A DNA stretch of 64,000 nt from Candidatus Multivoradales bacterium (lineage in GTDB: Bacteria; Acidobacteriota; Thermoanaerobaculia; Multivoradales; Multivoraceae), in assembly GCA_965223325.1 (NCBI GenBank), contig CBDCWI010000001.1:960001-1024000 (forward strand), in the 5' to 3' direction. Shown here in pieces: positions 1 to 64,000 of the stretch. The stretch's first letter is position 1. The number at the start of each line of letters is the position of its first letter. The position numbers and the translations under genes are program-made. The notes below the pieces were generated by a model. The model ran no database searches. It worked only from the letters and a program-made list of their open reading frames with translations, and was not told where the DNA came from.

Positions 1-131
1 AGACCACCGCCGCGCGGGGGCAGTGCATCGAGGATCGCGGCGGCGATCATGTCGTACTTCCAGCGATCGATCCGCGGGCCGGTCAATTCTCCGTCTGGGT
101 CTTCGCAGAAGACTTTCTCGTTCGACGACAT
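1..131 (-). CDS. Small conserved hypothetical protein (DUF6958-like), runs off the left edge of the window
   Basis: Manual translation from ATG at 131: MSSNEKVFCEDPDGELTGPRIDRWKYDMIAAAILDALPPRGGGL...; GGGAG SD upstream; the 'RIDRWKYD..AIL..LP' pattern recalls DUF6958. Not in the ORF track because it is truncated. Confidence 0.6.
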   Translation of the reverse strand, partial: MSSNEKVFCEDPDGELTGPRIDRWKYDMIAAAILDALPPRGGG

Positions 132-332
132 GGCAGAACTCCCGAGGGCAGTGGAGAGGGACAAGGCGACTCTGCGGAAAGCACTGTCTTTACGCCCGCC
201 CGGCCACTGAGCCCAGGGCGTAAGCGTTCGAGACATTCAGGGGATCGAGAAGAGAATGCTCAATTCTAGCGGACTGGTAGATTCACCCCCAGCTTTCTGG
301 CCGTTACTCAACCTCGTATTTCAGGAGTCCGT

Positions 333-1676
333 ATGGAAACCGCAACCCGCAGCCTCGCCTTGATCGCCCTGTCCTTCTTGCTGACTGGCTCGCTTGCTGC
401 TTCTGAGAACAACACCTGGCCCGCCTGGCGAGGCCACGACCAATCCGGAGTTGCCGTGAGCACCGAAGCGCTGCCGACGGACTGGTCGAAGGAGAACATC
501 CTCTGGAAGACGCCGATCGAGGGCAACGGTCACTCTTCGCCGGTCGTCTGGGCAGACCGAATCTTCCTGACCACCGCCATCGAGGGCGACGAGATCCCGG
601 GTGCCGAACCGCCAGAGCACACGTTCGGCGGCCAGCCGTTCAAACACCCCCAGGCGATGGCCGGCAACCTGCACCACACCTTCAAGGTAATCGCCATCGA
701 CCGCTCGAGCGGCGAGGTCGTGTGGAGCAAGGTCGCCTACGAGGGGCGGGTCTACGACGATCGCCACAAGGACAGCAGCTACGCCTCGCCCACAACAGTC
801 ACCGATGGTGAGCGCGTGATCGCCTACTTTGGTTCGGAGGGGGTCTACTCCTACAAGTGGGACGGCACCCTTGAATGGAAGCGCGATATCGGTGACATCA
901 AGTCGGTGGGCCTCGGGGTCGCGTCGTCACCCGTGCTCCACGGTAGCCTGCTCTTTCTGCAGGCAGACGAGGATTCGGGCGAGCAGTCGTTCATGGTGGC
1001 GCTGGACAAGCGCACCGGCGAAGAGGTCTGGAAGGTCTCACGTGATGTCCAGCTCTCCTGGACGACTCCCCTGATCGTCGAACACTCAACCGGCACCGTC
1101 CTGGTGACAGTCGGCAACGAATGGGTCATCGCCTACGACCCGGCGGGAGGCGAAGAAGTGTGGCGTGTTCCGGGGCTTGCCAACAACGCCATTCACAGCC
1201 CGATGGTGTCGGGCGACCTGCTCATCGCCACCTCGGGCTACCCAGAGAAGAAGGCCTTCGCCGTACGACTGGGAGGCAAGGGCACGCTCGGTAACGACAG
1301 CGTTGCCTGGACCTACGAGAAAGGCCTCGCCTACATCCCGTCGAATGTTCTCTACGACGGCATTCTCTACGTCACCAACGACGGTGGCGTCTTGACGGCC
1401 CTTGACCCGGCCACCGGCGAGGTGATCTACGGAGGGGGTCGATCAGACATCCGGGGGCGCTATGCAGCGTCTCTCGTCGCCGGTGGCGGCCTGATTCTGC
1501 AGGTCAACATGGACGGCGACGCCGCCTTCATCAAGGCGGGCGACGAGCACGAAGTGGTCGCAACGACCTCGATCGACGAACCGGTCTGGGCAACGCCGGC
1601 GATCGTCGACAACATGATCTACCTGCGCTCGCGCGAGAACCTCTACGCCATCGGTAACAAGGCGGCGGCGGAATAG
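333..1676 (+). CDS. Secreted PQQ-binding-like beta-propeller repeat protein (BamB-like family)
   Basis: Signal peptide, WPAWRG start of mature protein, repeated 'ALDxxTGEEVW'/'SSPVV' blades, AGGAG SD. Confidence 0.9.
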   Translation: METATRSLALIALSFLLTGSLAASENNTWPAWRGHDQSGVAVSTEALPTDWSKENILWKTPIEGNGHSSPVVWADRIFLTTAIEGDEIPGAEPPEHTFGGQPFKHPQAMAGNLHHTFKVIAIDRSSGEVVWSKVAYEGRVYDDRHKDSSYASPTTVTDGERVIAYFGSEGVYSYKWDGTLEWKRDIGDIKSVGLGVASSPVLHGSLLFLQADEDSGEQSFMVALDKRTGEEVWKVSRDVQLSWTTPLIVEHSTGTVLVTVGNEWVIAYDPAGGEEVWRVPGLANNAIHSPMVSGDLLIATSGYPEKKAFAVRLGGKGTLGNDSVAWTYEKGLAYIPSNVLYDGILYVTNDGGVLTALDPATGEVIYGGGRSDIRGRYAASLVAGGGLILQVNMDGDAAFIKAGDEHEVVATTSIDEPVWATPAIVDNMIYLRSRENLYAIGNKAAAE

Positions 1677-1687
1677 GAAGGGAGCGC

Positions 1688-1713
1688 CGCCGGGACACGA
1701 GTCGGTCCCGGCG
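1688..1713. terminator. GC-rich hairpin between convergent genes
   Basis: CGCCGGGAC-N8-GTCCCGGCG 9-bp inverted repeat just after the stop at 1676; no clear U-tract. Confidence 0.4.
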
Positions 1714-1745
1714 CGTTGTCTCGGGCGCGTTGCTCAGGCGCTGTC

Positions 1746-3149
1746 TCAGGTGGTCTCCCAGCGCCGGGCGAGACAACGCGCGACCGCCATCAAGGTGGCG
1801 CCGATCAAACACATCATGGCGACCTCGGGGGCGATCGAGCGCAGAATGTCGAGCACCCCGGCACCCGGAGCGTCGTACCAGAAGACGTCGAGGAAGCCGT
1901 CGAGCGCCCAGCCGTTGAAGGTGAAGCGAGAGAGCGGCTCGAGAAACGACGGCATGATGTAGCGCGGCACCATGCTGCCGCCGAGCGCCGACATGATGAG
2001 AATCAAAATGGTGGCCATGCCGTTGAGCTGGGCCCGGGTCTTCGCCAGGGCAGCGAGCATCAAGGCGAAGGCAGACGCTGCGCCCGCGGTCACCACAGCC
2101 ATCACCAGGCAACCCACGAAATGGGGTGCGGTAAACAGGTCAACGTCAAAGACCAACGCTCCCCAAACGAACATCAAGAGCACCTGCAAGATCCCGATCG
2201 CCGTGAACCACGCCCAGTAGGCGCCGAGCAGCGTGCCCATCGTGGCGCTCGACGACAACAGGCGCTCGAGAGTCCCGAGCTCGGCCTCGTCTAAGAGGCC
2301 GCTGGCTGCACCGGTGATCGAGAACAGAAGGAACATCACGCCAAAACCGGCGGCGTAGTAGCTCGCCATCGACGGCTGCTTTTCGTCGTCGTCGGCGTGC
2401 GCCGCGGTTGAGGTGACGTCGACGAGACCGGCCATCGCACCGGCGGTGCCTCCCGCATCAAGAGCGCCCTGGCCCTGGAGCATCGGCTGAGCAGCTTCGA
2501 ACGCCGCCTTCTGTTCGTCGGTCAAACCGCCTCCGAACGTGTCGAGAAACTCCATTCCCGTCTCCATCAACCGGCTCGGCGCCGCCTGCATCACGGCTGC
2601 CTGCACCAGTCCCCCGATGGTGTGTTGCGCCATCGGGTTCGAGGCGTCATAGATGACCTCGAACTGCGGTGGTGTTCCTGCCAACGCACCGAGTTGATCG
2701 GCGAAACCCGGCGGAATGAGGAGGGCTGCCGCAATGTCGCCAGAGCGCACGGCGAGGAAGGCCGCATCCCGACGTTCCGTTTCGCCGAGCGTTGTTGCTC
2801 CATCGGGCAGTTCGGGGTCCTCTCGGACGGCGAGGGCCTCATTGCCCGCCAGTGATGCCACCAGAGCGCGACTTGCGCCACTGTTGTCGAGATCGACAAT
2901 GCGGAGCTCGATCGGGCGCAGCGTTGCGCCGCCACCGCCGCCACTGCGGGCACCGAAGATGGTCGCGAAGATCGAGAAGAACACCATCGGCAGAACGAAC
3001 GCCAGGAAGAGCGCCGTCTTGTCGCGACGCAAAGTCCTCCAGAGAACCCACAGCAGCGTCGGAATACCCCGCACGGTTCGGACGAAGCCAGTGGGAGGCG
3101 GTGAGGTGTTGGACACAGAAGCGCTCAATCGCCTACTCCCGCAACTCAT
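1746..3149 (-). CDS. ABC-2 type exporter permease
   Basis: N-terminal TM helix, large extracytoplasmic loop, 'EAELGTLERLL' motif and five C-terminal TM helices; start uncertain (ATG 3149 overlapping the ATPase, or GTG 3116). Confidence 0.9.
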   Translation of the reverse strand: MSCGSRRLSASVSNTSPPPTGFVRTVRGIPTLLWVLWRTLRRDKTALFLAFVLPMVFFSIFATIFGARSGGGGGATLRPIELRIVDLDNSGASRALVASLAGNEALAVREDPELPDGATTLGETERRDAAFLAVRSGDIAAALLIPPGFADQLGALAGTPPQFEVIYDASNPMAQHTIGGLVQAAVMQAAPSRLMETGMEFLDTFGGGLTDEQKAAFEAAQPMLQGQGALDAGGTAGAMAGLVDVTSTAAHADDDEKQPSMASYYAAGFGVMFLLFSITGAASGLLDEAELGTLERLLSSSATMGTLLGAYWAWFTAIGILQVLLMFVWGALVFDVDLFTAPHFVGCLVMAVVTAGAASAFALMLAALAKTRAQLNGMATILILIMSALGGSMVPRYIMPSFLEPLSRFTFNGWALDGFLDVFWYDAPGAGVLDILRSIAPEVAMMCLIGATLMAVARCLARRWETT

Positions 3150-4131
3150 GGCCGGTGAGGTGAAGAAAGACGTCCTGGAGAGTCGGAGCTTCGACTTCCA
3201 GGTCGGTGACGAGGACGCCGGCGCGGCGCAGTTCTTCGAGTCGCCTGGGTAGCTCTCGGGCGAGGTCCTCGAGGCGAAACTCGAGAGCGTCGGGCGGCCG
3301 CGGTGTAAAGGCCGAAAGCTCTGCGGCGGCCTCCGTGTTCGTCGCCCTGACGGTCACCAGGCGGCCCGAACCGATCGTCCGGTCGACGAGCTCATCGAAA
3401 CGTCCGCTGGCAACCGTTCGGCCGTGGTCGACGATCGTGATGCGCTCGCAGACCTGCTGTGCCTCGTCGAGCTGATGGGTTGTCAAGAGTAGCGACGCTC
3501 CACCGCGCTGCAACTCGGCGAGCATCTCCCAGATGCGTTCGCGGCTGTGCGGATCGACCCCGACGGTCGGCTCGTCGAGCAGCAGGATCGACGGCTCATG
3601 CAACGTGGCACAGGCGAGATTGAGGCGTCGCTTCATGCCACCCGAGAACCCTTCCACGAGGTCGTTCCGGCGGTCCTCCAGGTTTGTCCACGAGAGCGCT
3701 TCGGCGACCCGACGCGCCAGGTCACCGTCGGCGACCCCCTGCAGAGCTCCCCAGGCCGCGAGATTCTCCGCCGCCGTCAGCCGGGGATAGAGCGCCACCT
3801 CCTGCGGCACGATGCCGAGCGTGTCGCGAAGCACCAGGGAGGCGGGCGAGCGGGCGACGGTGCGGCCGTGAATTGTGATCGAACCGGAGTCGAGTTCAAC
3901 GCGCCCCGCCAGGGCACGAATCAAGGTGGTCTTGCCAGCTCCGTTGGGCCCGAGTAAGCCCAACCACTCGCCGCGAGCGAGGGACACGTCGACACCCGCC
4001 AGAGCCTGGGTGTCACCGAAGCGCTTGTGGGCGCCGCGAACTTCGAGCACCGTCTCGATTCCTGAGGCGGTCGGTGAGGCGGCGCTCTCCGAACGGCGCT
4101 CGTCGGCGGGCTGGGAGATGGAATCGTTCAC
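3133..4131 (-). CDS. ABC exporter ATP-binding protein
   Basis: Walker A GPNGAGKTT, signature FSGGMKRR, Walker B LLLDEPT, C-terminal 'PTLQDVFLHLTG'. Confidence 0.95.
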   Translation of the reverse strand: MNDSISQPADERRSESAASPTASGIETVLEVRGAHKRFGDTQALAGVDVSLARGEWLGLLGPNGAGKTTLIRALAGRVELDSGSITIHGRTVARSPASLVLRDTLGIVPQEVALYPRLTAAENLAAWGALQGVADGDLARRVAEALSWTNLEDRRNDLVEGFSGGMKRRLNLACATLHEPSILLLDEPTVGVDPHSRERIWEMLAELQRGGASLLLTTHQLDEAQQVCERITIVDHGRTVASGRFDELVDRTIGSGRLVTVRATNTEAAAELSAFTPRPPDALEFRLEDLARELPRRLEELRRAGVLVTDLEVEAPTLQDVFLHLTGHELRE

Positions 4132-4240
4132 GGCGATCAGAGAGTACGCCAGCAGTCGGTCAGGGTGTTGTTCACAAGTCCTCCGCGGTTTCTATGCGCC
4201 GATCTCAACCGACCGACCGGTTGGACTTTGGCTCCCTCTC

Positions 4241-4269
4241 TTGACGCTCCCTACGCTTCGTCCTAACCT
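4241..4269 (+). promoter_or_regulatory. Sigma70-type promoter pointing into the intergenic region
   Basis: TTGACG (4241-4246), 17-bp spacer, TAACCT (4264-4269). Confidence 0.55.
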
Positions 4270-4276
4270 TCTGTTC

Positions 4277-4912
4277 AGTTCGACGCGCGCTGCCCTTCTG
4301 GGTCCTGAGGCCCGCTCACCAAGGAGCCGGGCCCGAATGCGGGCCCAACGATGGAGAGCAGCTCAGCCGTTAGAGGAGGCACCCATGAGTCCGCCGGACC
4401 ACCGTCAGCCCTCGGAAACCGGGTACGGTGACCTGACCGAGGGCCCAGAAAATCACCGGGCGAACGATCGAAGAGCCTGACGAGCCCGCGAAACATTCGC
4501 AACGACGGGCCGACCGTCCGTCGCGTGACCTCCAACCAAAGAGGTCGGGCCAGCTCGCCACCCTGCGGAACTCGTTGGAACGGGGACCGTCACTGACACG
4601 ACGAGCGTCGAGAGAGTCCCGCAACTCTCAGAGACCCCTGCTCTGACCCGCCTCTCCCATCGGTAGCACTGGCCTCGAAAGTTTACCGCCCCGGCGCGTC
4701 GCGCCTCCCGCCAGATCGCCGTGTCTCGACCACGACCCTCGGCCCTGGCAGCCAGGCAGCAGACCCCGGATGCGAGAACTCGAACGCGACGTACGAGCCG
4801 TTCCGCAAGTGCGACCCCATCGGTCTCTTGACCAAGAGCGGTGCACTCGCCGCCAAACGATCCACGCAGACGTTCAAAGAGCGCAGCGGACCACCGCTGC
4901 GCTCTTTCTCTT
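4277..4912 (+). ncRNA. Candidate large structured non-coding RNA (family not recognised)
   Basis: Upstream promoter, downstream 14-bp hairpin, no credible long ORF, many local hairpins and five nested long-range helices (see findings). Confidence 0.5.
4876..4912. terminator. Probable bidirectional intrinsic terminator
   Basis: AAAGAGCGCAGCGG-ACCA-CCGCTGCGCTCTTT perfect 14-bp stem, with TTTCTCTT at its + strand end and TTT at its - strand end; about 90 bp downstream of glnK. Confidence 0.8.
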
Positions 4913-4926
4913 CGTCGACCGCGAGC

Positions 4927-4985
4927 GCCCGGCAACGGCCCGGCAATCGACAGGCAATTGCCCGGGAAACGACTGGGGTGAATCT
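4927..4985. repeat. Four degenerate 11-bp tandem units plus conserved 15-mer (copy 1 of a dispersed element)
   Basis: GCCCGGCAACG/GCCCGGCAATC/GACAGGCAATT/GCCCGGGAAAC then GACTGGGGTGAATCT, whose reverse complement matches 53487-53501 at 14/15 positions. Confidence 0.65.
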
Positions 4986-4998
4986 CTGATTCCTCGGG

Positions 4999-5340
4999 TC
5001 AGCCGATGGCGACGGGACCTCGCTCGCCGGTGCGAATGCGGACGACCTCGCCGAGGTCGAGCACGAAGAGCTTGCCGTCACCAATCTTGCCGGTCTGGGC
5101 TCCCCCGGACACGGCGCTGATGACCTTTTCAACGAACTCGTCGTTGACTGCGATCTCGATCTTCGCCTTGCGCAGGAGTCGACCGCCTTCTTTGTGGCTG
5201 CGGTAGACCTCGGACACGCCCTTCTGGCGCCCGCGGCCCATGACGGGCGTCACGGTACACAGATGCACCTCCGCTTCATCGAGTTTGTCGAGCACTTCGT
5301 CGAGCCGATCCGGCTGAACGATCGCAATGATGTACTTCAC
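4999..5340 (-). CDS. glnK: P-II family nitrogen regulatory protein
   Basis: MKYIIAIVQP..., GRGRQKG, T-loop EVYR, TGKIGDGKLFV, VRIRTGERG; directly downstream of amtB. Confidence 0.95.
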   Translation of the reverse strand: MKYIIAIVQPDRLDEVLDKLDEAEVHLCTVTPVMGRGRQKGVSEVYRSHKEGGRLLRKAKIEIAVNDEFVEKVISAVSGGAQTGKIGDGKLFVLDLGEVVRIRTGERGPVAIG

Positions 5341-5379
5341 GACCTTTTCTCCTCCAGTCTTTAGGTTCTTCGTGCTCGC

Positions 5380-6747
5380 CTAGTCGACGAGGGTGTAGGC
5401 GGTTTCGCGATGCGACGCCAGGTCGAGACCGAGGCGCTCTTCATCGTCTGAGACCCGCAGCCCCACCACCAGGTCGATGACCTTGAGAAGCAGGAAGGAC
5501 GCCAGAGAAGCGTAGACGAGGGTGTAGAGAACTGCCTTCATCTGAATGAGGAGCTGACCGGGGTTGCCGAAGAAGAGACCGTTGATGTCGTTGCCAGGAA
5601 CGGCACTCGTTGCCCACAGTCCGGCGGCGAGGGCGCCCCAAATGCCGGCGACCCCGTGCACGCCGAAGACGTCGAGTGAGTCGTCGTAGCCAAACCGTGG
5701 TTTGAGCACCGTCACAGCTGGCCAGGCGATCACCGACGCGAAACCGCCAACACCAAGCGCCCCGAGGGCATTGACCGAACCACAAGCGGGTGTGATCGCA
5801 ACCAGACCGGCAACCGCACCCGTGATCGCACCGAGAAGCGTTGGCTTCTTCTCGCGCAGCCAGTCGAGTATCGCCCAGCCCAGCGCACCCGCAGCCGCCG
5901 CGACATGCGTCACCACCAGAGCGTTGGCGGCGCTGGCGTTGGCGCCCAGAGCGCTGCCGGCGTTGAAGCCAAACCATCCGAACCACAACAGGCCGGTCCC
6001 CAGAACTGCAAACGGCAGGTTGTGCGGCGGCGACATGCCGTCGGGGTAGTCGCGCCTGCGACCGAGCACCAGCGCCGCCACCAGGGCCGAGACCCCGGCG
6101 TTGATGTGCACGACCGTTCCGCCCGCGAAGTCGAGAGCGTTGTCGGCGCCAAGGCCGAAAAAGCCTTCGGCTCCACCCCACACCCAGTGACACACCGGAG
6201 CGTAGACCAGCAGCAGCCAGAGTCCACTGAACCAACACAAAGCGCTGAACTTGATGCGTTCGGCAAAGGCACCCACCATGAGCGCCGGAGTAATGACTGC
6301 GAACATACCCTGAAAGATCATGAACAGCTGGCCCGGAATCGTCGTCCCATCCCAGGCATCGAAACCGACGCCGCGCAGAAAGAAGTAGTCGCCACCACCG
6401 ATGAAGCCGCCGAGGCGGTCGGAGCCGAAGGCCAGGCTGAAGCCAAACAAGATCCACAGGACGGTCATCAGCCCCATGCACAGAAAGCACTGCATGAGTA
6501 TCGACAAGATGTTCTTGCGGCGCACCAGGCCACCGTAGAAGAACGCCAGGCCGGGCGTCATGAGAAGAACCATCGCGCTGGCCATCAGGACCCAGGCGGT
6601 GTCGCCAGTGTCGATTCCTCCCTGCTCGGAGGCGAGGAGCGGTGGCGTGGCGGCAACGGCCCCGATGAGAAAGGTCGAGAAGACCGCCGCTGGAAAACGA
6701 AGTAGGAGCCAGCGCGGCCTGTGCTGCGGCGGAGAACTGGGGGTCAT
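5380..6747 (-). CDS. amtB: Ammonium transporter
   Basis: DTAWVL..LMTPGLAFFYGG, DFAGGTVVHINAG, WFGWFGFNAGS, DDSLDVFGVHG (twin His). Confidence 0.97.
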   Translation of the reverse strand: MTPSSPPQHRPRWLLLRFPAAVFSTFLIGAVAATPPLLASEQGGIDTGDTAWVLMASAMVLLMTPGLAFFYGGLVRRKNILSILMQCFLCMGLMTVLWILFGFSLAFGSDRLGGFIGGGDYFFLRGVGFDAWDGTTIPGQLFMIFQGMFAVITPALMVGAFAERIKFSALCWFSGLWLLLVYAPVCHWVWGGAEGFFGLGADNALDFAGGTVVHINAGVSALVAALVLGRRRDYPDGMSPPHNLPFAVLGTGLLWFGWFGFNAGSALGANASAANALVVTHVAAAAGALGWAILDWLREKKPTLLGAITGAVAGLVAITPACGSVNALGALGVGGFASVIAWPAVTVLKPRFGYDDSLDVFGVHGVAGIWGALAAGLWATSAVPGNDINGLFFGNPGQLLIQMKAVLYTLVYASLASFLLLKVIDLVVGLRVSDDEERLGLDLASHRETAYTLVD

Positions 6748-6824
6748 GGAGCAACCTCGGCGGTGATGGATTGTTCGCGGTCCGAACGACGGATTCGTTC
6801 AACGGTGTCGATGCCTGTCGGAAG

Positions 6825-6841
6825 AGCAAGGGCCACGCCAA
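6825..6841 (-). promoter_or_regulatory. Sigma54 (-24/-12) promoter of amtB-glnK
   Basis: Minus strand TTGGCGTGGCCCTTGCT: GG-N10-GC spacing, about 80 bp upstream of the amtB start; fits established NtrC/sigma54 control of amtB. Confidence 0.75.
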
Positions 6842-7023
6842 CTTGCGGATCAACCCGCGTGGCCATTGGCAAGACCTTTAAGCTGAAGCGTTTACGCCAC
6901 CAGATGGGAGCACCGCCAGGATCCGCCGAGGCGTCGTGGGGCTCGACATCTTCGTCACTCCGCGCCTCTCGGTCGACAAGACTGTCGCTTCAGAAGGGCG
7001 CTATAGTCGATGTGTCATCTAAC

Positions 7024-7250
7024 GGGAACGGTTCGCGATTTCGTCGCGTGAAAAGGGAAACCGGTGTGAATCCGGTGCGGCCCCCGCCACTGTGACCAGG
7101 GACGACCCCGCTCGTGAGCGCGCTCGACATCGTTTCGTCGAGCGGCGCTCGACCACTGAGGCCATTGATACCCATCCAGAAGGTGTCTCGGGCCCTGGGA
7201 AGGTTCTGCGACGGTCGGTTGATCTGGACAGTCAGGAGACCTGCCATTCC
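7024..7250 (+). ncRNA. Cobalamin (AdoCbl) riboswitch
   Basis: AAAAGGGAAACCGGTGTGAATCCGGTGCGGCCCCCGCCACTGT core, CCACTG...GGGAAGG, B12 box GTCAGGAGACCTGCC; directly upstream of a TonB-dependent receptor; TATAGT -10 at 7002-7007. Confidence 0.95.
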
Positions 7251-7275
7251 TCGAGCTTGAAACGGGAGGTTTCGA

Positions 7276-9126
7276 ATGCCACAGGTCTACAGGGCGCTTC
7301 TGTCTGCCCTCATCCTCTTCGCTCTTGGTTCTTCGGGCCATGCACAGGTAGAGGGCGAACCGCTCGACATCTCTGAACGCATCACCGTCACGGCGACCGG
7401 CGACGACGCTATCGCGGATCACGTGCCCGTCGCGGTAACGGTCATCCCCCGCGATGAAATCGACAACGCCCAGGAAGAGTCGGTCGCAGATCTCATCCGA
7501 CGGGTCCCCGGCGTCACCGTCATGCGAAGTGGTGATGAAGGCGCGGCCGCTTCCTTCTTCCTTCGTGGCACCGAGTCGGACCACGTCCTGGCACTGTTCG
7601 ACGGCGTGCGGCTCAACTCGCCGTACTTCGGCGGCTACGACTGGTCCCTGCACTCGACCGCCGGGGCAGAGCGCATTGAAGTGGTGCGCGGCCCGTTCTC
7701 AGCACTCTGGGGAGCAGACGCGGCTGGCGGTGCGGTGAACGTGATTCCAGTGCGCGGCTCCCGGGAAAGCAGCCTGGCACTCCACGGCGCCGCCGGTGAG
7801 GGCGATTGGCGGAGGATCGAGGCGCGAGTGGGCTGGACGGATGAAAGCTGGGACCTCGCGGCATCGGGCTTCGACCGAGAGGGCCGAAGCGACGCGCCAA
7901 ATAGCGACTTCAGCAACCGGCAATTGCTCTTTCACGGCGGCTACGCCTGGAACGACGGCAACCGTGCCGCCTTCGTCTACCAGGACCTCGACGGCGCTCT
8001 CGGAGTCCCCTTCTCCGACCCAGTGACTCCGTCGCCCCGCCGGCGACAGGAAACGAGCGAGCGGCTGGCGGCTCTACCGCTGCACTTCGCACCCGCGGCG
8101 CGCTGGAACCTGGAGCTCGTGCCGTCGTTCGTCGAGCGCGAACTGTTCTTCAGCGACCCCGACGACACCTTCGGCTTCACCCGCAGCACGACCCTTGCGG
8201 ATACCGAATCGGCACGCCTTGTCAGTCGGCACGAGCTGCCCAGCGCCGGCGGTGCACACCAGATCAGTTGGGGTGCCGAGTGGCGCCGCGACGAGGTCTT
8301 CGCGCGCTCGAACTTCGGCGTCGATCTGAAGGGCAGCCGCTCCACCATCTCAGGCCTTTTCATGCAGGACCAGTGGCAACCGTCGACTCGTTGGACCCTC
8401 CTCGCCGGCGCGCGCTACGACGACGCCAGCGAGTTCGGTTCGCAGTTCTCTCCGCGGGTGGCGCTGGGCTACCAGGCGACCGACCGGGTCACGCTGCGCG
8501 CCAGTTACGGCCGCGCTTTCCGGCAACCCTCGATTGGTGAGCTCTTCTTCCCTGGCTCGGGCAATCCACAACTCTCGGCCGAGCACTCCGAGTCGGCCGA
8601 AGTCGGCATGACCTGGAGAACCGGCAAGGCGCGGCTGGAGCTGGCGGTCTTCAGAAGCGAAACCGACGACATGATCAACTTCGAGTTCACCTCCTTCTCG
8701 TTCGCCAACATCGATTCCGCCGAGGTGAGTGGGGCCGAGCTGAGTTGGAGTCTTCCGATCACGAAAGACGTCTCTTCGACTCTCGGCGCCACCTGGCTCG
8801 ACAGTGAAGACCAGAACGGACAGCCCCTCTTGCGGCGTCCCGAATGGGGCGCCTCCTGGACTCTCAGAGGGCGGTTCGGCAGCCGCGTGCGGGCTGACCT
8901 GTCGGCGATCTTCGTTGGCTCACGCGACGACGTCGACGCGCTCACCTTCGGCCGCGTTCGGTCACCCAGTCATACGGCCGCGAACGTCGCCATCGCCTAC
9001 CGTCTCGGCGGCGCCTTCGCGCTCACCGCGCGCGCCACCAACCTCCTCGATCGCGGCTACCAGGAGGTCAACGGGTTCCCTGCTCCCGGTCGTCGACTGA
9101 TCGGAGGAATTCGGTGGTCGGGGTGA
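7276..9126 (+). CDS. btuB: TonB-dependent receptor, probable vitamin B12 transporter
   Basis: Signal peptide, TonB box 'ITVTAT', plug 'ERIEVVRGPFSALWG..A.GGAVN', barrel 'NLLDRGY'; lies under a cobalamin riboswitch. Confidence 0.88.
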   Translation: MPQVYRALLSALILFALGSSGHAQVEGEPLDISERITVTATGDDAIADHVPVAVTVIPRDEIDNAQEESVADLIRRVPGVTVMRSGDEGAAASFFLRGTESDHVLALFDGVRLNSPYFGGYDWSLHSTAGAERIEVVRGPFSALWGADAAGGAVNVIPVRGSRESSLALHGAAGEGDWRRIEARVGWTDESWDLAASGFDREGRSDAPNSDFSNRQLLFHGGYAWNDGNRAAFVYQDLDGALGVPFSDPVTPSPRRRQETSERLAALPLHFAPAARWNLELVPSFVERELFFSDPDDTFGFTRSTTLADTESARLVSRHELPSAGGAHQISWGAEWRRDEVFARSNFGVDLKGSRSTISGLFMQDQWQPSTRWTLLAGARYDDASEFGSQFSPRVALGYQATDRVTLRASYGRAFRQPSIGELFFPGSGNPQLSAEHSESAEVGMTWRTGKARLELAVFRSETDDMINFEFTSFSFANIDSAEVSGAELSWSLPITKDVSSTLGATWLDSEDQNGQPLLRRPEWGASWTLRGRFGSRVRADLSAIFVGSRDDVDALTFGRVRSPSHTAANVAIAYRLGGAFALTARATNLLDRGYQEVNGFPAPGRRLIGGIRWSG

Positions 9127-9141
9127 GCGATGTTTCTTACC

Positions 9142-9954
9142 TCACGGGGGCCGGCGCCGCGCCCATTCGACCGTCGGTGTGACCCACGCGTCGAGCGGTG
9201 CGTAGATCAGGCCATGGCCGTTGCCAACGTCGAGGACGATCTCGTGCCCTTCGGTGAGTCCGTAGGCTTGCGACAGGGTGAACGCCCGGGCGCACGACCC
9301 GGCGCTTACGGTGTCTTCGAAGTCACGCATCGCCAACACGCGACCGTGCAGGGTGACCTCGCTTTCGAGCATGAAGTCGACAGTGTTGGGGTGACAGCCG
9401 GCGAGCAGGACATAGCGCACTTCGGGATCGCTCACGCGATGGGAAACCCATGACGCGATGAAGGCACCCTTCGAGGCGCCCACGACAGTGAGATTGGCGC
9501 CCGGAACGCCTGCAGCGAGCAGTTCTTCGACCTGCGCAGCAAAGCGCTCGCCGTATTCGATCGCATCGGCGTCGGTCGAGCGCTGCTCGGCGATCACCCG
9601 AAAGCCCCTGGCCGCCAGCGCCTCGAGAATGGCGGCGTACTGGTACTCACCGTAGAGCTCGCTGACGGCTGGCAAGCCCTGGTCTTCGATGATCCTGCCG
9701 TGGATGTAGAAAAGGTAGTGCTCGCGCGGATCAATCTCCGACGGAAAGGCAAAGCGCGTCGTGAGCTCCTCCGCAGTGAGCAGCTCGCCGGCGGCGCGCG
9801 ACGCAGCCACTTCGGCGACGGGTCCAGCCGGTTCGATCAGCACACGTGACGCGTAGATCAGCGCACCGACGATCGCCAGCGCGAACCCGACCGGAAGGAA
9901 GGCGAGCAGGAGTCGACCCAGTGCCGGGGGCCCAGGTGCCGGATTGTGAGCCAT
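9142..9954 (-). CDS. Membrane-anchored alpha/beta hydrolase
   Basis: N-terminal TM helix, 'FYIHG', nucleophile elbow GASKG, C-terminal GHG; start ATG 9954 preferred (ORF track extends to 9999). Confidence 0.75.
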   Translation of the reverse strand: MAHNPAPGPPALGRLLLAFLPVGFALAIVGALIYASRVLIEPAGPVAEVAASRAAGELLTAEELTTRFAFPSEIDPREHYLFYIHGRIIEDQGLPAVSELYGEYQYAAILEALAARGFRVIAEQRSTDADAIEYGERFAAQVEELLAAGVPGANLTVVGASKGAFIASWVSHRVSDPEVRYVLLAGCHPNTVDFMLESEVTLHGRVLAMRDFEDTVSAGSCARAFTLSQAYGLTEGHEIVLDVGNGHGLIYAPLDAWVTPTVEWARRRPP

Positions 9955-10000
9955 GCGCCGAACCCTATCCCGATCGGCATCCCGCACAGAACCGCCCACA

Positions 10001-10019
10001 CAGTCGGGGGGACTTTCCC
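10001..10019 (+). repeat. REP-like 19-bp repeat, left of transposase
   Basis: CAGTCGGGGGGACTTTCCC; exact inverted copy at 11264-11282 and 1-mismatch copy at 11321-11339. Confidence 0.85.
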
Positions 10020-10215
10020 AAGCCGTGGCGGCGGTGCGCGTGCTGCCGCGCCCCTCGGCACCTCCTGGGCCCGCATCCCACCCCTTTTCCGCCCTCCGAA
10101 CCCCTCCGCCAGCGGCCCGCCACCGCCTTTCACGCCCGCCAAACGCAGCTCCGCCAGGCCCGCGCCACCGCGGGCCGACTGGGCGCCCTGTCGCCGGCTC
10201 AGCTAGCGCGCTGAA

Positions 10216-11175
10216 TCAAGGGCCGGCCCTCAGTGCCTGGACCGTCTCGAAGGGTCGCGGGCTCGGAAACGTCCCCTCAGGGAACTTCACGCCGAGTTCT
10301 CCCTCACGCTGACGGTCCCGCGCCAGCCGGTGCGCCCTCCACACCCAGTCAAAAGCAGCCAGCAACCGCTGCTGCTCGTCCTCATTGCTGGCAATGACCA
10401 GCGGACAGGGCCCCAGTGCCATTGCCTTGGGAGTCCTGAAGGGGCTCAATCGAAGGAGCTTCCACTGGCCCTTCGGCTTCGTACCTTCCCGTTGGTGACG
10501 CGCTCGCGTTTCCCGTTCGATGTCGCGAATCATCTCGCGCACCCACTCGCAGTAGTCCTCGTCACTCAGGTGGTCAAAGCCCGGGAGCTTCGAAATCACC
10601 ACCGTTTCCTTCTTCGTGAAGCCCTTCTTCGTCAGGTGACGCCCCGCCTTCGTACGCTTGGCCCGGCAATAGGCCGTGTGGTCGACCCACTCGCCCTCGA
10701 GCTCGAACTTCCCTTCCCACAAGGCCCGCGCGACGGTGACCCCAGGCCACTTGAGAGGTGAAGACACCAGGCCCGCCGCACAGCCCTGCGCCAGGACGTA
10801 GCGGAAACGCTTCGACGTATCGGCAGGGTCGCGCCCGATAAAGGACGGTTTGTAGGGCGTTTCCCACTTCGGGCCCTTCCAGCCATGGCGAATGCGGATC
10901 TCGACACTCGTCTGCTGCTGGACGCGGTACATGAAGTCCGCCAGCTGCTGGGCGTCTCGTGCACCGACCAGGAAATGGTGGTGGTTGACCTGATAGTCGA
11001 CGGCGTAGATGGGGATCTCGGTCTTGCGCTGTGCGCGGCCGATGATGCCGTTCATGTGTGATCGCTGCTCAGAGTCGGGCTTGAGCAGGAAGGTTCCGTT
11101 GGTCATGCGGGCGGTCAGCATGACTGGTTCCGGCCCGCTGTCGGTCGTTGGTACGTATCTCGGTTTTGCTCCCAT
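10216..11175 (-). mobile_element. HUH/Y1 tyrosine transposase (RAYT / IS200-like)
   Basis: 'TARMTNGTFLLKPD', HUH motif 'NHHHFLV', 'W...Y', catalytic-Tyr region 'RYVLAQG..AGLV..P.KWPG', C-terminal 'FPEGTF'; flanked by inverted 19-bp repeats. Confidence 0.85.
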
Positions 11176-11263
11176 ATGACATGGGACGCAGAACGCCTGC
11201 GCAGCCTTGCAGCGAGGCCAAACCGGGCCGAATTACGAGGTTTCGCGAACCGTGACTGGGGTC

Positions 11264-11339
11264 GGGAAAGTCCCCCCGACTGGCTGCGGGGGCGGGCGGG
11301 CGCGGCCCCCGCGTTGGGGTGGGAAAGTCCCCCCGATTG
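11264..11339 (-). repeat. Two REP-like 19-bp repeats separated by a GC hairpin, right of transposase
   Basis: GGGAAAGTCCCCCCGACTG (11264-11282) and GGGAAAGTCCCCCCGATTG (11321-11339); GCGGGGGC...GCCCCCGC 8-bp stem at 11286-11312. Confidence 0.85.
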
Positions 11340-11346
11340 GGGGGAT

Positions 11347-12081
11347 TCAGCGTTGGGCAGCGGCTTCGAAGGTCGCCAACATCGCGGCTTCGGTCGGCGG
11401 CTCGGAGACGGCGAAGGACATGGGGTACCTCGTTTCGGCGATCTGCTGTTCCGCCCCGGCGTAGTCGTAGGGAGTGTGCCGTAGTTCGACTCCGGCGGCG
11501 CTGAGTAGGGCCCAGTAGGCGCCCGGCTCGCCGAATGGCATGCCGACGCTACCGGCGTTGACGACCCGTGTTCTTCCGACCTGGCGATCGAACTGCATGT
11601 GGGTGTGACCGCAAACCACCACTGACGCTTCCGCCGCATCGAAGATCGGCTGGAGGCGCGCCGCGTCGGTCAGGCGGGTGAAGATCTCGTTGTCATCACG
11701 TGGCGTGGCATGGCAGAAGAGCACCTCGCCAAGCTCAGGTACCGAGTCGCGAACTGTCGCCGGCCAGCGCGCGATGTGAGCCAGCTGCTCGGCCGTCAAC
11801 TGCTCATGCACCCACTCCATGATCGGGTGAAACTGCTTCGGCACACGTACCAGCTCCTCGCCACGCTCGACCACCAGGGTTTCGGTCTCGCCGTTGCCGA
11901 ACAGGTACGCGACCGGTAGGTCGAGGCTGTTCAATCTGTCGAGACAGTCGCCGGGCATTGGGCCCGGCAGCACGTCGCCGCCGACGACGATCTTCTCGAC
12001 GCCCTCGCTTTCGAGGGCCTCGAGGACGGCGTCGAGTGCCGGCAAGTTGCCATGAATGTCGTTGAGCGCCGCGATGCGCAT
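11347..12081 (-). CDS. Calcineurin-like metallophosphoesterase (YfcE/MJ0936 family)
   Basis: DIHGN, GGD, GNGE, H, GHTH and NAGSVG metal-binding motifs. Confidence 0.9.
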   Translation of the reverse strand: MRIAALNDIHGNLPALDAVLEALESEGVEKIVVGGDVLPGPMPGDCLDRLNSLDLPVAYLFGNGETETLVVERGEELVRVPKQFHPIMEWVHEQLTAEQLAHIARWPATVRDSVPELGEVLFCHATPRDDNEIFTRLTDAARLQPIFDAAEASVVVCGHTHMQFDRQVGRTRVVNAGSVGMPFGEPGAYWALLSAAGVELRHTPYDYAGAEQQIAETRYPMSFAVSEPPTEAAMLATFEAAAQR

Positions 12082-12156
12082 GGTCGCACTGACCTCCAGC
12101 CAGGAGCCTGAAAGGTTATCTGCTTTCGGACACCTCGCGATGACCCGGCACGAAGC

Positions 12157-13512
12157 TCAACCCTGGGTGCGTGACCAGGCGTTGATCGTCCCACTTTCGA
12201 AACTGTCCTCGAAAATCGGCGCCGGTGTGGTGTCGACGGGCAGGTCGACTCCCTCGACAATGCCAAGCGGCTCGTAGTCGTGGTATCCGGGGAAGACCTC
12301 TCCCAACCGCGGGTTGCACAGTCTTCGAATAAGCACTTCGGAGAGCACTCTGCGATAGTCGGTAGTAACGGCCAGATCCGTCCCGACCCAGAGCTGCTCC
12401 GCCGCGATGCCCGGCCAGCTACCGTGTACGCCGCCGATCGCCGAGCCGCCGAGAACGAACATGCAGTTGCCGTAACCATGTTCAGTGCCGCCGGCCGAGT
12501 TCTCTCGCAGCTCGCGCCCGAACTCACTCATCACAACGACCGTCGTGCGGTCGAGCGGCGAGTCGCCACCGCCAGTATCGAGGTCGGTCAGAAGAGCGGC
12601 GAGACCGGTCGTCAGGTTCTCGAAGAGTGTCGCGAATGGACCGCTCACCCCGCCGAGTCCGTCGTGATGATCCCAGCCTCCGAGGTCGACGGTCGCCACC
12701 TGCAAACCGAGATCGAGCTTGACCATCTGCGCCAGAAGCTGCAGATGGTTCCCGAAGTCGCTTGACGGATACGAGGCACCGTTGGCCGGGGTGTAACCAT
12801 TGGCTGCGGTGCTTGCCACCAGGTCGAGGGCCGCGAGCGAGTTCCTACCGGCACGATGCAACTCTGTCTCCCCCGACGAGTAGATCTGCTCGAGCGCACT
12901 CTGCTGCGCCGCGAGCCACGCCTGCGGGCCGTCGTTGAGATTGAACGACTGGGGTTCGGCGAGGTTGAGAGTCGAAAGGTCGGAGATCAACGACCCGGGC
13001 TGGAGAGCACCAATGGCCAGCGAGCGCAGCTCCGGGTCGACCGGCAGATTCCCGGCGCTCGCCAGATGGCGCGCCAACCAGCCCGAACCGCGCCCAGCAC
13101 TTTCGGGAAGCGCTGCTTCCATGCGTGCCATCGCATCGAAGTGCGACTTGTTGTCGGTCTCCTGGCCGGCGGCGAGCACGACACCCATGCGACCGTCGAG
13201 GTAGTGCTCGTGAAGTGCCGCAGCCACCGGATGCAGGCCAAAGCGCTCATCGAGAGCGAGTGCCCCGTCGGTGCCGCCAGCCGGAATGGCGATTGACGGA
13301 CGCAGCGCCTCGTAGTGCCCGCGATCACTTCCCGCAAGCGGACAAACGGCGTGACAGCCGTCCATTCCACCCCGTAGGAAAATGACGACCAGGGTCTCGC
13401 GGTTGGTGGTACCCGGATCGGCGAAGGTCAGGCTTCGGAAATGGGAACCAGCAAGGGCGGCGATGGCAGCTGAGCAACCGGTCAAGAACTGGCGGCGATC
13501 GATTGAAGTCAT
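12157..13512 (-). CDS. DUF1501 family protein, Tat-exported, with C-terminal FEDSFESG tail
   Basis: Tat motif DRRQFL, 'VVIFLRGGMDG', 'SHFDAM', 'GGWDHH', 'SEFGR', 'GTEHGYG', 'TTDYR'. Confidence 0.9.
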   Translation of the reverse strand: MTSIDRRQFLTGCSAAIAALAGSHFRSLTFADPGTTNRETLVVIFLRGGMDGCHAVCPLAGSDRGHYEALRPSIAIPAGGTDGALALDERFGLHPVAAALHEHYLDGRMGVVLAAGQETDNKSHFDAMARMEAALPESAGRGSGWLARHLASAGNLPVDPELRSLAIGALQPGSLISDLSTLNLAEPQSFNLNDGPQAWLAAQQSALEQIYSSGETELHRAGRNSLAALDLVASTAANGYTPANGASYPSSDFGNHLQLLAQMVKLDLGLQVATVDLGGWDHHDGLGGVSGPFATLFENLTTGLAALLTDLDTGGGDSPLDRTTVVVMSEFGRELRENSAGGTEHGYGNCMFVLGGSAIGGVHGSWPGIAAEQLWVGTDLAVTTDYRRVLSEVLIRRLCNPRLGEVFPGYHDYEPLGIVEGVDLPVDTTPAPIFEDSFESGTINAWSRTQG

Positions 13513-13523
13513 GCTTACAGGCC

Positions 13524-15098
13524 CTACTTGCAGAGAAAAGTGGGAGTCATGAGAAGAAGTCCAATCGCAGCGCGCAGACGGGCGGAATCGGCTGAGCTCT
13601 CGCTCGAAAGATCCAACGGCGCACTGGCTGGGGCGCCGTTGGCCAGGAACTCGACGATCGGAGTGCGCTCGTTATCAGGCAGCGCCCGCCCAAAGATGCG
13701 ATCAATCCAGAAGTCGATCGCCTCAGACGCCGAGGACGAATCAGGCGTTTGCCCCCAGAGATCCGTCATGTAGCGCGGCGCGCCCTCCGCGGCCCGCACA
13801 TTGACCAGCCAGTTCAGAAGCCGCCAGCCAAACACCTGCGGCGAGGTCGTCGTCCAGGCTTCCTTGCGATCAGGGTAACCATCCGGCGGGTGCCACTCGA
13901 ACGGAAAGTTGCCCGCCAACTCGACGCGCTCATAGAGGTCACCCTTGAACCACCAGTTGGCATCGAACGGAACGTCAGCCTGGGTGGCGCGCAACGCACT
14001 TACGGCAAGCTGGAAGGGTCGCTTCACCTTTTCGCCCCAGGTCGACCGGAAGGCCTGCGACAGAATGATCGTGCGCAGCGTGAGCGCGATCTGATCCGGC
14101 GAGTCGACGTGCGCTCTCCAGGTCGCCGCTGCTTGATTCACGACCTCGTCCGGCGGGTCGTCGGCGATCAAACGACGGCAGAGTTTGGTGGCAATGAAAC
14201 GCGCTGTCGCCGGATGCTCCGCCAACATGTCGAGCAGGATCTGACCGTCGCTCTCGTCACGCGCAGTGAGTAGCCGCCCCATGAACAACTTGTCGTTGTC
14301 GGTGTCGTGAAGTTCATGACGGTAGAGGAAATGGCCGGTGTTGCCGATCTCTTCGTTTCCCGGTGAGTCGGAGATGATCCACCCCGACAGGCAGCGCGCG
14401 GCGACCGTCACGTCGTCATCGGTGTAGCCCACGGCGATGCCGTCGTTTCCTTTCGGCACCTGGTCGGCTGGGGTCGAGACGAAGAACGCCTCGGCGCCGA
14501 GGGCGTGCAGCTCGAGCAGCTCGCGCGAGAAGTTCTCATTCAGCCCGTCGTTCTCGCGCCAGGTCTGATAGCGGTTTCGGTTCTGGTCGAGGTACCACAT
14601 CATCGCCGGGCTCTTGGTCACCGCCTCGAGCATGACGCGGAAGTTACCGAACACCTCCGGCCTCAGAACATCGCGGTCGTAGTGCAGAAAGAGCGGCCGC
14701 GCCTCGTCGGAGTAGACCGAGAAATGGTTGTGCCAGAACTCGACCATCACTTCCTGCAACTGGCGTTGGGAGTAGATCGCCCGCAGAAACGTCAGGTCAC
14801 GGGTCTCGAAGAGCGGCTGGAAAAGAACCGTCCAATGACCGGGGTTGACGTGGTGCTCCTCCCAGAGCTGGTCGAAGGGTTTGTTGATGGTCTCGAACCC
14901 GGCTTCGGCGACCTTCTGATCGACTGCCGGGTCGGCCATGCTTTCGGGCGCCAGCTGCTGGTCGAGCCACGCCGACAGGCGCGCGCCGTCGTCGGACGCG
15001 AGGGCTCGAAACGCAGCGAGGTCGCCAGGGCCGGGCCCGAAAGCGAGTCGGTTGTAGACAAGGACGGCGAGCTCTGGGGTGACCGCGGACTCTCCCAT
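13524..15098 (-). CDS. DUF1800 family protein
   Basis: 'RLAFGP', 'EFWHNHF', 'PAMMWYLD', 'NENFSRELLELH', 'HPATARFIATKL'; classic partner upstream of DUF1501; ATG 15098 has a GAGGAG SD. Confidence 0.9.
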   Translation of the reverse strand: MGESAVTPELAVLVYNRLAFGPGPGDLAAFRALASDDGARLSAWLDQQLAPESMADPAVDQKVAEAGFETINKPFDQLWEEHHVNPGHWTVLFQPLFETRDLTFLRAIYSQRQLQEVMVEFWHNHFSVYSDEARPLFLHYDRDVLRPEVFGNFRVMLEAVTKSPAMMWYLDQNRNRYQTWRENDGLNENFSRELLELHALGAEAFFVSTPADQVPKGNDGIAVGYTDDDVTVAARCLSGWIISDSPGNEEIGNTGHFLYRHELHDTDNDKLFMGRLLTARDESDGQILLDMLAEHPATARFIATKLCRRLIADDPPDEVVNQAAATWRAHVDSPDQIALTLRTIILSQAFRSTWGEKVKRPFQLAVSALRATQADVPFDANWWFKGDLYERVELAGNFPFEWHPPDGYPDRKEAWTTTSPQVFGWRLLNWLVNVRAAEGAPRYMTDLWGQTPDSSSASEAIDFWIDRIFGRALPDNERTPIVEFLANGAPASAPLDLSSESSADSARLRAAIGLLLMTPTFLCK

Positions 15099-15352
15099 GA
15101 AAGAGGCTCCTCGAGAAACAAATAGAAAAATAGGACTCGGCAAATATAACCCAAGACGAGGCCCCTCTGCTGAGGGCCCACTTTGCGAAGCACGATGCGC
15201 ACAACCGATGCGTTGCTATTCTCGGCCTCCATCCCGGGCCGCGGGTCCCTCCGGGCGAGAAGAATCCCCGTTTCGCATCCCTCCGGCGTCTCGCCCCTCC
15301 TGACGCCACCCACCCGCAACCACAAGATATTTCATGAATTCCTCCGATTGCC

Positions 15353-16630
15353 GTGGCCGATAGAACGTCTCGTTCGCCGCAACCAAATCACCAGGCCCTC
15401 CTGCACTCCGCTTGGTTCTGGGCGCTTTTGACCCTGGTCCTCGGCGCCGCGCTGGTGATCGCCAGCGGCGCGCTGGCCGGCGACGCTTCGCCGGACTACC
15501 AGTCGTTCTATGAACCCGCAGCGCGCGCCATCCTCGCCGGCGACGCCTACCGGGTCGACGGGGCGCCCGCGGTGCGCTACCCACCTGGCTTTCCGGTCCT
15601 ACTCGCCCTCGAGTTCGGTCTCGCCGAGGCGGTCGGCGTCAGCGAGCGCACGGTCGTGCTCCTGGTCCAGGTGCTCTGCTGGGCGCTGTCTGTCTTTCTG
15701 GTCGTACGGCTCGCGGGCTCATTCGGTGCTGGGCGCCTCGCGGGCCTGGCCGTGGTCACCTGGTTCCCGACCTGGTTGCTGCTGCGTATGCCTGGGAGTG
15801 AAGTGCCCTTTCTGCTCATGTTCTGGGTCACCATCTCAATCGTGTGGAAGGGAACCCAGAAGGGAAGAACAACCAAACGTGCCTTCGCCCTGGCTCTTCT
15901 AGCGGGCGCTGCCGGTGGGCTGGCAGCTCTCGTTCGCCCCATTGCCTTTCTGTGGTGCCTGCCACTGGCAATCGTCGTTTGGCGTTGGCCGCTTCCCAGA
16001 CTGCGGCTACGTGCCGGCGCGGTCGCGCTCCTGGTCGCCGGCACCCTCCTGGCGATCGCACCGTGGCAATTCTGGATGGCAAAGGAGGCCGATGTGCACG
16101 GCCCCCTCAGTAGCGGCGGGCGACTCTCGGTGCTCGACGGCTTGACGATCGGGGTCAAACCGTGGCTCACCGGCGATGAGATGCCAATCCCGAGCGACGT
16201 GCGCGCCCTGATGCAGCGGGTCGACGACGCCCGCGGCGAGTTCAGCGGTACCGGCGATGTGGTGCGCTTCATGCTCGCCGAGGCCGCCCGCCACCCTCTG
16301 CCGGTGGTCAAGATCACGCTACTGAAGGCTGCTCGTTCCTGGTTCGCGGTCGACTCACAACGCCGCGAGCCGCTGCTGCTTCTCTACCAGCTCCCCTACG
16401 TCGTCATCTTCGGGATCGCCCTCGCCCTGGGGCTGCGCTCGGAGAACCGACGCATTCGTGACCTCGCAGTTCTCGCTTCAGGGTCGACCCTCTACTTCTG
16501 GATCATGACCACCGGGGTGCTCTCGATCCTTCGTTACATGGTGCCACCCATCGGTCTCTTGCTCTTGTTGTCGGCGGTCGTTTGGAACGATCGCCTGGAG
16601 CGACGGCACGAAGGAGCAGCTGGTCTCTAG
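15353..16630 (+). CDS. Multi-pass membrane glycosyltransferase-like protein (GT-C/PMT-like)
   Basis: About 10 TM helices, 'DY..FY', 'RYPPGFP', 'SEVPF', 'LVRP', 'RYMVP'. Confidence 0.65.
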   Translation: MADRTSRSPQPNHQALLHSAWFWALLTLVLGAALVIASGALAGDASPDYQSFYEPAARAILAGDAYRVDGAPAVRYPPGFPVLLALEFGLAEAVGVSERTVVLLVQVLCWALSVFLVVRLAGSFGAGRLAGLAVVTWFPTWLLLRMPGSEVPFLLMFWVTISIVWKGTQKGRTTKRAFALALLAGAAGGLAALVRPIAFLWCLPLAIVVWRWPLPRLRLRAGAVALLVAGTLLAIAPWQFWMAKEADVHGPLSSGGRLSVLDGLTIGVKPWLTGDEMPIPSDVRALMQRVDDARGEFSGTGDVVRFMLAEAARHPLPVVKITLLKAARSWFAVDSQRREPLLLLYQLPYVVIFGIALALGLRSENRRIRDLAVLASGSTLYFWIMTTGVLSILRYMVPPIGLLLLLSAVVWNDRLERRHEGAAGL

Positions 16631-17889
16631 ACTTCTGCCAGCGGAAGCACTTTGACCGGCAGGTGGGAGTAACCGCGTACGAAGTTCGACAACACCCGCA
16701 CCGGCTCCCCCACCACCTCGACCTGATGGAAGCGCTTGCTGATCTCTTCCCACAGCACCCGTAGCTGCATCTCGGCAAGGCGGTTGCCCATGCAACGATG
16801 AATGCCAAAGCCAAAGGAAAGATGCGAGCGGGCGTTCTTGCGATCGATGATCAGTGAGTCGGCGTCCTCGAAGACGGCGCTGTCGCGGTTGCCTGACAGG
16901 TACCACATGACGACTTTGTCGCCCTCGCGGATCGTCTTGCCATGAAAGTCGACATCTTCGAGCGCCGTGCGCCGCATGTGGGCGAGCGGAGTTTGCCAGC
17001 GAATGATCTCGGCCACCATGTTGCGAATCAGATCGGGTCTCTGGCGCAGCTTCTCGTACTCGGCGGGGAAACGGTTGAGCGCCAATACACCACCCGAAAT
17101 CGAGTTGCGCGTCGTGTCGTTTCCGCCGACGATCAGGAGCATGATGTTCCCGAGCAGCTCCATCGGTGGCATGTTCCGCGTCTTCGGGTTCTGCGCCAGC
17201 ATGGTGACCATGTCGAAGCCCTCGTGCGCGGGATCGGCACGCGCTTCAAACAGCTCGGAAAAACACGCCAGACACTCGAGCATCTCCTGGCGTGCTTCCT
17301 CCCAGGTCGCCACCAGACCCGACTTGGGGCCGAGGGTGTTGATGTCAGACCAGCGAGTCAGCTTGCGTCGCTCCTCGAACGGGAAGTCAAACAAGGTCGC
17401 CAGCATCTGGGTGGTCAGCTCGATAGAGACTCTCTCCACCCAGTTGAACTCTTCCTGGAGTGGCAGGCTCTCGAGAATGCCCACCACACGTTCCCTGATC
17501 AGGCCCTCCATCTCGGCCAGATTGCGCGGACCGACGACTGGCTGGACGACCCGGCGCTGCTCATCGTGTTTGGGTGGGTCCATGGCGATGAAGGTTGGCA
17601 TCTGAAACTCGTCCGGCGCGTCGAGAATCGTGATGTTGTCTTGCGACGAGAAGCGATTGTGGTCGGTGTCGACCTCTTTGATGTGGTCGTAGCGCGTGAT
17701 CGACCAGAATGGGCCGTACCGACTCTCGGCCTGGTAGTGCACCGGGTCGTCGCGCCGAAGGCGCTCGAAGAAGGGTCCCTCGGCATTCTCTTTGAAGAGA
17801 TGCCAGTTGGTGACATCGAGCTCGTCGATGTCGGCCTCGAGTGCAAAGGCGCGCGCCTTTTCTTCGCTGATGGTTTGGTAGTCGAGCAC
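16627..17889 (-). CDS. Cytochrome P450, CYP153-like (alkane/fatty-acid omega-hydroxylase family)
   Basis: 'FIAMDPPKHDEQR', I-helix 'LLIVGGNDTTRNS', 'EIIRWQTPLAHMRR', heme motif 'HLSFGFGIHRCMGNRLAE'. Confidence 0.93.
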   Translation of the reverse strand: MLDYQTISEEKARAFALEADIDELDVTNWHLFKENAEGPFFERLRRDDPVHYQAESRYGPFWSITRYDHIKEVDTDHNRFSSQDNITILDAPDEFQMPTFIAMDPPKHDEQRRVVQPVVGPRNLAEMEGLIRERVVGILESLPLQEEFNWVERVSIELTTQMLATLFDFPFEERRKLTRWSDINTLGPKSGLVATWEEARQEMLECLACFSELFEARADPAHEGFDMVTMLAQNPKTRNMPPMELLGNIMLLIVGGNDTTRNSISGGVLALNRFPAEYEKLRQRPDLIRNMVAEIIRWQTPLAHMRRTALEDVDFHGKTIREGDKVVMWYLSGNRDSAVFEDADSLIIDRKNARSHLSFGFGIHRCMGNRLAEMQLRVLWEEISKRFHQVEVVGEPVRVLSNFVRGYSHLPVKVLPLAEV

Positions 17890-18129
17890 CGGCTGAGTCT
17901 CCTGAAGGGGTGTTCGGTGGGAACCGACCCGATTGTACCCATCGGCTGATGAATCGGGCGCGCTCGCGGCGTCGCGGCCTCGCGATTGCTATTGTCGCCG
18001 GTGCGCCACGATCCCAAAGAAGTACACGAGGCAGCTGACACCCGGACCAGCCACTGGCCCCCACTGCGCTACGCCTCAGAAGCCGCAGAACCACAACAGT
18101 CAAACCCACCGGGGAGAAAGATCAACGCC

Positions 18130-18639
18130 ATGATGAAGCCATCGATTGCAGGTCTCGGGATTATCCTCACACTCGTCGCCTGCCCGCTCGTTTCGGCTGA
18201 AGAGCCCCGCTTCGACGACGCCTCGGCCTTTGAACGGCTGCAAGACCTCGACGGTGAGTGGACGGGCACCTATGGCGACCAGGACCTGACCGTTCGCTTC
18301 GACACCACCGCCGGCGGCACCACCGTCGTGCTGACGGAGTACCCAGGCACCGACGGCGAAGAAGTCATGCTGTTCTGGATGGATGGAGCTTCGTTGGTTG
18401 CCAAACACTTCTGCTCGCTCGGCAACCAACCCACCTACCGCTTCGAGCCCAACAAGAAAGCCGGCGTGATGACCTTCGCCTTCGACGGTGGAACCAATCT
18501 CGACCCCGAAAAAGACACCCACGCGCACTCCACTGTGTTCCGCTTTAGCGGCCGCGACCAGCTCGAGGCGATCTACAGCTTCTGGGAAGGCGGTAAAGAA
18601 ACCAGCGTCGGCAAGGCGACGCTTGGCCGCACACCCTGA
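18130..18639 (+). CDS. Secreted conserved hypothetical protein
   Basis: Signal peptide from ATG 18130/18133; 'AFERLQDLDGEW...HFCSLGNQP...HAH' pattern. Confidence 0.7.
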   Translation: MMKPSIAGLGIILTLVACPLVSAEEPRFDDASAFERLQDLDGEWTGTYGDQDLTVRFDTTAGGTTVVLTEYPGTDGEEVMLFWMDGASLVAKHFCSLGNQPTYRFEPNKKAGVMTFAFDGGTNLDPEKDTHAHSTVFRFSGRDQLEAIYSFWEGGKETSVGKATLGRTP

Positions 18640-18652
18640 ACGAAGCCGGGTG

Positions 18653-19279
18653 TCAGCCCGGCACCTGGCAGATGCGCTTCATGCGCACCTCGCCCACCCG
18701 CGGATAGCTCCACACCAGCTCTTCGCCCTTCCGTTCGCGAGTCACCAGCACCTTGGGCAGACCGAAAGGTCGAAAGCTCAGTACCGGCCCCCGCCACTCG
18801 ATCGCCACCCAGGTGTTCATACAGCGTGGCGGCTCGACATCACGCGAGCCATTGCGGAGCGTTCCGTCGGTGATGAAGTCATGAATGATGCCGCTCGAGG
18901 TCACGACCGTGCGGTTGCCGCACTGCTCGATGCGCTCCAGGTGGCCGGGCGCGGGCTCGCCGGTCGACTGCCACAGACCGCGCAGGTCATGGACGCCTTC
19001 GGCCAGCGGCTCGGTGCAGTCAGCGAGGACCGGCATCGGCCAGCTTTCCCACCCACAGCCTGGTGTGTAGGCCTTGGGAATGTCGGCCGAGGAAAGCCCG
19101 CTGCCGTCGAGCTCGGGGAGCCGACAGTAGTCGAGCGCCGCACCATCACCGGCAAAGACCGAGGCCGCGGTGGTGTCTTCGGGCCGCGGGTAGTAAAACA
19201 GCACCCCGTAGGCAACGAGGATCACCACGGCCAGGGCTGCGATCAGGCGCCACGCCCACTTGATCCCTCGGCGCATCAC
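18653..19279 (-). CDS. Conserved hypothetical membrane-anchored Cys-containing protein
   Basis: N-terminal TM helix; 'CTEPL...DLRGLW..HLERIEQCGNRTVVTSSGIIHDF'; immediately downstream of the dehalogenase. Confidence 0.75.
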   Translation of the reverse strand: MMRRGIKWAWRLIAALAVVILVAYGVLFYYPRPEDTTAASVFAGDGAALDYCRLPELDGSGLSSADIPKAYTPGCGWESWPMPVLADCTEPLAEGVHDLRGLWQSTGEPAPGHLERIEQCGNRTVVTSSGIIHDFITDGTLRNGSRDVEPPRCMNTWVAIEWRGPVLSFRPFGLPKVLVTRERKGEELVWSYPRVGEVRMKRICQVPG

Positions 19280-19288
19280 GCCGCCATC

Positions 19289-20311
19289 CTAGGTCGACTC
19301 GATGAAGTCGGACACGATCCCAGCTAGAACGTCGCCGCGCGCTTCCTGCAGAAAGTGACCACCGCCTTCAATCGTCTGGTGGGCCTGGCCCTTGGCACCA
19401 GGAATGCGCGCCTTGAGCACCGCGTCGGCCCCTCTGGTGACCGGATCGTTGTCGGTGAAGGCACACAGGAAGGGTTTCTGCCACTCACTGAAGACCGCCC
19501 AGGCCGCCAGCTGACGCGCGGTCGCCGGGTCGCCGGGCAACGTGGGCACCTGACTCGGCATGGCGCGTGGTCCCATCTTGTAGCTGGGGTCAGGAAAGGG
19601 GGCATCGTAGGCTTCGATCTCGGCGGTCGAAAGCGGCGCGCCTCCACCGCCGGCGACTGAAGCTCCCACCACCATGCCAATAGGAATGTCTTCGGTCTCC
19701 CAGGTCCACTTCTGCCAGTGCGCAAAACCCATTTCACGATCTTCGGGAGCCAGGGTCGAGATCGCACCCATCATCTCCTGCATCGATGGCGTCGGCACCT
19801 CGTCACTGCGAAATCGGCGCACCGCCTCGGCCTTTTCTTCGGGCAGCTCACGCGGCACCGGCAGCCCGGTGTTGGCTGCCACCACGCGCGCGAAGCGCTC
19901 GGGGTTCTCGGCCACCATCCGCAGGCCAATCAGGCCGCCCCAGTCCTGGCCAACCAGGGTCGCGTTCTGCACGTCGTTCTTCTCGAGCCAGGCATTGAAC
20001 CAGTCGACCTGACCGTCGTACGTGTAGTCCTCGCGCGCAGCCGGCTTGTCAGATCGCCCAAAACCCACCAGGTCGGGTGCTAGGACCCTTATGCCGCGCG
20101 AGGTGAAGACCTCGATCATGTGGCGATAGAGAAAACTCCAGGTCGGCTGCCCGTGCATGCAGAGCACCAGCGGACCGTCTGCAGGACCGACGTCTACGTG
20201 GTGGATGCGCAAGCTGCCGCCGGCGCCATCGGGCACCTCGGTGTAGTGCGGCGGATGGTCAAAGCCGGGCACTCTGTCGAATCGTTCGTCGGGCGTGCGG
20301 AGAATCTTCAT
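19289..20311 (-). CDS. Haloalkane dehalogenase (HLD-I-like alpha/beta hydrolase)
   Basis: MKILRTPDERF start, HGQPTWSFLYR, 'APDLVGFGRSDKP', nucleophile GQDWGG, 'AYDAPFP', DPVT acid, GGGHFLQE base. Confidence 0.9.
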   Translation of the reverse strand: MKILRTPDERFDRVPGFDHPPHYTEVPDGAGGSLRIHHVDVGPADGPLVLCMHGQPTWSFLYRHMIEVFTSRGIRVLAPDLVGFGRSDKPAAREDYTYDGQVDWFNAWLEKNDVQNATLVGQDWGGLIGLRMVAENPERFARVVAANTGLPVPRELPEEKAEAVRRFRSDEVPTPSMQEMMGAISTLAPEDREMGFAHWQKWTWETEDIPIGMVVGASVAGGGGAPLSTAEIEAYDAPFPDPSYKMGPRAMPSQVPTLPGDPATARQLAAWAVFSEWQKPFLCAFTDNDPVTRGADAVLKARIPGAKGQAHQTIEGGGHFLQEARGDVLAGIVSDFIEST

Positions 20312-20342
20312 GGTGCTTCCTATCCGTAGTTGATACAAGGCG

Positions 20343-21401
20343 TCAGGCGAACAGTGCTTCGCAGCCGCTCCCTGCAAGAATCTCGAGGGTGGCCGAACGA
20401 TCGGCCTCGGAGAGGGCCTCGAACTGCTCGCGTAGCCACACCAGGCACTTGCCCTGGTAAGGAAAGGGCTTCTGGACCCAGGGGCTACCATCAATGGTGG
20501 TCTCGACCTTCGGCGCGCCGGCCTCGAGGGCGCGCGCATTGGCGATCAGGAACGGGGCATAGACACGCCCGATCTCAGCCAGGAGCGGACCGAGGCGCGA
20601 GCCGATTTCCTCGCGGCCCAGCCAGCCGGCGCTGGCATCGTCGTCGTTGGGAAGCTCGAAACCCGAAAGGTCGTCGACGATGTCGCACCAGGCAAACACG
20701 CGCGGCGCGCGCTCCAAGGTGAGCGCCATCGGCGTGGGATCGAACTTGGCGAGCTGACTGAGCTGCCCGTAGGCGGCAAAGTCACACGAACCCGGTCGCT
20801 GGCCGAGAAAGAACGGTTGCTGCTCGAGAAGCTCACGGAACACGGCGAGAAAGCGCTCGTAACTCGCCTCGATCACCGGCGCCGTGGTGTCGTTGGAGCC
20901 GACCACCCAGAGGCGCGAGATCTGACGCTCCCTGAAGACCTCACCCAACCGCTTCATCTCGTCTTCGGGCGCCGAGATATCGCGCCAGCGCGGCAGGATG
21001 TCACCGGACTTTTCGATATCGGCCTGGTAGTACCAGCGGTAGTGGAACATCGCTTTGGTCAACCACTCGTCGGCGTAGTCCTCGATGAGCGCGTCAATGA
21101 AAGCGATGACCGGGTCGTCGGGAACCACCGACCGACCGCGCAGGCCTCCTTCGAAGCGACGGATAAGAGGCGTCGAGTCGACCACCGCCTCCAGTTCTCC
21201 TGTTGCACTGGGCAGGTAGAACGTCGGCAGCAGCTGGACTTTGGGCTTTGGAAGGGCCGAGACTGCGCTGTCGCTTCGGTGGTCCGGGCGGCGGAGAATC
21301 AGCTGATGCGGTACGCGGCGGTAGCGCAGGAGCGCCAACATCTTGCGGGTATAGGGCGAGCCGGGCGCCCCGCTGAAGCGCAGCGGCGGTTCGAGGGTCA
21401 T
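20343..21401 (-). CDS. Glutathione S-transferase family protein
   Basis: 'GSPYTRKM', 'DST', 'EDYADEWLTKAMFHYRW', 'PFFLGQRPGSCDFAAYGQL'; ATG 21401 with GAGG SD. Confidence 0.85.
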   Translation of the reverse strand: MTLEPPLRFSGAPGSPYTRKMLALLRYRRVPHQLILRRPDHRSDSAVSALPKPKVQLLPTFYLPSATGELEAVVDSTPLIRRFEGGLRGRSVVPDDPVIAFIDALIEDYADEWLTKAMFHYRWYYQADIEKSGDILPRWRDISAPEDEMKRLGEVFRERQISRLWVVGSNDTTAPVIEASYERFLAVFRELLEQQPFFLGQRPGSCDFAAYGQLSQLAKFDPTPMALTLERAPRVFAWCDIVDDLSGFELPNDDDASAGWLGREEIGSRLGPLLAEIGRVYAPFLIANARALEAGAPKVETTIDGSPWVQKPFPYQGKCLVWLREQFEALSEADRSATLEILAGSGCEALFA

Positions 21402-21444
21402 CGGTGGACCTCCTCTCAGGGGGGTTCGGCGTTGGAACACCGGT

Positions 21445-21459
21445 TAATGACTGTCATCA
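21445..21459. promoter_or_regulatory. Putative TetR operator (TAATG-N5-CATCA) in the GST/DsbA divergent region
   Basis: TAATGACTGTCATCA resembles the two sites at 26124-26158. Confidence 0.5.
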
Positions 21460-21588
21460 AATCTGTGGTAGACAGTACACCATCCACTCTTCGGGTGCTG
21501 AACCGACTCCGCGCTTCCAGGCCGCTCGGCCCGCTCTTTCAGGGCGCGTGAGGGTCCTGCACCTTAGAAAGTCCTGCACCTTCGAGAC

Positions 21589-22941
21589 ATGTCGATCAAG
21601 ACTGCCATCACATCGCGCATCGTCACCTCGCTGCTCAGCGAGAGTCGCCAGGCCAGAAGGCGAGCGCGCACCGAAGCTCAGCGCCAGCGTCGCGACGAGC
21701 GGCATCGGATCGACTTCTTTCACCAGGTCGACGACCCCTACTCTCATCTGCTTGTCCAGGCCCTCGAGACCGTCGTCGAGCGCTACGACGTCGAGGTTTG
21801 CCTCTGGCTGGTGCCACCGCCCGATGACTGGGCGGCACCTCTACGACCACAGCTCAACGCGTATTCACTGGCCGACGCCCGCCGCCTGGCACGGCGTGCG
21901 GGGCTCTCCTTCGGAGCGCGCGCGCTGCCCGAACGAGAAGCTGTACGGAGCGCCCAGCGAGCATTGGCCGCCGTCATGGAAAGAGAACCAGAAGGCGGGA
22001 GAGCCTCTTCGAAGCAGCTCCTAGAGAGGGCCGCGGAGATTGGCGAGGCGCTCTGGAGTGGTCGTGCGTGCGAGACCGCCGCCGGCACCGGAAACGGCCT
22101 TGATGCTTCAGTCGAAAGGCTCCTCGCGCGCGGTCGAGCGCGAAGAGACGAAGAAGGCCACTACCTGGGCGCAACCTGTCTCTACGGCGGCGAGTGGACG
22201 TGGGGAATCGACCGCCTGTTCTATCTCGAAGAGCGGCTGGCTGCCCTGGGCGCACGACGGCCCGACGCACCGGCTCGACCCGTCTTCGAACCTCCCAGCA
22301 TCCTGGAAGACCCGCCCGAGCGCGCCGCTTTGACCAACCAGACGCTTCCCGACCTGCACTTCTTCCTGTCGTTTCGCTCCCCGTACACCTACATTGTCAG
22401 CGAGCGCGTCCAGCAGTTGGCGACGGCCTACGGGGTTGGCCTGCAACTGCGCTTCGTTCTACCGATGGTGATGCGCGGCCTACCGGTGAATCGGACCAAG
22501 GGTTTCTACATCCTGCGCGATGCAGCGCGCGAGGCACGCCGTTTGGACGTGCCCTTCGGTCGCATTGCGGATCCGGTCGGCAGGCCCACCGAACGTGGCT
22601 ACTCACTGCTCCCCTGGGCGATCGACGAGGGGCGCGGCATCGAATACTGCCGGTCTTTCCTGACCCGAGTGTGGTCAGAAGGTGTCGACGCGGGCAGCCG
22701 ACCTGGCATGCGGCAAATCGTCGAAGCCGCCGGCCTGCCGTGGAACCCTGCCAGGGAGGTGCTAGAGAGCGGCGGAACGGCCGATCACGGGTGGCGAAAA
22801 GAAGCGGCAGCGAACCGCTCCGAGCTCGCCTCTTACGGACTGTGGGGAGTGCCGTCGTTTCGCGTCGGAGATCTGGCCGTCTGGGGCCAGGACCGGCTCT
22901 GGGTGCTCGAGGACGAATACAAGCGAATCTTGAACAACTGA
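21589..22941 (+). CDS. Two-domain DsbA-family / 2-hydroxychromene-2-carboxylate isomerase (kappa-GST-like) protein
   Basis: Tandem domains 'FFHQVDDPYS...WGIDRL' and 'FFLSFRSPYTY...GVPSF...WGQDRL'. Confidence 0.85.
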   Translation: MSIKTAITSRIVTSLLSESRQARRRARTEAQRQRRDERHRIDFFHQVDDPYSHLLVQALETVVERYDVEVCLWLVPPPDDWAAPLRPQLNAYSLADARRLARRAGLSFGARALPEREAVRSAQRALAAVMEREPEGGRASSKQLLERAAEIGEALWSGRACETAAGTGNGLDASVERLLARGRARRDEEGHYLGATCLYGGEWTWGIDRLFYLEERLAALGARRPDAPARPVFEPPSILEDPPERAALTNQTLPDLHFFLSFRSPYTYIVSERVQQLATAYGVGLQLRFVLPMVMRGLPVNRTKGFYILRDAAREARRLDVPFGRIADPVGRPTERGYSLLPWAIDEGRGIEYCRSFLTRVWSEGVDAGSRPGMRQIVEAAGLPWNPAREVLESGGTADHGWRKEAAANRSELASYGLWGVPSFRVGDLAVWGQDRLWVLEDEYKRILNN

Positions 22942-22957
22942 AAAAGAAGGAGAAGAC

Positions 22958-23395
22958 ATGCCGACCTTCGAAAACCAGGTCTACCCCACAAACCCCGAGC
23001 AGATCGCCGCCATGCGCGAGCAGGGGCCTCCAGGACCCATCTACATGGTCAACCTGCTCAAATTCAAAGACCAGGCCGTTTACGCTGACGGCCGCGAGAC
23101 CGACCTCAGCGGGCGGCAGGCCTACGAGTTGTATGGCAAGGCAGTCGCCGAGATTCTCAAAGACTTCGATGGCAGCGTGGTCTTTGCCGCCGACGTCACC
23201 ATGCTGTCGCTGGGCAAGGTCAGCGAACTCTGGGACGAAATCGCCATCGCCACCTACCCGAACCGCGCCGCGTTGGTTGCCATGTCCATGTCCGACGCCT
23301 GGCGCGAAGCATCGGTTCACCGCGAGGCTGGTCTCGCCGGCCAGCTCAACATCGAAACGACGCTCATCGAAGGGTCGCCGGTTCCCGGCGCCTAG
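22958..23395 (+). CDS. DUF1330 domain protein
   Basis: 'GPIYMVNLLKFK..A.Y.DGR', 'WDEIAIATYP', 'HREAGL'; AGGAG SD. Confidence 0.85.
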   Translation: MPTFENQVYPTNPEQIAAMREQGPPGPIYMVNLLKFKDQAVYADGRETDLSGRQAYELYGKAVAEILKDFDGSVVFAADVTMLSLGKVSELWDEIAIATYPNRAALVAMSMSDAWREASVHREAGLAGQLNIETTLIEGSPVPGA

Positions 23396-23421
23396 CCACC
23401 CATTCTCTCCGAGGACTCGAC

Positions 23422-24273
23422 ATGAAGAAACTCGTCATGGCGCTCGCCCTGGTTGGAGGTGCCCTGGTGGTTCTAGCCATCGCTCTCCCGAACGTTCTCA
23501 AGGCCGCTGGCCTGCATCCCGACTTCGAAGAGAGTCGGGAGTTTGACCACTCCGGCAAACGCGCCTTGATCATCACCACCAGCCACGCGGTGCTTGCTCC
23601 ACCTGGAGAAAACAAAGGAAAGCCCACGGGCGTGTTCGCCTCTGAGATGACCGTGCCCTACTACGAGTTCACCGATGCCGGGATGACGGTCGACGTGGCG
23701 AGTGTCGCGGGCGGTGCAATCCCCATCGACCCGCTGTCGTTTCGCTACATGGTCAGAACGCCGGCCGACGAGCGCTACCTCGAAGACCCAGACTTCCAGG
23801 CACTTGTTGAGAACTCTCACCGAATCGACGATCTCGACTTCAGAGCCTACGATGCGATCTTTCTAGCCGGCGGCTGGGGAGCTGCCTACGACCTCGGGTT
23901 CTCCGACGTTCTGGCGCAAAAGATTACCGAGGCCTACTACGCCGAGAGGAAACCGATCATCGGCTCCGTCTGTCACGGTGTGCTCGGGTTGATCAACGCT
24001 CGCAATCGCGACGGTCATCTGCTGGTTGCCGGCCGTCGCATGACCGGGGTCACCGACAAGCAGGTCACCGAGCTGGGGATCGACATCACTCCGCAGCACC
24101 CCGAAACCGAGCTGCGTGCCGCCGGTGCTCTCTTCGAGAGCCGGAGCGCCTTTCGCGACATGCTCGCCACTCATGTCGTTGTCGATGACGAGCGCCGCTT
24201 TGTCACGGGACAGAATCAGAACTCCGGTCACGAGACGGCTCAGAGAATGATGGGAATCCTCGCTGAGCGCTAG
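23422..24273 (+). CDS. DJ-1/PfpI (class I glutamine amidotransferase-like) protein with N-terminal TM helix
   Basis: 'TGVFASEMTVPYY', 'YDAIFLAGGWGA', nucleophile 'SVCHG', 'VTGQN'. Confidence 0.88.
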   Translation: MKKLVMALALVGGALVVLAIALPNVLKAAGLHPDFEESREFDHSGKRALIITTSHAVLAPPGENKGKPTGVFASEMTVPYYEFTDAGMTVDVASVAGGAIPIDPLSFRYMVRTPADERYLEDPDFQALVENSHRIDDLDFRAYDAIFLAGGWGAAYDLGFSDVLAQKITEAYYAERKPIIGSVCHGVLGLINARNRDGHLLVAGRRMTGVTDKQVTELGIDITPQHPETELRAAGALFESRSAFRDMLATHVVVDDERRFVTGQNQNSGHETAQRMMGILAER

Positions 24274-26119
24274 CCGCCAACGTGAGCACTCTCCGGCGCC
24301 GTCGCGAACGGAGCCAGCCCAAACCAACGAGCATTGCGGTTGCCGCAACGATGGTGAGCACGAGCAGGTGTCGCCGCAGGCGATCGTAGGCCATGTTGAT
24401 GCCGAGTTGGCGATCGGGCGAGTACCCGGCTGGCACCTCGAGCACTCCAACGCGCTCGGCGTAGGCCTCGTAGTCGGCCATCAACTTCGCGAAGCGCTGG
24501 GGCTCGATGTTGGCGAGATCCTCGGTCTCGCCAGGATCGCGGGACAGGTTGAACAGGCGCCACACGCGGTCACCCGCCGGCGGTCCCACCCGCACCAACT
24601 TGTAGTCGCCCTTCCAGACCCCACTGTGGCCGGCGGTTTCGAAACCCACCGCGTCGTTCGTGCCGTAGACTCTTGCCGCGGGATCGCTGAGCACTGGCAC
24701 CAGGCTGCGCCCGATCACGGGTTGCATTCCGGCCGCTTCCACCGCATCGACGCCGGCCACCTCGAGCACGGTAGGTGCGATGTCGGTGATGAACGAGAAC
24801 CCACCCGCAAGACCGTGCGCTCTGACACCGGCACCCGCCATGATCAACGGGACGCGTACGCCTCCTTCGCCCCCGTGGAACTTGTAGTAGGCCAGGGGCG
24901 CCGCCGAGGCAGCGGCGAAGTGTGGTCCGATGGCGACGTACGAGCCCTTCTCACCCAGGGTCTCGAAATCCGTGCGATAGCCAACGCTTCGGAGCCAGCG
25001 CCTGAATCCCGCACTCGACATGGGATCGCCGGCCTCGGGACCGTTGTCGGAGAGCACGACGAAAAAGGTGTTCTCACGTTGACCCTCCGCCTCGAGATAG
25101 GCGATCAGCCGGCCCAGGTGGAAGTCCATCGCCTCGAGCATTGCAGCATTCACCGCCATTCGCTTGGCCGCCAGGGCGCGTTCGGAGCGCTCGAGATCGC
25201 TCCACGAGTCCTGTGGCGGTTGCGCGGCGGCTCTGGTTTCCGGTGAAACGATGCCCGCTGCTACGGCGCGCTCGAACCGCGCCCGTCGGAGTTCTTCCCA
25301 GCCGCCGTCGTAGACGCCAAGGTAGCGCTCGATGAACTCGCGCGGGGCCTGCACCGGGATATGGATCGCCTGAAACGCCAGGTAGGCGAAGAACGGTTGC
25401 CGCTCGCTCGCTTCTTCTGCTCGCCGGTGGTCTTCGTCGATGAACTCGATCATCTTGTCGACCAGAAACTCCGACGAGTAGAAGTCATCGGGCAGGTCGG
25501 TAGGCTCGCCATCGGCAAACCACGGCGGCTCGTCGTAGATCGGCAGATAGGAGCGCTTCTCGTAGTTGTCTGCGCCGGTGGCGTCGAGGGCGAAAGTGCG
25601 ATCGAACCCACGCACACTGGGCAGCGTCTGGGGTGTATGACCGAGGTTCCATTTACCACTCAAGTAGGTGCGGTATCCGGCGCGAGAAAGGCGTGTCGCC
25701 AGCGTCACGACGTCTTCGCGCAGGTGGCCCTCGTAGCCGCGTTTGCCGCGCTGACGGAGCGGCGTCGCCTCGTAGAGACTGCCGACTCCGGCGGTATGCG
25801 CGTCGACCCCGGTGAGCAGCATGGCGCGCGACGGGGAACACATCGGCGAAGCGTGAAAGTTGGTGAACTGGACGCCTTCTCGCGCCAGCCGGTCGATGTT
25901 CGGGGTGCGAATCTCACTCCCGTAGGCGCCGAGATCGGTAAAGCCGACGTCATCGGCGACCACGATGACCACGTTCGGGCGCCCCGTCGCCTGCGGATCG
26001 AACTGATCAGGCGTTGTCGCCACCTGACCAGTGGCTGGCTTGGGATCCAAGGCGAGGAGCGCCACCGCCAGGACCAGGAGAGCTGGCGACCGGGAACTCC
26101 CGAGGAGCTCTTCCCTCAT
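24203..26119 (-). CDS. Arylsulfatase (formylglycine-dependent) with signal peptide and C-terminal TM anchor
   Basis: 'RPNVVIVVADDVG', CSPSRAMLLTG, GKWNLG, SDNG; C-terminal hydrophobic helix followed by RSRRRRR. Confidence 0.92.
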   Translation of the reverse strand: MREELLGSSRSPALLVLAVALLALDPKPATGQVATTPDQFDPQATGRPNVVIVVADDVGFTDLGAYGSEIRTPNIDRLAREGVQFTNFHASPMCSPSRAMLLTGVDAHTAGVGSLYEATPLRQRGKRGYEGHLREDVVTLATRLSRAGYRTYLSGKWNLGHTPQTLPSVRGFDRTFALDATGADNYEKRSYLPIYDEPPWFADGEPTDLPDDFYSSEFLVDKMIEFIDEDHRRAEEASERQPFFAYLAFQAIHIPVQAPREFIERYLGVYDGGWEELRRARFERAVAAGIVSPETRAAAQPPQDSWSDLERSERALAAKRMAVNAAMLEAMDFHLGRLIAYLEAEGQRENTFFVVLSDNGPEAGDPMSSAGFRRWLRSVGYRTDFETLGEKGSYVAIGPHFAAASAAPLAYYKFHGGEGGVRVPLIMAGAGVRAHGLAGGFSFITDIAPTVLEVAGVDAVEAAGMQPVIGRSLVPVLSDPAARVYGTNDAVGFETAGHSGVWKGDYKLVRVGPPAGDRVWRLFNLSRDPGETEDLANIEPQRFAKLMADYEAYAERVGVLEVPAGYSPDRQLGINMAYDRLRRHLLVLTIVAATAMLVGLGWLRSRRRRRVLTLAASAQRGFPSFSEPSRDRSSDSVP

Positions 26120-26123
26120 GATC

Positions 26124-26158
26124 TAATGTTCTCCATTACCGTTTGATGACCATCATTA
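26124..26158. promoter_or_regulatory. Tandem palindromic operator sites between sulfatase and TetR
   Basis: TAATG-TTCTC-CATTA (26124-26138) and TGATG-ACCAT-CATTA (26144-26158), 20 bp apart. Confidence 0.6.
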
Positions 26159-26224
26159 CAGCCTCCGTCTGACGGCTGCAAGCAACCGCCCCGCCAGCTT
26201 CGGAGGAGGCGCACGAGGCCACTA

Positions 26225-26947
26225 GTGCAACCCTCTCGATCTGCCCTCACCGTCGACCAATCCACCCGGACTCTTCTTCTCCGCGCCGGCGAACGCCTGT
26301 TCGCAGAAACTGGGATTGCAGGAACGTCGACGCGCGCCATCCTGCGCGCAGCGGGTCAGCGCAACGAATCGGCGCTGCACTACCACTTCGGCGGCCGCGA
26401 GGGCCTCATCGAAGCGATCTATGCCGAACGCGGTGCCGAAGTGAACGAGGAGCGTCGCGCACTCCTCGCCGAGCTTCACGAGAACGGCGACCCTCTGAGC
26501 GTCCGGCAACTGTGCAGAGTGGCCTTCATGCCGCCGGTCCACCTGGCGCGCCGGGACCCCGACTTCTACTGCTTCCTCAAGCTCGTCGGACAGATCGCCT
26601 TCGCGCCCAACGAAACCCTCAAGGCGGCCCAGAAACGCTACGAGCTCGACAGCGTGGCGGAGGTTCTAGAGCTGTTCAAGGCGGCGCTCGACTTGCCGGA
26701 AGCACTTGCACTCCGGCGGCTGGAATTGCTCCATCGTATGGCCGCCACCACACTCGCCCAACGCGCACGCAACAACCAGAGCTTCAAAGGCCGCGCAGCA
26801 GACTTCTACTTCCACACCACCCTCGATGCCATGTCGGCCATGCTGACGACGCCGCCGTCGCCCGAGACTCTCCAGGTTCTCGAGCGCCGCTCAAGGAAGG
26901 GTTCAAAGAGAAGACGCTCGCGTGCAAAAGGCGGGGCCACATCATGA
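26225..26947 (+). CDS. TetR/AcrR family transcriptional regulator
   Basis: HTH 'LLRAGERLFAETGIAGTSTRAI..AAGQRNESALHYHFGGREGL'. Confidence 0.9.
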   Translation: MQPSRSALTVDQSTRTLLLRAGERLFAETGIAGTSTRAILRAAGQRNESALHYHFGGREGLIEAIYAERGAEVNEERRALLAELHENGDPLSVRQLCRVAFMPPVHLARRDPDFYCFLKLVGQIAFAPNETLKAAQKRYELDSVAEVLELFKAALDLPEALALRRLELLHRMAATTLAQRARNNQSFKGRAADFYFHTTLDAMSAMLTTPPSPETLQVLERRSRKGSKRRRSRAKGGATS

Positions 26948-28608
26948 CCCGGCGCGCGAAGGTCATCGTCTCGACGGTTTTCGTTCTCATCGCCCTTTCA
27001 GTGATCGCCTGGAGCAACCGACTCGACATCATGCTGGCGCTGATCGAGTTCCAGCAACAGCGCGCAATCGACATCGGCCCCACCCAGGAGATCGTCTGGG
27101 ATCGCGGGGCGGACCCACGAGGTCGGCCGACCGAAGAGCGGCCGCCCAACATCGTGGTCATCATGGCCGACGACCTGGGTTGGAACGACCTCTCGTGGTT
27201 GGGCGGCGGCGTCGCTGGCGGCAGCGTGCCGACCCCCAACATCGATTCGCTGGCACGAGATGGCGCGCAGTTCAGAAACGGCTACGCCGCCAACGGCACC
27301 TGCGCACCCTCGCGCGCCGCGCTCATGACCGGTCGCTACGCGACTCGCTTCGGTTTCGAGTTCACCCCGACCCCCGCCGGGATGATCTCGACCGTCGCCC
27401 GTCTCGGCAACCAGCAGCCCGGCAGGCTCCGGGAGTCGACCCTCGTCGAAGGCCCGACATCGATGGCCTACGACGACATGGGCATGCCACCGTCTGAGAT
27501 CACCATCGCCGAGATGCTGCAACAGGCCGACTACCACACCGTGCATATCGGCAAGTGGCATCTCGGCCGAAACGGCGGCATGGCACCGCACGACCAGGGA
27601 TTCGACGAGAGCCTGCTGATGGTGAGCGGCCTCTACCTGCCCGAAGACGACCCGCGAGTGGTCAATTCGAAGCAGGACTTCGACCCCATCGATCAGTTCC
27701 TGTGGCGCGCCATGTCCTATGCCGCCTCGTGGAACGGCGGCCCCGCCTTCGAGCCCGACGGCTACCTCACCGACTACTACACCGACCAGGCGGTCTCCGC
27801 CATCGAAGCCAACCGCGAGCGGCCCTTCTTCCTCTACCTGGCGCACTGGTCGGTTCATACACCGCTGCAAGCCCTTCGCGAGGACTACGACGCGCTGGCC
27901 CACATCGACGATCACCGTCTGCGGGTCTACGCCGCGATGGTGCGCTCGCTCGATCGCAGCGTCGGTCGAGTGCTCCAGGCGCTCTCTGATTCCGGGCTCG
28001 AAGAAAACACGTTGGTCTTCTTTACCTCGGATAACGGCGCGCCTGCCTACATCGGTCTACCGAGAGTCAACGAGCCATTTCGCGGCTGGAAGATCACCTT
28101 CTTCGAAGGCGGCATTCATGTGCCCTACTTCATCAAGTGGCCGGCGAGAATCCCTTCCGGCCTGGTCTTTGATGCTCCCGTACACGGGTTCGACATCTTT
28201 TCGACCGCCGCCTCGGCAGCTGGCGTCGCTCTACCGGGCGATCGAGCAATCGACGGCAAGGACCTGGTTCCATACGTTCTCGGCGAGGTCGAAGGAGAGC
28301 CGCACGAAAAGCTCTTCTGGCGCACCGGCAACTACCAGGTCGTACTGGCCGATGGCTGGAAGCTCCAGCAGAGCGACCCACCAGGCAACGACTTCTTGTT
28401 CAACCTGGCGGTCGACCCCACCGAACAGAACAACCTCGCCACCCAGGAGCCCGAGCGCGTCGCCGCTCTTCGGGCGCTCCTGGAAGCCCACAACCGGGAA
28501 CAGGTGCCCCCTTCCTGGCCATCGCTTCTCAAGTCGCCAATCAATATCGACAAGACCGGCGACCAGCCGGACGCGCCTTCTGACGACTACATCTACTGGT
28601 ACAACTAG
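26944..28608 (+). CDS. Sulfatase (formylglycine-dependent), N-terminally anchored
   Basis: ATGA overlap with the TetR stop; 'PPNIVVIMADDLG', CAPSRAALMTG, GKWHLG, TSDNG. Confidence 0.92.
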   Translation: MTRRAKVIVSTVFVLIALSVIAWSNRLDIMLALIEFQQQRAIDIGPTQEIVWDRGADPRGRPTEERPPNIVVIMADDLGWNDLSWLGGGVAGGSVPTPNIDSLARDGAQFRNGYAANGTCAPSRAALMTGRYATRFGFEFTPTPAGMISTVARLGNQQPGRLRESTLVEGPTSMAYDDMGMPPSEITIAEMLQQADYHTVHIGKWHLGRNGGMAPHDQGFDESLLMVSGLYLPEDDPRVVNSKQDFDPIDQFLWRAMSYAASWNGGPAFEPDGYLTDYYTDQAVSAIEANRERPFFLYLAHWSVHTPLQALREDYDALAHIDDHRLRVYAAMVRSLDRSVGRVLQALSDSGLEENTLVFFTSDNGAPAYIGLPRVNEPFRGWKITFFEGGIHVPYFIKWPARIPSGLVFDAPVHGFDIFSTAASAAGVALPGDRAIDGKDLVPYVLGEVEGEPHEKLFWRTGNYQVVLADGWKLQQSDPPGNDFLFNLAVDPTEQNNLATQEPERVAALRALLEAHNREQVPPSWPSLLKSPINIDKTGDQPDAPSDDYIYWYN

Positions 28609-28712
28609 CGCCCCTGCTGCACCATCGTCGGGTTCTGGTTTCCTGACACGATGGGGCCTCCTCCCCCACCCGTTCCGTCGCCTGGACGCTCAAACAGCGA
28701 AAGGAAGTCGTC

Positions 28713-30056
28713 ATGGCAACAGCCAGGCTGGCGCGAGTCTTGACCTTCTGGGACGTCTTCTTCATCGCCGTCGGACAGATCATCGGCGCAGGGGTCGTCG
28801 CGCTGACCGGGGTCGCGATTGGCATGACCGGGCCATCGGTCGTCCTGGCCTACTTCTTTGCCGCTCTCCTGGTGCTCGTGGTCACCGTGCTCATCATGGT
28901 TGCCGGAACGGCGCTGCCGGCAACCGGCGCGTACTACGTCTGGGCTTCACGTCTCGGCGGCGGCTGGTTGGGATCGCTGGTGCTGTCGCTGGTTCTTTTG
29001 GCGAGCATTTCGCTCAGCCTGTACGGCAGTTCTTTCGGCCTCTACTTGAACCCGATCTTCCCGGCCCTGTCGGTCAACCAATGGGGGGTCGTGGTGATCG
29101 GGGTGTTGTTTCTTGCCAACCTCCTCGGTCTGCGCATCGCCTCGCGGGTGCAGATTGTCCTGGTGGTGCTTCTGGTCTCCGCCCTGGCGCTGTACGCGGG
29201 CTTTGCCATCCCTCAGATTGACACTGCGTTGCTCTCCCCGATGTTTCCAGCCGGCATCACAGGCTTCGTCACCGCGGTCTTTCTGTTGAAGTTCGCGACC
29301 GGCGGCGCCTACATGATCGTCGGGCTCGGGGGTGAGATGCAGAATCCCCGGCGAACCATCCCGCTGGTCATGGTGACGGCGACGCTGGCTGTGGCGGTGA
29401 TCTACGGCTTCGTGGCGCTGGCCAGCGTAGGCGTGATCCCGTGGCGCGAAATGATCGACCAGCCGCTCACCGTAGCCGGAAAACAGTTCCTCCCTGGCTG
29501 GGCGATGACCTACTTCCTCGTTGCCGGTGCCGGCCTGGCGATCTGCACGACTCTCAATTCGCAGTTCATCCAGGTGCCACGCACCTTTCTGGTCGCCGCC
29601 TGGGATCAGCTCATTCCAGCCTGGGTCGGCAGGCTGAACCGTTTCGGTGCGCCCCACTTCCTGCTCTTGGGGATGCTCGCCATCGGTGTCGTTCCGCTCC
29701 TGGCCGGGCTCGAGATCGGAGCCATTGCCCGGGCGGCGACCATCTCAGCCAGCCTGCCCACTCTGGTGGTGTACTGGGTGATCACCCGCATCCCGCACAA
29801 GTACCCCAAGGCCTACGAGCGGTCGGTGTTCGCTCTCGGTCCGGTCTGGATGTGGTTGCTGTTTGTCCTATCGGCGGCGGCGAGTCTCGTCGGCGTGTAC
29901 TTCCTGTCGATCGACCTGCCCGTTTCAGTGATCTGGACGATGCTTGTTTGGACCGCGGTGTCACTCGCCTACTATCCGTTGCGGCGCCGGTACCTCGCCA
30001 GGAAAGGTCTCGACCTCGACGCATTGACGACCGACGACGAAGTCTTCGAACCCTGA
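28713..30056 (+). CDS. APC-family amino acid/polyamine permease
   Basis: About 12 TM helices, 'GQIIGAG', 'PATGAYY', 'GEMQNPRRTIP'. Confidence 0.9.
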   Translation: MATARLARVLTFWDVFFIAVGQIIGAGVVALTGVAIGMTGPSVVLAYFFAALLVLVVTVLIMVAGTALPATGAYYVWASRLGGGWLGSLVLSLVLLASISLSLYGSSFGLYLNPIFPALSVNQWGVVVIGVLFLANLLGLRIASRVQIVLVVLLVSALALYAGFAIPQIDTALLSPMFPAGITGFVTAVFLLKFATGGAYMIVGLGGEMQNPRRTIPLVMVTATLAVAVIYGFVALASVGVIPWREMIDQPLTVAGKQFLPGWAMTYFLVAGAGLAICTTLNSQFIQVPRTFLVAAWDQLIPAWVGRLNRFGAPHFLLLGMLAIGVVPLLAGLEIGAIARAATISASLPTLVVYWVITRIPHKYPKAYERSVFALGPVWMWLLFVLSAAASLVGVYFLSIDLPVSVIWTMLVWTAVSLAYYPLRRRYLARKGLDLDALTTDDEVFEP

Positions 30057-30057
30057 G

Positions 30058-32148
30058 TCAGGCGGAATCGCCGAGACGACGAAGACCGAACAGCACCACC
30101 AGTGCGAGAAGGGCAAGCAGCCCGGTGGTCGACAAGGTTGGAATCACCGCAGCGAGACCGACCCGCGTCGAGTCACTGGCCACATCGCCGGCGGGGTTCG
30201 GATCAACGACTCCGGGGCCTGCCACCACCGACGCGGTGCTTTCGAGCGTGCCGGTGAACATCGCGTCGATCAGGCCTTCGGCGCTGTAGGTCACCTGACC
30301 CCCCGCGGCCAGGTAGACCACATCAGCGATGTCGGCGCTGCCTGATGCCGTACAGCTCGAGCCCGCGGTGGCAACGCAGGTCCAGGTGACCCCGCTGAGA
30401 GCCGCCGGGAAGGTGGTAGTGACCGTGGTCCCCGGTGCATCGCTCGGTCCGGCGTTTGAGACGACAATGGTGTAGGTGTGCAAATCGCCCGCCCCCGCCT
30501 GGGCTACCCCATCGGTGACGGTCAAGGTGAGGTCCGCCTCCGGCGCCAGGACCGTGTCGGCGTCGGTCGCGGAGTTGTTGCCCGGCGTCGGGTCGGTTCC
30601 CGAGGCGGTGACCGTCGCGGTGTTCGACAGGGTGCCAAGGAGAGCGGGATCGATCGAACAGGTCGCGGTGTAGGTCACTGAGCTTCCGACCGGAAGCGAC
30701 AGCGTCTCGGACAGATCACCTGATCCCGCAGCGGTGTTACCGGTCGCGCCGCCCGCCGCAGCGCTTGTGTAGGTGCAGCTGAGGGCAGCCGGGAACGAAT
30801 CGGTCAAGGTCGCCGCCGGATCGAGAACGGGCCCGGCGTTGGTCGTGACAATCGTGTAGACGATGCTGCCACCGGGGGCCGCCGAAACAACGCCGTCGGT
30901 CTTGGTCACTGACAGGTCAGTTCCCAGAGCCACGGTCACCATATTGCACGCGGTATCCGTCGAACAAAGATTCGTCGTGTCGAGGCACACCGTGTAGGTA
31001 CCAGCGGCGGCGTAGGTATGACTCGGGTTGGCGGCGGTCGAGGTGTTGCCATCGCCAAAGTCCCATAGATGTGAGTCGGCCAGAAGCGAGGCGTCGCTAA
31101 ACGTCGCGGTCAGGCCGCTCTGACTACTGCTCCAATCGGCAGTCGGGCCCTGTCCCAGATTTCTGATCACCGTGTCGGTACATACCCTGGACCAACCGGT
31201 GATCGTGGTCTCGAGCGAGGGGGCAAAAGGTCCCGTCGAAGCGTAGGCGTGACTGGGAGCGAGAGCGTTCTCGAGCGCACTGCCATCGTCGTAGTCCCAC
31301 TCGAAGGCCTGCTCGGGGGTACCGTTGAAGACCTCCTGGCTGTAGAAGCGGCTCGACGCAAAAGCGGAGCTGTTGTTGGTGAAGATCACGGTGTCGGGAG
31401 CCGCGAGGCAACCGGGCGCCGCTGCGAAGTCGGCGGTCAGATCGAACGTAACCGCGGGCTCGAAGAGCCAATCGGCATCGAAGTCATCCGGACCCACCGC
31501 CACGTCGGCGCCGTTGAACCAGGTGCCGAAAAGGTCGATGGCAGCCAGGTACTCTCCGGCGCCGTCATCGGCCGTGAAGTCATTCGAAACCAGGGCGATG
31601 TTGTCGGCGCTGTGGTTTTCCACCGCGAGCACATACGAAGCGTTGACCGTCACCGGCGAAGCGAACGTTGCCGTGTTCAAGAGCTCGGGGAGAGTCCCGG
31701 TGCCCACCTCGTTGCTCATCGTCACCACCACCGACCGGAGCGGTGCGGTTGGAAAACCGCTGGCATCGGCCAGGGAGATGGTCGCCGTCAGGTCGATCAT
31801 GTCACCGGGATTCGTGACCCAACCGTAGAAGTCGAACCCAGAGATCGTGACGGGACCCGGCGCCTCGAACAACTGGGCCACACCCTGCGCCGAGGTCGCA
31901 TTGTTGATGTTGAGTCCCTGCAGCACGGTGGCCTTGGCCGCCGAATAGAGAACGTTCTCGGAGGGGCAGGTGACGGTCCGGTTGCCGCCGAGCGGCGGGG
32001 CTTCTTCTGGACGATCGACGTCGAAAGCGACGATGGGATCGAAAACAATCGAGGCATTGGCCCGCTGGAGCTCCTCTGCCGCGCTCGGAGTAAGAGGCAG
32101 CAGAACGAGTACCGTCAGGCCAAGAGTCAGAGGCAGCAGATCTTTCAT
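30058..32148 (-). CDS. Surface protein with PKD and DUF11 domains and IPTL-CTERM sorting signal
   Basis: Signal peptide at ATG 32148; PKD 'WDFGDGNTS...PSHTYAAAGTYTV'; two DUF11-like 'DLSVTKTDG' units; C-terminal 'IPTLSTTGLLALLALVVLFGLRRL'. Confidence 0.85.
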   Translation of the reverse strand: MKDLLPLTLGLTVLVLLPLTPSAAEELQRANASIVFDPIVAFDVDRPEEAPPLGGNRTVTCPSENVLYSAAKATVLQGLNINNATSAQGVAQLFEAPGPVTISGFDFYGWVTNPGDMIDLTATISLADASGFPTAPLRSVVVTMSNEVGTGTLPELLNTATFASPVTVNASYVLAVENHSADNIALVSNDFTADDGAGEYLAAIDLFGTWFNGADVAVGPDDFDADWLFEPAVTFDLTADFAAAPGCLAAPDTVIFTNNSSAFASSRFYSQEVFNGTPEQAFEWDYDDGSALENALAPSHAYASTGPFAPSLETTITGWSRVCTDTVIRNLGQGPTADWSSSQSGLTATFSDASLLADSHLWDFGDGNTSTAANPSHTYAAAGTYTVCLDTTNLCSTDTACNMVTVALGTDLSVTKTDGVVSAAPGGSIVYTIVTTNAGPVLDPAATLTDSFPAALSCTYTSAAAGGATGNTAAGSGDLSETLSLPVGSSVTYTATCSIDPALLGTLSNTATVTASGTDPTPGNNSATDADTVLAPEADLTLTVTDGVAQAGAGDLHTYTIVVSNAGPSDAPGTTVTTTFPAALSGVTWTCVATAGSSCTASGSADIADVVYLAAGGQVTYSAEGLIDAMFTGTLESTASVVAGPGVVDPNPAGDVASDSTRVGLAAVIPTLSTTGLLALLALVVLFGLRRLGDSA

Positions 32149-32292
32149 TGTTCGAATCTCCGGACGGCCAGCCGGCAAGGGGCCGGTGACCGTCGGAACC
32201 AGAAAGGGGAAGAGCCAGAACTGGCGGAAGGAGCCGAGGAAGCGGGAAGAAGCCCGATGGCTCGCGACCGAGTCTAGCCAAGCCCGCCGGCG

Positions 32293-32315
32293 AAACAAAA
32301 CCGAGAGGCTCTCGG
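32293..32315 (-). terminator. Intrinsic terminator after the TPR-VWA pair
   Basis: Minus strand CCGAGA-GCC-TCTCGG followed by TTTTGTTT. Confidence 0.5.
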
Positions 32316-32341
32316 CAGGCGCTCGGGCAACCGTGCAGCCC

Positions 32342-33394
32342 CTAGGGCGTCACGACGCGCAGGCGCGGCGGCGTGCTCTCACCAAGACCAACCATCAACT
32401 GCGTTTTACCCCCAGGGAACACGTCGAGCGCAGCGGACAGCTCGTCCTCGAGACCGAGCACGACGGTGTAGCGACCCGACGGCAGCGCAACGACCTGGCC
32501 GACGTTCCCTCGCGCGACCAGTTCTCCGGCAGGAGAGCGAACGTCAAAACCCAGCGCCGCCAGTTCAATGCGCAGCATGCCGCGCTCGACGTCGCTTGCA
32601 CTGGCCGGTAGCTCGAGCTGGCCGCGCCCGGCGTTGACTGCGTCGCGCAGCATGCGCTCGATCTGCGCGGCGCGCTCGGGGTCACGCCGACCATGACGGT
32701 CGACTCCGATCCCCGGCGCAATCACGTGCAACCGGATGCCGTCGCGACCTACCTCGCGCGCCACCTCGTCGAACCGACCTTCGCACTCATCGAGCCCGTC
32801 AGTCACCACCACGATCCGCCGGTCTCCCTCGAGGTTGCTCAAGGCCTCGCGAGCCTTCTGGACGGCGTCGGCGAGTGGAGTGTCGCCGCGGTGAGTGCTC
32901 CGTACGATGCTCCTGATCCAGGCCGAAACGGCCGCGTCGTCGTTCTGATCGGGGGCTACGAGGACTTCGATGTCCAGGCAGGACTCACGTCGCCGCGCAG
33001 TTCCTTCTCCACCGGTCGGCTTGCGGTGACCGAAGGCGACCAGGCCCTGACGGTCCTTGGCTGCGGTGCGTTCGAGATAGCGCCGCAATCCGTCGCGGGC
33101 AGGTTCGAAACGCGGCTCGGGCTGCCCCTCCCCGACTGGATTCGCCATGCTCATCGAAGCGTCGTAGACCACCAGCGTGGTTTGCGGCCGTCGCCAACGA
33201 AGGAGGTCTCCCAGCAGGACGTCGTCTGGTTCACCGGCACCCTGGCCCAACCGAAACGCGAGCACCTCGAGAGTGCCGGGTGCTGCCGGCACCGGTGGTG
33301 GAACATCGGTCGAGGCGCAGCCCAGCACCATGGCGAGTCCAACGAGGGCTACGCTCCGGAAGGGGGCGAGCTTCACACTCTTAGCGACGGTCAC
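32342..33394 (-). CDS. VWA-domain lipoprotein
   Basis: Lipobox 'VLGC', MIDAS DASMS, 'GDTPL', 'VVVTDGLDEC'. Confidence 0.85.
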   Translation of the reverse strand: MTVAKSVKLAPFRSVALVGLAMVLGCASTDVPPPVPAAPGTLEVLAFRLGQGAGEPDDVLLGDLLRWRRPQTTLVVYDASMSMANPVGEGQPEPRFEPARDGLRRYLERTAAKDRQGLVAFGHRKPTGGEGTARRRESCLDIEVLVAPDQNDDAAVSAWIRSIVRSTHRGDTPLADAVQKAREALSNLEGDRRIVVVTDGLDECEGRFDEVAREVGRDGIRLHVIAPGIGVDRHGRRDPERAAQIERMLRDAVNAGRGQLELPASASDVERGMLRIELAALGFDVRSPAGELVARGNVGQVVALPSGRYTVVLGLEDELSAALDVFPGGKTQLMVGLGESTPPRLRVVTP

Positions 33395-34245
33395 GGCGTA
33401 CTCCCTCTTGGGGTGCGAGCGGCCTCGACCATCTCGACGATCGCCGGCGCCAGGTCATCAGGAACGGCGATCTCCTCGTCGAAGTCGAGCGCCAGCCCGA
33501 TCGACTCGGCCGCCGCGGCGAGAGCACCCTCGGCATGCTGGCACGCTCCCAGGGTCAAGTAGGCACGCGCGGTCTGAGCGGCCGATAGCCAACGGTCACC
33601 AACCAGCGCAGCCACCGCCGGCACGACTGTCGCGCACTCTCCGCTGGCGCGCAAACGGTCGTAGTCGCGCAAGCGAACCTCGAGGTCAGCCTTATAGGCC
33701 TCCTCGACCGTATGGCGCAACGCCTCGCTCGTGCCGTCGCCACAGTCGACGGTACGCAACTGGTTAGCAGCCGCGAGGGCGTCATGAAAGGCGCCGCGCT
33801 CGAGGTGATCGGTAGCAGCACGTTCGAGATCGCGACGCTCCGGCGCGAGTGTCTCGCGCAGCAGGCTGAGCTGGCGCTTCGCCTCGGCATCGTCAGGATC
33901 GAGCACCACCAACCGTGCCCAGGCTTCGCATGCCACGCCAGGTTGCTCGACGAAGAAGCGAAGGCCGCGTTCGATGAGACGCTCGCGCTCCTCCTCGCGC
34001 TGCACTTCGGCCAACGTCAAGAGCACAGTGAGTGCCGTCTGGTCGGGATGCTCTTTGATTCCTGCCTCTAGAACGCCGATCGCCTCGGCGAAACGACCTT
34101 CCTGAATCAGTCGATTCGCCTGGGCGGCAACGTCGGTGTTTTCCTGAGGCAACCCAAGAGCCGGTGCGGCCGCAAGAAGGAGCAGCGCGATCAAGAGCAG
34201 TCCAACGGTCGATGGCTGGCAAGAGCGATGTCGCAAACGCCACAT
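33391..34245 (-). CDS. Secreted TPR-like helical repeat protein
   Basis: Signal peptide; 'LIQEGRFAEAIGVLE..IKEHPD' TPR-like helices; 4-bp overlap with the VWA gene. Confidence 0.7.
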   Translation of the reverse strand: MWRLRHRSCQPSTVGLLLIALLLLAAAPALGLPQENTDVAAQANRLIQEGRFAEAIGVLEAGIKEHPDQTALTVLLTLAEVQREEERERLIERGLRFFVEQPGVACEAWARLVVLDPDDAEAKRQLSLLRETLAPERRDLERAATDHLERGAFHDALAAANQLRTVDCGDGTSEALRHTVEEAYKADLEVRLRDYDRLRASGECATVVPAVAALVGDRWLSAAQTARAYLTLGACQHAEGALAAAAESIGLALDFDEEIAVPDDLAPAIVEMVEAARTPRGSTP

Positions 34246-34364
34246 CTGAAGGTCCTCACCGTCACCTGGTCCGAGGCCAAGACGACGGATTCCTGTGGGG
34301 CAATTCGATCGTCATGAGAGACACGAGTGGTGTTTAGTCTACGCGATCGCCTGCCCTCTCCAGG

Positions 34365-35627
34365 CTAGCGACACTCTTCGCTCAAGACCTCTCCCTCGAT
34401 CACCACGCCACAGACCTGGGTGGTGTACTCAAACGGATCGCCCGTAAACAGCGCCAGGTCACCGTCCATTCCGACGGCGAGCGAGCCAACGCGATCGTCG
34501 ATGCCCAACAACCGCGCCGCGTCACTTGTAACCGCCGCGAGCGCCTCGCTGGCACTCAAGCCGTGCGCGGCATAGTGCGCAACTTCGAAGATCAGAACGC
34601 GCGTCTTGGGCACGTACCCTTCGTGGCCCGTTTGCACGGCGAAGGGAATCCCGGCGTCAAGCAGGATTTTCGCAATCGTGAGCGTTTTGTTCTGGATGCG
34701 AGCGCGGGGCGGGTGGAGAAAGATCGGAACGCCGGCGGCTTTGATCTCGTCGAGTAGAAGGTAGGCCTCAGCCGCCCCGTCGAGAACCATCTCGAAGCCG
34801 AACTCTCGCTGCAGGCGCAGCGCCGCAGCGATGTCGACGGCGGAGTTCGCATTCACCATCAGAGTGATCTCACCTGCCAGCACCGAAGCCAGGGTTTCCT
34901 TCTGCAGATTGCGCTCGGGAGTCGGGGACGGCTTGCCCTCGGCCTCGTCTTCATCACCGTCGCCCTCTGGCGCGTCGAACTTCTCGGCATAGGCCTGGGC
35001 ACCGATCAAGGCATCGCGCAGCATGGCGACGCCCTTGGCCCTGGTGCCCGGCTTCTTGAACGCCGAGTTCAGGTTGCCCAGGGTGACGGCGATCATCTTG
35101 CCGGGGGCGATGAGCGCCTCGTCGACCGTGCTGCCCCTGGTCTTGGCGATCATCGTCTGGCCAGACATGAGCGCGCCCGGACCGTGACCCGTGTGGACGG
35201 TGGTGACACCAAAGGAGCGGGCATATTCGATGAGCTCCTCGCGCGCGTTGTAGGCGTCGAGCGCGCGCAGTTCTGGCTGCAGCGGGCTCGATGTCTCGAG
35301 TTGATCCTGGTCGCGCACCGGACCGACGTTGCTGTTGTAGGCACCCGAGAGACCGAGGGTCGAACGCACGTCGATCAGACCGGGCGTGACCACTGCGGCT
35401 TCGAGAACCCGCAAGCCGTCAGGAATGCGCGTGCTGGCCGACGGCCCCATGGCGGTGATCTTGCCGCCTTCGATGACCACCACCGCATCTTCGAGGGGCG
35501 CGCCCGTCTGGGTGTGCAGAAGTTCGGCTTTGACCGCGACTTGCGCCGCCGCCAGGGAGCTCACCACCATCATCGGTAGCAGCGCGACGCAGAAGCGGGT
35601 GACGTACCTTCTTTCGGTGGACTTCAT
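34365..35627 (-). CDS. Secreted amidohydrolase-family protein (degenerate metal site)
   Basis: 'VTPGLIDVRST' in place of DxHxH; 'RVGSLAVGMDGDL'. Confidence 0.85.
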   Translation of the reverse strand: MKSTERRYVTRFCVALLPMMVVSSLAAAQVAVKAELLHTQTGAPLEDAVVVIEGGKITAMGPSASTRIPDGLRVLEAAVVTPGLIDVRSTLGLSGAYNSNVGPVRDQDQLETSSPLQPELRALDAYNAREELIEYARSFGVTTVHTGHGPGALMSGQTMIAKTRGSTVDEALIAPGKMIAVTLGNLNSAFKKPGTRAKGVAMLRDALIGAQAYAEKFDAPEGDGDEDEAEGKPSPTPERNLQKETLASVLAGEITLMVNANSAVDIAAALRLQREFGFEMVLDGAAEAYLLLDEIKAAGVPIFLHPPRARIQNKTLTIAKILLDAGIPFAVQTGHEGYVPKTRVLIFEVAHYAAHGLSASEALAAVTSDAARLLGIDDRVGSLAVGMDGDLALFTGDPFEYTTQVCGVVIEGEVLSEECR

Positions 35628-36973
35628 CGCCGGCCTCCCCCGAGGTTCCATTCCTGTTCTAGATGAACATGGGCTCCTCTACCGCGGTAGACGTTGTAGC
35701 CCCCGAGGGCGTACTCGAGATGCTCGGGATTCGCACGGTCGAAGACGCGCTCGCCCTCGACCCAGGTCTCGAGTACTTTGGTGTACACGCTCAGTGGGTC
35801 GCCCGACAACACGACCAGATCAGCATCTTTGCCCTCCTCGAGCGAGCCGACGCGATCGTCGAGGCCAAGCTGACGGGCTGGCGCCAGGGTGAGACCCTCG
35901 AGTGCCTTCTCGCGCGACATTCCGTAGCGCACCGAAATCGCAGCGCCGCGCCACAGGAAGCGCGAGTCGGTCACTCCATCGTCGGTGTTGAAGCTCACGT
36001 CGACCCCGGCCTCTTCGAGAATCGCACCGCTGGCCAGGTTCCAACCGAGGGCCTCTTCTTTGCCACCGAAGGCGTCGATGAAGGTGAGCGACACGGCGAC
36101 TCCAGCGGCGGCGATCTCATCCGCCACCTTCCATGCCTCGCTACCGTGCTGAATCACGGGCTCGAAGCCAAACTCCTCTCCAAGACGCAGCAGAGTCATG
36201 ATGTCGTTGTGGCGGTGGCTGTGGAACTGAACGATGCGTTTGCCATCGAGGATCTCCACTAACGCCTCCATCTCCAGGCTACGCGGCGGCGGCTTCGACG
36301 ACGGCAGGTCTTCGACGAGTTTCTCCCGATACTCCTGTGCCTTGACGTACTTCTGGCGGACGAGGGCTGCGCTCTTGCCCCGGGTGCCGGGCGCGGGCGG
36401 CGTGTTGCCGATGGAGTTCGTTCCATTGGCCATCTTCATCGAGCCGCAGATGTCGGTAATCGGGTTCTCACAGAAGAGCCAGTCTTCGACGGTGCGCGCG
36501 TTCTTGCGCAGTTTTAGATGCACCGTTTGCCCACTCATCAGGAGGCCCGAGCCCGGCATCACGTTGAGGGTCGTCAAACCGCCAGCGCGGGCCCGCCAGA
36601 AGCCATCGCTCCTCACGTCGATCGCATCGAGTGCGCGGGTCTCGGCGTGAATCGGAGCCGAACGGTCTCCGCCAGATGGTCCACCGACATGCGAGTGGGT
36701 GTCGACGAGGCCGGGCATGATGAGCTTGCCTGTTGCGTCGATGGTTTCCGCACCGCGTGGAATGCGCGTCGACGGTCCGCCGACCGCGGTGATCTTGCCG
36801 CGGTGAATGACAACCACTCCTTCATCGATCGGTGGCGCCGAGATCGGTAGAACCCGCGCACCGGTGAAGGCAATCGGTGAATCCTGAGCTGCGACTGGTG
36901 GCGCGAGGAAGACGAACAGTAGAGCGGCCAGTCCGCCGACGATCAGGAACGGAACGGCAACGCGTTTCTTCAA
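35624..36973 (-). CDS. Secreted amidohydrolase-family protein
   Basis: 'MPGLVDTHSH', 'FHSHR', 'QHGSE', 'NTDD', 'GSLEEGKDADLV'; TTG start at 36973 with AGGAG SD. Confidence 0.88.
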   Translation of the reverse strand: MKKRVAVPFLIVGGLAALLFVFLAPPVAAQDSPIAFTGARVLPISAPPIDEGVVVIHRGKITAVGGPSTRIPRGAETIDATGKLIMPGLVDTHSHVGGPSGGDRSAPIHAETRALDAIDVRSDGFWRARAGGLTTLNVMPGSGLLMSGQTVHLKLRKNARTVEDWLFCENPITDICGSMKMANGTNSIGNTPPAPGTRGKSAALVRQKYVKAQEYREKLVEDLPSSKPPPRSLEMEALVEILDGKRIVQFHSHRHNDIMTLLRLGEEFGFEPVIQHGSEAWKVADEIAAAGVAVSLTFIDAFGGKEEALGWNLASGAILEEAGVDVSFNTDDGVTDSRFLWRGAAISVRYGMSREKALEGLTLAPARQLGLDDRVGSLEEGKDADLVVLSGDPLSVYTKVLETWVEGERVFDRANPEHLEYALGGYNVYRGRGAHVHLEQEWNLGGGRR

Positions 36974-37019
36974 GACTATTCTCCTGTGGTACGAAATCGG
37001 GACTAACTTAGCGCATGCC

Positions 37020-37442
37020 TCATGACAGCCGATGCACCATCGCGTGGTCGGCGACCAGCTGCAGGAGATCCCAGCGGTTGCCGTAGAGATCTTCGAAGAC
37101 CGCCACCGTGCCGTAGTCCTGCTCGACGGGTTCGCGAACGAACGTGACCCCACGCTCCAAGAGGAGCTTGTAGTCGCGCCAGAAGTCGTCGGTGTTGAGG
37201 AAAAGAAAAACACGACCGCCAGACTGGTTCCCAACGAAGGGCTCCTGCTCGGGGTTCGAGGCACGCGACAGCAGAAGCGTCGTACCGCGCGAACCCGGTG
37301 GGGCGACCACCACCCAACGTTTGTCTTGCGCTGGTTGGTAGGTGTCTTCGATCAGCTCGAAGCCGAGCTTGCCGGTGTAGAACTCGATGGCCTCGTCGTA
37401 GTCGCGCACGACAAGCGCCACGTGAACGATCTCTTGCCTCAC
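37020..37442 (-). CDS. VOC (glyoxalase/bleomycin resistance) family protein
   Basis: 'HVALVVRDYDEAIEFY', 'KRWVVVAPPG', 'YGTVAVFEDLYGNRWDL'. Confidence 0.92.
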   Translation of the reverse strand: MRQEIVHVALVVRDYDEAIEFYTGKLGFELIEDTYQPAQDKRWVVVAPPGSRGTTLLLSRASNPEQEPFVGNQSGGRVFLFLNTDDFWRDYKLLLERGVTFVREPVEQDYGTVAVFEDLYGNRWDLLQLVADHAMVHRLS

Positions 37443-37512
37443 GTAAGCCTGACCCTCTATTCATGAATGGAAAGAGTCGCAGGCTAGCAGGGACCGAGCC
37501 CTTGACAGCCGA

Positions 37513-38790
37513 TCAACCTGAAACTCCGAACAGACCTCTGAGATAGGGGTTGAGCATCTTGTTCTCCGGATCGCATTGACGCCGTAGCTCGAGAAAATCC
37601 GGCCAGCGCGAATAGAGCGCCTGGAGCTCGGTAGCCCCCAGGGAGTGAATCTTCCCCCAGTGCGGGCGTCCGCCGTACTCGCGCAGGATCGGCTCGGCGA
37701 CTTCGAAGACCGGTCGATGGTCGAGCGCGGCGTCTTGATGAACGGCGATCACGGCAGAGTCACGTTGGTAGAAGGGGCTCAGCCAGAGATCGTCCGCTTT
37801 GACGGTGCGAAACTCAATCGGGAACAGTACCGGCAGGTCAGCCTGCTCGATCGCAGCCAGGACAGCCTGCAGGCATGCGGCGCCGGACTCTACCGGCACG
37901 GCGTACTCCATCTCGTTGAAGAGATCACTGCGCTCGGAAGGGAAGATCTCGTGGGCAGGACCCAGGTCTTCGGTAGGAGTGGTGCGCAAGAGCGCCCGAG
38001 CAAACGCCTCGCGAGCAGCTCCAGGATCGGAGCGGTTGAGCTCGAGAAGCCTGGCGAATCCACCGCCCGAGGAGTCGGCGGCGCGAACGGTCTCGCCGCG
38101 GTCTGGATCGTAGGGCTCGCGGGAGAGTGTCTTGGCGAGCACCAGGCCGAGGAACGGGAAGGCGAAGAACTCGAAGTGGCGATGCTGATCGCACAGCGCC
38201 GGCCACCCAGCGAGCAGCTCGTCGGTCTCCTCGACCCAGACTCGTTCGCGCAGGTTGTAGCGCGCGTCACACTGCAGCTCGATCTCGGTCACCACACCGA
38301 GGGCGCCCAGAGAAACGACGGCACCACGAAGAGCATCGAGATCGGCTGAATCTCCGAACCGTCGCAGCGTTCCATCGGGCAGAGCGATCTCGAGCCCGGT
38401 CACAGTGCTTGCGATGCAGCCGAGCCCTTGCCCTGTCCCATGGGTCGCCGTTGCCAGCGCCCCTGCTAATGCCTGGCAGTCGATGTCACCCTGGTTGGCA
38501 AGCGCCAGGCCGTCCTTCGCGAGGGCCGGACCGAGGTCGTGAATCGTCGTTCCTCCTGCAACCTGCGCTCGGCGCGTCGACTTGTCGACACCGATCACGC
38601 CCGACATCTTCTCGAGGCTGATCAGGGTGGCGCCTGTCGGAACGAGTCTGCTGAACGAGTGCCCGCTCCCAGCCACGCGCACATTCGAAGCGCCGGCGAG
38701 CGCACCCTGGAGGGAGGAAACATCGGGCGGGGTGAGAAACGCCGCGGGTTCACAGTCGACGTTCCCGGACCAGTTCTTCCAGTGACTCAT
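37513..38790 (-). CDS. FAD-linked aldonolactone oxidase (D-arabinono-1,4-lactone oxidase family)
   Basis: 'WKNWSG', 'GSGHSFS', 'GALATATHGTG', 'EMEY', 'GGRPHWGK'. Confidence 0.9.
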   Translation of the reverse strand: MSHWKNWSGNVDCEPAAFLTPPDVSSLQGALAGASNVRVAGSGHSFSRLVPTGATLISLEKMSGVIGVDKSTRRAQVAGGTTIHDLGPALAKDGLALANQGDIDCQALAGALATATHGTGQGLGCIASTVTGLEIALPDGTLRRFGDSADLDALRGAVVSLGALGVVTEIELQCDARYNLRERVWVEETDELLAGWPALCDQHRHFEFFAFPFLGLVLAKTLSREPYDPDRGETVRAADSSGGGFARLLELNRSDPGAAREAFARALLRTTPTEDLGPAHEIFPSERSDLFNEMEYAVPVESGAACLQAVLAAIEQADLPVLFPIEFRTVKADDLWLSPFYQRDSAVIAVHQDAALDHRPVFEVAEPILREYGGRPHWGKIHSLGATELQALYSRWPDFLELRRQCDPENKMLNPYLRGLFGVSG

Positions 38791-39012
38791 CGGTGCTCCC
38801 TCGATACTCGAGTAGTCACAGTACAACGCTGCTCCTCGTTCTCGCCCCAGTCCCGCGATCAGAACCGCGCCCCTCACCGCCATGGAGTCTCTGTGCACCG
38901 GAGACCCTTGGGTTCTGAACGCAGAACGGCCCCACACCAGAAGGGCGGGGCCGCTCGCTACCGAGATCGACTCGCCGCACAGGCGGACTCGATCTCGAAA
39001 CCTCGGTCCTGA

Positions 39013-39435
39013 TCAGTGAATCTCGATCTGCCGACTGCGCGCCTTCTCGGCCTTCGGCAGCTCGACCGTCAGCACGCCGTTCTCGAACGTCGCCTTGACC
39101 GCCTCAGAGTCCACCGACGTGGGCAAGTGGAAGGTACGACTGAAGGAGCCGTAGGTGCGCTCGATGCGATCGAACTGCGGGCCGTCCTCGCGCGCTTCGA
39201 ACTTGCGTTCGCCCGAGAGAGTGAGGGTGTCGTTCTCGAGGGCCAGGTGAATGTCATCGCGGGTCATGCCCGGAAGGTCGACCTGGACGAAGAAGGCTTC
39301 CTCGGTGCGGCTGAGATCGACGCGCGGCGAGAAGTCCGAAGTGTTACCGCCGCGGCGCGTCGCCTCGTCGAAGAAGGACTCGATGAGACCGGTGAAGGGA
39401 TGGTCATTGCGACGGCTCAAAGACTTGGTGTTCAT
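39013..39435 (-). CDS. Hsp20/alpha-crystallin small heat-shock protein
   Basis: 'PRVDL', 'DLPGM', 'ERTYGSFSRTFHLP', 'ATFENGVLTVELPK'. Confidence 0.95.
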   Translation of the reverse strand: MNTKSLSRRNDHPFTGLIESFFDEATRRGGNTSDFSPRVDLSRTEEAFFVQVDLPGMTRDDIHLALENDTLTLSGERKFEAREDGPQFDRIERTYGSFSRTFHLPTSVDSEAVKATFENGVLTVELPKAEKARSRQIEIH

Positions 39436-39534
39436 GCTTCTCTCCTTGGATGAGGGGCCCGGCAGGGGCCCGTTGGGTTGGTTGACTGGGAAAAAGCAGG
39501 CGCCGCTGGCGCCTCTTCCGACCTCTTCAACCTG

Positions 39535-39562
39535 ATTGTATACGACTCATATTCCATGTCAA
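39535..39562 (-). promoter_or_regulatory. Sigma70-type promoter of hsp20
   Basis: Minus strand TTGACA-16 bp-TACAAT. Confidence 0.6.
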
Positions 39563-39711
39563 GAAGAATCTGATGATCTTTTAGTCAGATTTGTCAAAGG
39601 GTCGGCAGGAGGAGTCCCTTCCTTTCTCTCGCTTCACTTCCTTTCGGCTTCGCACTGGGGGCGACACGCGGCCCGATCTCGAGAGAAGAACGACACGCTG
39701 TACGACCCCAT

Positions 39712-39740
39712 TTGCCACCCCATCGGATTGTTCGTATAAT
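39712..39740 (+). promoter_or_regulatory. Sigma70-type promoter of the giant adhesin gene
   Basis: TTGCCA (39712-39717), 17 bp, TATAAT (39735-39740) in an AT-rich patch. Confidence 0.7.
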
Positions 39741-39805
39741 TTGATAGCTTGAAAATCGAGTTTTTCTATTTTCTCGGCAACAACTCTTTCTTTGTGAGGC
39801 TCCCC

Positions 39806-42800
39806 ATGAGCACCCATCGCCCGGCGGTTGTACCCCTTCTTGCGACCCTCTTCCTGTTCGCGCTCAGCGCACCGACCGCGGCGCAAGTCACCCTGCCCTG
39901 GAGTGAGAACTTCGACAGTACGACCAATGCGACGTACACCACGGCCTCGACCATCGTGGGGGCAACCAACTTCGCCTATGACCCCGGCGCCGCGGACAAC
40001 GGCCGTGTGCGAACTCGAGCGATCACAGGCAACGGCGGTTCGATCGGCTCGTTGGCCTTTGACACTTCGAGCGGAAGCGCCGACAACTTCGTCAACCTCA
40101 CCCTCGACCTGTCGTCCTACAACACCAGCCAGACCATCCTGCTCAACTACTACAACAACGACATCGGAGACGAGACCCACTCGCAGGACCAGGTCTGGGT
40201 TCGTGGCTCGAGCGTCGACTCATGGCTGCTGGTCGAGAGCTGGCAGAACCGCACTACCCATGTGTGGATTCCGCACAAGGACATCAACCTCACCTCGATC
40301 CTGGTTGCCGGCGGACAGAGCTTCAGTGCCACGACGGCCATCCGCTTCGGCCAGTACGACACCGTCGGCATTTCTGGCGACGGGCTTGGAATCGACGATG
40401 TCTGCGTTCGCGTCCAGGGTCAGAGTTGCCCGGGGACGACCTCCGGCACCGCGTCGATCGGTGACCGCATCTTCATCGACGCCAACGGCAACGGAATCGA
40501 CGACGGCGAGTCCGGCTACCCAAACGCCGAGGTCCTGCTCCGGGCCAGTACTTGCACTGGCGTCGTCCTCGATGTTGCGACCACCAACTCCACCGGCGCC
40601 TACGACTTCACCGGCCTCGCCGCGGGTACCTACTGCGTCGACGTCAGCGCCTCGACGATCAGCTACGTCTATACCCTGACCACCAGTAACGAACCGCTGA
40701 CCAAGACCCTCACTGCTGGAGAGGACTATAACGGTGCCGACTTCGGCTATCAGAATCAGACCGGCTCGATCGGCGACCGCATCTTCAACGACGCCAACGG
40801 CAACGGTACCGACGATAGTGAAGCCGGCATCAGTGGGGTCCAGCTCTACCTGCGGCAAAACAGTTGCTCCAACGGCCCGAGCTACCTTCGAACGACCAGT
40901 GCCACTGGCGCGTACGACTTCACAGGCATCGCGCCCGGCACCTGGTGCGTCGACGTTCTCGAAAACACCTTGCCCGCCGGCTACACGCTGACGACCGCCA
41001 ACGAACCGAAACTGGTCACCCTCCCCGCACTCGGCGACATCAACAACGTCGACTTCGGTTACCAGGCCCCGGCCCCGGTCCTACCCTTCTACGAAGACTT
41101 CGAAGCAACAAGTAGCGCGACCTACACTACGGCGGCGACGATTGTCGGCGCGACAGACTTCAGCTACGACCCGGCAACCGTCGATACCGGCCGCCTGCGC
41201 ACGCGGGCCATCGCCGGCCACGGCTCATCGACCGGTGTTCTCAGCATGGATGCCACCGGCGGCAACTCGGACAACTACGTCATTCTCGAGCTCGACCTCT
41301 CGGCGTACGCAGTGGCCTCCGACACTGTCGTTCTGGACTACTGGTTCATCGACCACCAGGACGAAACCCACGCCACCTACGACACGGTCTGGGTTCGCGG
41401 CAGCAACACCGACACCTGGATCGAGCTCAACTCCTGGCAAGGTGGCTCGGTCAATGTCTGGGTGCAGAAGACGTCCCTCGACATCACCGATGCACTGTGT
41501 AAGGGCCCGGCGCCGCTCCCCAGCTGCACCCCGTCGAGCCCGGTCCAGGATTTCAGCTCGACCTTCCAGATTCGCTGGGGACAGTACGACAACACAACCA
41601 TCGCCGGCACCGACGGGATGAGCTTCGACGACGTCTGCGTTCGCAAATCGACACAGACCTGCTCACCGCCACCGACCGGCACGGCCTCGATCGGCGATCG
41701 GGTTTACAACGACGTCAACGGCAACGGCGCGGATGACAGCGAGGCGGGTCTGAGCGGGGTCCAGGTACACCTGCGCTCCGGCAGCTGCGGAGGAGCCATT
41801 CTCTCCTCCAAGACCACCACCTCAACGGGCGCCTACGACTTCACCAGTCTGGCCGCGGGTACCTACTGCGTCGACGTCAACGCTGCAACGCTGCCCTCGG
41901 GCTACGTCCTCACCACCTCCAACGAGCCCTACCTGAAGACGCTGACAGCAGCCGAAGACCACAACGGCGCCGACTTCGGCTACCAACAACAGAACGCCTC
42001 GATCGGCGACCGGGTCTTCCACGACGTCAACAAGAACGGCACCGATGACAGCGAAGCCGGCCTTTCCGGCGTCACGGTCCAGCTGCGCTCGGGCAGCTGT
42101 TCCGGTTCGGTCGTAAGCACCAAGGTCACGACAAGTACTGGTGCCTACGATTTCACCGGCCTGGCGGCGGGTACCTACTGCGTGGATGTGACCGCGGGCG
42201 TGCCTGCGGGCTACTCCTTGACCACGAGCAACGAACCTCTCACCACGACGATCGCTGCCGGCCAGGACTACAACAGCGGCGACTTCGGCTACGCGCTGAG
42301 TACTGGTGTGACGCTGCCTTACATCGAAGACTTCGAAAGCACGACTAGCGCCACCTACACCACGGCCTCGACGATCGCTGGTGCCACCAAGTGGTCGTAC
42401 GACCCGGGAGCTGCCGACAACGGCCGACTGCGCACGCAGGCGCTGGCAGGCAACGGCGGCTCGACAGGTGCGCTCATCCTCGACACCTCGAGCGGCTATG
42501 CCGATGGGTTCGCGGTGCTGACCCTCGACCTGTCGTCCTACACCACCGCGCAGACGATTCTGATCGACTACTACATCAACGACATCGGCGATGAGACCCA
42601 CACCCAGGACAAGGTCCACGTACGCGGCTCGAGTTCCGATCCCTGGGTCGTGGTCGAGAACGCCTGGGCCAACAACTCCAACCACTACACCTGGATGCCG
42701 CACAAGAACCTCGACTTGAGTGCGATTCTGCTGGCGAACAGCCAGAACTTCTCCTCGACAACTGCCGTGCGCTGGGGACAGTACGACAACGCATCGACCA

Positions 42801-45800
42801 ACGCTGACGGCCTGGGAATCGACGATGTATGCGTCCGAGTCGCTGGCCAGAGCTGCGGCGGCTCGACCGGGACCGGCTCGATCGGCGACCGGGTATGGAA
42901 CGACATCAACGGAAACGGCACCGACGACTCGGAAGCCGGCCTCGCCGGTGTCCAGGTGATGCTCAAGTCCGGCACCTGCGGCGGCGTCGTCCTCGACTAC
43001 CAGGTCGTACCCGCCAGCGGCGCCTTCGACTTCACGAACCTCGCCGCCGGTACCTACTGCGTCGATGTCAACGCGTCGACCGTTCCGAGCGGCTACTACC
43101 TGACGACCAGCAACGAACCGCTGACCTACACCCTCGCCGCCGCCCAGGACTACAACGGTGCCGATTTCGGCTACCAGTACCAGGCCGGTTCGATCGGCGA
43201 CCGGGTATGGAACGACGCCAACGGCAATGGCATCGATGACTCGGAAGCGGGCATCTCAGGCGTCCAGATCTACCTGCGCGCCAACTCGTGCTCGAATGGC
43301 CCGAGCTACGGCAGGACCACCCTGGCCGATGGTTCGTACGACTTCACCAACATTCCGCCCGGCACCTGGTGCGTCGACATCATCGAGGCCTCGCTACCTG
43401 CCGGCTACACGCCCACGACGACCGAGCCGGTGCTGGTCACCCTTCCGGTCCTTGGTGACATCAACACCGCCGACTTCGGCTACTGCTCCGGTTGCGGGAG
43501 CAGCGTGCCTTCGATCGGCGACCGGATATGGAACGACGCGAACGGCAACGGCACAGACGACTCCGAGGCCGGCATCTCCGGCGTGACCGTCAACCTCCGC
43601 TCTGGAACCTGTAGCGGCTCAGTCACCGCGACCAAGGTGACGACCTCAACCGGCGCCTACGATTTCACCGGCCTGACCGCCGGCACCTACTGTGTCGACG
43701 TCGACGCGTCGACCCTGCCGGCAGGCTTCGTGCTGACTACCGGCAACGAACCGCTGACCTACACCGTCGGCGCCGCTGAGGACTTCAACGGTGCCGACTT
43801 CGGCTACCAACAGCAGAATGCCTCGATCGGCGACCGTGTCTTCGACGATGCCAACGGCAACGGAACAGACGACTCGGAAAGCGGTATCCAATCGGTCACC
43901 GTGTGGCTCAAGAGTGGCAGCTGCTCGGGCTCGACGGTCTCGACGAAGGTGACAACCGCGACCGGCGCCTACGACTTCACCGGCCTCGCCGCCGGCACCT
44001 ACTGCGTCGACATAAGCGAAGCCACCCTCCCCGCGGGTTACAGCCTGACCACCTCCAACGAACCGAAGCTGGTCACCCTCACCGCCGGTCAGGACGACAA
44101 CACCGCCGACTTCGGCTACAGCAACTCGCCACCGACCGTCGGCACGATCGGCGACCGTGTCTGGGATGACCTCAACAACAACGGCGTCGACGACGGCGAG
44201 CCCGGACTCAATGGAATCGAGTTCTTCCTCCGCTCCGGCTCTTGTACCGGCAGCGTGGTCGACTTGGTCACCAGCAACGCCTCGGGTGCCTATGACTTCA
44301 CCAACGTCTCGGCCGGCACGTACTGTGTGGACGTGCGGGGCTCCTCCATACCGTCGGGCTACTCTCTGACCACCGGCAACGAACCGTTGCTCGTCACCCT
44401 CGCCGCGGGCCAGGACTACAACAGCGCCGACTTCGGCTACCACCGTGCCGCCTCGATCGGTGATCGGGTCTACGACGACACCAACGGCAACGGCTTCGAC
44501 GACGGTGAACCCGGTCTTTCCGGGGTCAACGTGCGCCTACGCTCGGGTTCGTGCGCCGGCTCGATCATCTCGAGCCAGGCGACGTCGGGCGGTGCCTACG
44601 ATTTCACCGGGCTTTCGGCAGGCACCTACTGCGTCGACGTGCAGGAATCAACCCTGCCGCCGGGTGGCTACGCGCTGACCAGCGCCAACAACCCGATGCT
44701 AGTCACCGTCACCAACGGCCAGGACTGGAACGGTTCGGACTTCGGCTATCGCATCGGCGGGCCAGTGTTGGCACCGATCACGGCGACCTACGAGAACACC
44801 ACGGCTTCGGCTGTCGATGAGATCTCGAAAACCCTGACGCCGTGCAGTACACCTCTTAAGAGGACCTTTGTGGTGGCCGACAGCATCACGCTCTCTGATG
44901 TCAACGTCGCCCTCAACATCAGTCACCCGAGGCCCTACCAGATGTCGATCGACATCAAGGGACCAACCGGCCTCACCCGGACCATCGTGTCGGGGAATGC
45001 GTCGACCTCAGACCCCAACATCGACGCCATCATCGACAAGGCGAGCTCTCTTCCCCTCGATGATGGTGATCGTCTCGATAACGTCGGGGTCCCCTACTAC
45101 GACCGCGTTGCGACACCGTACGTGATGGGTGGCGGCCTATCGCTCGACGACTTCAACGGCACCGACTCGCAGGGCACCTGGGAGCTTCTCATCTGCGACT
45201 GGCTGCCCGGCTATCACGGCACCTTCCACCGCGCCCAGCTGCAACTCTCGGGCACCGGAGTTGGAGGCTCTTCGGTGGGCAACCGAGTATGGCTCGACGC
45301 GAACGCCAACGGCATCGACGACGGCGAGGCCGGAATCTCCGGCGTGCGGGTCGACCTGCGGCACGGCAGCTGTGCAGGCGCGATCGTCGACTCGAAGCTG
45401 ACCTCGGCCACCGGCGCCTACAACTTCACCGCCATCCGGCGCGGGCAGTACTGTGTCGATGTCGACGAGTCGACGCTACCAGTCGGTGCGGTGCTCTCCG
45501 GTGGACTCGAACCGCACCTGACTTCGGTCCTGACCGCCGGCCAGGCCTACAACCAGGCCGACTTCGGCTACCGCATCGACAACGCCTCGGTCGGTGACCG
45601 CGTCTGGAACGACGTCAACTCAAACGGCAGCGACGACTCCGAGCCCGGTCTGGCGGGAGTCAGGCTCGTGCTGCGACAGGACGACTGCAGCGGCCCCGTG
45701 CTCGCCATGCAGATCACCGATACGAGTGGTGCCTACGACTTCACCCAACTGGGCCCCGGCGACTATTGCGTCGACGTCGACGAGGCGAGCCTGCCCGCCG

Positions 45801-48800
45801 GCAGCACGCACACCGGCGGCACGGAACCCCGCTTGCTGACCCTCAACCCGGGTCAGGATCTCAATACGGTCGACGTTGGCTACAACGCCCCCGGCACCGG
45901 CACCGGCTCGATCGGCGACCTGATCTACGAAGACGTCAACACCAGCGGCACCTACGACGCCGGCGATCTACCGCTTCCGGGAATCGTCGTAGAACTTCAG
46001 AGCGCCGGCTGTACCGCCGGAGTGAACTGCCCCCGGACGACCACCGACTCTTCCGGTCAATACCTCTTCGGCAACCTCCCTGCAACGACCTTCAACGTCA
46101 AGTTGGTCAACAGTCTCTTGCCCACCGGCACGATCAAGACCACGATCGATCCGATCAATGTCGCGCTCGGCGCCGGCCAGAACTACACCACCGCCGACTT
46201 CGGACTCGACACACCGGTGATGATCCGCGGTTGCTTCTGGGAAGACAAGAACTACGACGGGATCCGCGGCCCCGGGGAAGACTATGGAATCAGCGACGGC
46301 GTCTCGTTGCGCGCTCAGCGTACCGTTTCGCCGTTGACGACCTACTCCGCTTCGGTCAACTACGCGACCGGCTGCTACGAGATCACTGGCTTCTCTGCGG
46401 CAGAGCACACCTTGTCCGCCAACCTCAAGACCGCCTACTCCTTCAGCGACATCTCACCGCTCAACAGCGCCGGAAAGAACGGCATGCGGTGGCACACCCT
46501 GGTTGACATCGGCGGCGATGAGCAGTTCGACAACGACTTCGGACCTGGCGATGGCTACTACATCCACGGCGGCGTCCACGGGCCGGTCTTCACGCACAAC
46601 GGCATTGGAACGGTCAGCAACATCGACGTCGGCTACGTCTGGAACCCGGTCCTCGGCGACAAGGTCTGGCACGATGTGGACCAGGACGGCACTCAGGATG
46701 CCTCAGAGCCCGGTGTGCCAGGTGTAACCGTCGAGGTCTGGCGGCCCGACGGGACGGTGCCGTACTACACCACGGTCACCGACCATGACGGCACCTGGGA
46801 GGCTGGCAACTTCTTCTCGCGCCGTGCGATTGGCAAGGCCTCGGAACTCACCCCGGAAGATGACCACCGCGAAGGCGACATGTTGCCCGGCGAGTGGTAC
46901 GTAAAGTACATCCTGCCCAACGGCACGGCCTATCAGTTCAGTCCCCAGGACGCCGCCGGAGACGATGCCTTAGACAGCGACGCCAATGCATCCGGCCAGA
47001 CCGACGTCTTCACGCTGCTTTCGAACAGCACGAAGGACGAGGCCTCTGACCCGGACTACGATGCCGGCGTCTACACCTCCTGCTCGTCGACCTCCGGCAA
47101 GATCAAAGGAATCGTCTTCCAGGACTACAACGGCAACGGCTTCATGGATCCACTCGAGGGCTTCTTCGCTGGCACCGTAGTCAAGGCATACGACAAGACC
47201 AACTCGGTCATCGCCTCGACGACCACAGCCAGCGACGGCACCTACGCGTTGTCGGTGCCCAACGGCAAGGCGGTGCGCATCGAGTTCAGCAGCCTCGCCA
47301 ACAACTCGAACCCCGGCCCGGTCGGGAACGGTGCAGGCGCCACGGTGCAGTTCGCCACCAGCCCGGCGTGTGGAGTCAACCTGGCAATCACCCGTTTCGA
47401 GGACTACTGTCAGCCGAACCCACGGGTGGCAAGCGCCTGCTATGTCGAGTCGGGCGGCGACCAGTCTCTGGCAGCAATCCTCGACGTGCCTTGGGACATC
47501 TCGGAGGCCGACCCACCATGGTTCCAGAGTGGTTTGCACAACTACCCGGCCGACGCCTCAGAGATCGGTTCGGTCTACGGGCTCGCCTACCATCGCTCGA
47601 GCCAGCAGCTTCTGGCCGGCGCAATGGCGAGTGCTGGCACCAACCTGCCGCCTGACGGCCTCGGCGCGATCTACTCGATCGACTACAAGACAACCCCCGA
47701 GACCATAACGTTGTTCATCGACGTCGCCGCGGCGATGCAGTCGAGGTTCGGAATCTCGAACTACTCGGGAACGATCGCCGATCCTCCGCCGGCTGACGAT
47801 CCCAAGATCGCCAAGGTCGGCCTCGGCGATATCGAGCTGAGCGACGACCAGCAGACTCTGTGGGTCATGAGCATCGCGGACTCCTATCGCGAGCTGCTCG
47901 AGCTGCCTCTCGGTGCCGGTGGAACGGCACCAGCACCGGCGGACATCGAGCGCCATCCGCTGCCGTTGAACCAGCTCGACTGCACCAACGACAACGACAT
48001 CCGGCCCTGGGGCCTGGGGATGAACCACTCCGACTCCAATGACGACCTGGTCTACGTCGGAGTGGTCTGCAGCGCTGAGAGTACTGGCGACGTCGAGAAC
48101 CTGCGCGCCTACGTTTATACCTTCAACCCAACCGGCAACACGTGGGCGCAGATCATCAACATGCCGATCGCATGGAAGCACTACGACTACAACTCCTCTT
48201 ACTGGCAGGAGTGGGAAGACTCACAAGACGACGCCGAACCGGTCATTGCCGACATCGAGTTCGACCGCGGCGACATGGTGCTCGGCATCCGGGCCCGCGG
48301 TGGCGACTCTGCGCACAACGCCTCATCACCCACTGGCGACATGATTCGCGTCTGCAAGTCGGGCGCCGTCTGGGAGGTCGAGTCCAACGGCACCTGCGGC
48401 GGACGCACAACCCTGGGGGCCAACAGCGCTCAGGGCATCGGCGGCGGCGAGTACTACTGGGCCGACGACTCAGCGAACGGGTGGGGTGAGATCTTCACCG
48501 GTGGCATGGCGACCCGTCCCGGCTTCTCTGAACTGGTGGCAGCCAACAAGGACGGCCACTACCGGTGGCACAACGGCTTCTCCTGGGTGACCAGCATGGG
48601 CAACCGCACGCGTATGTACGACATCTTCGAGGGCCACGGCAACCAATACGGTAAGACCAACGGTCTCGGCGACGTCGAAGTCCTGTGTGACGCTCCACCG
48701 ATCGAAATCGGCAACCGGGTCTGGGCCGACATCGACGAGAACGGAATTCAGGACCCAGGTGAGTCTCCGCTCGCCGGCGTCGCCCTCGAGCTGGTCGACG

Positions 48801-51800
48801 CCAGCTGTTCAACGGTCGCGTCGGCGGTCACCAATAGCGAAGGTGAGTTCTACTTCATCGGCTCGAACGATCCTCGTGCGGCGGCGGCGATGGGCGACAC
48901 TTCTGTCGGCCAGGTGCCGGGCAGTATCGCCTTCAACGCGACCTACTACGTCAAGGTCCTCGACAGCAACTTCCAAGCGGGCAACGCCCTCGACGGCTAC
49001 GAAGCGACCGCGGCAAACCAGAGCAGCGACCTCCATGACTCCGACGCCAGCACCGTGAGCTGTGGTACCCGCAGCACCGGTCTCGCACAGCGCGCCGCCT
49101 TATCCTTCGTTGGCGCCGTCGTGGTCACCGGAGGTGCGGGCGCCAACAACCACGCGCTCGATCTCGGCTTCGGCGACAACCCCGTCGTTGGCCGCATCGG
49201 AGACCGCGTCTGGTTCGACGTCAATCGTGACGGCGAACAGCAGGGCGGCGAAGAAGGCATCGCCGGCGTCGATGTGCGCCTCTACGTCGACGATGGTGAC
49301 GGCGTCTTCGAGCCCGGCGGAGACGACACTCTGAGCGGTACCCGCACCACCAACGCCGAGGGTGGCTATGGCTTCTTCGGCCTCCTGGCCGGCGACTATT
49401 GGGTCGACCCGGTCGAGTCCACCCTGCCGACGGGCTTCGCAGCCACCGCCGGTACTCCCGCTCAGCTCTTCGTACCGCTGGCTTCCGGTCAAGACATCGA
49501 CACCGCCGACTTCGGCTACGCGCCCGTCACCGGCGTGGCGCTTGGTGACTTCATCTGGCACGACACCGACGGTGACGGTCTACAGGATCCGGGCGAAGCC
49601 GGCATCGGCGGGGTCACGGTGACCGTCACCGGGCCCGGAAGCTACAGCCAGGCAACCACCACGGCGGCCAACGGCTCCTACCTGGTGAGCGGGATCACAA
49701 CGGCCGGTGACTATACGGCAACGGTCAGCACCGGCACTCTGCCGGCAGGTCTGACCACCACGCCGACCAACTTCCCAACCGCAGCACACGTGTTCACAGT
49801 CGACCTGGCGGCCGACGTCTTGATTGCCGACTACGGTTTCACTGGCGGTACCACCGGCACCATCGGTGACTTCGTCTGGCACGATGTCGACGGCGACGGT
49901 GTCCAGGACGCGGGCGAGCCCGGCATCCAGGGTGTGACGGTCGATCTGACCGACAACTCCGGTGAAGTCCTGGCGACGATGACGACCGACGCCTCCGGCG
50001 CCTACGACTTCACTGGGCTGTTCGCTGGCAACTTCCGCGTCGAGGTCACCGACCTCGGTGGCATCACGACTGGCCTCACCTTGACGACGCCACCGAACCC
50101 GACGAACACGATTGCCCTAGCCGCCGGCCAGGACTACAACAACGCTGACTTCGGCTATGCGTCGGCGAGCCTCGGCACGATCGGAAACTTCGTCTGGCAC
50201 GACACAGACGGTGACGGTGTCTTCGACGACGGCGAGCATGGGCTCGAGAGGGTTGTGCTCGGCCTGTGGAAGGACGAGGACTCAAACGGCGTCTTCAACG
50301 CGGCGCTCGACTCGCTGCAACAGTCTCAGCTGACGGACCGCTTCGGCGGTTACCTGTTCAAGAACGTCAACTGGGGTTCCTACTTCGTCATCGTTCACGA
50401 CGACGAGCAGGTGACCGACGCGCTGTCGATGACCTCGGGCACTGCCGGCCAGGACAACAACTCCCAATCGTCACCGTACCCGGTGACCATCACTGCTTCG
50501 CGCGCACCCGCGGTCTTGACCGCCGACTTCGGCTTCACGGCGCCTGGTGCAGCGTTCCAACTCAGTGGCACGGTGTGGTTCGACAACGACGGCGACGGCA
50601 CACGCGAACCGCCTGATGAGTCGGGTGTTGGCGGCGCGACCGTCGAGCTCTACCGCGACATGAATGGGGACGGGGTCCTCGACGAAACCGACCCGCTCTT
50701 CGGAGTGGTGACCAGCCAGACGACCTCGCCTGGGCTTGGCTACTACGAGTTCACCGATCTGCCCAACGGCACCGACTGGATCGTGGTTGTCGACACTTCG
50801 GGTTCGTACCTCGACGGTGCTATCCAGACGACCCAGACGGCCACCGGTGGCCTCGAACCAGTCGCCATTGCTGGCGCCAACTCTCCCAACCACGATTTCG
50901 GCTTCACGCGGCCGTCCACCGACGCTCTGGTCAGCGACTTCGATGTGACTCTCGGCCCGGCCGGAGTGCAGGTCGAGTTCGCCACCGCAAGCGAAGTCGG
51001 CACGGTCGGCTTCTGGGTCTTCCGCGAATACGGCTCGGAGTGGACAAGGGTCAACGACGACCTCGTGCTGGCGGTGCCGGGAGCCGGTCAGGGTGCCAAC
51101 TACCTTCTGCCCGATACGACGGCGGAGCCAGGTGTCGCCTACGACTACTGGCTACTCGAGGTCGAGCTCAGTGGCGCCGAGCAGTGGCACGGTCCCTTTA
51201 CCGTCGCCGCTGTCGACGCGACGGCTCATCCGGTGAGCGCTCTCGAGTTTGCACCACGCGGCAACGAGTACCATCAGCGGCGCATGGAAGATGCGGGGCT
51301 GGTTCATCTCCGGTCGGCTGATTTCAGCCGCGAGCGCGATCGTACGGTCCGCGCCGGCGAGCCAGGCTACCGAGCGCGTCTCGAGGTCGATCGCGAAGGC
51401 GTCTACCGAGTGACCGCCGCCGATATCGCCCTGGTTACCGCCACCACCAGGCCTACCAAGGACCTGGTTGGATCAGGAGCGCTGCGCGTCGTCTCGAACG
51501 GCGAGGAAGTCTCCTGGTGGGCCGAAGGCGCCAATGCGATCCGCTTCTACGCACCCGAACCGGAGCGTCAATTTGCCGAGTTCGACGTGTACTTCATTGA
51601 AATGGTCGAAGGGACTGAGGCCGGTGCGATTTCGTCGCCGACCAGCGGCCCGACGGTCGCGACCTCTCATTTCGACAGGCAGCGTTTCGAAGAGGACATC
51701 TTCTACGCCACCGCCGCGCTGCGCGACGAGACCGTAGACCTTTGGTACTGGAAGGTTCTCGCGGCGGGCAACCCCGATGTCGGCACCCAGACGTTCGACT

Positions 51801-53461
51801 TCGACCTAATAGCCGTCGACGCCTCGGGCCAGGCGACTCTCGAGGTGGAACTGTTCGGTGCCACGACAGCCTCAGACAACCCTGACCACGGCATCATCTT
51901 GCGCATCAACGGTGCGCTGGTGGGTAACGTCGACTGGGACGGCGACGGAACGCGGACTCACACACTGACCTTCGACGGCAGCGTGCTGCAGGCGAACAAC
52001 ACTCTCGAGATTGAAGCGGTCCTACACGACGGTGTCTCCGCGAGTGTCATGTACGTCGACGCCTTCTCGGTGACCTACCGCAGGCAGGCACTGTCGGTCG
52101 GCGACCAGCTGCACGTCGTCTCCGACGCGGCGGCCGACCGCGAGGTCACTGGCTTCTCGACGCCGACGGTGAGGGCAGTCGACGTGACCGATCGCCGCGA
52201 TCCGCTGCGTATCAACGGTGGCACCGTCGACAGCGACGTCGGCGGCTACAGCTTCCGCTGGCATGCCGACGCGGCTTCGGAGTACTTCGTTTACAGCACC
52301 GAAGCGATCAGCACCCTCGTGCCGGTCGCCGCCTATCGACCGAAGGCAGTCGAGGCCGAATACCTGGTCTTCGCACCACCCGAGCTGCTCGACAGTGCAT
52401 TCGATCTGGCCAGCTACCGCGCCGCAGACGGCTACGCCACCAGCGTCGTCGAACTGCTCGATGTCTGGGACGAGTACAGCGACGGGCTCGAGAAGGGCGC
52501 AGCGATTCGCGAATACCTCACCGAAGCCTGGAACGACTGGGCGACGAAACCACAGTTCGCCGTCATCCTCGGCAAGGGCACGCTCGACTTCCGCAACGTG
52601 CTCGGTGGCGACACCAACCTGGCCCCGCCAGAGATGGTGGCCACACCGCAGGGTCTGTTCGCTTCGGACGCCGGCCTCGGTGATGTAGAAGGCGACGACG
52701 GAGTCCCGGAGATCATTGTCGGCCGCATTCCGGCGGTGAGCGAGGCCGAGGTCCTGAACTACCTCGACAAGATGGCTGCCTACGAAGCGAACGCCGGCTC
52801 CGGCCGCGTCCTGCTCGCGGCGGACAACGCCGACGAGGGCGGCGCATTCGAGCGTGAGGCCGAGGAAGTGGCCGGGCTGCTTGACGGTTACGAAATCGAA
52901 AGGGTGTACCTGGAACCAGGTGGTACAACCGAAGCGCGCGCCGCGGTTCGTGCTTCGATCGAAGAAGGCGTCTGGCTGGTGAACTACGTCGGTCATGGTG
53001 GCCTTGACCGCTTCGCGGCCGAGGGCCTGTTGACTACTGCCGACGTCGGCTCCCTCGGCCCGCAGGGGCATCTACCGATCGTCGCCAGCATGACCTGCAG
53101 CGTCGGACGCTTCGAGTTGCCGAACTACTCATCGCTGAGTGAGGCTCTGGTGACGAGTGTCGATCGCGGCGCGATCGCCGTCTGGGCACCGTCGGGTCTG
53201 TCGATCAGTGCGGATGCGAACCAGCTGAACAGGGCCTTCGTCGAGGCGCTGCGCACGCACTCCACCCTGGGTGAAGCGATGCGCGAAGCGATGCAGACCT
53301 ACGAAGGTGGCGATGTGGCCTTCCCCCACATGCTGAAGATCTACAACCTGCTCGGCGATCCCGCCCTCAAGGTCGAGGCCCTGCCTCTCCAGGAAGGCGG
53401 TCTCTTCAGCGACAGCTTCGAGTCCGGCAACACGACCGCCTGGTCGAGAGTCGCCAACTAA
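39806..53461 (+). CDS. Giant (~4,550 aa) secreted adhesin: three jelly-roll/MAM-like domains, about 22 SdrD B-like repeats, P-domain, C-terminal C25 (gingipain-like) cysteine peptidase and FSDSFESG tail
   Basis: Signal peptide at ATG 39806; repeats 'SIGDRVWNDxNGNG.DD.E.G...YDFTGL.AGTYCVDV...ADFGY'; P-domain 'DVNVALNISHP...FNGTDSQGTWEL'; C25 motifs 'VGRIP', 'NYVGHG', 'MTCSVGRF', 'YNLLGDPAL'. Confidence 0.92.
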   Translation: MSTHRPAVVPLLATLFLFALSAPTAAQVTLPWSENFDSTTNATYTTASTIVGATNFAYDPGAADNGRVRTRAITGNGGSIGSLAFDTSSGSADNFVNLTLDLSSYNTSQTILLNYYNNDIGDETHSQDQVWVRGSSVDSWLLVESWQNRTTHVWIPHKDINLTSILVAGGQSFSATTAIRFGQYDTVGISGDGLGIDDVCVRVQGQSCPGTTSGTASIGDRIFIDANGNGIDDGESGYPNAEVLLRASTCTGVVLDVATTNSTGAYDFTGLAAGTYCVDVSASTISYVYTLTTSNEPLTKTLTAGEDYNGADFGYQNQTGSIGDRIFNDANGNGTDDSEAGISGVQLYLRQNSCSNGPSYLRTTSATGAYDFTGIAPGTWCVDVLENTLPAGYTLTTANEPKLVTLPALGDINNVDFGYQAPAPVLPFYEDFEATSSATYTTAATIVGATDFSYDPATVDTGRLRTRAIAGHGSSTGVLSMDATGGNSDNYVILELDLSAYAVASDTVVLDYWFIDHQDETHATYDTVWVRGSNTDTWIELNSWQGGSVNVWVQKTSLDITDALCKGPAPLPSCTPSSPVQDFSSTFQIRWGQYDNTTIAGTDGMSFDDVCVRKSTQTCSPPPTGTASIGDRVYNDVNGNGADDSEAGLSGVQVHLRSGSCGGAILSSKTTTSTGAYDFTSLAAGTYCVDVNAATLPSGYVLTTSNEPYLKTLTAAEDHNGADFGYQQQNASIGDRVFHDVNKNGTDDSEAGLSGVTVQLRSGSCSGSVVSTKVTTSTGAYDFTGLAAGTYCVDVTAGVPAGYSLTTSNEPLTTTIAAGQDYNSGDFGYALSTGVTLPYIEDFESTTSATYTTASTIAGATKWSYDPGAADNGRLRTQALAGNGGSTGALILDTSSGYADGFAVLTLDLSSYTTAQTILIDYYINDIGDETHTQDKVHVRGSSSDPWVVVENAWANNSNHYTWMPHKNLDLSAILLANSQNFSSTTAVRWGQYDNASTNADGLGIDDVCVRVAGQSCGGSTGTGSIGDRVWNDINGNGTDDSEAGLAGVQVMLKSGTCGGVVLDYQVVPASGAFDFTNLAAGTYCVDVNASTVPSGYYLTTSNEPLTYTLAAAQDYNGADFGYQYQAGSIGDRVWNDANGNGIDDSEAGISGVQIYLRANSCSNGPSYGRTTLADGSYDFTNIPPGTWCVDIIEASLPAGYTPTTTEPVLVTLPVLGDINTADFGYCSGCGSSVPSIGDRIWNDANGNGTDDSEAGISGVTVNLRSGTCSGSVTATKVTTSTGAYDFTGLTAGTYCVDVDASTLPAGFVLTTGNEPLTYTVGAAEDFNGADFGYQQQNASIGDRVFDDANGNGTDDSESGIQSVTVWLKSGSCSGSTVSTKVTTATGAYDFTGLAAGTYCVDISEATLPAGYSLTTSNEPKLVTLTAGQDDNTADFGYSNSPPTVGTIGDRVWDDLNNNGVDDGEPGLNGIEFFLRSGSCTGSVVDLVTSNASGAYDFTNVSAGTYCVDVRGSSIPSGYSLTTGNEPLLVTLAAGQDYNSADFGYHRAASIGDRVYDDTNGNGFDDGEPGLSGVNVRLRSGSCAGSIISSQATSGGAYDFTGLSAGTYCVDVQESTLPPGGYALTSANNPMLVTVTNGQDWNGSDFGYRIGGPVLAPITATYENTTASAVDEISKTLTPCSTPLKRTFVVADSITLSDVNVALNISHPRPYQMSIDIKGPTGLTRTIVSGNASTSDPNIDAIIDKASSLPLDDGDRLDNVGVPYYDRVATPYVMGGGLSLDDFNGTDSQGTWELLICDWLPGYHGTFHRAQLQLSGTGVGGSSVGNRVWLDANANGIDDGEAGISGVRVDLRHGSCAGAIVDSKLTSATGAYNFTAIRRGQYCVDVDESTLPVGAVLSGGLEPHLTSVLTAGQAYNQADFGYRIDNASVGDRVWNDVNSNGSDDSEPGLAGVRLVLRQDDCSGPVLAMQITDTSGAYDFTQLGPGDYCVDVDEASLPAGSTHTGGTEPRLLTLNPGQDLNTVDVGYNAPGTGTGSIGDLIYEDVNTSGTYDAGDLPLPGIVVELQSAGCTAGVNCPRTTTDSSGQYLFGNLPATTFNVKLVNSLLPTGTIKTTIDPINVALGAGQNYTTADFGLDTPVMIRGCFWEDKNYDGIRGPGEDYGISDGVSLRAQRTVSPLTTYSASVNYATGCYEITGFSAAEHTLSANLKTAYSFSDISPLNSAGKNGMRWHTLVDIGGDEQFDNDFGPGDGYYIHGGVHGPVFTHNGIGTVSNIDVGYVWNPVLGDKVWHDVDQDGTQDASEPGVPGVTVEVWRPDGTVPYYTTVTDHDGTWEAGNFFSRRAIGKASELTPEDDHREGDMLPGEWYVKYILPNGTAYQFSPQDAAGDDALDSDANASGQTDVFTLLSNSTKDEASDPDYDAGVYTSCSSTSGKIKGIVFQDYNGNGFMDPLEGFFAGTVVKAYDKTNSVIASTTTASDGTYALSVPNGKAVRIEFSSLANNSNPGPVGNGAGATVQFATSPACGVNLAITRFEDYCQPNPRVASACYVESGGDQSLAAILDVPWDISEADPPWFQSGLHNYPADASEIGSVYGLAYHRSSQQLLAGAMASAGTNLPPDGLGAIYSIDYKTTPETITLFIDVAAAMQSRFGISNYSGTIADPPPADDPKIAKVGLGDIELSDDQQTLWVMSIADSYRELLELPLGAGGTAPAPADIERHPLPLNQLDCTNDNDIRPWGLGMNHSDSNDDLVYVGVVCSAESTGDVENLRAYVYTFNPTGNTWAQIINMPIAWKHYDYNSSYWQEWEDSQDDAEPVIADIEFDRGDMVLGIRARGGDSAHNASSPTGDMIRVCKSGAVWEVESNGTCGGRTTLGANSAQGIGGGEYYWADDSANGWGEIFTGGMATRPGFSELVAANKDGHYRWHNGFSWVTSMGNRTRMYDIFEGHGNQYGKTNGLGDVEVLCDAPPIEIGNRVWADIDENGIQDPGESPLAGVALELVDASCSTVASAVTNSEGEFYFIGSNDPRAAAAMGDTSVGQVPGSIAFNATYYVKVLDSNFQAGNALDGYEATAANQSSDLHDSDASTVSCGTRSTGLAQRAALSFVGAVVVTGGAGANNHALDLGFGDNPVVGRIGDRVWFDVNRDGEQQGGEEGIAGVDVRLYVDDGDGVFEPGGDDTLSGTRTTNAEGGYGFFGLLAGDYWVDPVESTLPTGFAATAGTPAQLFVPLASGQDIDTADFGYAPVTGVALGDFIWHDTDGDGLQDPGEAGIGGVTVTVTGPGSYSQATTTAANGSYLVSGITTAGDYTATVSTGTLPAGLTTTPTNFPTAAHVFTVDLAADVLIADYGFTGGTTGTIGDFVWHDVDGDGVQDAGEPGIQGVTVDLTDNSGEVLATMTTDASGAYDFTGLFAGNFRVEVTDLGGITTGLTLTTPPNPTNTIALAAGQDYNNADFGYASASLGTIGNFVWHDTDGDGVFDDGEHGLERVVLGLWKDEDSNGVFNAALDSLQQSQLTDRFGGYLFKNVNWGSYFVIVHDDEQVTDALSMTSGTAGQDNNSQSSPYPVTITASRAPAVLTADFGFTAPGAAFQLSGTVWFDNDGDGTREPPDESGVGGATVELYRDMNGDGVLDETDPLFGVVTSQTTSPGLGYYEFTDLPNGTDWIVVVDTSGSYLDGAIQTTQTATGGLEPVAIAGANSPNHDFGFTRPSTDALVSDFDVTLGPAGVQVEFATASEVGTVGFWVFREYGSEWTRVNDDLVLAVPGAGQGANYLLPDTTAEPGVAYDYWLLEVELSGAEQWHGPFTVAAVDATAHPVSALEFAPRGNEYHQRRMEDAGLVHLRSADFSRERDRTVRAGEPGYRARLEVDREGVYRVTAADIALVTATTRPTKDLVGSGALRVVSNGEEVSWWAEGANAIRFYAPEPERQFAEFDVYFIEMVEGTEAGAISSPTSGPTVATSHFDRQRFEEDIFYATAALRDETVDLWYWKVLAAGNPDVGTQTFDFDLIAVDASGQATLEVELFGATTASDNPDHGIILRINGALVGNVDWDGDGTRTHTLTFDGSVLQANNTLEIEAVLHDGVSASVMYVDAFSVTYRRQALSVGDQLHVVSDAAADREVTGFSTPTVRAVDVTDRRDPLRINGGTVDSDVGGYSFRWHADAASEYFVYSTEAISTLVPVAAYRPKAVEAEYLVFAPPELLDSAFDLASYRAADGYATSVVELLDVWDEYSDGLEKGAAIREYLTEAWNDWATKPQFAVILGKGTLDFRNVLGGDTNLAPPEMVATPQGLFASDAGLGDVEGDDGVPEIIVGRIPAVSEAEVLNYLDKMAAYEANAGSGRVLLAADNADEGGAFEREAEEVAGLLDGYEIERVYLEPGGTTEARAAVRASIEEGVWLVNYVGHGGLDRFAAEGLLTTADVGSLGPQGHLPIVASMTCSVGRFELPNYSSLSEALVTSVDRGAIAVWAPSGLSISADANQLNRAFVEALRTHSTLGEAMREAMQTYEGGDVAFPHMLKIYNLLGDPALKVEALPLQEGGLFSDSFESGNTTAWSRVAN

Positions 53462-53486
53462 ACGGCCCGTCGCCCCAAGCTTTCCC

Positions 53487-53560
53487 AGAATCACCCCAGT
53501 CATTCGACCGGGAAACGCCCGGGAAACGCCCGGGAATTGCCCGGGAGATGCCCGGGCGGG
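53487..53560. repeat. Conserved 15-mer plus five 11-bp tandem units (copy 2 of a dispersed element)
   Basis: AGAATCACCCCAGTC then GACCGGGAAAC/GCCCGGGAAAC/GCCCGGGAATT/GCCCGGGAGAT/GCCCGGGCGGG. Confidence 0.7.
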
Positions 53561-53568
53561 TCTCTTGA

Positions 53569-53598
53569 TTGACAAATGACTGACTGGTCAGTTAGTTT
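53569..53598 (+). promoter_or_regulatory. Promoter with overlapping TetR operator; probable leaderless transcript
   Basis: TTGACA (53569-74) and TAGTTT (53593-98), ending 6 nt before ATG 53605; imperfect palindrome TGACTGAC-TG-GTCAGTTA (53577-53594) across the spacer. Confidence 0.7.
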
Positions 53599-53604
53599 TT
53601 TGAG

Positions 53605-54237
53605 ATGCTTCTCCGCGCACGGACTGATGCCGCCAAGGACGTCCGCCGGCAGGCGTTTCTCGATGCGGCCCTCGTCGAGTTCTTCGAGCATGGCTTCGCC
53701 GCCTCGCGCATGGACGACATCGCACGGCGAGCTCGGCTTTCCAAGGGCACGCTCTACCTCTACTTCGATTCCAAGCACGATCTCTTCACCGGCCTGGTCG
53801 ACGCGCTCGCGATACCCAACGTCGAGCACTTCGAAAGGATCGCAGAGGATGTAGACGATGCACCCACCGCGATCCGTGTGCTGCTTCAGGCTGCAGCCCA
53901 CATGGTTCGTGAGTCACCCCTTCCGCGGGTGGTCAAGGTGTTGATCGCTGAGGCCGGCGTCTTCCCCGAGCTCGTGCAAAGCTACCGGCATCAGGTCGTC
54001 GAACGGGTTCTCCGAGCGATCACGAAGATTCTCGAGGGAGGGCATGAGCGCGGCGAGCTGACGGTGCCCGACCCAGCGCTCACTGCGCGCATCGTTGTGG
54101 CCCCTGTCATCTTTTCGGCACTGTGGAAAGTCATCTTCGAAACCGACGGCGACGAGCCGGTCGACCTCGATGCGCTCTTCGCGCTGCACGCCGACACCCT
54201 GCTCGAAGGCCTCTCTGCTGGCGAGACAACACAATGA
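53605..54237 (+). CDS. TetR/AcrR family regulator of the efflux operon
   Basis: 'FLDAALVEFFEHGFAASRMDDIARRARLSKGTLYLYFDSK'. Confidence 0.93.
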   Translation: MLLRARTDAAKDVRRQAFLDAALVEFFEHGFAASRMDDIARRARLSKGTLYLYFDSKHDLFTGLVDALAIPNVEHFERIAEDVDDAPTAIRVLLQAAAHMVRESPLPRVVKVLIAEAGVFPELVQSYRHQVVERVLRAITKILEGGHERGELTVPDPALTARIVVAPVIFSALWKVIFETDGDEPVDLDALFALHADTLLEGLSAGETTQ

Positions 54238-55214
54238 ACCATCACACCCTTTATCCGGGCACCCTTTCTCCGGTCCTCTTCCTCGCCGCACTTTGGATCG
54301 CAGCCTGCCATCCGATGAGAGCGACCGACACCCTGCCCGGCTGGGTGGAAGCCGAGCTGGTATACGTCGCCGCGCCGGCCTCCGGCTGGCTGCTCGGCTC
54401 GGCGGTGGCCGAAGGCGATGAGGTGGTTCCAGGCGATCTCCTCTTCGAGCTCGAGAGTGAACTCGAAAGGGCGCAGCTCGACGAAGCCGAAGGCGGCCTT
54501 CGCCAGAGCGACGCCCAGGCTCGAGACATCGCAACGGGTGCGCGAGAAGAAGAGATCGCCGCCCTCGAGGGTCAGCTCGCCGAGGCCCAGGCGGCGCTCG
54601 CCCTCGCCACCTCGGAACGAGGTCGATGGGAAGCCCTGGCTGACGACGGCATCGCCTCTCGAAAACGCGCCGACCAGGCGGTGGCGGAGCACGAGGCAGC
54701 CACCGCGCGCGTTGAGACTCTCGAAGCCAACATCGAAGTGGCGCGGCTCGGTGGCCGCCAGGGTGCCCGGGCGGCAGCAAGAGCGACGGTCGAAGCGGCC
54801 GAGTCGGCAGTGCGGCAGGCACGCTGGCGACTCGAAGAACGGCGCGTCGAGTCACGCGTCGCGGGGCGTGTCGAAGAGGTGTTCCACCATCCGGGCGAGT
54901 TCGTCACCGCCGGGTCGCCGGTGCTCGCGCTGCTTCCCCCGAGCGGGCTCGAAGTGCGCTTCTTCGTCTCCGCGCCGCAGCTCTCGAGCATTGCGCTCGG
55001 CGACCCGGTCGACGTTCTGGTTTTCTCTTCCGACGGCGAGGCGCAGGTGGTCGCTCGAGCAAGCCTCTCCTACATCGCTCGCGAGGCCGAGTTCACGCCA
55101 CCCGTGAACTACAGCAAGGACACGCGCGACAAGCTGGTCTTCCTGGTCAAGGCTCGCCCTGACGATGCCGCTCTCTTGCGACCGGGCCTTCCGGTCGACG
55201 TCCTTCTGCGATGA
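54234..55214 (+). CDS. HlyD-family membrane fusion protein (YbhG-like)
   Basis: Possible lipobox 'IAAC', biotinyl-lipoyl-like 'VAEGDEV..GDLLF', coiled coil, 'EAEFTPP', 'LRPGLPV'; ATGA overlap with TetR. Confidence 0.9.
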   Translation: MNHHTLYPGTLSPVLFLAALWIAACHPMRATDTLPGWVEAELVYVAAPASGWLLGSAVAEGDEVVPGDLLFELESELERAQLDEAEGGLRQSDAQARDIATGAREEEIAALEGQLAEAQAALALATSERGRWEALADDGIASRKRADQAVAEHEAATARVETLEANIEVARLGGRQGARAAARATVEAAESAVRQARWRLEERRVESRVAGRVEEVFHHPGEFVTAGSPVLALLPPSGLEVRFFVSAPQLSSIALGDPVDVLVFSSDGEAQVVARASLSYIAREAEFTPPVNYSKDTRDKLVFLVKARPDDAALLRPGLPVDVLLR

Positions 55215-56140
55215 ACCGCGACCTCGCCATCGACGTCCGCGGCCTGGTCAAACGCTTCGGCGACGTGACCGCGGTCGACGGAGTCGACGTGCAGATGCCG
55301 CGCGGCCAGGTCTGGGGCTTCCTTGGGCCAAACGGATCCGGCAAGACCACGACGATCCGCATGATCTGTGGACTCCTACGGCCAACCGCCGGCGAGGGGA
55401 CCTGCCTGGGCTTCGACATCCGCCGCCAGGCCGCCGAGATCAAGCGCCGCACCGGCTACATGACCCAGAAGTTCTCGTTCTGGACCGACCTGACGATTCG
55501 CGAGAACCTCGAGTTCGTTGGCCGCCTCTATGGCATGGAGGACCTCGATGTCGCGGTGGGCAGCACGCTTCGAACCCTCGGATTGCTCGACCGCCACGAC
55601 CAACTCGCCGGTGCGCTGTCGGGCGGCTGGAAGCAGCGCCTGGCGTTGGCCGCGGTGACCATGCATCGCCCGCAGCTGCTTCTCCTCGACGAACCGACCG
55701 CGGGCGTCGACCCGCAGGCTCGGCGCGACTTCTGGGACGAGATCCATCGGTTGTCGTCGGCCGGGCTGACCGTTCTGGTCTCGACCCACTACATGGACGA
55801 AGCCGAGCGCTGCGACCGAATCGTCTACCTGACACACGGACGCGTGGTGGCAATGGGCAGTGTCGCCGAGATCATCGACGCCTCGCATCTGGTCACCTTC
55901 GTCGCCCGTGGCGACGGGGTTCGCCAAGCAGCCGAAGCGCTACGCCAACAAACATCGGTCCAGTACGCGTCGTACTTTGGCGCCGCCTTGCATGCCAGCG
56001 GGACCGATCGAGCAGCGCTCGAAGCGGCCATCGATCAGGCCGGCCGCGGCCTTGACTGGCAAGAGGTCGAACCGAGTCTCGAAGACGCCTTTATCGCCAT
56101 GATGGAGCGCGCCGGCAACGACCCGAGGCAACACGCATGA
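55211..56140 (+). CDS. ABC transporter ATP-binding protein (YbhF-like)
   Basis: GPNGSGKTT, LSGGWKQR, LLLDEPT, 'STHYMDEAE'. Confidence 0.95.
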   Translation: MNRDLAIDVRGLVKRFGDVTAVDGVDVQMPRGQVWGFLGPNGSGKTTTIRMICGLLRPTAGEGTCLGFDIRRQAAEIKRRTGYMTQKFSFWTDLTIRENLEFVGRLYGMEDLDVAVGSTLRTLGLLDRHDQLAGALSGGWKQRLALAAVTMHRPQLLLLDEPTAGVDPQARRDFWDEIHRLSSAGLTVLVSTHYMDEAERCDRIVYLTHGRVVAMGSVAEIIDASHLVTFVARGDGVRQAAEALRQQTSVQYASYFGAALHASGTDRAALEAAIDQAGRGLDWQEVEPSLEDAFIAMMERAGNDPRQHA

Positions 56141-57276
56141 GCAGGCTCCGGAGCTCTCTGACACGCATGTACGCGGTGTTCGCCAAAGAGCTGGTTCAGA
56201 TGCGACGCGATCGACTGACCTTTGCCATGATGCTGGGCATTCCAGTGCTGCAGTTGGTGCTCTTCGGCTTTGCCATCAACACCGACCCCAAGCACCTACC
56301 GACGGCTGTTCATGTCGAGGAGCGAACTCCCATCGTGCGCACGATCCTCAACGCACTCGAAGTCTCGCGGTACTACGACCTCGTCCTCGCCACCAGCGAT
56401 CCACGAGAGAGTCAGGACCTCTTGGCGCGCGGCGAGGTCGCCTTTGTCGTCTCCATTCCCGCCGGCTTCACCTCTCGTCTGCTCGCCGGCAAACGACCAC
56501 GCATGCTCATTGAGGCCGACGCTTCCGATCCGGCGGCCGCCTCCAACGCCATTGCCCACGCCCAGACGATCGTCGACCGTGCTCTGCGCCACGAGCTCAA
56601 AGGCCCCCTGGCGCACCTTCGCCCGGCACCGCCACCGGTCGAAGTCGTCGTGCACGCGCGCTACAACCCAGAGGGGATCACCCAGTACAACATCGTGCCC
56701 GGCCTACTCGGCGTGATCTTGACGATGACCTGCGTCATGATCACCGCGATCGCCATGACCCGCGAGGTCGAACGCGGCACGATGGAGAACCTCCTCGCGA
56801 TGCCAGTCAACCCCGCTGAAGTGATGGTCGGCAAGATCGCCCCCTACCTCGGCGTGGGCGCCGTCCAAACGGTCATCATCCTGGCCGCAGCACACTTTCT
56901 CTTCTCGGTTCCGTTCGTGGGTTCAGTCGGCTTGCTGGTCCTCGGCGTGACCGTCTTTCTGGTCGCCAACCTGGCGTTGGGGTTTACCTTCTCAACCATT
57001 GCCCGATCGCAGATGCAGGCGATGCAGCTCACCTTCTTCTTCTTCCTGCCGTCGATCCTGCTTTCGGGGTTCATGTTTCCGTTTCGAGGCATGCCCCTCT
57101 GGGCCCAGACCCTTGGAGAAGTGCTCCCCCTCACCCACTTTCTGCGGGTGGTGCGTGGCGTCATGTTGAAAGGAGCGAGCCTTGTCCATGTCGGCAACGA
57201 ACTCCTGGCCATCGCAGCTTTTACGACCGTCGCAGGTACAGTGGCGATGCTGCGTTACCAACGCACTCTCGACTGA
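56137..57276 (+). CDS. ABC-2 permease (YbhR/S-like)
   Basis: 'KELVQMRRDRLT', 'REVERGTMENLL', 'LLSGFMFPF..MP'. Confidence 0.93.
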   Translation: MSRLRSSLTRMYAVFAKELVQMRRDRLTFAMMLGIPVLQLVLFGFAINTDPKHLPTAVHVEERTPIVRTILNALEVSRYYDLVLATSDPRESQDLLARGEVAFVVSIPAGFTSRLLAGKRPRMLIEADASDPAAASNAIAHAQTIVDRALRHELKGPLAHLRPAPPPVEVVVHARYNPEGITQYNIVPGLLGVILTMTCVMITAIAMTREVERGTMENLLAMPVNPAEVMVGKIAPYLGVGAVQTVIILAAAHFLFSVPFVGSVGLLVLGVTVFLVANLALGFTFSTIARSQMQAMQLTFFFFLPSILLSGFMFPFRGMPLWAQTLGEVLPLTHFLRVVRGVMLKGASLVHVGNELLAIAAFTTVAGTVAMLRYQRTLD

Positions 57277-57659
57277 AAGGCGTCTGAACGTTGTGACCAA
57301 TCGACGGATGCAGGTTCGGAGGAACGATCGGGCCGGCCACCAACCGGGGGCCGCGATCCCGGAAGCAGTCACGTCAGGCGACTCATCCTGGGCAACGCCC
57401 TGGCCGTGACCAGGCGGAACGGCCAGCGCGAGAACGTCAGCGAAAAGCCGGCAAGCAAGGTCACTGCGGCGAGTGCGCAGGTGTGCCCTTTCAAGCCGAC
57501 ACCCTCCATTCTTGTGAGTCAACGGCAACCGCTCTGCAAGGTAGCGCTCTCTCCCCGGGGTTCGACGGAGCAGTCAGGCCCGCAACAGACCGCTAGGCGC
57601 ATGGCCTAAGATCTTCGCTGGAACCCCCGACTGAGATTTCAAGACAACGGAGAGCCGCA

Positions 57660-58547
57660 GTGATTCTTCAGAACGACGAGGGTGCGGGCACGCTCGCGCC
57701 CGAAGTGAACGAGGCCCTTTCGATCGACATGAACGCCTGGATCGATCGCGGGCTCGAGAGTGCGACCGGCTTCGGCCTCAATCTGATCGCTGCCCTGGCC
57801 ATCCTGGTCGTTGGCCTCTACATCTCAAAGCTCATCGGACGCATCGCCCGGCGCGCCCTCGAGCGCAGCAAGCTCGACGACACGGTCACCCACTTTCTCT
57901 CCAACCTGGTTTCGTATGCGCTGATCGTCTTCGTCGTCATCGCAGCGCTGTCGCGCCTGGGCGTGCAAACGAGTCAGTTCGTCGCCGTCCTCGGCGCCGC
58001 CGGCCTGGCGATCGGCCTCGCCATGGAAGGCTCGCTGTCGAACTTCGCCGCTGGCGTCCTGATCGCGGTCTTTCGACCGTTCGGCATTGGCGATTGGGTC
58101 GAAGCGGCCGACGCCGAAGGTCAGGTCACGAACATCTCGATCTTCTACACCACCCTCCTCACCCTCGACAACGAGACCATCGTGATCCCGAACTCCGAGG
58201 TCACCGCAGGAAAGGTCACCAATTTCTCAGCCGGCAACTTCGTGAGGGTCGAGATTCCGTTCGTCGTTGGTCACGAGGCCGAATGGTCAGCGGTTCGTGA
58301 GATCGCCATGAGCGTCCCGAGACACTGTCCACGGGTGATCGCCGAGCCACCGCCCGAGGTCCAGATCATCGAACTGGCAGAGGCCGGGGTCCGCGCCCAG
58401 GTCGAGGTCACGACCGAAGCCAAGGACCGCGAGGACGTCATGTTCGAGGTCTCAGAAGTGCTCAAGGCGGGCTTCGATGCACGCGCTGTCCGCATGCCTC
58501 ATCGGCAGCTGGATGTGCGTGTGCAAGAAGGCCGCCTCCCGGGCTGA
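57660..58547 (+). CDS. mscS: Small-conductance mechanosensitive channel
   Basis: Three TM helices, 'LGAAGLAIGLA..GSLSNFAAG', 'RPFGIGDWV', 'IPNS'. Confidence 0.9.
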   Translation: MILQNDEGAGTLAPEVNEALSIDMNAWIDRGLESATGFGLNLIAALAILVVGLYISKLIGRIARRALERSKLDDTVTHFLSNLVSYALIVFVVIAALSRLGVQTSQFVAVLGAAGLAIGLAMEGSLSNFAAGVLIAVFRPFGIGDWVEAADAEGQVTNISIFYTTLLTLDNETIVIPNSEVTAGKVTNFSAGNFVRVEIPFVVGHEAEWSAVREIAMSVPRHCPRVIAEPPPEVQIIELAEAGVRAQVEVTTEAKDREDVMFEVSEVLKAGFDARAVRMPHRQLDVRVQEGRLPG

Positions 58548-58553
58548 GACCCG

Positions 58554-60002
58554 CTACTGGGCACGGCGCACTGGAGCAACGCCAGTCCACCGTTCGGTGG
58601 TGCCGGTTTCAAAGCCGTCCGAGAAAAGGCTTTCGATCTCGTAGATCCGGTAGAGCTGGCCGTAGATCTCCTCGTCTCCTGGATAAGGATCGCCCGACCA
58701 GACGGTCAGCATCGTGCCGTCCGAGGCCAGCGCAGCACTGATGCTTTCCGCTCGACTCTCGTCGTCGAAGGGCACGCCAATGGCGCTCAGTAGAACCGGT
58801 GACTCGAGCGTCGGCTCGCCGTTCGTGTCGATCAGCTGAACGAAGATCTCGCGGTCGTCATCCTGTCCGGGCAACTCGAAGCGGGCGTCGAAGGCGATCG
58901 GGAAGATGCCATCGGCCGCCGACGCAAACGAGAAGTTCCTCGCACCATGGTCGACGGCAAACTGAGGCCCCAGTTCCGACACCACCTGCCAGGTCCCCAC
59001 CGGGCCCGAGAAGGGGTCGAAAAGCCGAACGGCGACCTGCGGCGCGGCGTTGTACCAGCCAACCAGGAACTGCCCGGTCGAACGATCGTAGGCCATCTGC
59101 GCCAGGTGGCAGTCGACCGGAACCTCGGTACAGTCGTGCACTGTGTGGGAGGGTCCCTCAGGGGTACCGAGCCCATTCACCCGCTGGACTTCGATCGTTT
59201 CTTCCAGAAGGTTGGTGGCGACGTACAGCATCTGGAACTCCTCGAGGCGCGAATCCCACGCCAGGTCGAGGCCGGAGACTTCGCGGGTTTGATCGCCAAG
59301 CCCACCGACCGCTGTCATCCGCCTGTCCTCACCGATCGTGAGGCCCGTCGCCGACAGCACCCGGCGACCGAAGACCTCGAACTCTTCCCGCGCCTGGCCC
59401 TCCTCATTGTCATCGGCCCTATAGATGATCAGAAACTCGCCCCGTTTCGGGTTGAACGCAATCCGCGCGTTGTTGGCACGGTAATCCGAGTTGAACGGCC
59501 CGCCCGCCAGACTGACCTGAGCGGTCGAGCCCCGTGGCGTACAGTCGGCATCGACACCGCGGTAGAAGATTTCGACGCCATCGAAGCCGTTGGGATGCAC
59601 CGCCTGGAAGGCCACGCCCATCCGCTCGAGGAGCGGGTCGAAAGCAGTCACCACGCCATTGATGCCGACAAAGCCCTGTGTCAAGTGCTGCGGATCGTCG
59701 ATCAGCTCCCCGGTGTAGCCATCAACGGCCTGGCACCACAGCTGCGGCGGCCCACCGTCGTCGATATCGCTGAAGAAGACCACCAGATAGCGGTGGCTCT
59801 CCGGCACGTAGACGATCTTCGGGATCGTCGAGAAGGTCGCCGGGTCTCCGGGAGTTGAAGTCGGGTTGCTGATCTGAAAGTCGTCGAAGCCGAAAGGCTG
59901 CGCCTCCAGCCTTACGACCAGCAACATCGTCGACATCATGAAAACAAGCAAAACCGTGGCGAGCTGCGGAGGGAGAAAAGACTGCTGCGACCCGTTCGAC
60001 AT
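58554..60002 (-). CDS. Secreted beta-rich (propeller-like) hypothetical protein with C-terminal FSDGFETG tail
   Basis: Signal peptide, repeated 'IAFN/LAWD/MAYD...FLV.W' blades, C-terminal 'LFSDGFETGTTERWT'. Confidence 0.75.
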   Translation of the reverse strand: MSNGSQQSFLPPQLATVLLVFMMSTMLLVVRLEAQPFGFDDFQISNPTSTPGDPATFSTIPKIVYVPESHRYLVVFFSDIDDGGPPQLWCQAVDGYTGELIDDPQHLTQGFVGINGVVTAFDPLLERMGVAFQAVHPNGFDGVEIFYRGVDADCTPRGSTAQVSLAGGPFNSDYRANNARIAFNPKRGEFLIIYRADDNEEGQAREEFEVFGRRVLSATGLTIGEDRRMTAVGGLGDQTREVSGLDLAWDSRLEEFQMLYVATNLLEETIEVQRVNGLGTPEGPSHTVHDCTEVPVDCHLAQMAYDRSTGQFLVGWYNAAPQVAVRLFDPFSGPVGTWQVVSELGPQFAVDHGARNFSFASAADGIFPIAFDARFELPGQDDDREIFVQLIDTNGEPTLESPVLLSAIGVPFDDESRAESISAALASDGTMLTVWSGDPYPGDEEIYGQLYRIYEIESLFSDGFETGTTERWTGVAPVRRAQ

Positions 60003-60298
60003 TCTGGGACTCCTTGGGGGTTCTTTCAGGGCTGCGGGGCGCCATCGCCCTCACTTCCTCCCACGCAAAACGCACCCGATCGCCGCCAGACAGCAGCCAG
60101 CCTCAGGGTCCAGAAAGCCTTCACCGGCCTGGCGACTTCGTGGCACGCTTCGACTTCGGACGGTAGGCCCGGCGAGCGCGTGGCATTCCCGCGCGCCCAG
60201 ATAGCAGCCGGCCCGGCGGGAGCGGTACTCTCCAGGCACCGAACCGATCATCGACCCCAACTCCGAACCGCTAACCGACAGACGAGGACGATTCCGAC

Positions 60299-61528
60299 AT
60301 GACGCAAGAAGCCTGGATCATCGACGCAGTGAGAACTCCGCGCGGCATCGGCAAACAGGGCAAGGGGGCACTCGCCCACCTCCACCCTCAACGCCTCGCC
60401 GCCACCGTGCTCGAGGCGGTCGAGAAACGCAACGATCTCAACACCGAAGAGGTCGACGACGTCATCTGGGGCTGCTCTTCGCAGAGCGGCAAGCAGGCCG
60501 CCTGTATCGGTCGCATGGCGGCTCTCGACGCCGGCTGGAGCACCAAAGCCGGCGGCGTCACCCTCGACCGCTTCTGCGGTTCAGGCATCACGTCGGTGAA
60601 CATGGCCGCCGCCTCGATCATGTGCGGCATGGAGGACTGCGTGGTCTCGGGGGGCGTCGAGATGATGTCGTATACCGCCACCCTCGGCGGCGGCCTGATG
60701 GACCGCGGCAACCTGCACCTTCGCGACCTGCACCCGCAGTGGCACCAGGGAATCTGTGCCGACGTGATCGCAACCCTCGAGGGCATCACGCAAGAAGACG
60801 TCAATCGGGTCGGCTACGTCAGTCAGCAGCGGGCGAAAGAGGCCATCGCGGACGGGCGGTTCGAGAACAGCCTGGCGCCGGTCTACAACGACGACGGAAC
60901 CCTGGCGCTCGATCACGACGAGTACCCTCGCCCGGACACCACCATGCAGGGTCTGGCCGGCCTCAACCCGGCATTCGAGAAGTTCATGGGCGCGCAGTTC
61001 GACGACACCGGTGAGACCTTCGACCAACTCGTCCGCCGCACCTACCCCGACATCAAGATCAACCACGTCCACCACGCCGGCAACTCTTCGGGCGTCGTCG
61101 ACGGGGCGGCGTGCCTTCTCCTGGCCTCGCCCGGGTACGCAAAGGCCCAGGGGTGGAAGCCGCGGGCGCGAGTCAAGGCGATGGCCAACCTGGCGGGAAG
61201 CCCGACCTTGATGCTCAACGAACCCGTCCCGGCTGCCAAGAAGGTCCTCGAGAAGGCCGGTATGAAGCTCGACGACATCGACCTGATCGAGATCAACGAG
61301 GCCTTCGCGGTCGTCGCCTTCAAGTTCATGCGCGACCTCGATGCCGACCCCGAGAAGTGCAATGTGAATGGCGGCTCGATTGCCCTCGGCCACCCCATTG
61401 CCGCGACCGGCTCGGTGCTCATCGGGACGCTCCTCGACGAGCTCGAGCGTCGCGACCTCGCAACGGGGCTGGTTACGATGTGTGCCGGCGGTGGCATGGC
61501 GCCAGCGATCATTATCGAGCGCGTCTAG
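60299..61528 (+). CDS. Acetyl-CoA C-acyltransferase (thiolase)
   Basis: 'DAVRTPRG', 'DRFCGSG', 'EINEAF', 'GGSIALGHP', 'MCAGGGM'. Confidence 0.95.
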   Translation: MTQEAWIIDAVRTPRGIGKQGKGALAHLHPQRLAATVLEAVEKRNDLNTEEVDDVIWGCSSQSGKQAACIGRMAALDAGWSTKAGGVTLDRFCGSGITSVNMAAASIMCGMEDCVVSGGVEMMSYTATLGGGLMDRGNLHLRDLHPQWHQGICADVIATLEGITQEDVNRVGYVSQQRAKEAIADGRFENSLAPVYNDDGTLALDHDEYPRPDTTMQGLAGLNPAFEKFMGAQFDDTGETFDQLVRRTYPDIKINHVHHAGNSSGVVDGAACLLLASPGYAKAQGWKPRARVKAMANLAGSPTLMLNEPVPAAKKVLEKAGMKLDDIDLIEINEAFAVVAFKFMRDLDADPEKCNVNGGSIALGHPIAATGSVLIGTLLDELERRDLATGLVTMCAGGGMAPAIIIERV

Positions 61529-61549
61529 CGTTCCTGGCACGAGAAGATC

Positions 61550-61876
61550 ATGACGCCAACGCCAGATTCACCTCCCGATCGCCTCGCGATCAACCCGAGG
61601 AGCAAGTTCTTCGACCAGAAGGCGCTCGAGCGTGGGATTGGCATTCGCTTCAAGGGTCGAGAGCGCTTCGACGTCGAGGAGTACTGCCTGTCGGGCGGTT
61701 GGATTCGGGTGCAGGCAGGCAAGGCGCGCGACCGGCATGGCAATCCACTGACGGTGAAACTCACGGGACCGGTTGAGGCCTGGTTCCAGGACGCGGAACC
61801 CGAGGGCATCTCCTCGGAAGAGGGGGCCTCGAGCGGCAGCCCTTCAGAGGTCGATGTCTCAAAGAGCGATGCCTAG
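61550..61876 (+). CDS. DUF3297 family protein
   Basis: 'PPDRL...GIGIRFKG.ER.DVEEYC.S.GWIRV..GK.RDRHGNPL..KL.G.VE'. Confidence 0.85.
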   Translation: MTPTPDSPPDRLAINPRSKFFDQKALERGIGIRFKGRERFDVEEYCLSGGWIRVQAGKARDRHGNPLTVKLTGPVEAWFQDAEPEGISSEEGASSGSPSEVDVSKSDA

Positions 61877-62900
61877 CGGAGGCGCCGACAGGCAACCGCA
61901 GGAGGGCGAGGAAGCCAGATCGAGCTTCGGCTGGGTCTTCTTCACCGGCCTTTGCATGGGGGCCGCCGACGTCGTGCCTGGAGTCTCCGGCGGCACGATG
62001 GCGTTCATCATGGGCATCTACGAGCGACTCATTGAGGCGATCAAGAGTGTCGACCTGGAGCTCGCGCGCCTCGCGGCACGCTTCGAATGGAAGAAAGCCA
62101 TCGCACATGTCGACGGCTACTTCCTGGCAGCGCTCGCCACTGGCATCCTGGCGGCGGTGCTGGTGCTCTCGGGTCGGGTGGAGTGGGCACTCGAACACCA
62201 GCGAACTCTCCTCTTCGCCTTCTTCTTTGGCCTGGTATGCGCGTCGGTTGTTTCGCTGGCAGCCAAGATCCCCTGGACAGGACCAGCTCTTGCGTGGTTT
62301 CTTCTGGGCGCCGTTCTGGCCTGGGTGGTGGTGGGTCTCTTGGTACGACCGACTCCGGCGACACCCTGGATGGCCTTCGTCGCCGGTGCGATTGGCGTCA
62401 CGGCAATGATCCTGCCTGGGATCTCCGGCTCGTTTATCCTCCTCATCCTCGGTCAGTACGCACCGGTCATCGCGGCGATCAACGACCTCAAAGCCGCCGA
62501 CCTCAACGCCCTTCGAACCCTCGTGCCACTCGGGCTCGGCATGGTGGTTGGTCTGATGCTCTTCAGCCGAGCGCTGAGCTGGCTCCTCGAGCGCTACTAC
62601 CAGGCCACCGTGGCTCTGATGACCGGCTTTATCGCCGGTTCGTTGCGCAAGATCTGGCCCTTTAAGGGCGACGTGCTACAGACCATCCAGAAAAGAGACG
62701 AGCTGGTCGAGGTTCACGCCAACGCCTTACCCGAGTTGAGTTCTCCCGAGTTTCTGATGGCGCTGGGGCTGGCGCTTCTCGGTTTCGTTTTCATTACCGC
62801 TGTCGATCACATGCACGCGCGCAACAACCCGATCGCGTTGGCGCTCCTCGCTTTCGCCGGCCGCGATCGTGCAGCGGGTCGACGAAGCGATCGAGCGTAG
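61869..62900 (+). CDS. DUF368 family membrane protein (PopT-like undecaprenyl-phosphate transporter family)
   Basis: 'MGAADVVPGVSGGTMA' and second repeat 'AMILPGISGSFILLILG'; start uncertain. Confidence 0.88.
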   Translation: MPSGGADRQPQEGEEARSSFGWVFFTGLCMGAADVVPGVSGGTMAFIMGIYERLIEAIKSVDLELARLAARFEWKKAIAHVDGYFLAALATGILAAVLVLSGRVEWALEHQRTLLFAFFFGLVCASVVSLAAKIPWTGPALAWFLLGAVLAWVVVGLLVRPTPATPWMAFVAGAIGVTAMILPGISGSFILLILGQYAPVIAAINDLKAADLNALRTLVPLGLGMVVGLMLFSRALSWLLERYYQATVALMTGFIAGSLRKIWPFKGDVLQTIQKRDELVEVHANALPELSSPEFLMALGLALLGFVFITAVDHMHARNNPIALALLAFAGRDRAAGRRSDRA

Positions 62901-62933
62901 GCCACTCTCGACGACGATTGCCGCCGACGCACC

Positions 62934-64000
62934 CTAGAAGGTCTTGCGGTACCCCACACTGACAGAAGTGGTGTTGAGGTCGTCGCGCTCGAGATCGGTT
63001 TCGAGAAGTGCGAACCACGAATGACCTCGCGGTAGCGTGAGATTCAGGCCCGCGCCAACGTTGAGATAGTCGCGATCGGGATTCTCGGTGAGGATTACAA
63101 ACTGCTGGTTCGTTGCGTCGAGCGCCAGACGGCCTGCGACGCTGCGCGCGTCGTTTTTAAACTCATGCAGCCAGGTCAGACGCACGAGCGGTTGGAGAAC
63201 ACCCCAGCGACGAGAGAGCGACCACACCATGTCGGCGCCGACCTCGGTGACCAGCGACGTCGCCGATTGACCGTCGAGTGACACGGCAAAGGAGCCGCCG
63301 GTTTCGACGATTGGATCGACATCGACGTCGGTGTAGTTGACGCGCGCGATCGCACCGAAAAGCCCGCTCTGGCCCATGCGGAAGTCTCGGCCGAAGCCGA
63401 GATGAAGAGCGAGAGCATCGGTCGTCGTTTCGCTCGCCGTTGCAACCGTTCCGAGCCCTGCTGGCTTTCGGATGCGCCGCTCGAGGTCGAAGTCGACCTG
63501 GGCTGTCGTTGCCATGAGGTCAACGTGGAAGGCGTTCACCTGCCAGGCCGAAAACAGCGTCAGACTGTAGCCACTCGAATCGGCCTTGCCGCCGTCGTCG
63601 GCGAGGTCAGTATCGCCCGCTGTGTAACCGACGGCAGCACCGATCCATGTGGTATCGCCGATGCGCCAGTCGAGCCCGGTGGTGATGCCCTGGGTCTCGA
63701 AGTCGTAGGCGTCTTCTCTTGCCGTCGCTTCGCGATCTCCGAACGCGACGCGGCCGTTGAGGAACCAACCCACCCGGCCAGGGCCTTCGCCGAGCTCGAG
63801 GGTCGTCTCAGAATCGGCGCTGGCCGCACCTCCGCGGAGACCTCGGAGCTCACGCTCGACGAGGCTGTTGAGTCGTTCGCGGGTGATCGGGGCGGCGCCA
63901 CTCGCTCTCTGGGCAGCAAGTGCGGCAAGGGGAATCGCCTGCTCCCGAAGGCGCACGTCCAGGTCCGCGATCGAGGCATCGTCGCCGGACGTTCGAGAGC
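62934..64000 (-). CDS. Autotransporter-type outer-membrane beta-barrel domain protein (5' end outside the window)
   Basis: Alternating beta-strand pattern, 'GITTGLDWR', 'WLHEF', terminal Phe (YRKTF). Confidence 0.85.
   Translation of the reverse strand, partial: SRTSGDDASIADLDVRLREQAIPLAALAAQRASGAAPITRERLNSLVERELRGLRGGAASADSETTLELGEGPGRVGWFLNGRVAFGDREATAREDAYDFETQGITTGLDWRIGDTTWIGAAVGYTAGDTDLADDGGKADSSGYSLTLFSAWQVNAFHVDLMATTAQVDFDLERRIRKPAGLGTVATASETTTDALALHLGFGRDFRMGQSGLFGAIARVNYTDVDVDPIVETGGSFAVSLDGQSATSLVTEVGADMVWSLSRRWGVLQPLVRLTWLHEFKNDARSVAGRLALDATNQQFVILTENPDRDYLNVGAGLNLTLPRGHSWFALLETDLERDDLNTTSVSVGYRKTF

Follow-up and report, generated by a model that had tools for sequence, protein, structure and literature searches.

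The window, the whole 64,000-nucleotide stretch of DNA analysed here, contains an 867-bp gap (4132-4998) between an ABC ATPase gene and glnK. The features read in and around this gap are listed below.

3133-4131, - strand: ABC ATPase gene, left flank of the gap
4213-4224: near-palindrome CCGACCGGTTGG, a candidate operator upstream of the promoter
4241-4269, + strand: sigma-70-type promoter TTGACG-N17-TAACCT, read from the sequence
4276-4384, + strand: putative 5' UTR of ~109 nt, with the hairpin GGGCCCG-AATG-CGGGCCC at 4329-4346
4373-4379, + strand: Shine-Dalgarno site GAGGAGG, 5 nt 5' of the ATG at 4385 (GAGGAGG-N5-ATG)
4385-4480, + strand: mini-ORF MSPPDHRQPSETGYGDLTEGPENHRANDRRA of 31 codons and TGA, starting MSPPDH, with Pro-Pro-Asp at 4391-4399
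4408-4444, + strand: hairpin P1, in which GCCCUCGG (4408-4415) pairs with CCGAGGGC (4437-4444)
4445-4875, + strand: variable U-poor body of ~430 nt (homolog bodies ~125-245 nt)
4876-4915, + strand: intrinsic terminator with a 14-bp stem and ACCA loop (stem-loop 4876-4907) and the tail CTCTTCGT
4999-5340, - strand: glnK, right flank of the gap

An earlier note on this DNA saw no credible long ORF in the gap, and composition, Pfam and searches of relatives bear this out. Third-position GC periodicity is absent over 4140-4640 and weak over 4680-4830. None of the five ORFs of the gap (84-160 aa) matches Pfam. A search of 60 related genomes with the longest open frame (4597-4875) gave five marginal matches (best E 2.6e-4), none of them convincing. 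A pseudogene reading of the gap was rejected on the strength of the Pfam and relative searches, which do not account for the weak third-position signal at 4680-4830.

All strings quoted in the earlier note lie where it placed them, including the promoter-like site at 4241-4269 and the perfect hairpin at 4876-4907, which has a pairing probability of 0.98. A consensus scan reported neither of these two features because its thresholds were stricter. Transcription of the + strand would start near 4276. The near-palindrome at 4213-4224 is a possible operator; in genus g11, G013 and G012, all of the window's family, CCGACCGGTCGG-like palindromes precede the -35 box by 4 nt. The window's palindrome is 16 nt upstream of TTGACG, and an alternative promoter, TGGCTC (4229-4234) with TACGCT (4252-4257), would preserve the 4-nt spacing. 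Four metagenome runs over the stretch gave only short fragments, identical or unrelated, and no variants within the unit.

Predicted fold of the gap

The gap had been interpreted as a ~630-nt ornate structured RNA built on five nested long-range helices. In the ensemble of 4270-4912 two of the five are predicted, GAGGCC/GGCCTC with a pairing probability of 0.89 and CGATGGAGAG/CTCTCCCATCG with 0.55-0.83, whereas AGTTC/GAACT, GCTGCC/GGCAGC and GGGTC/GACCC have probabilities of ~0. When the terminator is included, the fold z-score is -5.3 for the + strand and -3.1 for the - strand (20 shuffles per strand). When it is left out (4270-4870), the + strand scores -2.68, as low as which only 1 of 150 shuffles falls, and the - strand -0.92, reached by 30 of 150. 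Nineteen random 601-nt windows of the same genome gave a mean z of -0.61 (sd 0.96, minimum -2.42). Against this background the + strand signal is modest: a z of -2.7 lies only ~2 sd from the genome's own mean.

Comparison with Rfam agrees with the proposal that no known RNA family is present, both in the window and at eight homologous loci. A cmscan of 3500-5600 at E<=1 returned only ncS54 and MIR535 (E 0.72) and no credible family; the ncS54 match (E 0.023, 23 bits against a gathering score of 43) covers the terminator hairpin alone. The eight loci gave no Rfam matches at E<=0.1. Covariance models of OLE, GOLLD, ROOL, HEARO, raiA, 6S, tmRNA and RNase P found no match in the window or in these loci.

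Homologous units and their distribution

Plain DNA searches with 4132-4917 against 40 relatives and 56 other genomes of the family returned no homolog, only chance matches of ~20-50 nt, and synteny via the ABC ATPase was uninformative, its best same-genus match being 37% identical. The homologous family surfaced from reading the syntenic gap of G001, a genome of the same genus whose unit the plain searches had missed. This unit is antisense to its glnK and comprises TTGACA-N16-TAGATT, GGAGG-N4-ATG and an ORF start MSPPDHLRPS, and further holds GCCCUCGA...UCGAGGGC and a GAGCGCAGGGC hairpin. It is only ~280 nt long and lacks the segments that form the long-range helices.

An exact-pattern scan of one genome per species (185,579 species) yielded 55 loci (54 Acidobacteriota MAGs); the Acidobacteriota loci are mostly labelled Thermoanaerobaculia or Candidatus Multivorans. 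The covariance model R1 at E<=1e-5 matched 58 of 151 genomes of the order, the unpublished genome G180 among them, with exactly one match in each. By family, and excluding the window's own genome, the counts were 25/28 in f1, 16/25 in f9, 7/23 in f5, 5/17 in f7, 2/7 in f10 and 2/28 in f8. R1 did not find the family in six of the 12 families of the order, and it found none in three of 28 genomes from the family to which the window belongs. When 151 genomes from across the class were sampled, all matches at E<=1e-8 fell within this one order. Seven weaker matches (E>1e-4) had a locus that could be read: six came from other orders and lacked the layout of promoter, Shine-Dalgarno site and ATG, and the seventh (G033, same order) looked genuine. 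A first pattern search had matched 79 of 300 genomes, a raw count that includes chance matches, since the reversed-pattern control also matched many genomes. On this comparative evidence the window's unit is a local, unusually long member of a well-supported single-copy gene family, which the searches made so far place in a single order of Thermoanaerobaculia (Acidobacteriota). The family looks undescribed, no account of it having turned up in the literature searched.

The homologs share a layout of TTGACA promoter, Shine-Dalgarno site, mini-ORF start, P1, variable U-poor body and terminator; counted from the ATG through the terminator they span 182-523 nt (median 271), and the longest is the window's copy. 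Most of the listed homologs have TTGACA, 16-18 nt and TAnnnT ahead of the Shine-Dalgarno site. As sequence features, the unit has the promoter and intrinsic terminator that mark a stand-alone small RNA gene, and this architecture recurs in unrelated gene neighbourhoods, which supports the earlier proposal of an independent + strand unit. The five-helix RNA of ~630 nt fared differently. The helix segments are absent from most homologs because their units are shorter and only ~30-40 nt separate the -10 box from the ATG; the window's 5' UTR is unusually long, is matched in length among the homologs only by G012 (L069), and its sequence is not conserved. The set of conserved, covarying long-range helices that a large ornate RNA should show was not found, and a metagenome scan for genus-like relatives carrying them gave one locus, from another lineage.

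The body contains the 3' arms of the long-range helices and cannot be aligned beyond the genus. No relative of it turned up in 56 further genomes of the family. Within its own genome body and unit alike occur once, and derivation of the added length from a repeat or mobile element was rejected on that ground. From 4415 to the start of the terminator the composition is A.21, C.37, G.28 and T.13, against a family mean of.20/.36/.33/.11 (A/C/G/T), and the strand-specific poverty in U is conserved. Stems related to the terminator stem, GAGCGCAGG...CCTGCGCTC, close the units of G001, G013 and genus g11; substitutions at their top are matched on both arms. By rough ORF calls the next gene downstream is convergent in ~8 lineages (the window, G001 and ~six others) and co-directional in ~5. 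No regulated target is evident from these downstream neighbours, and beyond the ORF start there is no conspicuous seed that is both conserved and single-stranded.

Mini-ORF start and hairpin P1

The Shine-Dalgarno site and 31-codon ORF at 4385-4480 were overlooked in the earlier note. All 33 aligned homologs carry a GGAGG-like site a few nt 5' of the ATG. The species-wide scan demanded GGAGG, so the presence of the site in its matches is circular; the first pattern search did not demand it, and its matches carry the site too. Only the start of the peptide is conserved, as M-(x)-[S/T]-P-P-[D/G]-[H/Q]-x-x-P, and homolog ORFs run from 8 to 46 aa. In the 55 non-redundant units the first Pro codon follows the ATG at a distance of 3 nt (44 units) or 6 nt (11 units), never 4 or 5 nt, although the search pattern permitted 3-6 nt. 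The codon preceding Pro-Pro encodes Thr in 48 (ACA, ACT, ACC, ACG) and Ser in seven (AGT, TCG, TCT), and the first Pro codon is CCG in 32 and CCA in 23. Pro-Pro-[Asp/Gly] is found in all 55, its codons being fixed by the search pattern, and also in four more divergent members recovered by the covariance model (G106, G032, G220 and G033). Since many motif positions were set by the search patterns, their conservation is partly circular.

The Shine-Dalgarno site and ATG never vary, length changes come only as whole codons, and Ser/Thr persists through seven codons; these are good comparative signs of translation, the property that would make the unit a dual-function small RNA. Across the aligned units the ORF start shows a coding-type substitution pattern, and the unit is probably translated at its 5' end, which makes the label 'non-coding' doubtful. 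Conservation of ~7-10 residues in ORFs of such variable length argues against a folded protein, and translation itself is no more than probable. Only one of five peptides looked up has ever been called as a protein, and that one has no name. A programmed -1 ribosomal frameshift was considered and rejected: the 8-nt spacer and the hairpin fit, but CCGCCGG is not a slippery heptamer and there is no extended -1 ORF. Both the -1 and +1 frames stop within ~35-50 nt, soon after the site, and a frameshift-extended gene was rejected with it.

Hairpin P1, which the earlier note also overlooked, has a pairing probability of 0.92 in the window ensemble. Across 33 homologs 94.3% of cells are paired and both sides change in four of eight pairs, a level of covariation reached by none of 500 shuffles, with the 3' arms chosen by script as the best complement, a choice that favours pairing. 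RNAalifold recovers the same seven pairs. One pair is U-A in 19 homologs, C-G in 11 and U-G in three, and in L040 the arms read GCCUUCA/UGAAGGC. P1 begins 8 nt past the D/G codon in every homolog inspected, and the reading frame over its 3' arm differs by lineage (EG, RA, PGA). The alignment shows covariation in P1, a local hairpin, and in P1 only; the invariant spacing together with this covariation points to selection at the RNA level. Comparison of the homologs shows a conserved core of strong sigma-70-type promoter, strong Shine-Dalgarno site, mini-ORF start and 7-8-bp P1, and the conserved part amounts to ~90 nt with one helix.

Interpretation of the unit

We consider it probable, if well short of certain, that the gap is a stand-alone + strand unit producing a transcript with a conserved mini-ORF and hairpin, and not an ornate large RNA. 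That function should instead rest on nested helices joining 4277-4358 with 4652-4780 is very unlikely: two of the five helices are predicted, the + strand z lies below all 19 background windows and no known family matches, but the other three have almost no pairing probability, the z-score lies only ~2 sd from the genome mean, G001 and most homologs lack the segments, and the search for relatives with which to test covariation found none. The position of the unit next to glnK offers another explanation, in which the unit would, in this genus, mainly serve amtB-glnK, converging on it as an antisense regulator or a terminator module, or the gap would be mere spacer that contains the promoter of the ABC operon and a terminator common to both sides. 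The unit does converge on glnK in both genomes of the genus, and the terminator hairpin, 92 nt beyond the glnK stop codon, could act both ways and may also halt glnK transcription from the opposite side. As the T-richer tail is on the + strand, glnK neighbours the unit only in G000 and G001 among the homologous loci tested, and the core is kept across six families, we regard this explanation as extremely improbable.

Two further explanations divide the unit between RNA and peptide. In a purely non-coding small RNA, GGAGG-AUG-CCGCCGGACCAC would be an RNA-level element (for instance a seed, or a protein-binding or ribosome-binding site) that is never productively translated, and the hairpin and body would carry the function. 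The covariation of P1, the unconserved peptide tail, the lineage-dependent frame across the 3' arm of P1, the codon-9 stop of L131, ORFs of 12-14 aa in several homologs and the maintained U-poor strand all suit such an RNA. It is nevertheless unlikely given an ATG and Shine-Dalgarno site in every case, a distance to Pro-Pro that varies only by one whole codon, and Ser/Thr kept through codons as dissimilar as AGT and TCG. The opposite case, an ordinary small-protein gene whose released peptide (31 aa here) acts in trans via its N-terminal heptapeptide, with the hairpin incidental or mRNA-stabilising, would account for promoter, Shine-Dalgarno site, ATG and terminator as a complete gene, and for genus g11, where a 29-aa length and a 'PGAA' segment are largely kept. 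We judge it improbable, as several lineages have ORFs of 8-15 aa, the C-terminal parts are unrelated, no Pfam family matches, the peptides are almost never called as proteins, and the spacing and covariation of P1 indicate selection on RNA.

For the favoured unit of mini-ORF and hairpin, a mechanism can be proposed in which the mini-ORF is translated and acts in cis. In E. coli PPD ranks among the strong EF-P-dependent motifs, which may not hold in Acidobacteriota. A ribosome slowed at Pro-Pro-Asp/Gly, a motif of the type that requires EF-P, would halt with its leading edge at the foot of P1. The speed of translation would then decide whether P1 and the downstream RNA stay folded, and that fold would govern the small RNA's stability, termination or regulatory activity. 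We infer transcription, translation, pausing and the downstream effect from sequence, and offer a ribosome-pause sensor of EF-P or proline as a tentative possibility. Doubtful is the fuller picture of a stand-alone 'translation-monitoring' RNA, an abundant small transcript whose M-S/T-P-P-D/G mini-ORF would sense EF-P or prolyl-tRNA and in which pausing at the P1 foot would switch RNA fold, lifetime or activity with no attached operon. Ribosomes that lack EF-P are reported to stall where an ORF begins with a PPG motif; transcription and translation then become uncoupled and termination is altered, and the proline-rich leader mgtL works via a stem-loop (PMC5021804).

The unit shares traits with several known systems. 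Like the Salmonella mgtCBR and mgtA leaders, it places consecutive Pro codons of a very short ORF beside an RNA stem-loop. In mgtP, the proline-codon leader ORF of mgtCBR, and in mgtL, ribosome speed at the prolines, set by proline supply and EF-P, selects the RNA structure, as is proposed here. Those ORFs, however, belong to the 5' leader of an operon that they regulate by controlling read-through into it, whereas the unit shows one conserved fold, P1, and is closed by its own strong terminator, with the next gene often convergent. SR1/SR1P, SgrS/SgrT and VcdRP, dual-function small RNAs that also encode a small protein, are likewise stand-alone transcripts of a few hundred nt with their own promoter and terminator, and with a Shine-Dalgarno site and short ORF besides structured RNA. 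Their peptides are conserved in full and work in trans, and they have a known base-pairing seed, whereas only 7-10 codons are conserved here and the ORF may be as short as 8 codons. Arrest-peptide leaders of the ermCL, tnaC and secM type have a conserved short nascent peptide directly 5' of a hairpin that the paused ribosome remodels, and the unit has a short conserved peptide start adjoining a hairpin that a pause would remodel. Such leaders control the cistron that follows them, usually in response to a small molecule or a force; the unit has no downstream cistron and implies no ligand. With OLE, GOLLD, ROOL, HEARO and raiA it shares a long, GC-rich, hairpin-dense intergenic region without a long ORF, but it matches none of their covariance models, its conserved part is short with a single helix, and its long-range helices are unconserved.

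Such elements are easily missed: the plain DNA searches came back without a homolog, and the ORF is almost never annotated by gene callers. A hairpin-rich gap resembling a large ornate RNA can be a small conserved core with lineage-specific expansion. If our reading is true, a small gene, conserved and single-copy, that lies outside RNA and protein libraries and couples a proline-stall motif with an RNA hairpin at a fixed distance is present in an order of Acidobacteriota that is uncultured and widespread in the environment. It would also be a simple, testable example of a mini-ORF whose effect falls on the transcript that carries it and not on a downstream operon.

A mini-ORF and hairpin in the ABC ATPase/glnK gap

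The + strand unit lies in an 867-bp gap between two genes of the opposite strand. The earlier note had proposed a ~630-nt ornate non-coding RNA with five nested long-range helices, and overlooked a Shine-Dalgarno sequence, a mini-ORF and a local hairpin, P1. Comparison with homologous loci makes it very likely that the unit is a conserved mini-ORF and hairpin transcript, not an ornate large RNA.

Features of the gap and its flanks
3133-4131, - strand: ABC-type ATPase (Pfam ABC_tran, E 1e-33)
4373-4379, + strand: Shine-Dalgarno GAGGAGG, 5 nt before the ATG
ATG 4385 to TGA 4478-4480, + strand: mini-ORF MSPPDHRQPSETGYGDLTEGPENHRANDRRA, 31 codons
4408-4415/4437-4444, + strand: 8-bp hairpin P1, GCCCUCGG/CCGAGGGC, pairing probability 0.92
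4999-5340, - strand: glnK
5380-6747, - strand: amtB

The strings quoted in the earlier note all lie where it placed them, and its view that the gap holds no credible long ORF was borne out by GC3 periodicity, Pfam and relatives of the longest open frame. Coding periodicity in third-position GC is absent at 4140-4640, five gap ORFs (84-160 aa) gave no Pfam match, and the longest open frame, 4597-4875, has only marginal matches among 60 relatives (best E 2.6e-4). The search for a known RNA class likewise agreed with it, the only Rfam match being sub-threshold and to the terminator hairpin. A weak third-position GC bias occurs at 4680-4830 within the variable body (0.80-0.82 in one phase); no start codon, Pfam match or protein relative was found to explain it. 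The 88 nt from terminator hairpin to glnK stop codon (4913-5000) are part of a short dispersed repeat with GGCAATTGCC, which looks REP-like. Both contigs of the genome carry further incomplete copies, ~22 in all, of 35-83 nt and 73-86% identity. Alignment of the ABC ATPase to its relatives starts only at residue 26. Its translation may really begin at an in-frame GTG close to 4053 (VLEVRG...), in which case the gap would grow by ~75 bp. A close ortholog of the ABC operon is missing from the same-genus genome, where the best identity is 37%.

Fold energy and long-range helices of the window's unit

With the terminator included (4270-4912), z is -5.3 on the + strand and -3.1 on the - strand, with 0/20 shuffles as low in either case. 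Without it (4270-4870), z is -2.68 on the + strand (1/150 shuffles as low) and -0.92 on the - strand (30/150). As background, 19 windows of 601 nt taken at random from this genome had a mean z of -0.61 (sd 0.96, minimum -2.42), so the + strand folds somewhat better than the genome at large, though not strikingly. Of the five long-range helices, three have an ensemble probability of ~0, while two reach 0.55-0.89. These helices pair a long 5' untranslated region (4277-4358), missing in most homologs, with 4652-4780, and the body is not alignable beyond the genus. G001, the other genome of the genus, lacks ~250-300 nt of this body; a closer relative for covariation of the long-range helices was searched for and not found. 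The window's extra sequence occurs just once in its genome, with no protein relationship found, and we read it as a probable lineage-specific expansion with two predicted helices.

Homologs across the order

A DNA search with 4132-4917 found no relative among 40 relatives and 56 other genomes of the family. G001 is the sole other species in the genus, and its unit was found by reading the gap downstream of glnK. It is ~280 nt long on the strand antisense to glnK, with promoter TTGACA-N16-TAGATT, GGAGG-N4-ATG, a 38-aa ORF (MSPPDHLRPSSSG...), P1 arms GCCCUCGA...UCGAGGGC and a terminator hairpin GAGCGCAGGGC-TCCG-GCCCTGCGCTC followed by a T-rich tail. Its serine codon is TCG, against AGT in the window. 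In the window, the 10-mer CGGACCACCG at the ORF start (4395-4404) recurs exactly at 4887-4896 within the terminator hairpin (its loop and top), probably by coincidence because it is absent from G001's terminator.

A 30-nt pattern with <=3 mismatches recovered clear homologs across the order, together with chance matches, revealed by a reversed-pattern control. A stricter exact pattern gave 55 loci (one genome per species, 185,579 species). All but one are Acidobacteriota MAGs, labelled mostly Thermoanaerobaculia or Candidatus Multivorans/Multivoraceae/Multivoradales, with a few Holophagales or Vicinamibacteraceae; the remaining locus, on a Kribbella contig and lacking the Pro-Pro codons, we take as chance. 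R1, a covariance model built on 33 sequences and run under Infernal's stricter filters on 151 genomes of the order, matches 58 of them exactly once each at E<=1e-5, the unpublished genome G180 included. By family, matches occur in 25/28 genomes of f1 (the window's family, its own genome excluded), 16/25 of f9, 7/23 of f5, 5/17 of f7, 2/7 of f10 and 2/28 of f8, and in none of f2, f3, f4, f6, f11 and f12, counts that come from samples and filtered searches, where not found does not mean absent. At E<=1e-8 every match among 151 genomes sampled across the class lies inside the window's order. Of the matches with E>1e-4, the seven that were given a locus were inspected: six, from other orders, lack the promoter/Shine-Dalgarno/ATG layout, and the seventh (G033, window's order, MTEPPDQREPS) looked genuine. 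No Rfam match was found in eight homologous loci and no Pfam family for the mini-ORF peptides, only one of five looked up having previously been called as a protein, without a name. All genomes compared are MAGs of uncultured bacteria.

Elements of the unit, in order
1: CCGACCGGTCGG-like palindrome, window's family only
2: TTGACA, 16-18 nt, TAnnnT
3: gap, usually 30-40 nt; ~100-110 nt in the window and G012
4: GGAGG
5: ATG; peptide M-(x)-[S/T]-P-P-[D/G]-[H/Q]-x-x-P-[S/P]
6: hairpin P1
7: variable body
8: intrinsic terminator

Across the window's family (L070, L074, L077, L067, L069), 4 nt separate the palindrome from the -35 box downstream of it; in the window, where it reads CCGACCGGTTGG (4213-4224), the distance is 16 nt. 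It stands between the divergent ABC-operon and unit promoters, and some regulator may use it as an operator. ATG to terminator end spans 182-523 nt (median 271) in the 35 of 55 units with a script-called terminator, the window's 523 being the longest. The body has little U throughout (family mean A.20, C.36, G.33, T.11; window A.21, C.37, G.28, T.13). Neighbouring genes vary, glnK adjoining the unit only in the two genomes of the window's genus, and the next downstream gene, judged on rough stop-to-stop ORFs with GC3 >=0.8, is convergent in ~8 lineages and co-directional in ~5. In genus g11, which includes Candidatus Multivorans (L070, L074, L089), a same-strand ~500-aa ORF ending ...AEAIQYRPLDRS lies ~100 nt past the terminator; we presume it to resemble ComM/YifB-type Mg-chelatase-like proteins.

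Selection and proposed working

Selection is visible at both the coding and the RNA level. The translation test used 55 non-redundant units, from 57 after the Kribbella match and one unit cut by its locus end were dropped. The first Pro codon follows the ATG by 3 nt in 44 units and 6 nt in 11, and by 4 or 5 in none (the pattern allowed 3-6). Pro-Pro is preceded by Thr in 48 units (four codons) and Ser in 7 (AGT, TCG, TCT), with CCG as first Pro codon in 32 and CCA in 23; many motif positions are fixed by the search patterns themselves. In 33 sequences, drawn from ~66 with g11 held to 6 of its 37, P1 is paired in 94.3% of cells and slid controls in only 34-58%. Both sides change in 4 of 8 pairs, the observed covariation is reached by 0/500 shuffles, and RNAalifold recovers the same 7 pairs. 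The 3' arm was chosen by script as the best complement; still, chance falls far short of explaining why nearly every unit has a perfect 7-mer complement inside ~100 nt. The 3' arm is read differently by lineage (EG, RA or PGA) and the ORFs vary between 8 aa (L131, MSTPPDHL) and 46 aa, so protein conservation does not extend past ~codon 10.

Counted from base one of the second Pro codon, P1 starts 14 nt downstream in all members inspected, among them divergent ones that no search but the model's recovered, and a ribosome with Pro-Pro in the P site would therefore reach P1's foot. Such a ribosome would hold Asp or Gly in the A site, with its leading edge at that foot. In E. coli, PPD stalls are comparable in strength to PPG stalls, which may not hold in Acidobacteriota. 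PPG at an ORF start stalls the ribosome unless EF-P acts, such stalls break the coupling between transcription and translation and change termination, and the proline-rich leader mgtL acts via a stem-loop (PMC5021804). The P1 spacing, PPG stalling and mgtL precedent therefore lead us to favour, tentatively, a cis-acting mini-ORF.

In its presumed working the unit is closest to the proline-codon leader ORFs mgtP and mgtL and to arrest-peptide leaders, but fails the leaders' defining feature because it has no attached operon. In build it resembles a dual-function small RNA, although it has neither the conserved whole peptide nor the known seed of these. No description of the family was found in Rfam, Pfam or the literature searched (supplementary files aside). 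Identity and proposed mechanism together seem the best explanation of these sequences, and a reasonably probable one. The mechanism taken separately is a tentative suggestion, in which the rate of mini-ORF translation would act in cis to determine the small RNA's fold and fate.
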